64,000 nucleotides of DNA from Eledone cirrhosa (lineage: Eukaryota): positions 155,682,001 to 155,746,000 of the forward strand of contig OZ024741.1 in NCBI GenBank assembly GCA_964016885.1, read 5' to 3'. Every line of letters starts with the position of its first letter. Positions within the stretch are counted from its first letter, which is position 1. The translations under genes and the position numbers were made by a program. This document shows, one piece after another, positions 1 to 64,000 of this stretch. The notes under the pieces are model-generated. The model did no database searches. It saw only the letters and a program-made list of their open reading frames with translations, and was not told the origin of the DNA.

Positions 1-2582
1 TAAATAGATTGTTTGCCAGAGATCCTAAATCAGTTTATCGCAGCTTCGGTGGCAAAAGCTCAATCCCTGTAAACGACACCCCTTCAAAAGAACAGGTTGA
101 GAGCTACTGGAGATCTGTATGGGAAACGGATGACGGATTCAACAGACAAGCTAATTGGCTAAAATAACTGGAACAGGACTACTGCCAACATGTCCAGACA
201 AAACAATATGACATAGATGGGTCAATACTGGAAACAGCTCTACAGAAAATGTCGAATAGGAAATCGCCAGACCTCATTACAGGATACTGGTTGAAGAATT
301 TCACTTTCTATCGGCAAGATCTCATACGGCTGTTTACAGAAACCATTAAAGGCACACAAGAACTGCCCAGATGGTTATCAACTGCCACTACTCTGCTCAT
401 TCCCTAAAATAGCCAAACCACCCTTGCTAAAAATTACCGCCCAATTGCCTGCCAAAACATCATGTATAAATTATATACTGGGTGCCTTAACCTGTTCTTA
501 CAGGATCACTGTGCTACCAACAACATCATAACACCTGAGCAAGCTGGTGGAAAGAGGGAGGTGTGGGGTTGCATAGATCACCTACTAACTAACAAAATGA
601 TTCAGGAAAAAATAACAAAGAATCGCAGAAACATGACTGTGGTGTGGCTGGACTATCAAAAAGCATTTGATAGTGTACCTCATGGGTGGATTATTAAGGC
701 TTTACAGTTAGCTAAAGTCGCACAACCATTGGTAGCTGCTGTTGAACGCCTGACCAAGAACTGGTACACCAATTTGATCCTTAGAGGTGAGAGCAGGTTA
801 AGACTGATAAGAGAGCAGGTTAAGACTGATAAGATACATTACCAGAAGGGTATCTTTCAGGGTGATAGCTTGTCAGTGCTACTCTTCGTTATCTCACTGA
901 ATCCACTATCTTACCTACTCAGGAAACTAGGTGGAAAAAGAAGTTGGCCCAGAAGTATCTCCCATCTTTTCTTTGTTGATGACCTGAAGTTGTATGGGCA
1001 AAATATCAATGACATCAAGAAACAATTGGACCTCATTACACAATTTTCAACCCAAATCAAAATGAAATTTGGTGAGTCCAAGTGTGCATATTTGGCAGTA
1101 AAACGTGAAGAGCTGTCCCTCCTCTAGAAATCTAGAGATGAACGGCCTGACAATACAACCTCTGTAGTCAGGTGACAACTACAGATATCTTGAACAGGAT
1201 GAGAATGTCAGATATGATGGACCCATAAATAAGGAGAGAACCAGAACTGAATACCTCAGAAGAGTAAAGAAAATATGGTCATCAGAACTGTCAGCATACA
1301 ACAAATACATTGCCCACAATACTTATGCAGTGCCAATTCTAACGCCAACATTTGGTCTGCTGAACTGGTCTTTGCAAGAACTAAGTGAGATGGATGTTAG
1401 AACTCGAAAACTTCTCAGTGTTACTGGGAACTTTAAAATCAATGGTGATGTGGATAGGCTATACTTCTCACGCAAGGAAGATGGCGGGGTCTAAAATCAA
1501 TATTAACAACATATGAGACCCGGATAGTAACACTGAAGCAACACCTTCAACAGAGGAAAAAGGTTGGCTACCATCTTGCCCAGGTTTATGAGCATGAACA
1601 AAAAAATATCATTAGAATAGCGACTGATCTGGAGGAGAGATATGGAATAAAGCCTGATATAAATCTCTCACCCAGAGAAATCAGAAGATCCTATTCAATG
1701 TTCAAACAAGTTAAAAAAATTGACCAATTTACAGAAAAAGTTGTGCATGGATACTTGAGGCGTAAAACACATACCATAGAGGGGATAAACCACTCAAAAA
1801 GCCTGGCATGGAGTTCCGACAAGTTTATGACATCACACCTTGAGGGATATCTCTATGCAATACAGGAACAAGAACTCCCTACCAAATATCTGCTGCACAA
1901 AAGAGGAGGGCCAGCAGCTGACAATAAATGTAGGCTATGTAAAACAAAGATCGAGGATGTAAGCCACATTGTTGCCAGCTGCAAAAGAATGTCATCTCGC
2001 TACTACCTCCCCATAAGACACGATGGGATAGCTAAAACCATCTGGAACGTATTTCGGAAAACAAAATTAACAACAAACGAGAAAGAATATATTGAGACAG
2101 ATGGCACTAAGGAATACTGATGGAACCTGAAAATAAAAACTGCCACCAAATTAAAGCACAACCGGCCTGATATTGTTGTTTGGGACCACACATTGAAAAC
2201 GTGTTCTGTTGTGGAGATCAGCTGCCCACTTGAAGTAAACGTTGTCAGAAAAATACAGGAGAAGGAGGACATCTAAGGACCATTGATGAGGAGTTTAAAA
2301 ATCCAGTATCCAAGATACACCTTTAGCTTCATACCCATCATTATTGGAGCTACGGGTTATATACCAACCCGATTGGATCAAAGTATGACTGAACTTGGAT
2401 TTGCGGACAAAAAGTGCAGCTCCCTAATTCATAGTCTACAAATGACTGCGATAGCTGGCACCTTCAAAATTTGCAAAACATTCTTGCGATTCAAAGGATG
2501 ACAATTTCTTTTCTTTTACAACCTTGCCACCAGGAAGGTGGCCGGTCAAAAAAATTATACTCGAAATTAAGAGAAAGAGATA
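1..2582 (+). mobile_element. Decayed R4/Dong-clade non-LTR retrotransposon (RT + CCHC + restriction-like endonuclease), 5' part outside the window
   Basis: ORF pieces 462-1127 (EQAG..GC.DHLL, WLDYQKAFDSVPH, GIFQGDSLS, SHLFFVDDLKLY, KFGESKC), 1698-2120 (CRLC..EDVSHIVASC, RHD), HNRPDIVV/VEISCP near 2160-2230 and 2283-2501. Stops and frameshifts present. Short 3' UTR runs into (CATA)n. Confidence 0.88.
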
Positions 2583-2620
2583 ACATACATACAATCATAC
2601 ATACATACATACATACATAC

Positions 2621-3243
2621 GGTAAACCTTAAGTTTCACGTCGGAAATGAAATTTATTTTCATTTTCGCGTATTTATTTTCATTTTGTGTGTGTTGATAC
2701 AAAAAAATAACATATTGAAACGTTTATTGCACCATATAAATTGCTCCAATGCAGTTTATCATCTCGCCAAACTTATTGGCACCAACTCTCTGCCCTCAAA
2801 GGAATTATGCAATATACGATTAAAATAAAGCAGCGCTGGTACCATGCTGGCGACGAAGCTTCTTCTTTGCACGCATCCACGTGTTCTCTATTAGCTGGGT
2901 GTGGACTTCAGGGTCCGCAGGATCTACAAAGTTTGTCCGTGCACAACAACATCATGAACGTGACCCTCAGAGTAGCGGTTTCATGTGCACGCTTCATTAC
3001 AAACAGGACAATTGACACTGTTTGCCACCAATCGCCATCTCGCCAGCCACTGTAACACAGACAGATTATCACCGTGTATCGCAGGTATAAGAGTAAGAAG
3101 TGTAATATTCTCATTAAGGATGTCATTTGCATCCAAAATATCATCAACTAACGTAGTGCGAGCACGTAGTCGTCCAACCATTTTTTGTATTCAGATAAAC
3201 AAAATATTTTTTAATGAATCGAAAATAAAACTTAAGGTTTACC
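2621..3243 (-). mobile_element. Internally deleted Merlin (IS1595-family) DNA transposon
   Basis: 16-bp TIRs GGTAAACCTTAAGTTT...AAACTTAAGGTTTACC flanked by CATACATAC on both sides. Minus strand carries N-terminal QWLARWRL..CPVC and the ISXO2-type C-terminal HDVVVH/NFVDPADPEVHTQLIENTWMRAKKKLRRQHG; the DDE core is missing. Confidence 0.85.
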
Positions 3244-3980
3244 CATACATACATCCATCCATACATACACACATACATACATACATACACACATACATAC
3301 ATATATACATACATACACACATACATAGATACATACATACATACATACATAGATACATACATAGATACATACCTACGTATATACATACATGCATACATAC
3401 GTGCATACAAACACACACGCACACACACACACACACATATATTAATATGTGTGTGTGTATGTATTATGGTTACAATAATGAGCCTTATTAATCTAAAGCC
3501 TTTTTATTTCAATTAATTCCCAGAAATCATGCTTTAACTATGGTAGTGATATTGGTATAGTTATGCTGCTATATATTACTGGCAACTCCAGCCACTACTA
3601 CTGTTATTTGCTGACCGATTAGCATTTAACGCCATATAATGATACCGGGACCGACTTGAAAATTTAGTCAAAGGACTACTGGCTGATGACAGTTCCCTTG
3701 ACCATAATTTGCTGGTTATAGATTTATTATTAATTGATGATCAGCGGATTTTCCTCAGAATTCGAAACCAACATACACGTGGAATTTTGTATTCCGGTGG
3801 ATTTTTGTGTGATAAAGTGGATGGATACTGGTTGTTTCAATTGATGAAATTGTGATTACTTTATCGTTTTCATGTATATCTGCTAATAAGCTTCTGGCTG
3901 GGAATGCTGTCTTACAATTTTTGGAGCAAATTATAAATAAAAAATCGAAATCATTGAATATCTAAACCCTTATATATTTA

Positions 3981-4025
<45 letters not shown>

Positions 4026-4544
4026 CACACACAAACATAGACAGACTCAGACACACAGACACAGATATACGCACACACACTCACACACACACACACACTC
4101 ACTCACACACATATATATATACATATATTTATACATACACACACGTACATACATACATAAATGCATATTTATACCAATTTTTACTTTCTTTACTTCTGAT
4201 GTGCAGCCAAGCTATATTCATACAAACAAGTATATATTGGGATGGAAAGAGAGGGGGGGAGGGTAGTAGAGCGATTGAACAAGGATGCGAGAAAGTGAGA
4301 AAGATATAGAAAGAAAGAGAGAGAAAGTGGTAAAGAGAGAGAATGAAAGAGGGAGAAAGAAAAAGAGAATGAGATTGAGAAAAAGTGAGAAAGAGAGATC
4401 TGAATATAAGGTCCAAATCTAATTTCGAATATAATACAATGTAATTTTGTTCCATCTCACGTGGATATTCCCAAAAAACTTTCCAGAACTCTTAATTGGA
4501 ATGGTAAATAGACATCACACATGCCATGGAATGTAAATGTGAAA

Positions 4545-4827
4545 GCGCGAGACTTACTGATTAAGGTGTTCACGTTACGATCTTATATTGGTGTGTTCGA
4601 TTCTCGGCGGTGCGTTCTGTTCTTAGATGGAAAAAATCTGTTGTATCTGTAATTCAAAGAGCCAGTCGTAGTCACACACTGCTTCACACTGATCACACTG
4701 AATCTTTCTGAGGGACGTGCCTGCGGAATGCTCGGTCACTTGCACGACGTTAATTTCATGAGCACTCTGTTCCGTCGATCGAATAACTGGAACACCCGCC
4801 TTCAGAACCGGCAGAATTTTCAACACT

Positions 4828-4830
<3 letters not shown>
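4545..4830 (+). mobile_element. tRNA-derived SINE, family B
   Basis: GTTCGATTC B-box-like motif; body CACTTGCAC..GTTAATTTCA..GAGCA..CTGTTC shared with 14150-14460, 20048-20365 and 27075-27245 (-). Confidence 0.6.
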
Positions 4831-4900
<70 letters not shown>

Positions 4901-4903
<3 letters not shown>

Positions 4904-5078
4904 AAGAGTCAGGACCCCTAAGGCAGAGCTCAACCCGTTTCGACGGGTATTTCTGGACTATGTCTTGAGCTCTGCCGTCGGGGTCCTGACTATTTTCCAA
5001 TTACCCACTCTACTACCCAAAGTATCGAGTACTCTGGTGCGTTACGGTCCACCTGGTTCCTTACCACACTTCATTCGT

Positions 5079-5080
<2 letters not shown>
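4901..5080. mobile_element. (AT)n-inserted non-coding element, family X, short inverted arm plus sense arm
   Basis: AGTCAGGACCCC..GGCAGAGCTCAA is inverted against TTGAGCTCTGCCGTCGGGGTCCTGACT. Same family at 26000-26406, 33628-33750, 40972-41090 and 53866-53913. Confidence 0.75.
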
Positions 5081-5104
<24 letters not shown>

Positions 5105-5109
<5 letters not shown>

Positions 5110-5262
5110 GAATGTATATATAGTGTATTTGGCAATACAGTGTATGCTTAATTAAAAGCATTTTGAAGTCACTACTTTAAAACAATAACGTAAGGTCTTC
5201 AAAATGCTTTTAATTAAGCATACAGTGTATTGCCAAATATACTATATATACATTCATATATA
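5105..5262. repeat. Foldback insertion, about 65-bp arms with a 28-bp spacer
   Basis: TAGTGTATTTGGCAATACAGTGTATGCTTAATTAAAAGCATTTTGAAG and its reverse complement. A colinear copy of the family lies at 12935-13080. Confidence 0.75.
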
Positions 5263-5293
5263 CATTGCTATTTCTGAGCACCAATTCTAATTT

Positions 5294-5355
<62 letters not shown>

Positions 5356-5669
5356 CATTTACGAAAACAGAATTACGAAAACAGAAACAAATTCAAGGTA
5401 CGTCCAATATTCTATCATATATCTCAACACATATCCCAAGAAATGCGGAAGCATGCAACTTTATTCACAAGAGCATCCCACCATTGAAACAAGACCCAAG
5501 AATGAAAAAAGCACTTGAAACACACAAAATAATCGAAAGCAAAAGACAACCGAAATCACTAAAAACATTACTCACCCATGCCAAATTACCTACTACAAAC
5601 CCACAACCAAGTGTCAAAAAATGTGGTCGCTCTAATTGTGGAACTTGCACTCACCTCATTTAAGGCACC

Positions 5670-6011
5670 ATGTATACATTTCAATCAGGACACAATTTTG
5701 TTGTAAAAAATCACTTCACTTGCTCATCAAAAAATTTAATTTATGCCATTAAATGTAAAGGATGCAATGAAGATTATATAGGGCAAACTAAACTCAGAGT
5801 AAGAAATAGAATTCATCGCCAACAATTACGAGACCCCACCACAAGACAGATACCACTCAGTGCACATCTAGACATATGCGCAAGCGATAAGACACCCAAA
5901 TTCCAAGTCCTCCCACTTCATCTTTGTGCTGACAATACAACAGACCAAATACGAATAAATAAGGAAAATATGTTTATTCAAAAATATAGACTAGCATTAA
6001 ATATAGTTTAA
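5670..6011 (+). pseudogene. GIY-YIG endonuclease domain of PLE P1
   Basis: LIYAIKC..C..YIGQT motif, conserved R, E and C-terminal LN. Confidence 0.85.
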
Positions 6012-7064
6012 TAAACGTCACTATGATGTTAACACCATAACATGCTAACCATTCAAACACACATAACACCCTCTTCTATATTCGAAAATAAAAACCAGAG
6101 CTAAATACACCTTAACATACGTTAATACTCTAACACCTTAACATGCTAACCATACCCCCTACACCCATACACACACAAATAACTCCCTCCCCCATTTTAC
6201 TAATGGAATCTTTTTCCTACACACACATACACACACGCACACACACAAATATATATTCTCTCCATCTTAACATGCTAACCATACTCCCAAACACACATAG
6301 ACATAACACCCACACACACATAACTCCCTCCCACATTTCTACTAATGGAATCATTTTCCTACACACACACATCAGCACACAAATAAAAATACATATCTCT
6401 ATTTTCTTTATTTCAATAGAAAGTCTGAATTTTGACACCTCAGCACATCAGCCAAACTCACTGAATCAGGACAATTCTCCCCATCCCCCTTTTCTTGACC
6501 ATTATCTTTTGTTTGGAACAAAACTCTCTAAACGGCTAGAAATAACCCCCAAATACGAACTGGCTCGAAATTTAATGTACTTATTCACGTGACAGTCATA
6601 ACCAATCAAATTACATTTATAAAAAAGCAACTTTTTTTAGCAACATTTTAAAGTGAAAAGAACACCCAAACACGAACTGGGGCGAAAAGTTGATGTGCTT
6701 ATTCACGTGACTGCATCAACCAACCAAATTTCACTCAAATACAATACAATATGAACTCAATAACGCGAACTGGCGCGAAATGTATTATACTTATTCACGT
6801 GACAGTCATCACCCAACCGAATTACTTTTCCAAAAATCCTAGCATTTTCTTTTTTATTTGAATTTTGCAAAGCCGGCCATTTATCGCTCGTATACAGGAA
6901 ACTGAGTGGTCAGTCTGCTGATATGCAAATCTGGCTGATCAGTAGATCTGCTAATATACAGATCTGACTGATCGGCCAGTCTGCTAATATGCAAATCAGG
7001 CCGATCATACACTGTGTATTTTTGAAAATAGCATATATTTTCACTAGCTCTGACAGTTTGGAAG

Positions 7065-7130
7065 GTGAACAGTGAGCTGTACTGATGAAGGGTGATGCCC
7101 AGAAATATTAGTGACTGCAGTTCTGTTCAC
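7065..7130 (+). ncRNA. Minimal type-I hammerhead ribozyme motif in PLE P1
   Basis: CTGATGA-aGGGtgatgCCCa-GAAA-tatTA, enclosed by an imperfect stem GTGAACAG...CTGTTCAC. Confidence 0.6.
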
Positions 7131-7331
7131 ATGCCAACACAAGAGCAAGAATGAAGTATTCATTCTACTGACAATAAAATTGAGGCTTGTTTGCATAATT
7201 GCAAACGAATCGAATGTTATTAATATTCGAAAAACTCAGATTACATTTATATATATATATATATATAATCTGAGTTTTTCGAATATTAATAATAATAATA
7301 TTCGATTCGTTTGCAATTACGCAAACAGCCT

Positions 7332-7399
<68 letters not shown>

Positions 7400-7400
<1 letters not shown>

Positions 7401-7650
7401 TTGAGTGAGTGTGAAAAACCAAAGATCATTTTTGAAAGTCTCTGGATTTCGAAAAATACATAATATTTTTGTTAGAGAAAAGATATTTTTGCGCAAAAAA
7501 TATGATATTTGATTGCAGTTTTGTTTCCACTTCTGTAATCTTTGAAAATATTATTTATTTATTATAAAAATTAAATGATAGCATTCTATATGTAGGTGAG
7601 CGCCTCCATCTCCTGGCAACCAATATTTTTGGACTCGGTTCGCCACTGTA
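7400..7650. repeat. Unclassified interspersed repeat abutting (AT)n; second copy at 10265-10506
   Basis: About 230 bp of clear similarity (TTGAGTGAGTGTGAAA...CCTGGCAACCAATATT). Confidence 0.6.
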
Positions 7651-7889
7651 TATATATATAATGCCAATCATTTAAGTTTGAATCTAACTGACATGCAAAA
7701 ACATATATATATGAATAAGGTAAGCTCCAATAATAGTACATTCAAATATCACAGAGAGAAAGACAGAAAAGGGGAGGTGGGGAGGGAATGAGGTGTAACA
7801 GAAATGAAACATGGATTACAGGTTAAAATATAGTGTAGAATCTGGACTATATTTAGATGACAAACAAAATGAGGATGTAGTTTATGAAA

Positions 7890-8345
7890 GACCCAAATGA
7901 TTTAGAAGTCAACCTTAGGTGGAAGCAATAACATTAAGAAAGGCATGAACGACACCACATCATTTTGTATTGAACATTTTGAAAGTAGGTTCATAATTAT
8001 GAATTTTCAGTAGATTTTCGTAGCTGTCTCAGTGGTAGCTACTAGAGACGGTGGAGTTCCTAGTATTGGGTTCAATCCTGGTCGAGAGGTACATGTAATC
8101 TTTTTCAGCTTTTATTTTACAACCTATAGAAAAAAACTGAAAAGGTTTACTCGTAGCTCTACTCCCGACCAGGAACGAACTTCAGACCAGGATCACCACC
8201 GTCTGTGGTTCCTCCAGCTAGGCCAAAACTATAATGAAAATTAATAATTATAAACTTACTTTCAAAATCAAAGTTAAAAGGTTGTGGTGTCGTTCATTCC
8301 TTTCCTAGAGTTATTAGTCATATTTAGGGTCGACATGTCAATCTT
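7890..8345. repeat. Old degenerate foldback of a SINE-like sequence
   Basis: GAAAGGCATGAACGACACCACA versus TGTGGTGTCGTTCATTCCTTTC; GTTCAATCCTGGTCG versus CGACCAGGAACGAAC. Confidence 0.5.
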
Positions 8346-8429
8346 CTAGCTCTTTGGTAAGAACCTTATTATCCCTATGTGTGTTTAACTGTTGAATTAA
8401 TTTAATTTGATTATTTTAACAAACAAATA

Positions 8430-8485
<56 letters not shown>

Positions 8486-9209
8486 GGGTTTCCCTCTTCG
8501 GTTTGTTGTTTCCCTTTTTTCGCTATTTTTTCCCCTTTTCCCTTCTGTTATATATATTTTTTCTCTCTATCCATTTTTCCCCAATGACTTCCTTTAGTTA
8601 TTGACGCACTGGGGTTAGATATCTTGTCTTTAATGCGTATAACTATCCATGATCCCCAGCAGACAACTGATGAAGGAAAATTTTCTCCCGTTCGTGCTTA
8701 CCTCTTATTTATAAGTACACCTTATCCAGCAACTACACAGCCTCTATTTCTTCTTATATATATACAGTGGCGGACTGGCCAGGTTACCAGGTTGCCCAAT
8801 GGCAAGTGGTCCCCATGTGGCCCACGGTAGCATTGTAGGGGCCCACAGTAGCATTGCAGGGCCCACTGTAGTATTTTAGGGCCAATGCTTTGCTTTCAAA
8901 AAATACCTGATGTCTAAGAGAAAGAATAAAATAAAAAAAAAAAATAAATAACACAATTAAGCAAAGTATTTGGTCAACCAATTCCCTAGCGAATTAATAG
9001 AAACCAAAATATATGATAGTGCAAATAGCTGGAATCAGTGGTTGTACATTCTACTAAATCTAAAGCTTAGTGTATTCATTCATGCATGCAAACATACATA
9101 TATATAGACACACACACAAGCCTATATATATATATATATATATATATATACTTACACACGAACTACTGACCAAACGATGTTTGCTACCAATGGGTTAAAG
9201 ACGAAAGTG

Positions 9210-9248
<39 letters not shown>

Positions 9249-9284
9249 CACACACACATACATATACATATTATATATGTATAT

Positions 9285-9360
<76 letters not shown>

Positions 9361-9853
9361 TCAATTAGATCCCTAGGGATCTTTGTACGAGTTGAAAATA
9401 TTATGTATACATATATACAAATCCATAAATATATATACATGTACATGCACACATATACACGCAGTCCCATATATATATAGTATAAAGAAAACGAAAAATC
9501 AGTGATGCATCTGGAATTAATTTATTGCGTGTTATAATTGTTTCGCCGACAGGTAGCTCGAGACAGGGTCCCTGTATGGATCTAGCTGATTCTACGGTTG
9601 CAGGTTCTTTCAGACGTGGGTATTTCGTTCGGAGCAAATTTTATCACCCTCTTCCACTCTTGTCATGCCATTGGCTGTTTTTACTCCACGGCATCACAGG
9701 TTCTGGTCAGTATTTACTGCTACACGGGTCATCAGCCATTTTCCGTCCGACACACTTCAATGGAGTCATGCTGGGTTCAGTATCTCACACGTCTGTTCAC
9801 ACTCCAGAGTAAGCACCCACACATACGAATATACACACACTTATACACCCACT

Positions 9854-9949
<96 letters not shown>

Positions 9950-9950
<1 letters not shown>

Positions 9951-10225
9951 TTTGAGTATATGTTGGTTGTATACCAACACCTACTATGCAGATTGAAGCA
10001 CTCGACGAAGTGCGCAGGTTGGTGAAATAACAACCCAACCAGGAACTGGGCATATCAGAGTATTGACAAGGTTATACAACTCAACAACATATGTACTTGT
10101 CTATACCACACTAATTCGGACTGCCTGAAGAGGTCACAGTCAAAGATGGCTGTCACCGAAATATATATAGCAGTAATAAACGAAGCTAAATTTTAAACAT
10201 TTGACTTATTTATTTTATTTTATTT
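9950..10225 (+). mobile_element. Non-coding HHR element, family H1: inverted 3' piece (9950-10025) joined to sense piece
   Basis: Homologous to 56075-56400 (+) and 60783-61113 (-). Bounded by (AT)n. Confidence 0.75.
10120..10174 (+). ncRNA. Minimal type-I hammerhead ribozyme
   Basis: ACTGC-CTGAAGA-GGTcACAGTCAaagaTGGCTGTcACC-GAAA-TATATA-TA-GCAGT: 5-bp stem I, long stem II, palindromic stem III. Confidence 0.8.
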
Positions 10226-10269
<44 letters not shown>

Positions 10270-10644
10270 AGTGAGTGAGTGTGAAAGACCGAAGGTCATT
10301 ATTGAGAGACTCTGGATTTCGCAAAATACATAATATTTTCTATTGGAGAAGGTAAGATATTTTTGCTGAAAACTTTGATTGCACTGTTTTGTTTCCACTT
10401 ACGTATTTTTTTAAAATATTATTTATTCATTATAAAAATTAAATGATAGCATTCTATATGTAGGTGAGCGCCCTTCATATCCTGGCAACCAATATTTCTA
10501 GACCCTGTATGTATGTATGTATGTATGTATGTATGTATGTATGTATGTATGTATGTATGTATGTACATATGTATATACACATATACATGTGTACATACAT
10601 GTAAATACATGTGTTTATATCTATATATATGTATGTGCGCGGGG

Positions 10645-11000
10645 ACAGAAATAATCGGGTTAGATACCCGATCGCGTGGTGAAACCACTGGGACTGAAGG
10701 ACCCCTAGCCTTTGTCAGGGCATTCTCCTAGGAGAAGGCAACTCTGGAAACTAGGATAACTCCGACATAAAATCTGCGGCTCAGTAGTTACCGATGATGT
10801 TGATCTTTTCTTCTTTTCGGGTTATAGCTACTGTCACTCAGAGAGTGGGATTGTCTCAGTGCACAGTCTTTCCTCACTTTAAAAAAATCTTAACGCACAG
10901 GCATTGCACGATATTATTAATTGCTAATTAAATTATTAATAATGTTATATCGTGCAATGGCCATACGCGATAACGAGGGGGCAGTCGTCAGGTATGTATG
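10645..11000 (+). mobile_element. Non-autonomous RTE-like element with (GTAT)n tail
   Basis: CCTAGGAGAAGGCAACTCTG resembles RTE 5' UTRs; shares blocks with the units at 48440-49857. Confidence 0.5.
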
Positions 11001-11747
11001 TAGAGAAAGTGGTGACCAAGGAAACAACGTTTACATTGATCTTCCCATTGCTGATTCTATCTGTGCGTCACGACAACTAGGAGAATAGAGAAAAGTGGAA
11101 TAATGTTTCAAGTGAAAACCAAACATTGTTTTAGGTCAGGAATCGAAGCCATGCTCTGGTTATCGTGATTCTAATACTCTAAACATTATGATGTCTGTAC
11201 AACCGGTTAAAATCGATGAGTGATCGCACCATTAACTTTGTAATAAGCTATCTAGTTAACTGGTGTAAATCACACAAGCTATTATCTAATGTACACAATA
11301 ATCGACTGAAAGCATACTACCTATCATCTTACTTACAAAAAAGGCTGTAAATATAAAATTATTTACATGTAATGACATCATGTTAATCTCAGAAAAGGTT
11401 ATTTTCGTCGTTGTTTTAAATTCATTGATCTTACTTTTTATCAATAGAACACGTTGCAATAAATTTTAAAACAGAAAAAGATTACAATGAGATTTCTGAC
11501 AACAGAGACATGTGCGCGCGCATACACCCACATACACGTACACATACACACACACATAAAATAGAAATTCTGCTCCTCTCTCTTTTCACTCTCTACCTTT
11601 CGATTTCATCCTTTAATGCTCTTTATGTCTTCTGATGAAAGACTAGTGTCCGAAACATAAATATACTTTCGCTACTAAATTAAGCGTTAAACATATATAT
11701 ATTTCTTCATTCTCCTGTGTTGTCTGCTTTCAGTTTCTGCCCACTTT

Positions 11748-11833
<86 letters not shown>

Positions 11834-11999
11834 GCACACACACATGCACTGATATATATATGTATATATATATATATACACATAAATATTATATATATAT
11901 GCGTGTATGTATGAATATACATATATATACATATACATATATATATATATACACGCAAATATTTACTGACTATATCAAAGGCTGGAACAGGTGAAATGT

Positions 12000-12052
<53 letters not shown>

Positions 12053-12324
12053 CGTAAATACATAAATATATAAGAATGAAGAAAAAGGCAGTATTCTGTA
12101 ATTCTATACAATTCCATTAATGAAGTCACTGCTGATATACGCATTTCAATGAAATGAATTAAATTATGTAATTGATTAATTGATATGACCTCGTCAGACA
12201 ACCATTATAGAATTCTTCTTATTGCGATATGTTTCGGGCGAATATTTTTGATGTTATCACATCTCTCTTTCTCTCCCTCTCCGCCTCTCCCTCTCGCTGT
12301 ATATATATAAATATATATATATAT

Positions 12325-12901
12325 ATCACGATAGATTAACGGAGCCATAGACTCTCGCTATTCCCTGTCAATAATGTGCTCAAAGGAGAAGGAATCTTCT
12401 GCTCTTTAAAATACAATATGTTGAAAAGGTAACACACTAGAGAGAAAGATAGTGCGCTATCAATAAAACAGTGCTTCATTTTCTAGCAGCTTGTCCCTCA
12501 AACACCACTGGTTCCCTGCTCTAAACACGCTGTGACTTCTCTCTCCCTCATGTAGCTGGACGGTTGCTTTAAATTATCTTTGCTGTCTGAAATGTATGGC
12601 CTTACACAAGCTGATGAACCATGGGCTATTTATTTCTGTCAACAAATTATTGGCGAAACAGATCTCTTTGGATGTGTACGTGTGTGTTATATAGTTATAG
12701 AGGTTTGTATATACACTTTAATTTATATTTTTAATTACCGTGTGTCTACCCTGCCTTTCATAGGTTATAGATTCCATACACTGGTGGTTTTTCCCTGTTT
12801 TATTGATGGCGCACTATCTCTCTCTAGTGTGTTACCTTTTCAATATATTGTATTTTAAAGAGCTCAGGATTCCTTCTCCTTTGAGCACATTATTGACAGG
12901 G
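12325..12901 (+). mobile_element. Non-coding inverted-arm element with HHR motif
   Basis: Arms 12363-12470 and 12793-12901 are reverse complements. CAAG-CTGATGA-aCCA...TGGc-GAAA-CAGATC-TC-TTTG at 12607-12670. (AT)n on both flanks. Confidence 0.7.
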
Positions 12902-13077
12902 TATATATATATATATATCTATATATATATATATAAATGTATATATAGTGTATTTTGCAATACAATGTATGCTTAATTAATAGCATTTTGAAGACCTTAC
13001 GTTATTGTTTTGAAGTAGTGACAATGTCACTTTCTTCAATTTTCAGCAAACAAGGGGAGATAAGCTGATAGAGCTCT

Positions 13078-13194
<117 letters not shown>

Positions 13195-14149
13195 GTAAGT
13201 GAATTTCTAATATAGAATTCGGTTTAAGTGCATTTCGTATTAATCATTACTAAACATCTAATATGAGATATTGAACATTAGCTTAAAAAATTATCGTGTC
13301 GTCTTGAGTTTCTTACGAGCCTCTTTTTTATAAAAGGATGCCACAGAGTGTACGATAGATAATGATTACAATATTTTCGAGCAACAACTCTAGTTGCACA
13401 CTTTTGAAGGTTTATTATAACATTCTGTGGCTGTTTTGAGCTTGCGCATTTTTCAGGTCTAGTATATGTATGTGTATATACTCACGAAGGTGCGTGGAGT
13501 TATGGTTAAAGAGTTCGGCTCAAACTCGTTAGCTCGATCTCTGGTGGTGCGTTGTCTTTGAACAAGGCACTTTGTCGTACTTGAATTTAAAAATTCGCTT
13601 TCCTGGGCTGGTTTTAAACCTATATTTGTCCTTATACTATAGTTTTCCTCTCCAAAATTATACATACATTTAATCACGTATGTCACACGCTGAACATATA
13701 TGTAATGATAATCCTTCAAATAAAGTATTAGAATGTTTATATATTTAATCAACATAAACTATAGGATTTCATATATGGACACCATTAACCTATCAAAGCG
13801 TAAATTGCCCAGTTTCTATGATTGTTCATATACGCTGGCATATATGGCATACCAAATATTGGCTCCCAAATCTAAATACGATCAAGTCTGTTGCCGTCTT
13901 TATTGGCGGCACGAGTTCATTAATCTTTTTAGAATACGTAACCCAAATTTCAAGTTTGTTGTTGTTTTTCGAATCAGTGCAGTCATGATCCAGTTGATCC
14001 AATGACTGGTCAATGTATTACAGTACCACTGTATCTATTTGTAAGGGATGTTTAGCTACTCTACTATTGTTGTTACTTATTGTCTTCGTAAACCTTTATT
14101 GTCTTCGAAAACGGGACAATACTTTTAAGGGCATTCGGAAATAGAATAT

Positions 14150-14460
14150 GGGTGAATGGTTAATAAGTTCGCCTCGCAATCATTAGATACTGTGTTTGAT
14201 TCCAATGCGCACATTTTGGAATTGTATCATTTACCAGTTTATCCTTCTCTCTGGTAAATCCAATCCTTCTGGGTGAAATTAAGAACCCATCAGATAGACT
14301 CTACCTGCAATTAAAAAGGACGATTCCTGCATTTCCCCGAGAATTAATTATGAGTAAACGTGCCAAATGAATGTTCAGTCACTTGCACATTAATTTTATG
14401 AGCAAATCGTTCTGTCGATAGAACAAGTGTAACATTTGACGTCGAAACTGGTCTACAATT
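14150..14460 (+). mobile_element. Degenerate SINE, family B
   Basis: Similarity to 4545-4830 and 20048-20365. Confidence 0.45.
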
Positions 14461-14727
14461 TCATGTCATTTTTGAATACGTTGTACGTTGTTTACACATT
14501 TATTATATTGATGTTTTTGTATATTTCTTATAAAACGCCTGTCACGCTGAAAGGAGTTGGTACATGTGTCTGCGTGTGGGAGAGAGAGAGAGAGAGATAC
14601 AAACGGAAGGGGAATGGCAAGTCTCTCCATGTATGAAAGAAGAAAGACGAAACAAAGAGAGAAAGAGAGATAAAGAAAGAAAGGGAGAGAGTGAGAGAGC
14701 AATAAAGAAAGAAGAGAGAGATAGATG

Positions 14728-14732
<5 letters not shown>

Positions 14733-14812
<80 letters not shown>
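14733..14812. repeat. (AG)n microsatellite
   Basis: Perfect run. Confidence 0.98.
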
Positions 14813-14817
<5 letters not shown>

Positions 14818-16569
14818 AAGAAAGGCAGAGGGGGGATAGAGAGAGACAGAGTGGTTATAGTAACAAGGCCGACATTTGTTTTGTTTTAAATTCCGGACGT
14901 TTGTGTTATTAGTGTGCATGTTTATATAACCTTTAAATGTTATATTCAAAATGCTTAATCTTTAACGCTTAGTGGTTGTTTCTAATAACATCGTGGAATT
15001 CTCACGGGGTCAGCTTAAATTTTATGATTTCTACTTGTAGATGAATGTTTCCAATGTCTTTAAGAACGAACACCACAATCATCGTATAATGCCGTAACGC
15101 CCATATCCTCTTCTACAAGTCCAGTTCATTCTAAGTCCTCTCTTATAATTAAAAACAGCACTAATTTGTGTGCAAATCACTATAGAATTGTGTTGGCTTT
15201 TGCATAATTACATGAGCAAGTAGTTGGAAAAAACAAGATGGTATTTTGCGGAGATTTCAAGAAAATATTGTGTAATTAGTGAAATATAATTGATTGTAAT
15301 TTGCTGTTCGTGAGGAGCTTTTTTCTTTGTAAAGAGAGGATGTTTTATTTGTATCTAAAACTTTATTTTTTCTTTGAACTCAATTTGTTTCTATTTCTAT
15401 TAAATGGATGCTGAAGTCTGACATAATAATTTTGAATAACAAGCCATCTAAATCTAACACAACCAACACCATTACCACCAACACTACCACCACCACTATC
15501 ATCTTCGCTAATCCTAAGGATCGTTCCCTCCGACCGGATACTTTTTTATCTATGTATTTTTATCACCATTAAAAACCTTCAGAGAATGATTAACTAACAT
15601 GGTGTCCGCCTATCGTTTGTATCACCCACGACGTTTGTATGATATGCATGACGTAACTAAGAATTTTAATCATAGTGGATTATTAAAGTAAACAGTAGGA
15701 TGCCAAGAATTTAATTATCACGTGCATAGACATGAGTGATTAAAAACAGTCCAATTGTGGCATGAACGTTTTTGTGAGTAAAAATATAACGCTTCGCCAG
15801 CGAAGACTACCTGAGAGTTACAGGTGCATTATTACCTGTAAACAAAGCCGTTGAAATTATATATTTTACAAAATATTTCAAGAATGCATCATTTAACTCT
15901 TTCATTACCCTACATCTAAGGATGACATTGTTTATGGCTAAACATTAATTAACATTATCATTATTAAGTTGATGTTTAGAACATAACAAATGTTCTTACA
16001 TGAAATTACGAAAGGAAGTTTTTCGATAGGTATAAACACTTTATCACACTCGTCAGCATATTCTAATTGAAAGACACCACTTATAGTCAAATTATTTTGA
16101 AAATAATCAAGAATTTAAAAGCATTTAGTAATATAACTAACATTTTCGTTACTGAATTGATGTTTGAACCATAACTTAACAAAGATTCTTATATAAAATC
16201 ATGATGGAAAATATTTAAATAAATATAAACATGTTAGAACAAAAAGTTTTGTATAGTAAAACCAAGAACATTTTTTTAGTTGGTGTCAAAAGGGTCAAAG
16301 ATGTGGCGAAAGGTGAAGGTGGGCTTTTTGAAATGATTGAGCTTTCGTTTGGAGGAGCTGGGGAAATAAAGAGTTGCATAGTGTTGTGACGCTCATGAAA
16401 CCTTTCATGAAAGACAACACAAGTCGTCAGAACTGCCAAGGTGAGTGATTGCCCGTATAATCTTCTTATCATTTAGAAGTTAATTATTGAGTAAAGGCTA
16501 AACCCACTTACTAAGTCCGATTTAATTGATGTTGTTCGGAATGTGAACAAGCTTGTTTTCTCTGTAAAG

Positions 16570-16860
16570 CAATGGTTCCCAACTTAGTGTCCGCGATCCC
16601 CTGAGGCTCTTTAAAGGTAATAACAGGGGCCCCTTATCAGATTTTAAATATTTTAAAGGGCTGCATTGTAACATGTAAGGCTGTTTAAAATAAATTTTCA
16701 AAACTTCAAAGCCAATTCCCTATCTGCAGGATTATTTTTAAATATAAGACACATTTTTAAATCACGGGGCTAAGATCGATGATCTTTTATTTGGGTGGGA
16801 TCTGTAGGAAAATTCATTAAAAAAAGGTGTCCGTGAAAACGAAAACATTGGAATCTACTG
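16570..16860. mobile_element. Possible old hAT/Charlie-type MITE
   Basis: Degenerate termini CAATGGTTCCCAA / TTGGAATCTACTG with subterminal GTCCG motifs; no matching TSD. Confidence 0.35.
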
Positions 16861-17137
16861 AATGTTAATGGTAGGATCGATCCTACCATCTACTGAATGT
16901 TAATGGTAGGATCGATCCTACCAACACCTCCATCAAAGAAGTTATTTGAAGGAACGGAATATCAACAACCATCTATGCAAAGTAGAAATTTCTACCCAAC
17001 AATGGAATCTTTTCAGACTCCATTCATTCATAATTTTGAAATTTTATGTTGAATAATATTTATTTTCCGAAGATTGATTAAAATCGGATAAAATGAAAAT
17101 AAAATACTATATACATATTTATATATATTCACACACA

Positions 17138-17182
<45 letters not shown>

Positions 17183-17569
17183 CCGTCCATATGTATATAT
17201 GTACATATACACACTCACACACACATATATATATACATACATACACACACACACTCCCCCCCACACATATATATATATATACACACACACACACATATAT
17301 ATATTATTAGGTGGGAGCATGTTTCTTTGTCTTTGTGTGGTGAGATATCTCACAGGATTTTGATAAATTATGTATTATCATCATTAAACTAAGATTATTT
17401 CAATTAATTAGAAATAGGCTGTCGTGGTTAATTTAACTAATACATATAATTAATTTAATTACAACTGACCTGCCCACTTATTTGTTTCATGAAGAAATCT
17501 TTCAGTTAAATAATATAGTCACGTGCCTTCCTCATTAGAGCTTTTGATTCACGATTATAATGTCATTGT

Positions 17570-17900
17570 TTCCCACCACAGCATTAACATACACCACATC
17601 CACATCGCCATCACAACATCAACATCACCACACACTACCACCATATCATCACCACAACATCAATACCTTTACAGCAACACCACAGCGTGAACACCACCAC
17701 CACCACTACCGCACCCCCACACCATTTCTATTATTCCCCAACTACATCACCAACACCCCCCCATATCACCTCAACATCAATACTTTTACAGCAACACCGC
17801 AACGTGAACACCCCCACTACCTCACCGCCACGCTTTCTACCATTCCACCACGACATCAATAGCACATCACCACCACAACACCAACAGCATCAATTTCATC
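17570..17900. repeat. CAC/CAA-rich low-complexity tract with an internal repeat about 120 bp apart
   Basis: CAACATCAATAC.TTTACAGCAACACC.CA.CGTGAACACC occurs near 17655 and 17772. Confidence 0.7.
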
Positions 17901-18504
17901 AATCTCCGAGGGAATGCAAAGTTGCATCCAGACATAGAGAGCCTCTTTCTAAACAAAAACCAACAATTCCGGTTTACATTTTTTCACCTTAGCCAAACAT
18001 TTGATCTTTCCCCTGTAATTCTATTTCCATCCACTTCGTACATGTTCGTCAAACACATGAGTTTGATAAGAAGAATACTTTAGTTTTTATGAATTGCCAA
18101 ACTCGCAACAGTATGGAAATGGTCGTATTCATGTGTGAGCTACTCATTATTCTTTGTATCGTTATTATGCGTACTTTAGTAGGCAGAAGAGAATGTCGTT
18201 AAACCAAATATAACATGGAATAATGATTGGGAAGCCACTATTCTAATTACCCTCTTGGTATATCCAAAGATTTATTATTCCTCTGCAAGTATCTACGTAG
18301 TGTCAACCATTTAATTTCATCTCGGGATATATTGGAAAAATTTAAAGTGTTTGGCTAAAAATAACTATCAGGAAATAATATACAATTAAAAACGATTTAG
18401 CTACCAGGCGATAGAGTTATTAAAAAAAAGAAAAACAGGAAAGCAGGTCCATTAGCAAGAGGGAGCACAAAGAGATAATAAAGATATGTAATATTCCAAA
18501 CGTA

Positions 18505-19320
18505 CCGCCTTGCTTGTTTTCGTGTGGCCTCCAAACCCCACAGTGGTGCCTGGCTCCATGCCCTCCCCTCCTCCACTGGCACGCAGCTAGACAACCATAG
18601 CCTGCGCATCGGCGTTTCCCTGTGGCTCGGCCTCCGGATCTGCCAGCCACACCAATGTTGCTGCGATTCCACCGTTGAATCTTTCGGCCTCCACGCGCTT
18701 TCCTGTCACCACAGTGCCGGCCGCATTCAAACGCCATGCTGCCCTAAACCAGGTCATTCAGCTGCAGGCTTCCCTTCCCAGCTCGAGCCGGTGGGGCTGG
18801 ATCGAGAGGACGGCAAAAGGCCAGATGGCATGACCATCTTCCCGTTCCACGGTGGCAAACCCCTCGTCTGGGATGCCACTTGGACCGACACTTTCTGCAG
18901 CCGCAACCTGGTCCAGTCTGCGACTGACCCAGGTTCTGCTGCATGTCGGGCTGAGGGGGCCAAACTCCTCAAATACCGGTCGCTCTCTGACAGGTTTGCG
19001 GTCGTACCCCTGGCAGTGGAGACTTCTGGTGTCCTCGGCCCCTGGGCTACCTCCTTACTCACCACCATAGGCGCTGAGCTGACCAGCCGCAGGTGTGAGC
19101 CCCGCGAGTTGGAGTGGCTTTTCCAGCGCGTCTCCCTTGCCGTTCTCCGGGGAAACGCCTTCTCCATTCTGTTCGCCGGGGCTGTGGGTGGACCACATCG
19201 CGTACCGTTGTAGTTGTTGTAGAAGAAACAGGAAGACAACAACTGGAAAGTTTGATTTTCTACTTTATAATTTACTTTTATTATCTATTATTATGTATTA
19301 AACTTCAAATATAAAAATGA
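18505..19320 (+). mobile_element. 5'-truncated CRE-clade non-LTR element (Zn knuckle + restriction-like endonuclease, 3' UTR)
   Basis: ORF 18524-19213: SGAWLHALP..LD..R..LGL, C.C..GLHALSC, EP..DGKRPDG, WDAT, AE..K..KY, PLAVETSG, LFQRVSLAVLRGNA. GC-rich island. Confidence 0.85.
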
Positions 19321-19863
19321 ATTTTAGAGCAATTTTGGTGTTTTATCTACATTGGAAAGCCTTTCCTATCTTATACTAAATTATAATGGAAGTTTTTTTT
19401 CAAATATAAACATTTAAAAACAGGTTTGTATCCTGGATCCAAAGGTAGTTAGTTGAATCATTCAGCCAAAACGTAATTAGTCAAGGACGTGATAAAACTT
19501 GGGTAGAATGTAGTGATAAGCTATCACTACATTCACAATCAGGTCTCTCAATGTATCAGGCACTGGATAAGGTTAACAAAAACTCTGTTGGCTTCGAACA
19601 GGACATATATTCTTAACTTATATTTTATCTTATAGAATTGCTTCTATGTTCATGAAATATTACATTTTTCTAGCAGTTTAAGAGAGGGGACATTAACAAC
19701 AACAACCAAGATTGGAAGTACAATATTTTTTAAAGGATCTACCATCCCTAAATAAGGTCTTCCAATACATGAGGGTTCCGAAAAGATTCAACAAGAAACA
19801 TTTAACAGCCCCGTAGCTGTCCTTGTTTTTCAGCTTTTACATATTTTTGTTTCTTTTGCCGCT

Positions 19864-19896
<33 letters not shown>

Positions 19897-20047
19897 CTGT
19901 CTGTCCGTCTATCTATTTGTCTCTCTCTCTCTCTCTCTCCCACTCTTTCTCTCTCTCTCTCTCACTTTTTCTTTCACTCTCTCACTCTCTCTCTCATTTT
20001 CTGTGTATATAGGTTTTCCTTGCAGTGAAAATCAGTGGAGGTAAGAA

Positions 20048-20365
20048 AGGCGCGTGATTTATTCGTTAAGGTGTTCGGCTCACGGTTGCAACGTCGTAAG
20101 GTCCTTTCCAGGTGGTGCGTTGTGTCTTCTAGCAAAACATAATATTTCACATTACTCCTCTTTCACTTATCTGCAAAAAATTGTAGCTGTAATTCAAAGA
20201 GCCTATCATGTTACACACCGTGTTACGTTGAATCTCCACGATAACTACGATAAGAGTACATGTGTCTATAGAATGCTCAGCCACTTGCACGTTAATTTCA
20301 CTGGCTGGTTGTTCTGCTGACAAAATCAAGTGGAATGTTAGTCCTGAACAGATAAGGGTCCAACA
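20048..20365 (+). mobile_element. SINE, family B
   Basis: tRNA-like head plus GTAATTCAAAGAGCC and CACTTGCACGTTAATTTCA body. Confidence 0.55.
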
Positions 20366-20420
20366 CACACACACACGCATACACGCACACACACACTCTC
20401 TTTGTCTCTCACAGACACAC

Positions 20421-20488
<68 letters not shown>

Positions 20489-21864
20489 CACATACATTCA
20501 CACACACATACACAGAGGGAAAGAAGGTAGAAGAAGGCGATGTCAAACCGGAAATATGACGGAACAATTGGTAAATTCGTATTCCAATTACCCTGTTAGT
20601 CTATCCAAAGATTTATTATTTGTTTGTATATATGTACGTAGTGTCAAACATTTAAATTCACCTCGGTATATAGTGGAACTATATAGGTTGGCATCCACAT
20701 AAAGAGCTTATACAACAGCAACAACAATAATCTACATTTCACATCCAGGTTTTCCCCAACTACAGTCGAATTCTTAACATGACTTATGGCCACCAATAGC
20801 GTATCGATTGTGCTATTTCTACACAAGCTTTTGTGCTAACAACGGACAGCGACATAAGCAAATGCTGCTATGGAATAATGGAATAACAATATAACAGATT
20901 GTAGGAATTTCAGTTGAAAGCTCAATGGCGGAATTGAAGCAATACAAAGTAGAAACAACTTTTGAAATTTGACCTCAACCATTTCTCGTTGTTCACCCGG
21001 TGTTGTTTGTTCTGTATGTGTTAAATTTCCCTGTCATTGGTAGAGTCGTTAGACAGTCAGATGGAATGCTTTGCAATATTTGTTCTGGTTTTCAAATTCC
21101 GTCAAAGTAACCTTTGCATTTCATACTTTTGGGGGTCGATAAATATAGTACTAGTCCAGTAATGGGGTAGATATCTTCCGTTTATCTCTTTTTCACTCCA
21201 TATTTGTCTTTCTCTTAAAGATATTGGTTATGACAAGACCTGAAAATGGATGGGTTTCGCCAGGATTAAAATGACTAGCAGGAGTAACAGATCAAAGAGA
21301 GAAATAATTACGTGATCGTGAAGTGAATTTTATTCATGGAGTATTGAAGGGAATTAAGTGTTATTTGAAGAGTATTAATTAATCCGATGTTATCCGAGGG
21401 ATACGAATGTGAATTCAATATTATTCGAGGATTATTTCATTTCCTTTTTACTCAACCGTTCTGTTGTAAATATTCATCGTATATATCGGAAAGCAGGAAT
21501 AAACACCTATCGGTTTCATTGATGAATGAAGCCGAGGAAATGAACGAGTAATTGACTCAACAACTTTATTATCACCCTTGAGCTCACAAGATCTCATCAG
21601 AAAAAAGGTCTGCCATCTTATCTATTCACCTGATGAAAAGTAATCTCAAGTTAGACTCTAATAAAATGTATAACCACTACAGTGGCATGCTTCAAAACCA
21701 AGGGCACACATTAATAATACTTCTGCCCTGTTCATAACATAAGCCATCCTGTTTCCTTAGTATTTTCTAGGGAAACCCTCGATGCTACACACATACAGAC
21801 ACACACAAACACACAAAAACAAACACACGCACACACAACCACACACGCATAGACATACACACAC

Positions 21865-21920
<56 letters not shown>

Positions 21921-22134
21921 AGTATGTATACATACATACATATATGTATACAGACGTACAGTAGTATGTATATATATATATATACATACATGCACACATA
22001 TGTATATATATGTACGTATGGATTCACCGAACATTTATTATAATGCTCGGCGTGTTTGTAAACAAACATCCCGAATTAGGCCGTACAGTGTCTAGCAACC
22101 ATCGTTGCTCATTTGTTCAACACTGACAAAGGAA

Positions 22135-22176
22135 CGCTGTACTAGTTTCAAGCTTATTAGCTATCGTCAGCAACGT
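22135..22176 (-). ncRNA. Minimal type-I hammerhead ribozyme
   Basis: ACGTTG-CTGACGA-tAGCtaataaGCTt-GAAA-CTAG-TA-CAGCGT on the minus strand. Confidence 0.82.
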
Positions 22177-22521
22177 ATACCTTCCTGCCAGATCGTTGAA
22201 CATCTGAAAGTATATACTTTCCTTATGCATATTAACGGCTGAGCAGCCTAATTTGCATACATATATATATATGTGTGCATGTATGTATATATACATACTA
22301 CAGTACGTCTGTATACCTATATGTATGTACGTATACATACTTATATTTAAGTAACAGCCGTACTAAGAGTGAGAAATGAAATTTCGTTTCATTTTTTCAG
22401 TTTATCGTTTTCGGTACCCGGCCGATTAACTCACTCAATATGCAAATTAGGCTGCTCAGCCGTTAATATGCATAAGGAAAGTATATACGTTCAGACGTTC
22501 AACCATCTGGCAGGAAGGTAT

Positions 22522-22564
22522 ATGTTGCTGACGATAGCTAATAAGCTGGAAACTAGTACAGCAT
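22522..22564 (+). ncRNA. Minimal type-I hammerhead ribozyme
   Basis: ATGTTG-CTGACGA-TAGCtaataaGCTG-GAAA-CTAG-TA-CAGCAT; intact core, palindromic CTAG stem III. Confidence 0.85.
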
Positions 22565-22830
22565 TCTTTTGACAGTGTTGAACAAATGAGCAACGATGGT
22601 TGCTAGACACTGTACGGCTTAATTCGGGATGTTTGTTTACAAACACACCGAGCATTATAATAAATGTTCGGTGAATCCATACGTACATATATATATATGT
22701 CTGCATGTATGTATATATACATACTACTGTACGTCTGTATACATATATGTATGTACGTATACATACTTATATTTAAGTAACAGCCGTACTAAGAGTGAGA
22801 AATGAAATTTCGTTTCATTTTTTCCGTTAT

Positions 22831-22861
<31 letters not shown>

Positions 22862-22914
22862 CACATATATATTGAAATCGAAAGTTAGAAGCCTCTACGT
22901 TGTTTGACTATGAA

Positions 22915-23108
22915 AAATAATTGTTTCTACGTTAGGCACAAGGCCAGCAATTACCCAGTGTATTACTGGTACTTTATTTTATCGACCCCGTAAGGATGAA
23001 AAGCAAAGTTAACCTCGGCGGGATTTGAACTCAGAATGGCAAGGGCCGTAACTCTATGCGCCAAAGCATGGCATCCGACACTCTACCAATACTGCCAATC
23101 CACCGCCT
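22915..23108 (-). mobile_element. Full-length tRNA-derived SINE, family A
   Basis: A box TGGCAGTATTGG, B box GAGTTCAAATCC, core TTTCATCCTTACGGGGTCGATAAA, ATT tail, TSD TATG(A/G)AAAATAATT. Confidence 0.8.
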
Positions 23109-23898
23109 ATGGAAAATAATTTAATACGTTGAGTATATAAACTTTGGAGACGGTGTATTCAGCTGTAGGTTCGCGTCCCACGGGTGGCGCCTTACAACGT
23201 TAATGGTTCTAACTTTCTTATCCAAAACAAATTCAAAACTTCTTCGATGTTTTTAAAGATGGATTCTCTACATGCAGACACACATTCACATACCCATACT
23301 CTGGAATCAAAAGATCAACCTTTCACTGGAATCGAAAGACCCTCATGTGTGCCTCAGTATGTAAGCTCGACTCTGATTTTGTGCGAATTTCTCCAGTAGC
23401 TTGTACACACACACACACACACACACACATATGCGCGCGCACGCGCACGCGCACACACATATATATATATACATATATTTACATATATATACATAGGCCG
23501 GATTCATCAGAGTAGTTAATAAAGGTTAAACACAAATATAATGTCAACACTTTGTCACAACATTAGGAAGATACATAATATGGGAGGCTAGATAAGCAGA
23601 AGTATCAACATGCGGAAGGGGTATAAGGATAATAGAAGCCGATAAATGCAATAAAAAGGAGCAGATAAAACCATTGAAAATTTAAAAAGTTTAAAAAACA
23701 TTCTGTTACAGACAAACATTCTGTTACAGTGAAAAATCTATATCATAAGCAGTAAAGATAGTTAATGAAGTTAATAAGAGAAGGCATGCAACTCAATTTA
23801 AAACACATCTCCCCTCAAAATGTTTTTAAATGATGCATTAAAAAAAATATTTTTAATTATACATTTAAAAAATGTTCGACTACGTAATTCAGTCAGAA

Positions 23899-23960
23899 TC
23901 TATCTATACATATATATAAAACTGTAGTTGTCTGTATGTGTCCTCATTTTTGCAAAGTCT
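23899..23960 (+). mobile_element. Helitron-like 5' terminus fragment
   Basis: TCTAT...ATAAAACTGTAGTTGTCTGTATGTG matches the 5' end of the element at 39329-39927. Confidence 0.4.
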
Positions 23961-23984
23961 ATACAAATACACATTTTTAACAAT

Positions 23985-24896
23985 AACTGCAACTGTAAAA
24001 ATCGCAATTTTTACCCATTGAGTAACTGTCTAGATAAAAATATAATTTATGAATGAAAAGTAAAAACGAATAATAAGTTATATTGGTGCAAAACGAAAAA
24101 TAAGTTATATTGGTGCAACTTCCTCTAAATTTAACGAAAGCTGGTAAAACCATCGCCACTTATTTAAAGAAGATAAAAGATGTAGCACGGCCTTGTCGGA
24201 ACTGATTTGGTCACTTAAAAATAAAAATGTTGAATACTCCCTCCCTTGGCAAAAACTATCACACGCTCTTCCATACACAAATGCTTCTATATCTAAAGAG
24301 TGTGACCTCTGTACCATTGAATTCTCCATATCATAAACAATAGACATAAAATTATAAATAAACTCTCGGAAAATTTTAGTTCTCGTCTGCAAAATATCAG
24401 CAATACTTTTCATACAGTATTTAATTAAAAAGTAAATAAAATTAATAGACTACGAGATAAGTAATTCAAAATTTCTTTGATATATAGTTACATTACAACT
24501 TCAGCATAAATATGAATAAATATCTAAAATTTGAAATAGTATCTAAGTGAATTAAATCTAGCGGATTAAATCAAACAGATAATACATGATTTCCTTTGAA
24601 CTAATTGACTAATTCAGTAACCTGATACCGAAGCCAGTTCAAAAACAGCAACGTCAACTGTAAGATATATCTCTCGCTCATATAATATATACCTTGAGAA
24701 GTCTTTCCAGGCATATGTTGGCCAGTCGCCGAAGTAAATAACTCGTGTGACTGCTAGCATATCAACTGATATTTACATCTCCTGTAGATTTTATCGAAAG
24801 AGAACATGTTGACTGATGTTATACAAAAGCCATACATCTTCGAAATACGTATAATGAAATAAATAGGCATGGACTAACATAGCCGTCTTACTTGTT

Positions 24897-24900
<4 letters not shown>
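23985..24900 (+). mobile_element. Decayed Naiad-type PLE (GIY-YIG and 3' region), not visible as one ORF
   Basis: Plus-strand translation across frameshifts: CNCKNR..NCLDKNIIYE*KV..SYIGATSSKF..NHRHLFK..STALSELIWSLKNKNVEYSLPW..PYTN..CDLC..E, aligning with ORF 57546-57989. Degenerate HHR CTGATG...GAAA-TACGTA-TA at 24813-24853. Confidence 0.75.
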
Positions 24901-24981
<81 letters not shown>

Positions 24982-25021
24982 ATACAACGACGATTTAAAG
25001 CCTTCATTACGCTTATTGATT

Positions 25022-25106
25022 GGTGACGCGCGTTTCGCTATTGATCAGCTCAAGGTTCGATCTGTATCGATCTGGCCCGATTATGGAATCAAAAGCTCGT
25101 CGGACC
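25022..25106 (-). ncRNA. Type-I hammerhead motif with extended stem II
   Basis: GGT-CCGACGA-GCTtTTGAT...ATCAAtAGC-GAAA-CGCGCG-TC-ACC on the minus strand, in a roughly 220-bp island between microsatellites. Confidence 0.65.
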
Positions 25107-25196
25107 TCTATTTAGCTCTACACCTTGCCACTGACGCGAACCTAAACATCGAGTGTTCACCTGAGTGAACCTACACAGTATCTTCACGTTACACCC

Positions 25197-25240
<44 letters not shown>

Positions 25241-25243
25241 TTC

Positions 25244-25307
<64 letters not shown>

Positions 25308-25599
25308 GGGAGCGTAACATGCTGTTACCGTAGGTTCACACACTCATACATATATATATAAATGTAAGCATGCATACGTAAAATTGTGTGTACATATACT
25401 TAGAAAAGTACCTACGTACATAATATATATATATATATATATATCAGTTAAAACAATTAAATAAAATACCTCTGTGTATATACATATATATATATATACT
25501 TATATGTGAGTATGTGTACATATATTTACGTAAGTTCATACTTAAATAGATATACACGTATATATGAAATATAGATATAACTAAATGCATACATAAATA

Positions 25600-25835
25600 G
25601 AGATACACATACACGTGTAGATATGAAATTTGGAGAATAATAGACTACCGTACACATCAAATTCAATGCTGAAGAGAATGCCGTCACATAAACGATAATA
25701 TTATGTTAGTGGGATGTATTTAAAATATTAAGACTAGAAGAGAATAAAAGAAATTTACTTCGACTATGTGATAATAAATAGCAACTAGTCATATCTGTCA
25801 ATGATATGAGAACCAATACTTGATATCTATATCAT
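25600..25835 (+). repeat. Third copy of the block at 50330-50610 and 53545-53850
   Basis: GGAGAATAATAGACTACCGTA...GAGAATGCCGTCAC.TAAACGATAATATT...CTGTCAATGATAT. Confidence 0.8.
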
Positions 25836-25843
25836 GTATATAA

Positions 25844-25922
<79 letters not shown>

Positions 25923-25969
25923 TGTGTGCACGTGTGGTGTGTGTATATATATAGGGTGTATCAGTGTAA

Positions 25970-25999
<30 letters not shown>

Positions 26000-26001
<2 letters not shown>

Positions 26002-26404
26002 CGAAGGAAAAGTGGTAAGGAACCAGGTGGACCATAACGCACCAAAGCACTCAATACTTAGGGTAGTAGAGTGGGTAATAGGAGTAAGTAAGACCCCGAC
26101 GGCTGAGCTCAAGCCGTTTCGACGGCTAATTCTGTACTGAATGAAAAATCAGTTCTGGTATTTAAATAGCCGAACTTGTCAAGGGGCAATTCTACTGGCA
26201 GGTTTGGCTACCTCCCCCACCAACTTACCATCGCAGAATTACTACTACCTTGTGGGATGACCAATCCTGGTGATTATCTCTTTGACCATATATGGAATTG
26301 CCCCTTGACAAGTTCGGCTATTTAAATACCAGAACTGATTTTTCATTCAGTACAGAATTAGCCGTCGAAACGGCTTGAGCTCAGCCGTCGGGGTCTTACT
26401 TACA

Positions 26405-26406
<2 letters not shown>
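26000..26406. mobile_element. Family X element with near-perfect inverted arms
   Basis: 26084-26190 is the reverse complement of 26295-26402; (AT)n flanks. Confidence 0.82.
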
Positions 26407-26439
<33 letters not shown>

Positions 26440-27074
26440 GTGTGTGTGTGTGTGTGTGTGTGTCTGTGTGTGAGTGTGTGAGCGTGTGGTGTGTATATAT
26501 ATATATATATATATAGGGTGTATCAATGTAATGATATATATATATATATTTATATATATCATTACACTGATACACACACATACATACACACACACACAGA
26601 TGTGCACAGAATGACAGCCAGACATACAGTTATTACCTACACATATTTTACAGCTGGTTCACCTAACATTATGTTTCTGTGATAATTACAAATGCATTGT
26701 CGCTAAAAGCATTCAGTTTTGACGACATCTTGGAAACCACCGCCGTCAAAGAAACACTTAGGTCTCCTTTGACAAGCGGACATTTTACTATAAAATGAAT
26801 AGCTAACATAAGCGATATACAAGTTAGTGGTTTGGGTCGTTAGAGATGCTAAAAATAGTAGTTACAGCTGTTGTCTTAGACTATTCGTCTAAATAGAGAA
26901 CCCTTTCAGTAGAACGAAACGTGAACATTATGGTATTGAACGACGAAACCATAATACAGACACATACATCCATATTTTATTCATTCCACTCCTCACTGTC
27001 ACCGTTGATTATATTTACCAGAGTAATGAACAGAGACTGCGCTGGGGTTAAATAACACTCTTAACAACGTTAAT

Positions 27075-27245
27075 TTCGGCGATGAATGATCCAGTTATTC
27101 GATCAACGAAACAGTATGCTCATGAAATTAACGTGCAAGTAGCTGAGCATTCCATAGACATATTTACCTATAAAATAATTCTCAGAGGGATTCAACGTGA
27201 CGGAGTGTGTGTTTTACAAGGCTGTCCTTTTCAATTACAGGAACA
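27075..27245 (-). mobile_element. SINE family B fragment
   Basis: GCTCATGAAATTAACGTGCAAGT. Confidence 0.5.
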
Positions 27246-27471
27246 GTCTGTGTATATTTTAATTGTTTAAAAATTATTTTTAAATGAACATGATTTTAAA
27301 AAAAATATTTTGAAATGAACGTGATCCAACGGATCACGGGTGGCCTAGTGCTTTATAAAACTATTGTATACACTGATACTGACTATGGTAGTTATATATT
27401 TCTATAATATATACTCGTACACACGTTAGTTCCAAGTGCAATCGCGATTTGTAGTCGACATATTTGCTTGA

Positions 27472-27832
27472 TAATAATAGTTTCTACTTTTGGCACAAGG
27501 CCAGCAATTATTCCAGTGTATTACTGGTACTTTATTTTATCGACCCTGTAGGGGTGAAAGGCAAAGTTAACCTCGGCGGGATTTGAACTCAGACCATAAA
27601 GGGCCATAACTCTTTGCTTGCAAAGCATGGCGTCAGACTCTCTACCGATACTGCCAATCCATCGCCCTTGATAATAATTGTTTCTACTTTTGACACAAGG
27701 CCAGCAATTATCCAGTTCATTACTGGTACTTTATTTTATCGACTCCGTAAGGATGAAAGGCAAAGTTAACCTCGACGGGATTTGAACTCAGACCGTAAAG
27801 GGGTGTAACTATGCTGGAAAGCATGGCGTTCG
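27472..27832 (-). mobile_element. Two tandem SINE family A copies
   Basis: 27472-27667 and 27672-27832, each preceded by CTTGATAATAAT. Confidence 0.8.
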
Positions 27833-28675
27833 GTTATATAATGTTATATAATAATTGTTAACGGAAGACGACGAATTGTTAGTTAATAGTAAACAGCGTA
27901 TTGGAAGGATTGTTAGAGAGCAGAGTTGCTAGAGTGTAGATTTGTTACGCTTACGACGAAATGTTTTGTGGTATTTGTTTCGACTCTTTACATTCTGAGT
28001 TCAAATCCAAGGGGTCTATTTAATCAAACTTCCTCTTTTACTGGTCTAGTACCTAAACTAGATATTATTATATATGCTGATTCCTCTAACTAAAGTGCTG
28101 TTAGTTCCTTATTGTTGGTCACCAAGAAACACTGATAACCAAACTAAAAGCCAAAAGGATACCTACAAAATTAAATAGAGTACCCTAGGTAAATGCAGTT
28201 CGTACTTCAAAGGAACTTACCTTTGCCTACAAGAGAAGTTTCGGAAAATTAGGGGACTAAAATCTCCCATAACTAAGGACGAGGTATTTAGATGTTGCCC
28301 ACACTCATATCCCATCTTCCATCAGCTTGGTAAAATACAGGCTCAGATAGCCAACATCAGCATTTCACTATGTCGGTCTCACCCCAACACTCACATCATC
28401 CATATATAAAAACGATCTGAACTTAACACAACAAACCATAAATAATACGCACATAAATGTCACACGGGCACACAGCACAAACAAAACATTCAACATATAC
28501 AAAGGCCGCCTCCGTTTAGCTCCAACTACTGCCCTCACAACACACTAAACACGACGATAATCAGCAATATGCAATATAACAGCATGAAACACAATTGCCC
28601 GCATCCATGATCTGATGACAATTCATACAAAATAACGCCCACCATCTTATCTATTTGCATACTTCGATACCCCCC

Positions 28676-28800
<125 letters not shown>

Positions 28801-28985
28801 GATAAATCTACCAAAAAATACGGTAGTGTCCAATCCGTATGAAGAACTCAATGTAATCCAAATATCATGAAAAGAGAAGATGTATTCAAAATGTTTTTCG
28901 ATGAAAATCACAGGAAAACAGAGTCAAAATAAATTAATAAAAACAATGAATAAAAACAAAGAAACAGTTCCTTATATTAATAAAT

Positions 28986-29121
28986 TCATCATTTTACGAT
29001 CGTTTCTAGGATATATATGCGTGTGTTGGTATGTATATCATATAGATCTATGTAAACATTTTACAAACTATCAGAGGAAATATACATACCTACACATATA
29101 TATGCTGTCTTCAGAAATAAT
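28986..29121 (-). ncRNA. Hammerhead ribozyme with about 100-nt stem II, sense pLTR copy
   Basis: ATTATTT-CTGAAGA-[long hairpin]-GAAA-CGATCG-TA-AAATGAT. Confidence 0.75.
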
Positions 29122-29233
29122 TGTTTCTACTTTTTGGCACAAGGCCAGCAATCACCCAGTGCATTACTGGTACTTTATTTTATCGACCCCGTAAGGATGA
29201 AAGGCAAAGTTAACCTCGGCGGGATTTGAACTC
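29119..29233 (-). mobile_element. 5'-truncated SINE family A inserted in one pLTR arm
   Basis: Absent from the equivalent site in the other arm (about 31722). Confidence 0.85.
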
Positions 29234-31720
29234 AATGATATTTGTTTATTGAAAAAAACCAACAAAGATTTAATATAATAGGGCTGTTTGGGAACAAGTT
29301 TTGAATTGACCAATAGAAAAGTAGTAAGTGGTCAAGTTCATAGAATAGTAGTAGTAGAAATTTAATTTAGGGGTAGAGGAATGCAGACTTATGTTTTGAA
29401 TAGAAAGAATACTTTGAATGAAAAGATTACTTTGGGGATGAAAAGAGGTCAAGTCGGTGAAAGGTACACGAAAATTTGATGTTATTAAAGAATAATGCTA
29501 ATGTTAAAATCGAAGGAGAATAACATGTTAGTGAGAAATACCAATCTTATTTAAAACACAAGGAATTTAGATCTATAACAAGAAATTAAATTAATTTAAT
29601 TGATAGGTATACTTATAGGGATAAATTTATATTAATTAATATAGATGTGATAAATAAGAGTTAGATGTTATTAAAGAATGTTGTTAAAAACGAAGGAAAA
29701 CAATTTTTTGGGATAAATGTATTAGTGAGAAATAACACACTTATACACACTACAAGGAATTTAGATTCATAACAGGAAATTAAAATAGTTTATATGTATA
29801 CTTATAGGTATTCATTTTAGGAAAAGAGAGCTGTAAAATGGAAATAAAATTATGAAGTTCTCAGTAGTAAAATACTAATTATATGTTAACTAAATTTAAA
29901 AAAATTAATTATAATAATTTGTAAAATATAAGTGTAAGGTGTATATTAATTAGGTTTATAATATTTGAAAGTTCTTCTAATTCTATGATTACACGATACA
30001 ATTAATTCTTGACGCTTATTTAATAGGATATCCTTAGATTTCATTATTTCAAAAAGTTCCAGGGATATATCTGTTATTTTGATAAGGGGTGGCCCTTTTG
30101 AGCACACTCCAGGTCAGGTTATAATCGATATTCTTTTTTCTATAATTATTAATTATTTCAGCCAAGGATGTTATATTAGCTAATGCGGCATTTTTAAAAC
30201 TATGTTTGCGGGTATTAAACCTTACTTTAAATTGGTTAGAAGTAGCACCTATATATGAATAAGTTGAGTCCTTAGTGCTAATTTTACATTTATATACTAT
30301 GTTATTAATAAGACAATTTCCTTTTAATGGGCAATTTCCTTTGTTTCTACAGTTACAACCATTCGTGAATATTATATCAAGGGAGTTAGTCAAATTTGGT
30401 GTGGAATTTACGCGACTTGTTATATGTGAAGGAAATGGTGGTTTGCTGCGGTTTATTTTAGTATTATGGTTAGTTTAATGTGTTGGTGGTATATTCATAT
30501 TTTTTTTTACATTTATATGCATTGTAGGCACTTATATTTTGTTGTATATTTTTGGTAGTGGAGTAGGAAAATTTGACCGTTGATCTATTTGAAATTTGAT
30601 GGTATTTATGGTTTGGCGGGAAGTTTTTCTCTAGGACAGTAAAAACATTTTTGGGATATTATCTTTAATTTGTAGATTAAATGGAACATTATACCAGGTA
30701 ACTCGTCTATTACGGTTTCGATGTTGTTTTTTTATATTTATACGATGTATCAGGATGTTTACTAAGAGAGTTAGTATTAGTGAATTTATTATATATAGAT
30801 TTAGGTGTTTTAGTCTGATTATTAGGAATTTTGTTAGTAATGTTATTAACGTATATTGGAGTATTAGGATGAATGGTTTTTTTGAAAGTTATTATATTGT
30901 ATGTGAGAAGAGGTAGAGAAATTAAGTTTTAAGTTGGTATTTTGGGGTATAGTGTGAGTGGCTTTTAGGTGTGTGTTTTTCATTTGGTGTTTATTGGTAA
31001 TATTGGGTTGTATGTTTGAAGTATTATTGGTTCAAGGTATATAGACTAATTTGTTTTTGTGGCCGCTTCTAGCTAAAAGGTCGCATTTTTATCGAATACA
31101 TCCTGGTTAGATGAAAAGTTAGAAATTCTGAGTGAGATATTATATGCTAGGTTTTTAAGGATAGATCTAGGGTGATTGGAATGTGAGTGTATGTAATGTA
31201 AGTTTTGGTTAGGTTTATGGTAAGGTTGGTAGATACCCGTAGATAAGTCTAAGGTTATATCAACATTCTTTAATAACATCTAACTCTTATTTATCACATC
31301 TATATTAATTAATATAAATTTATCCCTATAAGTATACCTATCAATTAAATTAATTTAATTTCTTGTTATAGATCTAAATTCCTTGTGTTTTAAATAAGAT
31401 TGGTATTTCTCACTAACACATTTACCCTAAAATGTTATTCTCCTTCGATTTTAACATTAGCATTATTCTTTAATAACATCAAATTTTCGTGTACCTTTCA
31501 CCGACTTGACCTCTTTTCATCCCCAAAGTAATCTTTTCATTCAAAGTATTCTTTCTATTCAAAACTTAAGTCTGCATTCATCTACTCATAAATTAAATTT
31601 CTACTACTACTATTCTATGAACTTGACCACTTACTACTTTTCTATTGGTCAATTCAAAACTTGTTCCCAAACAGACCTATTATATTAAATCATTGTTGGA
31701 TTTTTTTCAATAAACAAATA

Positions 31721-31858
31721 TCATTATTTCTGAAGACAGCATATATATGTGTAAGTATGTATATTTCCTCTGATAGTTTGTAAAATGTTTACATAGATCT
31801 ATATGATATACATACCAACACACACATATATATCCTAGAAACGAACGTAAAATGATGA
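31721..31858 (+). ncRNA. Hammerhead ribozyme with 101-nt stem II, inverted pLTR copy
   Basis: TCATTATTT-CTGAAGA-...ATATATATGTGT..GTATGTATAT...ATATACATAC..ACACATATATAT...-GAAA-CGAACG-TA-AAATGATGA; 9-bp stem I. Confidence 0.72.
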
Positions 31859-31924
31859 ATTTTTTTAATATAAGGAACTGATTCTTTGTTTTTATTCATT
31901 GTTTTTTATTAATTTATATATATA

Positions 31925-33300
31925 TATAAAGAAAAAAAGATAAAATCGAAAATGCAACTGGAGTCTTATTTAAAAAAATATATATATATTTATTTGGTTC
32001 CTTTACCGGTTTCGCAGTTTTTCTGCTTTTCAAAAGTAGAGTTGAGATGGAGGGTCTGTTGTTTATTTCACATCTGGTTGGTCTTAGAATGTTACTTGTT
32101 TTATATGGAAAAAAGTGGCTCGAAACGCCAGCTGTTTAGAGAAGTAATTTGATTGGTTGGTCAATAAGTATAATAAATTTCGCGCCAGTTCGCGTTACAA
32201 AGTTCTTCAAACAAGGGGGGGGGGGGGGGCGTTGCTCAGGTTGTTTTTTCATATATGAGTGAAGTCACGTGAATAAGCAGATCAGCTCTCGCGTCAGTTT
32301 GTTTGAATTTCTTTTTACTTTAAAAAAAGTGGCTCACGAAGGCTTTTTTTAAATAAATGTAATTTGTTTGGTTATAAATAAAATTATGACTGTCACGTGA
32401 ACAAGCTCATTAAAATTCGTGCCCGTATTTAGGAATTTATTTTGTAGCCTTTTAGAGAATTTTATGACAAACAAAAGATAATGGTCAAGAGAAATGGGAT
32501 GGGAGAATTGTTCTGGTTCAGTGAATATGGCTGGTTCGCTGGGGTGTCAGAATTCAGACTTTCTATTGAAATAAAGATAATAGAGATATGTATCTTTATT
32601 TGTGTGCTTGTCTGTGTGTATGTGTGTGTGTGTATAGGAAGATGATTCTATTAGTAAAAATGGGGGAGGGAGTTGTGCGTGTGTGTATATTGGTGTTATG
32701 TGTGTGTGTGTGTGTGGGGGGGGGGGAGTATATTAAGATGGAGAGAATATATACATTTTGTGTGTGTGTATGTTTGTAGGAAAGTGATTCTATTAGTAGA
32801 AATGGGGGAGGGAGTCGTGAGCCCCTTTTTTTAAGTAAAAAGAAATTCAAACAAACTGGCGCGAAAGCTGATGTCCTCATTCACGAGACTGCATGAACCA
32901 ACCAAACTTCACTCATATATGAAAAAACAACCTGAGCCCCCTCCCCCTTGTTTGAAGAACTTTGTAACGCGAACTGGCACGAAATTTATTATACTTATTG
33001 ACCAACCAATCAAATTACTTCTCTAAAAACCTGGCGTTTCGAGCCACTTTTTTTCCATATAAAACAGAAGTAACATTCAAAGACCAACCAGATGTGAGAA
33101 AAACCACAGACCCTCCATCTCAACTCACCTTTTGAAAAGCAGAAGAACTGCGAAACCGGTAAAGGAACCAAATAAATATATATATTTAAAAAAAAATAAG
33201 ACTCCAGTTGCATTTTCGATTTCATCTTTTTTTCTTTATACTTTCACTCGTGTAGGACACGGTTATTTTTCATTTTGTAAAAAAAACCTCACTTTCTAAT
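31925..33300. mobile_element. Inverted-arm insertion of PLE P1-related 3' region, no ORF
   Basis: 31925-32335 is the reverse complement of about 32825-33240; 32150-32815 matches 6180-6830 in reverse. Confidence 0.8.
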
Positions 33301-33327
33301 ATATATATATATAAATAAATAAATAAA

Positions 33328-33387
<60 letters not shown>

Positions 33388-33504
33388 GGTAAACATTGAT
33401 GCAATTCAATTCAAGCACTCAACGTACTTTTTCCACATAGGAGTGACGGAGTAAATATCGAATAAGTAAAAGCGAAAAACATCTGAAACTACTTCGCTTT
33501 TACT

Positions 33505-33750
<246 letters not shown>

Positions 33751-34250
33751 ATATATATATATTAAAGAAGAGATATGTATCATAAGAAAGGAGGAGAGAG
33801 AAGAAAGTGTGATACAGTATACTAGACGCCAATAGCAGAAGCGAGGTGTGCTCAATACTTAGGCGTGCGGTGTTAAATATACAAAGATTAATATTTAATG
33901 AAGATTAAGCGGAGAAGATAAGCAGAGCAAGTATAAACAGAATACATTGAATTCATCGTTATAAGCTATGCACTCTGATGTCTATTTACTTCTCCTTTAG
34001 AGGTATTTTTATCCAATGAATGATTAGTTGGACTAACCTCAGATAACTTCAATATAAACAATTCTTTCTTCTCTGCAGATTCTATACTAATACTATATAA
34101 TAACAACGTATATACGTGTGTACACGCACAAATATATGTGTGAGCTTGTTACTCTGTATTGTATAGATGAAACAGTGTGTCAGATGTACAGTTTTGTTTT
34201 AAACGTATAACCTTCTCCATTTATTCTGTTTATATAAATATATGTATATG

Positions 34251-34292
<42 letters not shown>

Positions 34293-34295
<3 letters not shown>

Positions 34296-35021
34296 AGACA
34301 GGGGGGGGGGAATGGCTTCACTTGTGCTTTCAACAAATTTATTTTCTTCACAAAATCCAAAAAGATTTTTTTTTTTCCGGATTAGAAAAAAAAAAAAAAA
34401 AAAATTATAAATTGAGTCGTTGGTTGTTGGTTAGGTCTTAAGAGTTCTTGGTTAATGTAGGAGGTATTGTTTCGTTTTTAGAAAGACCTTTCACGCTGAG
34501 GTGCGCTTGTCAAACTGATGTGTATGTGGTGTGTTGTTCTATATATAGGGATTTAACATGTTTGTGGTGCGGTGGGTTTTTTTTTTCTCCCCCTTTAATA
34601 AGTGTAGGGGTGTAGGTGTGTTGAACAAATGTTAATAGCAGTAATGAGTTGAGACAGTGAGTAGGGTTGGGTGGGGAGAAATGTAGCAAGCGCGGCCTGC
34701 CCCGGTCATTCTCGAAAAATTCCTTTATTCAGGGGAAAAAGCTTTTAGTATTCCTTTGTATCGAAGATGGTCATAGGAAAACCGCACCTGCCAAGCTTGT
34801 AAACAAATATTCTTTTTCTGAAGAATTTTTCTACGTCCATCCCAAAATTAGTCCTTTGTTCGACACACACATATGTGCGTATATACGTACATACACACAT
34901 GGGCATATGTAGGAATATATAGGCACACACCATCAATCACACACCCATGTATATATACATCCACATACATACATAAAAACATATAACGACACATATAAAA
35001 ACACATATACATATACGTACA

Positions 35022-35065
<44 letters not shown>

Positions 35066-35180
35066 TACAGACACACACACACACACATATACATATGTCC
35101 GTATATATACATCCGTTCACACATACATGCATACACACACACACATACACACATATATATATATATAGAGAGAGAGGCAT

Positions 35181-35237
<57 letters not shown>

Positions 35238-35299
35238 AACACATACAGACACATACACACATATACATATATATATACACATATATATATATCTATCTA

Positions 35300-35335
<36 letters not shown>

Positions 35336-35392
35336 CACATACACATACACATACAAACACATACATACACACATACATACATACACATACAT

Positions 35393-35479
<87 letters not shown>

Positions 35480-36221
35480 CATACATATATTCATGTGTAC
35501 ACATAAGAAGAGGGGGGGGGTTAGTGAAATGGAATTTTACCTCCGAGTGTTAATTCATTTTTTCGTGTTAAGTAGTGGTATATACGCAAATATGTGTGTG
35601 TCGAACAAAGGACTAATTTTGGGATGGACGTAGAAACATTCTTCAGAAAAAAATAATTGTTTACAAGCTTGGCAGGTGCGGTTTGCCTATGACCATCTTC
35701 GATACAAAGGAATACTAAAAGCTTTTTCCCCTGAATAAAGGAATTTTTCGAGAATGACCGGGGCAGGCCGCGCTTGCTACATTTCTCCCTACCCAACTCT
35801 ACTCGCTGTCTCAACTCATTACTGCTATTAACATTTTTTCAACACACCTACACCCCTACACTTATTAAAGGGGTAGAAAAAACCCCCCACCGCACCACAA
35901 ACATGTTAAATCCCTATATATAGAACAGCACACCACATACACATCAGTTTGACAAGCGCACCTCAGCGTGAAAGGTCTTTCTAAAAACGAAACAATACCT
36001 CCTACGTTAACCAAGAACTCCTAAGACCTAACCAACAACCAACGACTCAATTTATAAAATTAAAAAAAAAAAATTTTTCTTTCTAATCCGGACAAAAAAA
36101 AAAAAAAAAATTCTTTTTGGATTTTGTGAAGAAAATAAATTTGTTGAAAGCACAAGTGAAGCCATTTTTTTCTTCCCCCCTGTCTTAATATACCTAACTG
36201 TACCAAGGATTACACACATTT

Positions 36222-36232
<11 letters not shown>
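34293..36232. mobile_element. About 600-bp inverted arm pair around a compound microsatellite
   Basis: 34293-34886 is the reverse complement of 35579-36187 at high identity; the right arm has an extra tail to 36230. Confidence 0.82.
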
Positions 36233-36259
<27 letters not shown>

Positions 36260-36267
<8 letters not shown>

Positions 36268-37099
36268 GTGAGGTTTTTTTTACAAAATGAAAAATAACCG
36301 AGGTGTCCTACACGAGTGAAAGTATAAAGAAAAAGAGATGAAATCGAAAATGCAACTGAAGTCTTATTTAAAAAAAAAATATATATATATTTATTTGGTT
36401 CCTTTACCGGTTTCGCAGTTCTTCTGCTTTTCAAAAGGTGAGTTGAGATGGAGGGTCTGTGGTTTTTCTCACATTTGGTTGGTCTCTGAATGTTACTTGT
36501 TTTATATGGAAAAAGTGGCTCGAAATTCCAGGTTTTTCGAGAAGTAATTTGATTGGTTTGTCAATAATTATAATAAATTTCGCGCCAGTTCGCGTTACAA
36601 TAGTTCTTCAAATAAGAGAGGGGGGGTTGTCACAGGTTGTTTTTTCATATATGAGTGTTTGAATTTCTTTTTACTTGAAAAAAGGAGGCTCACGAAGGCA
36701 AAAAAAAAGGAGGCTCACGAGGCAAAGAAAAGCCTTCGTGAGCCTCCTTTTTTCAAGTAAAAAGATATTCAAACACTCATATATGAAAAAACAACCTGTG
36801 ACAACCCCCCTCTCTTATTTGAAGAACTATTGTAACGCGAACTGGCGCGAAATTTATTATAATTATTGACAAACCAATCAAATTACTTCTCGAAAAACCT
36901 GGAATTTCGAGCCACTTTTTCCATATAAAACAAGTAACATTCAGAGACCAACCAGATGTGAGAAAAACCACAGACCCTCCATCTCAACTCACCTTTTGAA
37001 AAGCAGAAGAACTGCGAAACCGGTAAAGGAACCAAATAAATATATATATTTAAAAAAAAAAATAAGACTTCAGTTGCATTTTCGATTTCATCTCTTTTT

Positions 37100-37105
<6 letters not shown>
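36260..37105. mobile_element. Near-perfect palindrome of PLE P1-related 3' region
   Basis: 36324-36700 is the reverse complement of 36732-37105; the centre has a duplicated AAAAAAGGAGGCTCACGAAGGCAAA. Confidence 0.85.
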
Positions 37106-37154
<49 letters not shown>

Positions 37155-37299
37155 TATATATATATATACACACACACCCACACACACACCCACACACACA
37201 CACATATATATATATAAGAGAGTAATTCCATAGAATCTAGTCTAGTATACTGTATCACACTTTCTTCTCTCTCCTCCTTTCTTATGATACATATCTCTT

Positions 37300-37345
<46 letters not shown>

Positions 37346-37371
37346 ATTATATATACATACTTATATATGTA

Positions 37372-37451
<80 letters not shown>

Positions 37452-37631
37452 TAGCTAGATAAAGATAAAGAAAGAGGGAGACAGGGAGTTTAGACCAGTA
37501 AGGGCATGTTCAGCTAAGTACTCGATAGTAGCATGTAGGTATAGTGAATAGTTAGTTATCCACTCGCCGTTGAAACTGCATGAACTCAGCCGTCGGGCAC
37601 TAACTATTCATTACACACACCCACACATATG

Positions 37632-37668
<37 letters not shown>

Positions 37669-38539
37669 AACATGGTTATATATGCACATGTGCATTAAGC
37701 ATGATTACTTTTTTGGTCTATCACTTATAGATTACACACACAGACCTCCCCCCACATACACACCCACATACACACAATCTATACATTATGCACAATATAT
37801 GCATTATAAACAATTTTTCTAAATCATAAGCCCCTCCCCCCCTACAGACATACACATGCACATACACGTACGCCAAATCTATGAATTATATACACCGATA
37901 CACATACTGGCCATATGTTATACGCACCAAAGCTACGACATTGTACTTATATCACCCGTTATAGTGACAATATAAAGAACACTCAACACTCACACACACT
38001 ACCTCAAAAGACGTTTGTAAAATTACTTATCTTGCCTATAGCCAGAAGCACAGTATGCGTCTAATGAATATATACAATTGGTAACTATATTTAGAAAACT
38101 ATCTTTAAGTTGTATTGTAGAGATAAATTACAAAGTGTATTGTAACATTGTACGCAACAGGAGCCCCAAACGACAAGGAATTACACTATATAGAACATGC
38201 TGTATTGATGTAGTTGCCAGTGAAACGCTGAAAAGTTTATATTCCTTATATTTATTTATATGCAATACAAAAATAAAATAAACCTTTTCTATTATTTCGA
38301 TATTGAATTAACGTTGAATAAATAATTCATGGAGGGCGAAATAGAAAAAGAAAACTTAATGTATTTAGTCTTTGTATTTGTTTTGAGAGATTTTTGATGT
38401 CACATCGTGTGTTGAAACAAATATTTTTGTACTTTTGGGAGAGTCATACTTTCCATTCAAATACACGCACTAGTAGTGGAGGTTTCACATAAGTTTTGTT
38501 ATTAGTCAAAAATATTAAGGAGGTGGATTGGAAGAATCG

Positions 38540-38935
38540 TTACAGCTTAAACTTTGCCTTTCATCCTTAAGGCGTCGACAAAACAAAGTACCAGTAATGT
38601 ACTGGGTAATTATTGGCCTTGTGCCAAAAGTAGAAACAATATTAATCAGGAAATTGAGGCGCTCAATTGGAAGAATAGTTACAGCATTGGATAAATACTT
38701 AGCAATCCCAGTGTAAAGTACCGGTAATACACTGGAATAATTGCTGGCCTTGTGCCAAAAGTAGAAACAAATATTTGTTTCACGTTTTTACGTCCTGAGT
38801 TCAAATCCCACCACGATCAACTTTGCTTTATATCCTCCTGGATCTATCAAATAAAGTACCACTAAAATACTGGGTTAATATAATCGACTTTTCTCTCCAT
38901 ACAAATTACCGATCTTGTGCCAAAATTTGAAATAT
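38540..38935. mobile_element. Cluster of SINE family A fragments in both orientations
   Basis: CTTTGCCTTTCATCC, GCCTTGTGCCAAAAGTAGAAACAA and CTGAGTTCAAATCCC motifs. Confidence 0.65.
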
Positions 38936-39239
38936 TATAAAAAAAAAAAATTCTGGTGAATCCAGCATCAGTCTGCTGGTTAATTAACTAATTTATTAAT
39001 TGACAATATCCTTTCATCATAGTCCGTGACGTTGTCATTTAACTTGACTACATCACATTTTGTATGATTAGTTTGATTGACTGGGTGTGTTCAATATCAG
39101 AAAACGGAAGTTTCATTTAAAGCGCAGAAGCAGAAAAAAGGTAGTGAGAGAGGGAGAAGAGTGATCGCCATTGGACACAGTCATGGCTGTGCTGTTAAAC
39201 TATTTACACACACACATACACACACACACACACACACAT

Positions 39240-40035
<796 letters not shown>

Positions 40036-40143
40036 CATATATATATATATGTGTGTGTGTCTGATGGTAGCTATGCCGGTTGACCACTCTATGCTTTTGA
40101 CGCTAACACCACAGTGAGAGAATTTGATCCGAAGTTATTAGAA

Positions 40144-40228
40144 GTGTCCGACGAACCTGCAGATCCAGAATCAGACAGATCCACACAATGATCGTGTCTC
40201 GAGCTGTCTGCCGGCGAAATTGTAACAC
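40144..40228 (+). ncRNA. Hammerhead-like motif with extended stem II
   Basis: GTGT-CCGACGA-aCCtGCAGA...TCTGCcGGc-GAAA-TTG-TA-ACAC in a roughly 210-bp island between microsatellites. Confidence 0.55.
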
Positions 40229-40274
40229 ACAATAAATTGAGTTCAGTTGCATCACTGATTTTTCGTTTTATATT

Positions 40275-40367
<93 letters not shown>

Positions 40368-40860
40368 ACAATGATAGTGAGTACAATCGAAGTTGCAGCT
40401 GTGGCTAGCATCTCTCGAACGGACAATCCTCAGAAGCTTGCACGAGAACTCAATAAGATAATATCGATAAATCGATGAGTTAAATCTCAGAGTAATAAAC
40501 ATGCGTTAAGGTGTGACAAATTGAAAATTGTGGCTAGGTAAAGAATGCCACAAAGGCCACTACAACAACGAAAATACAAATAGTTTAATACGAACCTGGG
40601 CCTGATCGATAGATATTATAAAATATATTCTATTGTTTTCCGGGAATCCTAAATCAACGATCCAAACTGCGCAATATGCAAGTCAGTACTGTATCCTAAG
40701 AACAAACGCGAATTCCCTTTTTCAACAGGCATTACGTTCTGTATACCAACAGCTCAGTGAGAAACTTATGGAAACTTCAGGATTTAATTATTTTTCCTAT
40801 GTATTACGACTTTTTGTCCACCCTGTATATATACATATATACATACACACACGCACACAC

Positions 40861-41090
<230 letters not shown>

Positions 41091-44000
41091 GTGCGCGTGG
41101 CCTGGGCTCAACTTGGAAGCAAGCAATGCTTCTAAATGACCTCAGGTCACAACGTATAGATGTGATGGTTATTTGCGAGGCCCGGATCAGCAACGTGCGA
41201 CAGCTGGCCCCCACCTTTGATGACTTTGAGATGCACGCATCTCTCTGTCAGCCCGGAGGCGGGGGTGGAGTTGTCGTTCTGCTGCAAAAACATCTGGGTC
41301 TCACAACACAGACGGTACATTTGGACCCGGAGGGTCGACTAGTGGTTCTGGACCTTGGCAGTGGTAAAGGCGGAGCGTTTAGGTTGGTAGCCGCCTACGG
41401 CCCTTTCGGGTCAATGCGGCCGGACTTCTTCCATCGTCTGGAGACTTTTCTAGGGACGTCCCGCTCCTTGCTATTAGTGGGGGACTGGAATGGTATCCTA
41501 GATGCACGCTGGGACTACGTAGGGGCCTGCCCCGATAGAGAGGGGTGTAATAGCCTCAAAGGGTTAATCGGTCGATTTGACCTGGCCGATAGATATCGAC
41601 TAGATTTTCCGACTGCGCCAACCTGGACTTGGGCAAATCGTAGCGGATCATCTAGGTCGTACCTAGATAGGTTCTTAGTTAGAATTAAGGATAAGGACTT
41701 TTTAAGTTGTCCAAAAATGCGCATGGTTGGCTATTCAGACCACAAATTAGTGACCTGCATGGTCAACCTTGACAGAACTCATAGACAGGGCCCCGGTTAC
41801 TGGAAGCTCAACTTGTCCTTGCCGGCAAGTAGAGCCTACAGGAATCGGATTAGTACGTTAGTTAAGGAACGGTTGACTGGAGCGATCGTCAACAGCAGGT
41901 GGTGGGTATCTCTAAAGAGAGAGATTAGAGTAGTCTCGATAGAATTTAGTAAGGTTCTAGCTGCGGATAGGAATAGGAAGGAAAGGGAGTTAATAGATAG
42001 AGTAGAAGAGGCAATTAGAAGCGGCGACGTGGCCAGAGTGCTAGCGTCGACAACGGCTTTGAGCCAGTTTTTCGACGCGAAGCACGAAGGCTGCGTTGTC
42101 CGAAGTAAAATACGTGCTCTAGGGAACGAGGGGACCAAAGCTGTTAGCTGGGCCCGCGTGACAGAGGCCAACAGTGGAACTAAATCAACCATCCGGTCTT
42201 TGCGAGACCTGGATGGACGAGCGATTCTTGAGCCTAAGCAGATGTGTGAGGCCTTTCAAAGGCACTTTGCCCGACTGTTCGGGAGGGGCGGGGAGCCGGT
42301 TGGGAACGTGGACTTCGGTCCATACCTCGACGGCCTGCCGCGCCTCTCGGACAGGGAGGCGAAGTCCTGCGAGGAGCCGATTTCGGCCGCTGAGATAGAG
42401 GACGTGCTGAGCCAATGCGGCAAACGCAAATCCCCGGGTCTCGATGGTCTTCCTTACGAATTATATCTAGCTATGCCGGACTTGTTCCCCGATCTCCTCG
42501 AGGCGGTCTACTGCAACTGGCAACAGAACGGGAGAATTCCCTGTACTGTGACCAAGGGCGTAGTCACGCTAGTGAGGAAGGACGAGAACAAGGGGGACGA
42601 AATAAGTAACTTCAGGCCCATAACACTGCTAAATACAGAGTTACAGATTTTGGCCAAGGTGCTAGCAAAGAGGTTGGCGCTTGTCGTGGGCAACCTGGTG
42701 GGAGATGCGCAGACATGCGCTATCCCGTCCAGGTCCATCCATGACAACCTCCACCTCATGCGATACATCATAGAGAGGGTTGGGAACGAACCCGGCTTTG
42801 GTGGGGCTCTGATCAACTTGGATCAATCTAAGGCGTTCGATAGGGTCGACCATGGTTACCTGGATGCGGTGCTAGCGGCGGCAGGCTTCGGACCCGTTTT
42901 CAGGGGCTGGATCACTGCTATGCACAGCAGCCGCATCTGCTCTAGGGTCAAGGTGAACGGCTACCTCTCGGAGCCGTTCAAAATCGCGCGGTCCATCCGA
43001 CAAGGGTGCCCTCTCTCCTCCCTTCTGTATGTGTTGACTCTAGAGCCACTACTGCGGAAGTTGGAGTTGTTGCAGGGCATCCCTTTGGAACCGGGATTGC
43101 GGAAAGCGGTGTCGGCCTACGCCGATGACGTGACAGTAATGGTGTCGACGGCCTCCGAAATCGAGGCGGTCGGCACCTTACTGGAGGAGTACGAAAAGTT
43201 CACAGGGGCTAAGCTGAACCGGGACAAGTCGATCGGTTTGCAACTCGGCACGTGGAGGGGCAGACCGATGCCCTCCGATGGCGTCGTCGGACGCTGGACA
43301 GAGGGCCCGGTGAAGTTGCTCGGGGTCTGGTTCGGACCGGACCTCCAGGTGGAGAAAAACTGGGCGGAGGTTACGAACAGGGTGTTTGCACTGACCCAGA
43401 AGTGGGCCAGTTGCAAACTATCCCTGAAAGGTCGGGCGGAGGTGGCGAACACCTACATAGCGTCCGTCATCTACTACCGCCTGACCGTAGTGCCCTGCCC
43501 AAGGGAAACCCTCACCAAGATGGAGCGCGCGCTCTTCCAATTCCTTTGGAAGAGGCGGGCTCCTATGGTGAGGAGATCCATCTGCTGTCAACACCCTTCG
43601 AAAGGAGGGCTGGGGATGCCGTGGCTAATGATGCGTAAACACGCATTAAGGCTACGGCACCTCTACGTATTCCTCACCGGACAACCGGTGTGGGCCTCGT
43701 TTGTGAGACGAACCTTTCCCAGACTCGTCTCACTCACCGAGCTGCAATCCTGGGTCAAGCAAAGACCGAGAAAACTGGGCGCCTGGCACACTGAGTGTGC
43801 CCAGGCGCTCACCGCCCTCTGGCAGGCGGATCCGGTTATCAGTGGAGACTCCACCGCAACATTCTATAGAGGGCTGGTACGCAGCAGGTGCGACGACGCC
43901 CTCGGAGAAGCCCTAGACATGGAGGAGGACGAACTGGCCAGCCTGTTCGGTAGGACATTCAGCCCGGGACCTATGGACAACTTCCAGAAGTCCCTGGCCT

Positions 44001-44764
44001 GGCAGTGCTACCGAGGGGCTTTACCCGTTCGAGAAAGGCTCTACAGACACGGGCGCCCGGGTAGGGACCCCGCCAAAAAGATCTGTCCCAGATGCGTGTG
44101 CGACGAGGAAACCGTTGCACACGCATTGGTACACTGCTCGGGCGTAGCCGATCTGTGGGGCTATGTCGAACAACTGCTGTCAAGGGTGGGACCGATCCGG
44201 TTGACCACCGAGTCTATTGTAATGATCAAGCCGCCTCCCCCCTTCAAAGATGATGCAGAGGCGGTGTTTCTGTGCGTAATAGCCATGGCGAAAGAGGTTG
44301 TATGGTGGACGCGTCTGAAAGGACTGAGGTCAGGCACCTTTCTCTCTGGCCAACAACTGGTCCGTTTCTTCCGATATCATTTCGGAAGAAGGATCAGGAT
44401 GGAGAGAGAGGTGCTGCACCCCAGCCGTTTCTATGAAAGATGGGTGAAAGTGGCGAGAATGGCCCGTGTGAATGGGCCTTCACTCTACATCAGACTATAG
44501 GTGAGGAAGATGAAAGACCAAGGGAGCACCCCTTCTCTGTGCTCCTGAGGAGAAGGGTTGCACACTTTTTTCGGGGGTGTGTGCGACCCCCCAAGGCGCC
44601 TCCTCTCTATTGAGGATTTTGTTAAAAATTTTATTTTTTGTTATATCTTATTTTATTTTTATATTTTGTTATTGCCTCCTCCTTATTGAGGACGCCTTTT
44701 TGTGTAAACTCCCCCCTTTGTACTTGTCCCACTTTTGATGCCCTAGTGGCAAATAAAAGAAACA

Positions 44765-44807
<43 letters not shown>
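41091..44807 (+). mobile_element. Tx1/L1-group LINE, 5'-truncated at the start of ORF2, with (TATC)n tail
   Basis: GC-rich island; no ORF1; 3' UTR 44501-44765 with AATAAA followed by (TATC)n. Confidence 0.88.
41126..44500 (+). CDS. LINE ORF2: APE endonuclease, reverse transcriptase, C-terminal zinc finger
   Basis: 1124 aa uninterrupted. ICE, GDWN, YLDRFL, SDH; GYWKLN; KSPGLDG, NFRPITLLN, LDQSKAFDRVDH, IRQGCPLS, YADD; CPRC..ETVAHALVHC. Confidence 0.93.
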   Translation: MLLNDLRSQRIDVMVICEARISNVRQLAPTFDDFEMHASLCQPGGGGGVVVLLQKHLGLTTQTVHLDPEGRLVVLDLGSGKGGAFRLVAAYGPFGSMRPDFFHRLETFLGTSRSLLLVGDWNGILDARWDYVGACPDREGCNSLKGLIGRFDLADRYRLDFPTAPTWTWANRSGSSRSYLDRFLVRIKDKDFLSCPKMRMVGYSDHKLVTCMVNLDRTHRQGPGYWKLNLSLPASRAYRNRISTLVKERLTGAIVNSRWWVSLKREIRVVSIEFSKVLAADRNRKERELIDRVEEAIRSGDVARVLASTTALSQFFDAKHEGCVVRSKIRALGNEGTKAVSWARVTEANSGTKSTIRSLRDLDGRAILEPKQMCEAFQRHFARLFGRGGEPVGNVDFGPYLDGLPRLSDREAKSCEEPISAAEIEDVLSQCGKRKSPGLDGLPYELYLAMPDLFPDLLEAVYCNWQQNGRIPCTVTKGVVTLVRKDENKGDEISNFRPITLLNTELQILAKVLAKRLALVVGNLVGDAQTCAIPSRSIHDNLHLMRYIIERVGNEPGFGGALINLDQSKAFDRVDHGYLDAVLAAAGFGPVFRGWITAMHSSRICSRVKVNGYLSEPFKIARSIRQGCPLSSLLYVLTLEPLLRKLELLQGIPLEPGLRKAVSAYADDVTVMVSTASEIEAVGTLLEEYEKFTGAKLNRDKSIGLQLGTWRGRPMPSDGVVGRWTEGPVKLLGVWFGPDLQVEKNWAEVTNRVFALTQKWASCKLSLKGRAEVANTYIASVIYYRLTVVPCPRETLTKMERALFQFLWKRRAPMVRRSICCQHPSKGGLGMPWLMMRKHALRLRHLYVFLTGQPVWASFVRRTFPRLVSLTELQSWVKQRPRKLGAWHTECAQALTALWQADPVISGDSTATFYRGLVRSRCDDALGEALDMEEDELASLFGRTFSPGPMDNFQKSLAWQCYRGALPVRERLYRHGRPGRDPAKKICPRCVCDEETVAHALVHCSGVADLWGYVEQLLSRVGPIRLTTESIVMIKPPPPFKDDAEAVFLCVIAMAKEVVWWTRLKGLRSGTFLSGQQLVRFFRYHFGRRIRMEREVLHPSRFYERWVKVARMARVNGPSLYIRL

Positions 44808-44808
<1 letters not shown>

Positions 44809-45412
44809 GACCTGTGGGGCTATGTAGAACGACTATTGTCGGGGGTGGGACCAATCCTGTTGACCACCGAGTCCATTGTCATGATCAAACCGCCCCCTCC
44901 TTCAAAAACGAAGGAGAGGCGGTTTGTTTTCCTTTGTGTGATAGCTATGGCGAAAGAGGTTGTATAGTGGACGAGGTTAAAAGGGCTGAGGTCAGACACC
45001 TTTCTCTCTGGCCAACAACTGATTCTTTTTTTCAAATACCACTTTGGAAGAAGAATCATGATGGAGAGAGAGGTGCTGTACCCCAGCAAGTTTTATGAAA
45101 GGTGGGTGAAAGTGGCGAGAATGGCCCGAGTGAATGGGCCTTCTCTCTATATCAGCCTGAAGGTTGAGGAAAAAGAGGAGGAGAGGAAAGGAGTACAAAC
45201 TCTTCGTACTCTTGGAGATGAGGGTTGCACATTTTTTTCGGGGGTATGTGTTACCCATATGTTACCTCTATTGAGGAAAATCAACTAATTTTTAAATTAC
45301 ATTTGTGATAATATTTTACACGTTTTTATTGTATGTAAACTTCCCCCTTTGTATTTGTCCCCTTCTTTTGCGCCCCTGTGGTTAATAAAGAAACATATTT
45401 ATCTATTTATCT
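44808..45412 (+). mobile_element. Second, 5'-truncated and diverged Tx1 3' fragment
   Basis: Repeats 44150-44765 (DLWGYVE..TTESIVMIKPPP; FYERWVKVARMARVNGPSLYI) with frameshift and stop; ends in degenerate TATC. Confidence 0.88.
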
Positions 45413-45437
45413 TTCTCCCACTCTCTCTCCCCCCCCC

Positions 45438-45502
<65 letters not shown>

Positions 45503-46204
45503 GGGGTTACTTCCCTTGTTGGAAATAACACCTGAAACACTGGGAGCTACAAATGATAGCAGTTCAATGTTCCAGTCTACACCGGCTTAAGGCATAGAAC
45601 GAAATTTCCCCGTTGACGCTGTGAATCCTTGTTCGATCATAGAATACCACAGCCTGCATGTTACGTAGGCTGGATGGATGATTTCGGTTTCATAGAAACC
45701 TATCGAACGTATTACAAAATATCGTTTGATATGCCCAGGTCAGCTGTTTAACCTGATTGTTTTTGGTATTATGAGGGTAGGACTGCCTTCCGCAACTTTC
45801 AATTTGTCAAGCTGTCTAAACCTATGTTATTACTCTAAGGCCCTACCGTATTGAGTGCTTTGCTGCTCATTCCTAATTGAAGGTCGCTTGCTTGGCCACA
45901 GCCAAAGCTTCGATTTTACTAAGCTTCCTTTCCTATCTTCGGTTTGCTTTTATCCTTCTATGTTGTTTACTTGTCCGCCCCTCGCCTTACGCGAATTCTG
46001 GTCCCAATAAATTTTTTTAGTTATTGCTCGCACCAACCTCAGGTATCTGATTTTTAATGCGATGAAATATCAATGATGATTGGAAAATCACTGACGAAGG
46101 ACTATTTTTATCATATGTAACCCATGTGCAAACCACGCAGTATTCTTCTTTCTTCTCATGTTTTATATATATATAATATACATACACACACACATATACA
46201 TATA

Positions 46205-46893
<689 letters not shown>

Positions 46894-46922
46894 ATATACA
46901 TATATACACTCTTGTATATATC

Positions 46923-47784
46923 CGAGGTGTGTCAGAACATTTCCAGGACTGATGTCACAACAGATTTATTTCAAACCCAAACTTCACACTAAAAGGTTTC
47001 TCCTTCAAAGAAATCCCCATGGAGTCTAATGCACTTTTCCACCCTTTTCTGTCACGCTTGCATGCACTCCTGGAAGGATTCTTCCGGGACGCTCCGCAGT
47101 TCCGTCGTCACGGCTTTTTTGATGTCGTCTACGTCTTCAAAACGGGTCGCCTCCGGGTCGTACTCGAAGATTCATGACTCATCACCGGTGATGACTGTCC
47201 CTAGCAAGTCTGGTTCGGTTTCAAGACGTCCGAGGATGTCCTGGCACACTTGCATGCGTCGACCCTTCTGGTCATCGTTCAGCAGTTTTGGCACCACCAT
47301 CATCGCGCAGACTTTCCGCATGTCCAAATCTTCAGTGAGAATCTTCCAGACGCTGTTCCGATTCATGCCCAGCTCATTTGCCATCAGTCGAACAGTCAGC
47401 CGACGATCGCTACGCACCATCTGCTTGACGCGCTCAACGTTGACCTCAGTCCTGTTTGTTGAGAGCCTTCCGCTCCTGGGGTCATCTTCCACGTCATCGT
47501 GTCCTTCTTTAAACTCTCCATGCACTTGCTGCAGCAAACCCAGTCCTTCTACCGTACCAGAAACTTCAAGTTTGTTCGTTGCTCTGTGCTCTTTACTTGA
47601 TGACCTGAAACAGAAGACATGTATATAAAATTTTGAAGACAAAGGTTTGATCACTGCAGAGAGCTAAGATTACAGTTACATACTCCAGGGGGATTACTTT
47701 GAAGGAGAAAACTGTTAGTGTGAAGTTTTGGTTTGAAATAAATCTTTTGTGACATCAGTCCTGGAACCTTTCTGACACACCTCG
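46923..47784 (-). mobile_element. Internally deleted mariner (Tc1/mariner) transposon
   Basis: TIRs CGAGGTGTGTCAGAA in TA context; ORF 47172-47654 has FKEG..VEDDPRSGR, DRRLTVR, WKILTEDL.MRKVCA..VPK.L and ITGDES, followed by a C-terminal EKCIRLHGDFFEG remnant. Confidence 0.9.
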
Positions 47785-47799
47785 TATATATATATATAT

Positions 47800-48021
47800 G
47801 TGAGAAAAATCACAAATGTGAAAAACCCACAAACCTTCCATCTCAATTCTACTTTTGAAAAGCAGAAGAACTGCAAAACCGGTAAAGGAACCAAATAAAT
47901 ATATGTTTTAAAAAAATAGACTCCAGTTGCATTTTCGATTTCATCTTTTTCCGTATACTTTCACTCGTATAGGACACCTCGTTTTTTTTTTCATTTTGTA
48001 AAATAATCTCACTTTCTAATC
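47800..48021 (+). mobile_element. 3' terminal fragment of the P1-related family
   Basis: Matches 33090-33300. Confidence 0.7.
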
Positions 48022-48022
48022 T

Positions 48023-48072
<50 letters not shown>

Positions 48073-48089
48073 ATATATATATATATATA

Positions 48090-48222
48090 CAGGGTGGACA
48101 AAAAGTCGCAATACATAGGAAAAATAATTACACTTTTAAGTTTCCATATATATTTCTAACGAGTTCTTTTCTACTTTTAGGAAACCTTGATATCCTACTA
48201 TCGCAACTGTTGCTCCACCCTG
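48090..48222. mobile_element. Tc1/mariner-type MITE; inverted copy at 55678-55815
   Basis: TA|CAGGGTGG...CCACCCTG|TA. Confidence 0.7.
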
Positions 48223-48439
48223 TATATGTAAGTATACAAGGTATATGAAAGTGATCATTCGATGTTTCGAAAATGCTCAATATATAAATAGTTGCAAACA
48301 AATTTATAAAAGTTATAAAAAATGAATAACACTTCATATTCATGTATTGTATAAGTTACCGCCTGATTATACGGTCATGTGTTTAAAATATAGTCGTATT
48401 GATACACGTTGTATATATACATACATACACACATACATA

Positions 48440-49857
48440 TATGGTGGCTGCCAACTCGTTTTCGAGTACGGCCACTACTTTATATCCATGTAGGAGAACC
48501 CCTACCGATGCGTTGAACGAGTGTGACTTTTTTGTCCAGCCAGGGACTTGAAAACTCTGGTACAAACACTACACTTGTGACAATTACTGACACATAGTGC
48601 TGGACCCATGGTACCATGTGACGACAAGTGCAGAGAGATCTCCAGATATAAAGCAATGCTTGTGCCGTGAAGCTTTTATAGTGAGCACTGCACAAAGCCA
48701 GTCCCACTCTCTTAACCAAGATGATATTTACCAAAAAGAAGAACAAGTCAACATCATTGGATACCATCAGAATTGCAGGTGTTATATCAGAGTTTTCCTT
48801 CTCCTAGAATTCTGCCTTGACAAAGGCTAAGGGGTCATCTCTCCCAGTGATTTTGGATGGCCATTGACTCTTAAGAGCTCCTTTGCCCTTTGACAGGTTT
48901 TGTGTTTAGTCCTCCAGGATGTCCAAAGTCACCCTCCTCACCAAGAAACCTTGGTGTGGTTGCCAGTTTAGTCGCCAACGACCCGACCATGACACAGGTT
49001 GTACTGGGATACATGTTACCAGTAACACCAACTGGTGGCCTGACATACATACATACATACAGTACATACATGCATACATGCATACATACATACATACATA
49101 CATACATACATAGTAGTGGCTGCCAACTCGTTTTCGAGTACGGCCACTACTTTATATCCATGTAGGAGAACCCCTACCAATGCGCTGAACGAGTGTGACT
49201 CTTTAGTCCAGCCAGCGACTTGAAAACTCTGGTACAAACACTACACCTGTGACAATTATTGACACATAGTGCTGGGCCCATGGTACCATGTGACGACAAG
49301 TGCAGAGAGATCTCCAGATATAAAGCAATGCCTATGCCGTGAAGCTTTTATAGTGAGCAAAGGCACTGCACAAAGCCAGTCCCACTCTCTTAACCAAGAT
49401 AATATTTACCAAAAAGAAGAACAAGTCAACATCATTGAATACCATCAGGGTTGCAGGTGTTAATCAGAGTTTTCCTTCTTCTAGAATTCTGCCTTGACAA
49501 AGGCTAAGGGGTCATCTCTCCCAGTGATTTTGGATGGCCATTGACTCTAAAGAGCTCCTTTGCCCTTTGACAGGTTTTGTTTTTAGTCCTGCAGGATGTC
49601 CAAAGTCACCCTCCTCACCAAGAAACCTTGGTGGGGTTGCCAGTTTAGTCGCCAACGACCCGACCATGGAACAGGTTGTACTGGGATACATGTTACCAGT
49701 AGCAACAACTGGTGACCTGACATACATACATACATACATACATACATACATACGTACATACATACATACATACATGGTGGCTGCCAACTCGTTTTCGAGT
49801 ACGGCCACTACTTTATATCCATGTAGGAGAACCCCTACCGATGCGCTGAACGAGTGA
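48440..49857 (-). mobile_element. Head-to-tail array of non-autonomous RTE-like elements separated by (TACA)n
   Basis: Units 48440-49043, 49113-49720 and truncated 49754-49857. Minus-strand CTAGGAGAAGGAAAACTCTGA resembles RTE 5' UTRs. Confidence 0.65.
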
Positions 49858-49863
49858 ATACAT

Positions 49864-49900
<37 letters not shown>

Positions 49901-49911
49901 TACACACGCAG

Positions 49912-50035
<124 letters not shown>

Positions 50036-50148
50036 ATACAATGTTATATATATGTGAGAAAATACGTATGTATGCATGTATAAATATATAGTGAATATTT
50101 TCCCTATAAACCCGTTTAACTACATATATCTATATCTATATACACTCA

Positions 50149-50284
<136 letters not shown>

Positions 50285-50616
50285 TATATAAATACATATA
50301 CATATATACATATACATTCTTACAGAGATTAATGCATACACACGTATAATATTTATGCATAGCTATATAGAGATACACATACTTGTGGTTATGTAATTTG
50401 GAGAATAATAGACTACCGTATAAATTCATTTCATTGCTGGAGAGAATGCCGTCACGTAAACGATAATATTATATTAGCAGAGGTTCATTTGAAATATTTG
50501 GACTAGAAGAGAATAAAAGAAATTACTTTCTCTATGTGATATCAGTTAGTTATATCTGTCAATGATATAGGAACCAGTACTTGATATCCATAAAAATAAC
50601 ACATACAAATAATTGA

Positions 50617-50680
<64 letters not shown>

Positions 50681-50969
50681 TGAGAGAGAGGGAGAGGGAG
50701 AGAAAGAGAGAGAGAGAGAGAGACTTCAACATCTGAAACTATTATATGGTAGGGAGGGTGGAAAACATAATTTGTGCACTTCTAAAGATCCAGTGCAGTT
50801 CATGCCTAACCTTTATGTGTCATCCTCCACTTTCACGTGGAAAGTTTTTTCTACCGACCTCCTGTATAATAAATATTCAAGAACGCATCAAAAATGTTTG
50901 ATAAATGTTTGTTACTGGTTCGTAAACTGACTTTTATGATGTAGTAAAACATACCAAAGGGAGGTAACA

Positions 50970-51158
50970 AATAATGGTTTCTACCTTTGGCACAAGGCCA
51001 GCAATTATCCCAATTCATTGCTGGTACTTCATTTTATCGATCCCGTAAGGATGAAAACCAAAGTTAACCTCGGTGGGATTTGAACTCAGACCATAAAGGG
51101 ACATAACTCTAGGCTTCCAAGCATGGTGACCGACCCTCTAACGATACTGCCAATCAAC
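50970..51158 (-). mobile_element. SINE family A inside or next to the hAT relic
   Basis: Family A body; TSD CAAATAATG. Confidence 0.78.
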
Positions 51159-51164
51159 CCAAAT

Positions 51165-53132
51165 AATGCTGACTCATGTGGTGCCTGCTGCAAGTACCAC
51201 CGCATTAAAGAACAATTGAAAGCAAATTTTACCATTTAAAGCTGTATTTTATTAAATTTAATTATAAAGGATATACTTTAGTTTCATGGTCAAGGTTAGT
51301 TTTATGGATAGTGTTCACGAATATGTCGCTAAGGAAAATATCGCCTTTTGAAGCCATCAGAGAAGCAGATTGTGGAGTGCTTTGAAACAAAAAAATTATT
51401 GTAACAAACATTTCGACAATATGGACAACACGGCTGCTTTTTAACAACCATGGTACTTCACTATGGCACAAAAGTCTCACATAGTTATCATCAATATCAA
51501 GGCAGAATTGACGGAAAATTCGGTCAGACAAAGAATCGATTTTAGCTTGTGCATAGTTTTAATAACTAACTGTAGCACATCATGGCCCTTCGTCGATATT
51601 TTTGCCACTAAATGCTGCTGGTGAGTCACACAGTGAACTGTTAAAACAGAATGCGAAGGTTCATGATTTAAGAGAGTAGAGAATCCTATGTATCTACCTA
51701 CAATATCAGGGGCTCTATCAGATGCACAGGCAACAATATTTTTTTTATCGGATGTTATGTTCATTAAAATATAGCTTCAATAAATCTAAAATAGACTTAC
51801 CTTTTGAGTAAAGCAACAATTGGTTAGTCAATAGCATCTCCTCATAAGGTGGAACATTTTCATAAAAAAAACGAAAATACACCATCATCCAGCGTTGACT
51901 TCCCACAAATGTTCATTCATCAACATGTATGGAAAATTCATAACTACAGATATTATGGATGAGTTGATGTTTGATGTCGGTGGTCATTTCATTACGTCGA
52001 AAAATTGTATCATTACTAAGTGGAATTGTCTTAATAATTTTATGCATTACAGTCAAGAGAACATCTTCAATAACAGGTCAAAGTTTCTCCTATAGTGTGG
52101 GAGGTACCGGCCTTTGCAACCAGTGACGCTATGTTGTACGACACAATCGTACCGTTATCTTCCTACGTAGTTGCTTTCTAAAATTACGAGAATAACGTTT
52201 TTCACATTTTGAATGACTTCTTAAGTTGTAAGAAATATGACAATAATTTTTCCGTGTGGTCAGCAAACTTAGAATACATGGTGCTTTAAGCACGAAGGCG
52301 GAACCCTTCGATGTTTAACGTTTGGTTGCCCTTAAGACCAATACGTAATTGGTTGCTCTAAGGAGAAACAATAGATCCTTAAGACAAATAATCAATGTTG
52401 TATTGACAACAGTCTTTCTTAAATGGAGACAGTGAGGTGATTAAAATCGTACAATACTCTAAGAAAATTGTAGGAACAATAGATAACAATATTCCTGTTC
52501 AAAAGTTTATATTCTTACTTGAAGTCTATTTTCCACAAATACGAGAACACAAGAACGTTGCAATCACTTACCGATCTATATAATCTAAAAACTTAACATA
52601 GCTGTCTGTTTTTGTTTTATTATGCGCATTGAGCTGTGAACAGGTCCTCTGTTGTGATTCTCATATTTTATCTGGCACTATCGTACGTGCCTCATTGTCT
52701 ACAGCATATCAGAATTCTTAAAGGTCATCGCTTGTGACAAATGTTTGTGTGATCTACCGGTGTTGGCGGCATTGGCAAGTTTACCCTGAAGTCATTTTTT
52801 TATTTTACTGGCACTGGTATAGTTGTTCTTGTTCTTCACTTATCTGATTTATATCTCCAAAAATGTTATTTCGTAAGAAGAAGCATTTGAGAACCTTTAT
52901 AAAAACTATAGAAAATACCAAAATGTTCATTGTTTCTCGAGTTGTGTATCAGCTATCTAAGAATGTGACCCTGTTATTGCCTTTGAATATTTTTTGTAGC
53001 ACATGATGAAATAACTTCTTTTAATATGCAAAATCCTATATAGCTCACACCAACATTTCCAGTCACCCACTATTTTATTTCAGATGCTCATCGCCGTCTG
53101 GTATGTTAAATCCCCCAGGTTGAGAAACTCTG
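51165..53132 (-). mobile_element. Decayed hAT (Charlie/Buster-type) transposon
   Basis: IVACASD.AP..VGR..GF, VHCVTHQQHLVAK, R.FRQFC..YVRLL.HSEV.WL. One terminus CAGAGTTTCTCAACCTGGGGG beside GTTTAAAC (NNNTANNN-type target). The other end was not found. Confidence 0.78.
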
Positions 53133-53431
53133 GTTTAAACGAAAAGACTAATTCTACTGAAGCGACGATTTGGTAGTCGTTTAACAACTCTTTTTAGCAG
53201 CTCTAATGACCACAACCATTAGCTCGTATATCTCCTATGTTGGGTATTTATTTAATAGTAAAATGTCTGCTTATCAAATGAGACTTGCGTGCTTCTGTGA
53301 CGTTGATGCTTTGTAATATGTCAAAACTGAATATTATTAACAATCCCGGATAAATAAATACGTTTGTAATTATAATACAAACGCAATATTAAGAGAACTA
53401 TAGTAAAAACCATTCGGAATATATGTCGATT

Positions 53432-53488
<57 letters not shown>

Positions 53489-53944
53489 TCTCTCTCTCTC
53501 TCTCTCACTCTCATTATCACTTTCCATTTCTCCTTGTATATCTGTGTAATGATATGTATGTGTTATTTTATGGATATCAAGTATTGGTTCTCATATCATT
53601 GACAGATATGACTAACTGATATCACATGGAGAAAGTAATTTCTTTTATTCTCTTCTAGTCCTAATATTTTAAATGCACCTCTGCTAACATAATATTATCG
53701 TTTACGTGACGGCATTCTCCCCAGCAATGAAATGAATTTGTACGATAGTCTATTATTCTCCAAATTACATAGTCACAAGAGTGTGTATCCCTGTATAGTT
53801 TTGCATAGATATACATATATTATAAGTGTCTATACATCATCCTCCATAAGTATGTATATGAATATAGCTGTCAAAACGGCTGAAGCGCAGCCGTCGGGGT
53901 CCTGAAACTTTTCATACATATGTACATATATATATATATATAAT

Positions 53945-55170
53945 AATAATAATACTATTTATAGTTATGTATATAGTATAAACAACTATAAACAGGAAGG
54001 TCAGTCATTTATTAATTACCTTATTACCAGTAAGAGAAATAGCTCAATTTATGAACATAAGTTGTTTTACAGAGTAGTTAAATAGATAAATTATACAATT
54101 ATTAAGGTTGTGTTCAAATCATTTAATAACTGACAATCGTTTCTTCCAAACTCTCGTTTGGAGTGATCGGAGCATTATCAATGTTAGCACATATATTCAC
54201 ATATATTCACATATATTCAACCGAACAATAATATAGATACATATAAATTGATGTTGTGAGCAACAGTTTCGTATTTACAGGGTGGAATGGATGTGACATA
54301 TATTTTACGAGAATTGTACAATAATTGTACAAACATTCAAGTTCAAATTCAAATTAAAATCAAAATTAAATTACAATCAAAATCAAAAGCACAGAGTGGA
54401 ATACATGCGACAGTTAAAACAAGGGAATAGGCCAAATATTAAAGAGGCATTGAGGAAGTAGTTTTGAGAAAGGAAGAGTGCAATAACAATTCATATGCAG
54501 GCGTGTGTATAGTGCGACTGCATAAGACGTATACATGAGCAGGAGACAAGCAAAGCTATTATGCATATATAGATGAATAAATACTGCAGTTAAAGCAAAT
54601 ATGATAATGTATGAGAGTCTATGGTTTATGTTGAATGTTGATGGTGTTCGAATTAATGTGTGTTGAGAAACATACAGTTTTTGCAAACTTTTCCATGACA
54701 TAATACATTAACATATTTGCTTTAACTGTATTTATTCATCTATATATGCATAATAGCTTTGCTTGTCTCCTTCTCATGTATATGACTTACACAGTCGCTC
54801 TATGCACACGCCTACATATGAATTGTTATTGCACTCTTCCTTTCTAAAAACTACTTCCTCAATGCCTCTTTAATATTTGGACTATTCCCTTGTTTTAACT
54901 GTTACATGTATTCCACTCCGTGCTTTTGATTTTGATTGTAATTTAATTTTGATTTTAATTTTAATTTGAACTTGAATTCCACCCTGTAAATACGAAACTG
55001 TTGCTCACAACATCAATTTATATGTATGTATATTATTGTTCAGTGGAATAGGAGTTAATTATATGTGCAAACATTGATAATGCTCCGATGAATCCAAACG
55101 AGAATTTGGAAGAAACGATTGTCAGCTATTAAATGATTTGAACACAACTTTGATAATTGTATAATTAATT
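53945..55170. mobile_element. Non-coding inverted-arm element (about 500-bp arms) with HHR motif
   Basis: 54088-54603 is the reverse complement of 54711-55166. GCT-CCGATGA-aTCCAAAcgagaaTTTGGAa-GAAA-CGATTG-TC-AGC at 55082-55126. Confidence 0.78.
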
Positions 55171-55171
55171 A

Positions 55172-55323
<152 letters not shown>

Positions 55324-55815
55324 GTGTGTGTCTGTGTGTGAGTGAGTGTATATAAATATATATATATGGTTAAACAGGGTTATAGGGAAAATATTCACTA
55401 TATATTCATACATGTATACATACTTATATTCTCATATATGACATTGTATACACACATACATGTGTGCGTGTGTGTGTATGTGTGTGTATACAGCGTGTAT
55501 AAAAAAGGCTATATTTTAAAACACATGACCATATAACCAGGCGGTAACTTATACTATACATGAATATGAAGTGTTATTCATTTTTTATAACTTTTATACA
55601 TTTTTATGCAATCATTTATATATTGAGCATTTACGAAACATCGAATGATCCATTTTTACCTTGTATACTTACATATACAGGGTGGAGCAACAGTTGCGAT
55701 AGTAGGATATCAAGGTTTCTGTAAATTAGAAAAGAACTCGTTAAAAAATATATAATTATGGAAACTTAAAAGTGTAATTATGTTTCCTATGCATTGCGAC
55801 TTTTTGCCCACCCTG

Positions 55816-55877
<62 letters not shown>

Positions 55878-55887
55878 CGTGTGTGTT

Positions 55888-55922
<35 letters not shown>

Positions 55923-56074
55923 GGCGTGTGTGTGTGTATACGGAGTGGATAAAAACTCGTAATACATAGGAAAAATATTTGCATTTTTAAGTTTTCATAA
56001 GTTTCACACTGAGCTGTTACACAGAACGCAATGCCTGTTGAAAAAGACGTTCGATCTTAGGATACAGTACTGAA

Positions 56075-56400
56075 CCATGTGATTCCAGTTCCTCGGAGGA
56101 CTAACAGCCCACCCAGGAGTTCGACATATCGATGGATTGACAGAGTGGAACACATTTCAACACCATGTTTACCTGTACTTTCTACATTAATTCGTGCTGC
56201 CTGATGAGGTAACAGCCAATAATAGCTGTCACTGAAATATATATAGCAGAGAATTTAAAATAAACGAAGCCAAATTTAATATGTTTGACTTACTTATTTT
56301 ACATTACTCCGGAGTGAACAAACCAACATGCGTACTTCGTCGAGTGCTCCACACTGTATACTGAGGTGTCAGTAAACAACCAACAGATGTGCAAAAAAAA
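56075..56400 (+). mobile_element. HHR element, family H1
   Basis: CTGC-CTGATGA-GGTaACAGC...GCTGTcACT-GAAA-TATATA-TA-GCAG at 56197-56249. Confidence 0.78.
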
Positions 56401-58717
56401 AAATATATATATATATATATTAAAATACAAATATTAATAATATAGATGTTCTTTTGATCAATTAAATTTTATTATACATATTTCAGAGGTACAACAGTAC
56501 GTTCTCATCAGAGAAAATATAATGATGCATGACATACTCTGAGATGTTAAATGGTTAAGATTTAATCAAGGTAGTGATTAACCTAAGAGAAAGCTCAACA
56601 TTTATACCCTAATAATGAGAAAATGCGAAAATGTAACAAATTCATAACAAGCTACTATTCTTCCATAACACCTAACCTTCTAAATAAGGCTCTTTCATAT
56701 GCTTATAAGCATAATGATCTAACCACGGATGAAATTGATATCATACTAACATCCAGAATAACTCTTATTAACTTCAACAATAAATATTGGACCCGCTCAG
56801 ATAGAGATAGAAACTTTGGTATCACTATGGGGGCATCCAATTCTGCGCAAATCACAGATCTTCTGGGAATTCTCATATTAAATATGATAAATAGAAAACT
56901 GCCGGAGATTACCGGTGGTTTATATAGGGACGACATTTTATTTACGGTGGTCAAACACAACAATATAGAACTAAATAGAGTAAAGAAAAGTATAATAGAA
57001 TTCTTTAAAATGTATGACGTTAAGTTAGAAGTAGAAAATGGTACCAAAATAGTTAATTTCCTAGACGTTACGTTTAACTTAAACACTGGCTTTTATTACC
57101 CTTTTCATAAGCCCAATAAAAACTTAAACTATGTTAGTAACCATTCCAATCACCCTAAATCTGTAAAAAAAGCTATAGTAAATAGTGTACAAAAACGCAT
57201 TAATAAAACATCAGCCAATAAAGCTATATTTGACGAAAATGCTGAATACTACAACAACGCGTGAGAATAATATAGAATATGTAGATAATAATAATCCAAG
57301 TCTTAATCCTGATGAAAATAATAACATATATAAACGAAACTCTAATAATTATAATTCAAACACCCATACGCCAAACAAATTGAGGAAAAGAACTAGAACT
57401 AAATCAGTCATATGGTTCGCCCCCCCCCCCCCCTGCTTCGGTTGCTGTTAGAACACCAATTGCAAAATTATTCTTTAATGTTTTTGACACCTCTTTCCTT
57501 ACTCAACATAAATACCATTCCATTTTTAATAGACACAGCATTAAATTGTCGTATTCTACATCTATGAATATGGCTCAAAACATTGCTAAATTAAACACTA
57601 AAATTCTAAAACAGAATCAGCATAATGATCTTAATAATAGCGTTAACATAAATGATACTAAACCAAAATGTAATTGTAGAAATAAAACTGATTGCCCTCT
57701 GCAAAATAATTGTCTAGATAGTAATTTGGTTTATAAATGCACCGTAAAAACTGATCACAACACATACAACTACATAGGATCAACTTCTTCTACATTTAAA
57801 GCCAGATTTGCGAACCATAAATGCTCATTTTCGAACTCCAAGAGGAAATCATCCACCTCTTTATCACATCTCATATGGTCATTAAAAGAGAGGAATTTAA
57901 AATACTCCATTCTTTGGACTAAACTTCGGAATTGTGGAGTTTACCGCAACTCAAGTATATCAAGTAACTGCGCCCTGGAGACCCTGTGATTATTAATAAC
58001 TATGAGACCCTAATTAACAAAAAAGTGAATTATTCTCTAATTGCCTTCATAAAGCTACGTCTACATTCCAAGCCTCCCATAAGACCAGAAAAAACCCCAC
58101 TAAATCACTAAACTTGGTTTTAAGACGTAAATAATCAACAGTTGAAAACCTTAATGTCCTTTAATATTGCTTTATCTTATAACTATCTATAGAAGAAATA
58201 ACGCTCGAATGAATGACACTTGTTCAATAACACGCTGACACGTTGATATACATAACATAATATTATTTATTTTGAACTATGAATAATTCATGCCTTTACA
58301 CTCTTTTATATATATGTATGTATTTAACTTTAGCATGTTTGAATCTATTATTTTATTTTCGTTATCATTTACCAAAAGTATACTGGCTCATTAATACTTA
58401 GTATATCTCTCTATACCTAATTTTCACTCTTGCAAATATGTGTATCTGTATAATAACATAATCATATTATTAGTTACATATATTTTAGCTTTTGTTTTCT
58501 TTGCATATATATCTATAGTGTTTAATAACATAATTACCGTTTTGGTTTAACGCTATATATAGTTTGTGCAAATATAGATATATTGTACAATAGCATATTT
58601 ATTATTTAGAGTTTATTCCTCTCATGAAGGTAGAACTTATATAGAGATTTAATATAATATAACAAATATTAATTTATTACCATAATTCCACATACACATG
58701 CACACACACACAAACAA

Positions 58718-58775
<58 letters not shown>

Positions 58776-58924
58776 TTATTAAAGTAACAGATTAAAGATT
58801 AAGCAAAGAATCGCTGCTTTCACCCTTAACGGGATCTTCTGAAACTGACAAAGTCAATCTGTAAACGCAGAAGTGAATATTTCAAAAAACGTTGCAACCG
58901 GAGGAAGACAGGAAGACGATACTT

Positions 58925-59210
58925 TGGTTCGTGGAAACGTTCCCTGGCAAAGAACGGGAAAAACGAATAAAATACGTCATTATTTGGAGCGGTGAAAATC
59001 AATTACACGCAAAGACAGAACCACGTTTATGGTATGAAAGAAGTCGTAGACTAATATTCTCTTAGGTGGTTCATAGAGACGTTCTCTGGCAATGAACGGA
59101 AAAAACGAAGATAATACGTCATATGTGGAGCGTGGAGAACAATTGCACGCAAAGACAAAACCACGTAAATGGTATAACTGAAGTCTTAGACTAAAATTCT
59201 TACTAGGAAA
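58925..59210. repeat. Two diverged tandem copies of about 140 bp within a microsatellite-bounded insert (about 58770-59730)
   Basis: TGGTTC.T.GA.ACGTTC.CTGGCAA.GAACGG...CACGCAAAGACA.AACCACGT..ATGGTAT...GAAGTC.TAGACTAA occurs twice. Confidence 0.75.
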
Positions 59211-59723
59211 CCGAATGGTTCTCCGCTTCAGAGTTAAGAATAAAGTAAATAAAATACAGATGTAATTGAAATTAAATAAATACATACACGCATCCAAATA
59301 CGTACATACACAAGCATACGCGAAACACTCGCCATAGGTATACAAATACACGCACATATAAATATGTGTATGTGTGTGCGTGTATATAAATAATTAAATA
59401 AACCTATATAAATAAATAAATACGTATATAACAAGCGCACACACATACCTACATGTAAATACACAAATGTTCGGAGACGTACGTCAACCAAAACACGAAG
59501 TACACATATACACACACCCTACATACGTACGAACCAACATACTCGCACATACGCAAAATTCACGTATTCACATAACCAAAAGCATATGTACCAGAATATA
59601 TAAAATATACGCCATAACATATACAATCAAATATACGTATTTGCTCTAGGATTCTTATATATTTGATATATATTTATCCTTATCGAGCCCTCTTTGAATT
59701 TTAGTCTTCAAAATTATTATTAT

Positions 59724-59784
<61 letters not shown>

Positions 59785-60472
59785 TGGCTGAAAACTCTGC
59801 GTTAATCATTACACTAACTACTTAACAATACATGTTTAGATATTTCTAACAATAATTACTTCATAAGCTTTACATACCGAAAATGTTGACAATCTTATAG
59901 GCAATTTTCGTTAAAGATTACATTTAAGTAAATATTCAACAGTGTACATTTTCCTTTCGCTGGCCAAATAAATCCTTTAAATTTTGTCTTCATAAAATTC
60001 AGAATTTTAGAAATGTTAACACATTTATAGAATTTATAAAATTAATAAATATAAATAACCATCAACTTTAAAAAAACTTAAAATTTTGATTCTTCACCCT
60101 TAAAATAACATAAATTAAATATTTTGAAACTTAACCGTTTAGCCTTTAAGCGACAAAAAAAATGTTTCTGCATATATTTATCCCCTTTATCTCCCCCTCT
60201 CTTTAAATCTCCTATCAGTTGCCTTCATAAACTGTTATAGTTCAAGAGACGTTTTCCTAGATAATCCCAATTTGTAGTATCCCACATTTTAAAATCTCTA
60301 TAGCTGCTACATTAAGAAACGTTTTTGTTACTCATACATCCTCTATTGAATTTATTACGTTTTCGCATTTTCTCATTATTAGGGTATAAATGTTGAGCTT
60401 TCTCTTAGGTTAATCACTACCTTGATTAAATCTTAACCATTTAACATCTCAGAGTATGTCATGTATCATTAT

Positions 60473-60525
60473 ATTTTGTCTGATGAGGACGTACTGTTGT
60501 ACCTCTGAAATATGTATAATAAAAT
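60473..60525 (+). ncRNA. Minimal type-I hammerhead ribozyme in PLE pLTR; inverted copy at 56466-56518
   Basis: ATTTTGT-CTGATGA-ggacGTACtgttGTACctct-GAAA-TATGTA-TA-ATAAAAT; 7-bp stem I. Confidence 0.75.
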
Positions 60526-60782
60526 TTAATTGATCAAAAGAACATCTATTTTATTAATATTTGTATTTTAATATTAATAACTCTTGAAAATTATTTTTAA
60601 CTGTAGAGTGCTTCCAATCTACAGTAAAACTCATTCTTTGATGTACGCATTGAATCTTGTTTAACTCTTTAATATATATATATATATAAGATGTGTGCTA
60701 GCAGCAGTAGTGTATGGCACTATTTCAGCCATGTAGAGCGATAACTATTTGTTAGTTATTATATATATATATATATATATAT

Positions 60783-61113
60783 ATTGAGTATATGTTGGTT
60801 GTTTACCGACACCTCAGTCTACATATTGGAGCACTCGACGAAGTACGCAGTTTGGTTTGTTTACTCCGGAGTAATGTAAAATAATTAAGTCAAATATGTA
60901 AAATTTGGCTTCGTTTATTATAAATTATAGATATACTACTATATATATTTCGGTGACAGCCATCATTGGCTGTGTTCTCTTCAGGCAGTCAGAATTGGTG
61001 TGGGAAAGACAGGTACACATGTTGTTGAAGTGTGTTTTACTCCGTCAATATATCGATATGTCCAGCTCCTGGTTGTGTTGTTATTCTTCTGAGGAACTGG
61101 AATCATATGATTC
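60783..61113 (-). mobile_element. HHR element, family H1
   Basis: Minus strand ACTGC-CTGAAGA-..ACAGCCAatgaTGGCTGT..-GAAA-TATATA-TA-GTAGT at 60935-60989. Confidence 0.78.
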
Positions 61114-62774
61114 CGGTTACTACATAGGCATGCACCCAGATTTAAGGATGAGAACCCGGCAGATGTTTTCATCTCTAATGATGTTAACTCATTGAATCTA
61201 GTTGTACAGGTTACTGCCTCAGTTTGATTTCATACAAAGGTTATACACCTTTCTCTTCTTCCTCGACATGCAGATGGGAACATCTAATGAAGGTTTTAGA
61301 CGGTATGAAAAGAGCACTAACAATGATGTATATGTGAAACACACAATTGGTCAGCAAGGGCTGTAGCCCTCGTACATGGGCGTGGCTACATTTAAAACAT
61401 ACTCCAAGATATTGCGAGTTATTAGGAACAAACACCTGTAACAAATATAAAGCAGGCAAAGGGGACTGTCTGCAAATTGCTCTGATGGCTAAGATCTAGA
61501 ATCTAATTGGTGTACAATTCAACAGAGCAAACAAAAATTTTCAAGGATTTGAAGTTGACAGGAATAACATGATTCATCTAACTGATTCTCTAGAAAGGTT
61601 TCTAAAATCCTTTCGGGATAGGTATTAAATGTTAAAAATGAAAGCCAAGAACTTTTGAGCCAGAGCAACAAGAGGTGGTCGAACATGACAATGCAAATCC
61701 AACACAAGTCTCAGAGGAAAGTGTACGTACCTCAGGAGACGAACTCAGATTCATAACTTTTAATGCATTAATATCATTTTAGATCAGTTAATTGTTGCCT
61801 TACAACAATGCAGGTTAGCTGATGAATTAATGCATAAGTTCAAAGCCATAATGAAATTGTGTAGTTTATCTGATGCAGAGATAAGAACTGAAACTGAGAA
61901 ATGTATCTCTGCCCCGTGAGTTTTAGTTGTGGAGATACAAGAAATTATCCATTTTGCTGCCTTTCCCAAGCACAGGTTAGGTCATGGCTCAGGCCACCTG
62001 AAAAGGCATTGTTACATGATGAATGACTTGTTCATACCTTTCCAGGTGTTGATGTAGTTCTAAAATATATTTGAGTTTCATAGTTTGTGAGATCATTCAG
62101 CAAATTAACACTCATACAGATTTAAATGAGAATCATGATAACCCACAAAATCCTAAAAGCTCTCTGCCTACAGGATGTAGAGAGCAGTGTTCTGAAAATG
62201 ATACTGTTTGAGGAGTTCATTCAAGATTTTTAAGATTTTCGAAAGACTTTTTGTCGGTATTGTAGTGATACATATCACTATAAGTTGGCATAACTTACTG
62301 TACTTAGTTTAGATAACGCTGTGTGTTGATAGATGCATTTCATCTTGTTACAGTGGATTTGATACGTTTTGGTCTAAGCTAAAATCTCTGTGGTAGCCTT
62401 GTCACTAACATGTCAGTACATTTATATGTAATATTTAACATTTACCTATTGCGTATATATTATGTATATTCTCATTTAACTTTCATGTATTAATATCTAT
62501 TTCCATGTTACATTTATGGATTTACATTTATGTATTACTAATGGGTTTTTAGCATTTAGCATTTGTTTGTATGTATATTTTATGTTATATTGTCAGCTAG
62601 ATGACGTGTTGTTGAATCGGTAAATTCATATAACTACATCCGTCTCGACTTGCCAATTAAATGAGTTTTTCCATTTTTTTTTTTTGTTTTCAACTAATTT
62701 GGTCTCCGGTCGAAAAGTAACGATAAAATAGGTGTGAAGTCATGTACAATATATATATGCGTTTGCCGTACGCG

Positions 62775-62817
<43 letters not shown>

Positions 62818-63624
62818 ACACACACACACACAGAGACACACACACACACACATACACACACACACATATATGAAGGTAGTTAAGGCTTTATTTATGTCTA
62901 TCCGGAATGAATGTTTAAACAAGAACGCTGCTTACCAGAGAGATTGACTAAGCGGTATGTCTTGAATCGTATAGCATAGATATCCAAGCAGGCGATTATG
63001 GTATATGTAAAATATCATAGAGTAGATTAATATAAGAAAGTGTTGCACCAAGAAAAAAAAGTCGTCGGCGTGAAGAGATTATGCATTTATAATAACCACA
63101 GAAACATGTTTCTGTGTCTATTATAAATTATCTACATACGCTGACTGAAATATATATTGTTCAATCATATGCAATATTTAAATATTTACTACATTTCACC
63201 AGAAAGGCTATACTAGTGGAATTCAACTATTCACTACGAGGTAGAATTCAGTACTGAGATTTTTGTTTAAGAAAATGTAAACAAGTTAAAAATAGTATGA
63301 TATACACTAAGTTAATGTGAGAGTAGAGAGAAGTGGGGGTGGCGTAAAGAGTTTAACACTATCAATCCGTGTGCTGTGATTTGGAACAATTATTCTTTGA
63401 CCATTGTTATAGGTGAAAGTTTTGATGTTTACCATATATAGGAGTAGAGAATTTATGAATAGAGGGACAGAGAAAGATAAGGTAGAGATTAAGAGTAGAC
63501 TAGAGTGTATAAGGTGGAAAGGAATTAAGAAAATGGGATTGTTTTGAATACTACTGAATCCATTGGGCGAGAAAAGTTCAAATGCCACAGTAAATGTACC
63601 AAATAGGATAGAGTAAAACATAGC

Positions 63625-64000
63625 TCACTATGTCTATCAACGACGGGAACTCTTTTCCCGTAACACTCAGCTATCCACCGCTGACCACCGAACAGGTCCC
63701 TGAAATCTTTGTCTTGTATAGTATGAACAGCACATTTTTCTTCATGGATCTCCCTGTTCACCTGTTGCACACTCACAGCGCATGGTGTTCTCGTACTACC
63801 AAACGGTACCTCGTCATCACTCACTGTAACGCCTCCTAAGCAGCCAATCCTATCCATTCCCATTGCCACATCAATTCCATCCACCACGTTGTCGATCACG
63901 ATCAGCCGCAGCCTTATTTTCATTCCTCGTGCCACCACCTTCACCTCACTCCATCTAATCTCCCTACAGCCGACTGTCTTTACACTACTCATCCCGCTCC
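63625..64000 (+). pseudogene. Possible heavily decayed PLE post-RT/linker region
   Basis: Only weak motifs (FPVTLSYPP; TTFTSLHLI) and C-rich composition. Confidence 0.25.

Follow-up and report, generated by a model that had tools for sequence, protein, structure and literature searches.

The hammerhead-bearing locus at 21915-22828 of the 64-kb window, by which we mean the whole stretch of DNA analysed, is very probably an insertion of a high-copy, ORF-free hammerhead ribozyme (HHR) repeat, most likely a non-LTR retrozyme that was copied in trans by a PLE RT/GIY-YIG protein. The locus is an ordinary copy of an abundant, protein-free 426-nt hammerhead repeat family, and the evidence that carries this reading comes from the ends, tandem units and inverted arms of a sample of such copies from the genome.

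Architecture of the window locus

Positions 22258-22402 repeat at 22684-22828 (145 nt, 97%, spacing 426), giving a unit of 426 nt and a forward arm of 1.34 units that runs from m282 to m426 and then from m1 to m426 (unit numbering: m1 = 22403, m426 = 22828, predicted ribozyme cut after m156). The initial annotation had described this direct repeat as about 1.3 tandem monomers of 425 nt, which holds apart from the one nucleotide in unit length. Preceding the forward arm, 345 nt at 21915-22259 match 22439-22773 in reverse complement (93.6%); this inverted arm spans m37-371 and is without the last 53-55 nt of the unit. Both outer ends of the locus abut (TA)n. As had also been annotated, an intact HHR at 22522-22564 is preceded by the inverted arm with a second HHR (22176-22134), and the cores of both are intact; the + strand HHR departs from the family majority at 22523, 22548 and 22563. 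The features of the locus are:

21865-21914, no strand: left flank, (TA)n target microsatellite
21915-22259, minus strand: inverted 5'-truncated arm, m37 to m371, ending at the 'short' 3' end without tail
22134-22176, minus strand: type I hammerhead motif with family-majority letters and U.U at the stem II base; predicted cut between 22140 and 22139
22258-22259, no strand: inversion junction, at which the arms overlap by 2 nt
22258-22402, plus strand: partial unit m282-m426, 5'-truncated, a pseudo-LTR-like direct repeat
22403-22828, plus strand: full 426-nt unit m1-m426, GC 36%, predicted to be highly self-paired
22522-22564, plus strand: type I hammerhead motif with intact core and minimal palindromic stem III; predicted cut between 22558 and 22559
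22679-22775, plus strand: palindrome within the unit, TA-rich, that stops at the 'short' 3' end (m373)
22776-22828, plus strand: 53-nt 'tail' separating the two fixed 3' ends and confined to the forward arm
22829-22860, no strand: right flank, TA-rich target microsatellite, in which a target-site duplication is indistinguishable

The unit has no protein-coding capacity: the longest stop-free stretch circling it is 73 aa on the + strand and 91 aa on the - strand, in agreement with the earlier statement that it lacks an ORF, and no copy joined to an ORF was present in the sample. Two consecutive HHR-bearing units have been used as the working criterion for an active retrozyme locus (Li et al., bioRxiv 10.64898/2026.07.22.740005). 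Such pairs occur at other loci of the family and are absent from the window locus, which has one HHR per strand; this bears on the activity of the copy and not on its family membership. With a single ribozyme on each strand the locus cannot release a monomer, and if transcribed whole it would form a 345-bp hairpin, so that the window copy, with its HHRs lying within an inverted repeat, is likely inactive and a dead end.

An abundant family with sister families

Across the genome (3.0 Gb, 1796 contigs), an exact 30-mer from the HHR had 6385 matches and an exact 23-mer from just behind the cut had 13,094, with 0 for the reversed-pattern control of each, while an exact 26-mer from farther down the unit had 10,889 (control 0). 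These counts are far above what chance would give, and the family comprises at least 13,000 units in this 3.0-Gb genome. The gap between the 30-mer and 23-mer counts is mostly due to mismatches, the HHR stretch being exact in 26 of 64 HHR-holding copies. The smallest copies are partial units, and the largest are arrays that exceed 40 units. Two subfamilies can be told apart within the 426-nt family, and there are sister families with unit lengths of 442, 469 and 310 nt.

Among three loci with long unit arrays (L136-L138), one shows a dimer higher-order pattern (L136) and one, of more than 40 units, is built from a recombinant of the two subfamilies. The 310-nt family, which is retrozyme-like, was seen at L101 and L115, at the former as an inverted insertion that is symmetric and carries three HHR units per side. 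A group of 2.2-kb arrays (L018-L024) proved to consist of duplications of a nested insertion, and the opposite strand there carries a decayed GIY-YIG.

The window itself holds further hammerhead sequences. At 6850-7230, behind a Neptune-type PLE fragment that is broken (5370-6002), lies a diverged cousin of the unit, whose type I HHR has decayed (alignment score 116.5, with shuffles reaching at most 89), and another hammerhead family, with a long stem II, has three copies, at 10119 (+), 56195 (+) and 60990 (-). Near the start of the unit, an 8-nt motif at 22440-22447 recurs in the sister families of 442 and 469 nt and in the window cousin; it may correspond to the octamer element of snRNA-type promoters and is a possible internal promoter.

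The ribozyme and its fold

HHRs were located by sequence pattern and not by Rfam; an Rfam scan of the window gave no hammerhead among the 150 of 182 matches listed, all of them spurious microRNA matches lying on microsatellites. The HHR of the unit is a canonical type I motif with core, stems I-III and loop-1 bulge all present. The stem I letters quoted in the initial annotation do occur in the sequence, whereas the covariation between window copies that they might suggest does not hold up and is accounted for by independent CpG transitions, CpG decay being an alternative that the annotation itself had named. Joint counts at m121/m161 in 131 arms were C/G 99, C/A 16, T/G 9, T/A 2 and other 5, and the two T/A arms compare with ~1.7 double changes expected by chance; the contigs of run X2 have the same majority letters as the family at these positions. 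Between the four sister families, by comparison, covariation of the HHR structure is real: both partners are altered in 11 of the 16 pairs, pairing is kept in 95.5% of cells, and core and loop positions are fixed. The alignment has 7 rows from four related families, so that its significance is overstated by the shuffle control.

The U.U mismatch at the stem II base is found in three of the four families. It is shared with axolotl HHR_Amex2, for which cleavage is described as poor in the monomer but good in the dimer (PMC7229834). For the isolated HHR, the minimum-energy fold is not the active form (z -0.5 and -0.9), which fits weak activity as a monomer. Predicted self-pairing of the whole 426-nt unit is strong (z -7.5 linear, -8.0 circular, and -4.1 without the TA-rich palindrome). 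In a recent study of Xenopus, 8 of 9 retrozyme candidates are reported not to have cleaved (Li, Clavereau and Pollet 2026, bioRxiv 10.64898/2026.07.22.740005).

Copies end at two fixed sites

Ends were compared over 78 loci. Similarity to the window had brought in 23 of them, while the other 55 came from the list of HHR pattern matches and were chosen by their place on contig C1. Once segmental duplicates and arms interrupted by the edge of a locus had been removed, 77 loci with 126 arms could be counted. Of these arms, 49 had a 'short' 3' end (m368-378), 59 a 'long' 3' end (m420-m8) and 18 ended elsewhere, so that 108 of 126 end at two fixed sites, which lie 53 nt apart. The 5' ends, by contrast, were scattered across the whole unit. 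The copies are thus not freely permuted but have fixed 3' ends and truncated 5' ends; the free circular permutation suggested by the initial annotation is not supported, as scatter is confined to the 5' ends and the 3' ends lie at two sites.

A second regularity was seen where two arms meet head to head. The 43 inverted pairs comprised 31 short+long, 2 long+long, 1 short+short and 9 with an unclassed end, that is, 31 of 34 classed pairs combined one end of each kind (29 of 32 without two segmental duplicates, p ~1e-6 versus a coin toss). In addition, 86 of 131 arms terminate directly in TA repeats. PLE insertions have been described as comprising partial tandems together with a copy that is inverted and 5'-truncated and a tail at one of the ends (PMC8557442, PMC3846280). 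In vitro, the PLE tail has been reported to be the stretch between two internal RT start sites, and both strands of AT-rich DNA to be cut and extended with HHR cleavage not needed (PMC11167929). Copies of the unit carry this known PLE insertion footprint. The ORF-bearing PLEs of the same genome leave it too: in the first of two intact families, taken up below, 20 ends were short and 18 long, and 6 of 6 inverted insertions were short+long. For this reason the inverted arm and the absent 53-nt tail at the window locus are no specific pointer to a circle. The initial annotation had read the locus as the footprint of reverse transcription round a small circular or multimeric RNA, of which copying through the ribozyme site and over more than one unit stands, while the inverted arm and tail are not circle-specific and are common to ORF-bearing PLEs.

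These end statistics also bear on whether the unit spread at the DNA level, as a satellite moved by unequal crossover or segmental duplication with its ribozyme a relic. Local DNA amplification is evident in the long arrays and the dimer higher-order pattern of L136, and some loci are segmental duplicates; yet crossover does not produce copies dispersed in their thousands whose 3' ends are fixed, whose 5' ends are random and whose arms follow a short+long rule, and the HHR pairing covaries across families. We regard spread by DNA amplification as extremely improbable, and insertion by reverse transcription as the process behind the dispersed copies.

Copying runs through the ribozyme cut site

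Among the 108 arms with a classed end, 91 cross at least one cut site and 21 cross two or more, while 64 exceed one unit in length. Because the first sample had been picked through the HHR, copies were resampled via the motif behind the cut. In 85 distinct matches, none broke at m155-159 and two broke at m160-161, within 4 nt of the cut; about 14 of the 85 were real truncations in m119-161 (judged by eye), so that breaks are not enriched at the cut. The main template is therefore not a linear monomer released by cleavage, and since copying runs through the cut site, the template is a circle or an uncut multimer.

Subfamily markers were used to compare units within single insertions. At position-picked loci, the block B marker was shared by inverted arms in 15 of 17 cases and by tandem units in 19 of 21 (chance 0.50). 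The block A marker was shared in 10 of 13 and 13 of 13 cases, respectively, and the m396 marker in 10 of 12 and 16 of 18. Mixed-subfamily insertions, scored at block B in both samples, accounted for 4 of 27 loci with inverted arms and 5 of 32 with tandem units, the mixed tandems being L011, L012, L017, L079 and L097, and rare variants were common to the tandem units in 36 of 416 cases. The mixed insertions and the low sharing of rare variants argue that a single-molecule template is not universal. Most insertions derive from one kind of RNA, with a minority mixed.

A strict rolling-circle account, in which every insertion is copied from a single HHR-made circular monomer RNA, can draw on several of these results: arms pass the cut site without a pile-up, 21 of 108 cross it at least twice, units within an insertion mostly share subfamily alleles and the unit is predicted to be highly self-paired. 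Circles have, moreover, been demonstrated for retrozymes of mussel, coral and axolotl (PMC7229834). The same data are, however, accounted for by uncut multimeric transcripts, the five mixed-subfamily tandems do not fit a single monomer, and the inverted, tailed footprint is identical in autonomous PLEs. Weighing these points, we lean somewhat against the strict account, while holding it a serious candidate. For the family at large, these sequence comparisons make a circular RNA stage plausible and leave a ligated circle and an uncut multimeric transcript about equally probable as templates.

The unit and the PLE families of the genome

The first intact PLE family is young and 4.7 kb long, with a 784-aa RT + GIY-YIG ORF whose CxxxxCxxC linker fits the description of Neptune/Nematis in PMC8557442, a likeness judged by the linker. 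A protein search with this ORF found relatives at up to 59% identity. The second family has 775-aa frames and, likewise, two ends. The tails of the two families measure 43 and ~62 nt, against 53 nt in the unit. Both carry an HHR of the U3-A8-type minimal variant described in PMC4209133, unlike that of the unit, and neither has clear DNA homology to the unit.

L061-L068, L140-L169 and L235-L254 include at least two PLE families that are young, have intact ORFs and carry U3-A8-type minimal HHRs near the 3' end. One of them has an additional upstream 455-aa ORF without a Pfam match, and in one the minimal HHR has GCAA instead of GAAA. In the window, a PLE-like fragment with RT-like and GIY-YIG-like frames, partly duplicated in inverted orientation, lies at 56420-57989 and 60290-60580, with HHRs at 56517 (-) and 60474 (+). 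An open 1143-aa LINE-type frame at 41069-44500, with endonuclease, RT and zf-RVT matches, is apparently a young insertion.

Two candidates for a coding partner were rejected. The GIY-YIG ORF next to a copy of the unit in L006 belongs to an intact PLE family without homology to the unit, which sits in the (TA)n end of that element. The second intact PLE family, reached via L107 and window 5370-6002, likewise has no homology to the unit.

The search for a PLE ORF next to the unit used one query PLE protein on the sampled loci. Among 35 arms with a free 5' flank, none had a PLE protein match within 400 nt or a flank shared at a common breakpoint. In the other direction, PLE loci were checked for the unit: 30 + 8 of the first family (four overlapping), 30 of the second and 50 from the GIY-YIG profile. 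No sampled PLE locus bears the unit or a sister as its own end, and only separate insertions were found; the unit was present at 3 of the 50 GIY-YIG loci, on the opposite strand, far off, or behind ~90 nt of (TA)n past the end of the PLE. The initial annotation had raised the attachment of the unit to a PLE ORF, and there is none in these flanks and PLE loci.

These searches weigh on the possibility that the unit is the pLTR of an autonomous PLE yet to be found, its copies being truncated ends of that element. The matching footprints of unit and autonomous PLEs would fit such an origin, part of the Xenopus retrozyme families is reported to show pLTR homology (Li et al., bioRxiv 10.64898/2026.07.22.740005), and the PLE sample covers part of the candidates (30 loci from a set of 18,190 first-look candidates, 30 from another of 16,028, and 50 of 150 GIY-YIG matches). 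Against such an origin, units adjoin one another head to tail without an intervening ORF, in places more than 40 times; free 5' flanks of the unit match PLE protein in 0 of 35 cases, its presence at the sampled GIY-YIG loci always takes the form of a separate insertion, and the two intact families bear a different HHR. From the loci sampled, we consider a pLTR origin highly unlikely and prefer mobilisation of a protein-free unit in trans. One weak hint at a partner comes from sequence: the end of the 442-nt sister unit resembles the end, or priming site, of the first PLE family over 14 nt with one mismatch, a T-rich likeness found post hoc and the sole such match between that unit and the 4.7-kb element.

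A proposed route of insertion

From the end geometry, the (TA)n target, the read-through and the absence of an ORF, all legible in the DNA, we infer a route that takes in transcription, cleavage, circles and the identity of the enzyme. A tandem locus would be transcribed, and its RNA would either be cleaved and closed into circles or persist as multimers; efficient cleavage by the ribozyme would be confined to dimers, in tandem loci. A PLE protein would then nick both strands of a (TA)n tract and prime one cDNA at each of the unit RNA's two internal start sites. Both cDNAs would pass the unit junction and the ribozyme site before halting at random points, and short microhomology would join them head to head.

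A more specific version is tentative and, on balance, doubtful. Here a circular ribozyme-made RNA would be the direct template of a Neptune-type PLE enzyme acting in trans, a protein dimer would prime both nicked (TA)n strands on one RNA with a different start site for each, and the recognition signal would be reduced to a short structured end. If true, this arrangement would explain the short+long rule, the copies longer than a unit and the inversion in one step.

Comparison with known systems

Retrozymes and the PLE footprint are both already known. Non-LTR retrozymes have been described in molluscs and other animals (Cervera and de la Peña 2020, PMC7229834) and proposed to be non-autonomous PLE derivatives (bioRxiv 10.64898/2026.07.22.740005). 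As presented in these two sources, the metazoan elements share with the unit a 150-450-bp, low-GC tandem unit, a canonical type I HHR and the lack of an ORF, together with copy forms from monomers to long arrays, a self-paired fold and co-occurrence with PLEs; at 426 nt, a GC of 0.36 and dimers to multimers, the unit fits their size and composition. It differs in that no parent pLTR was found for it among the loci sampled, and its cleavage and circles are predictions.

EN+ PLEs (Craig et al. 2021, PMC8557442; Arkhipova et al. 2013, PMC3846280; Frangieh et al. 2024, PMC11167929) resemble the unit in their partial tandem, inverted 5'-truncated arm, one-arm tail, microsatellite target and two RT starts. 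The unit is unlike them, as far as those accounts describe, in having no ORF, a tail of 53 nt rather than 30-40 nt, and a canonical HHR with a small stem III rather than the minimal variant. MRC1 of Chlamydomonas, a non-autonomous PLE derivative (PMC8557442), is like the unit non-coding, pLTR-forming and multicopy in head-to-tail order. According to the description there, derivatives of its type generally resemble their autonomous family at the 3' end, where the unit's likeness is at most 14 nt, and their clade is mostly without canonical HHRs, whereas that of the unit is canonical.

In the literature, supplements aside, we found no paper on the 426-nt family or on tail and inversion statistics of retrozymes. 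What this family adds is a tie between retrozymes and the PLE footprint at the level of insertion mechanics, a modest gain. The questions of circle versus multimer and of the origin of the inverted arm could also be approached through it, since its RNA is small and defined, its two start sites are mapped and intact candidate enzymes exist. The retrozyme papers, in the parts drawn on here, argue from co-occurrence, tandem form and pLTR homology; here the two-start tail and the inverted arm are followed copy by copy, and a protein-free unit with the signature of intact PLEs, two starts and one tail per insertion, supports mobilisation in trans more directly than co-occurrence does.
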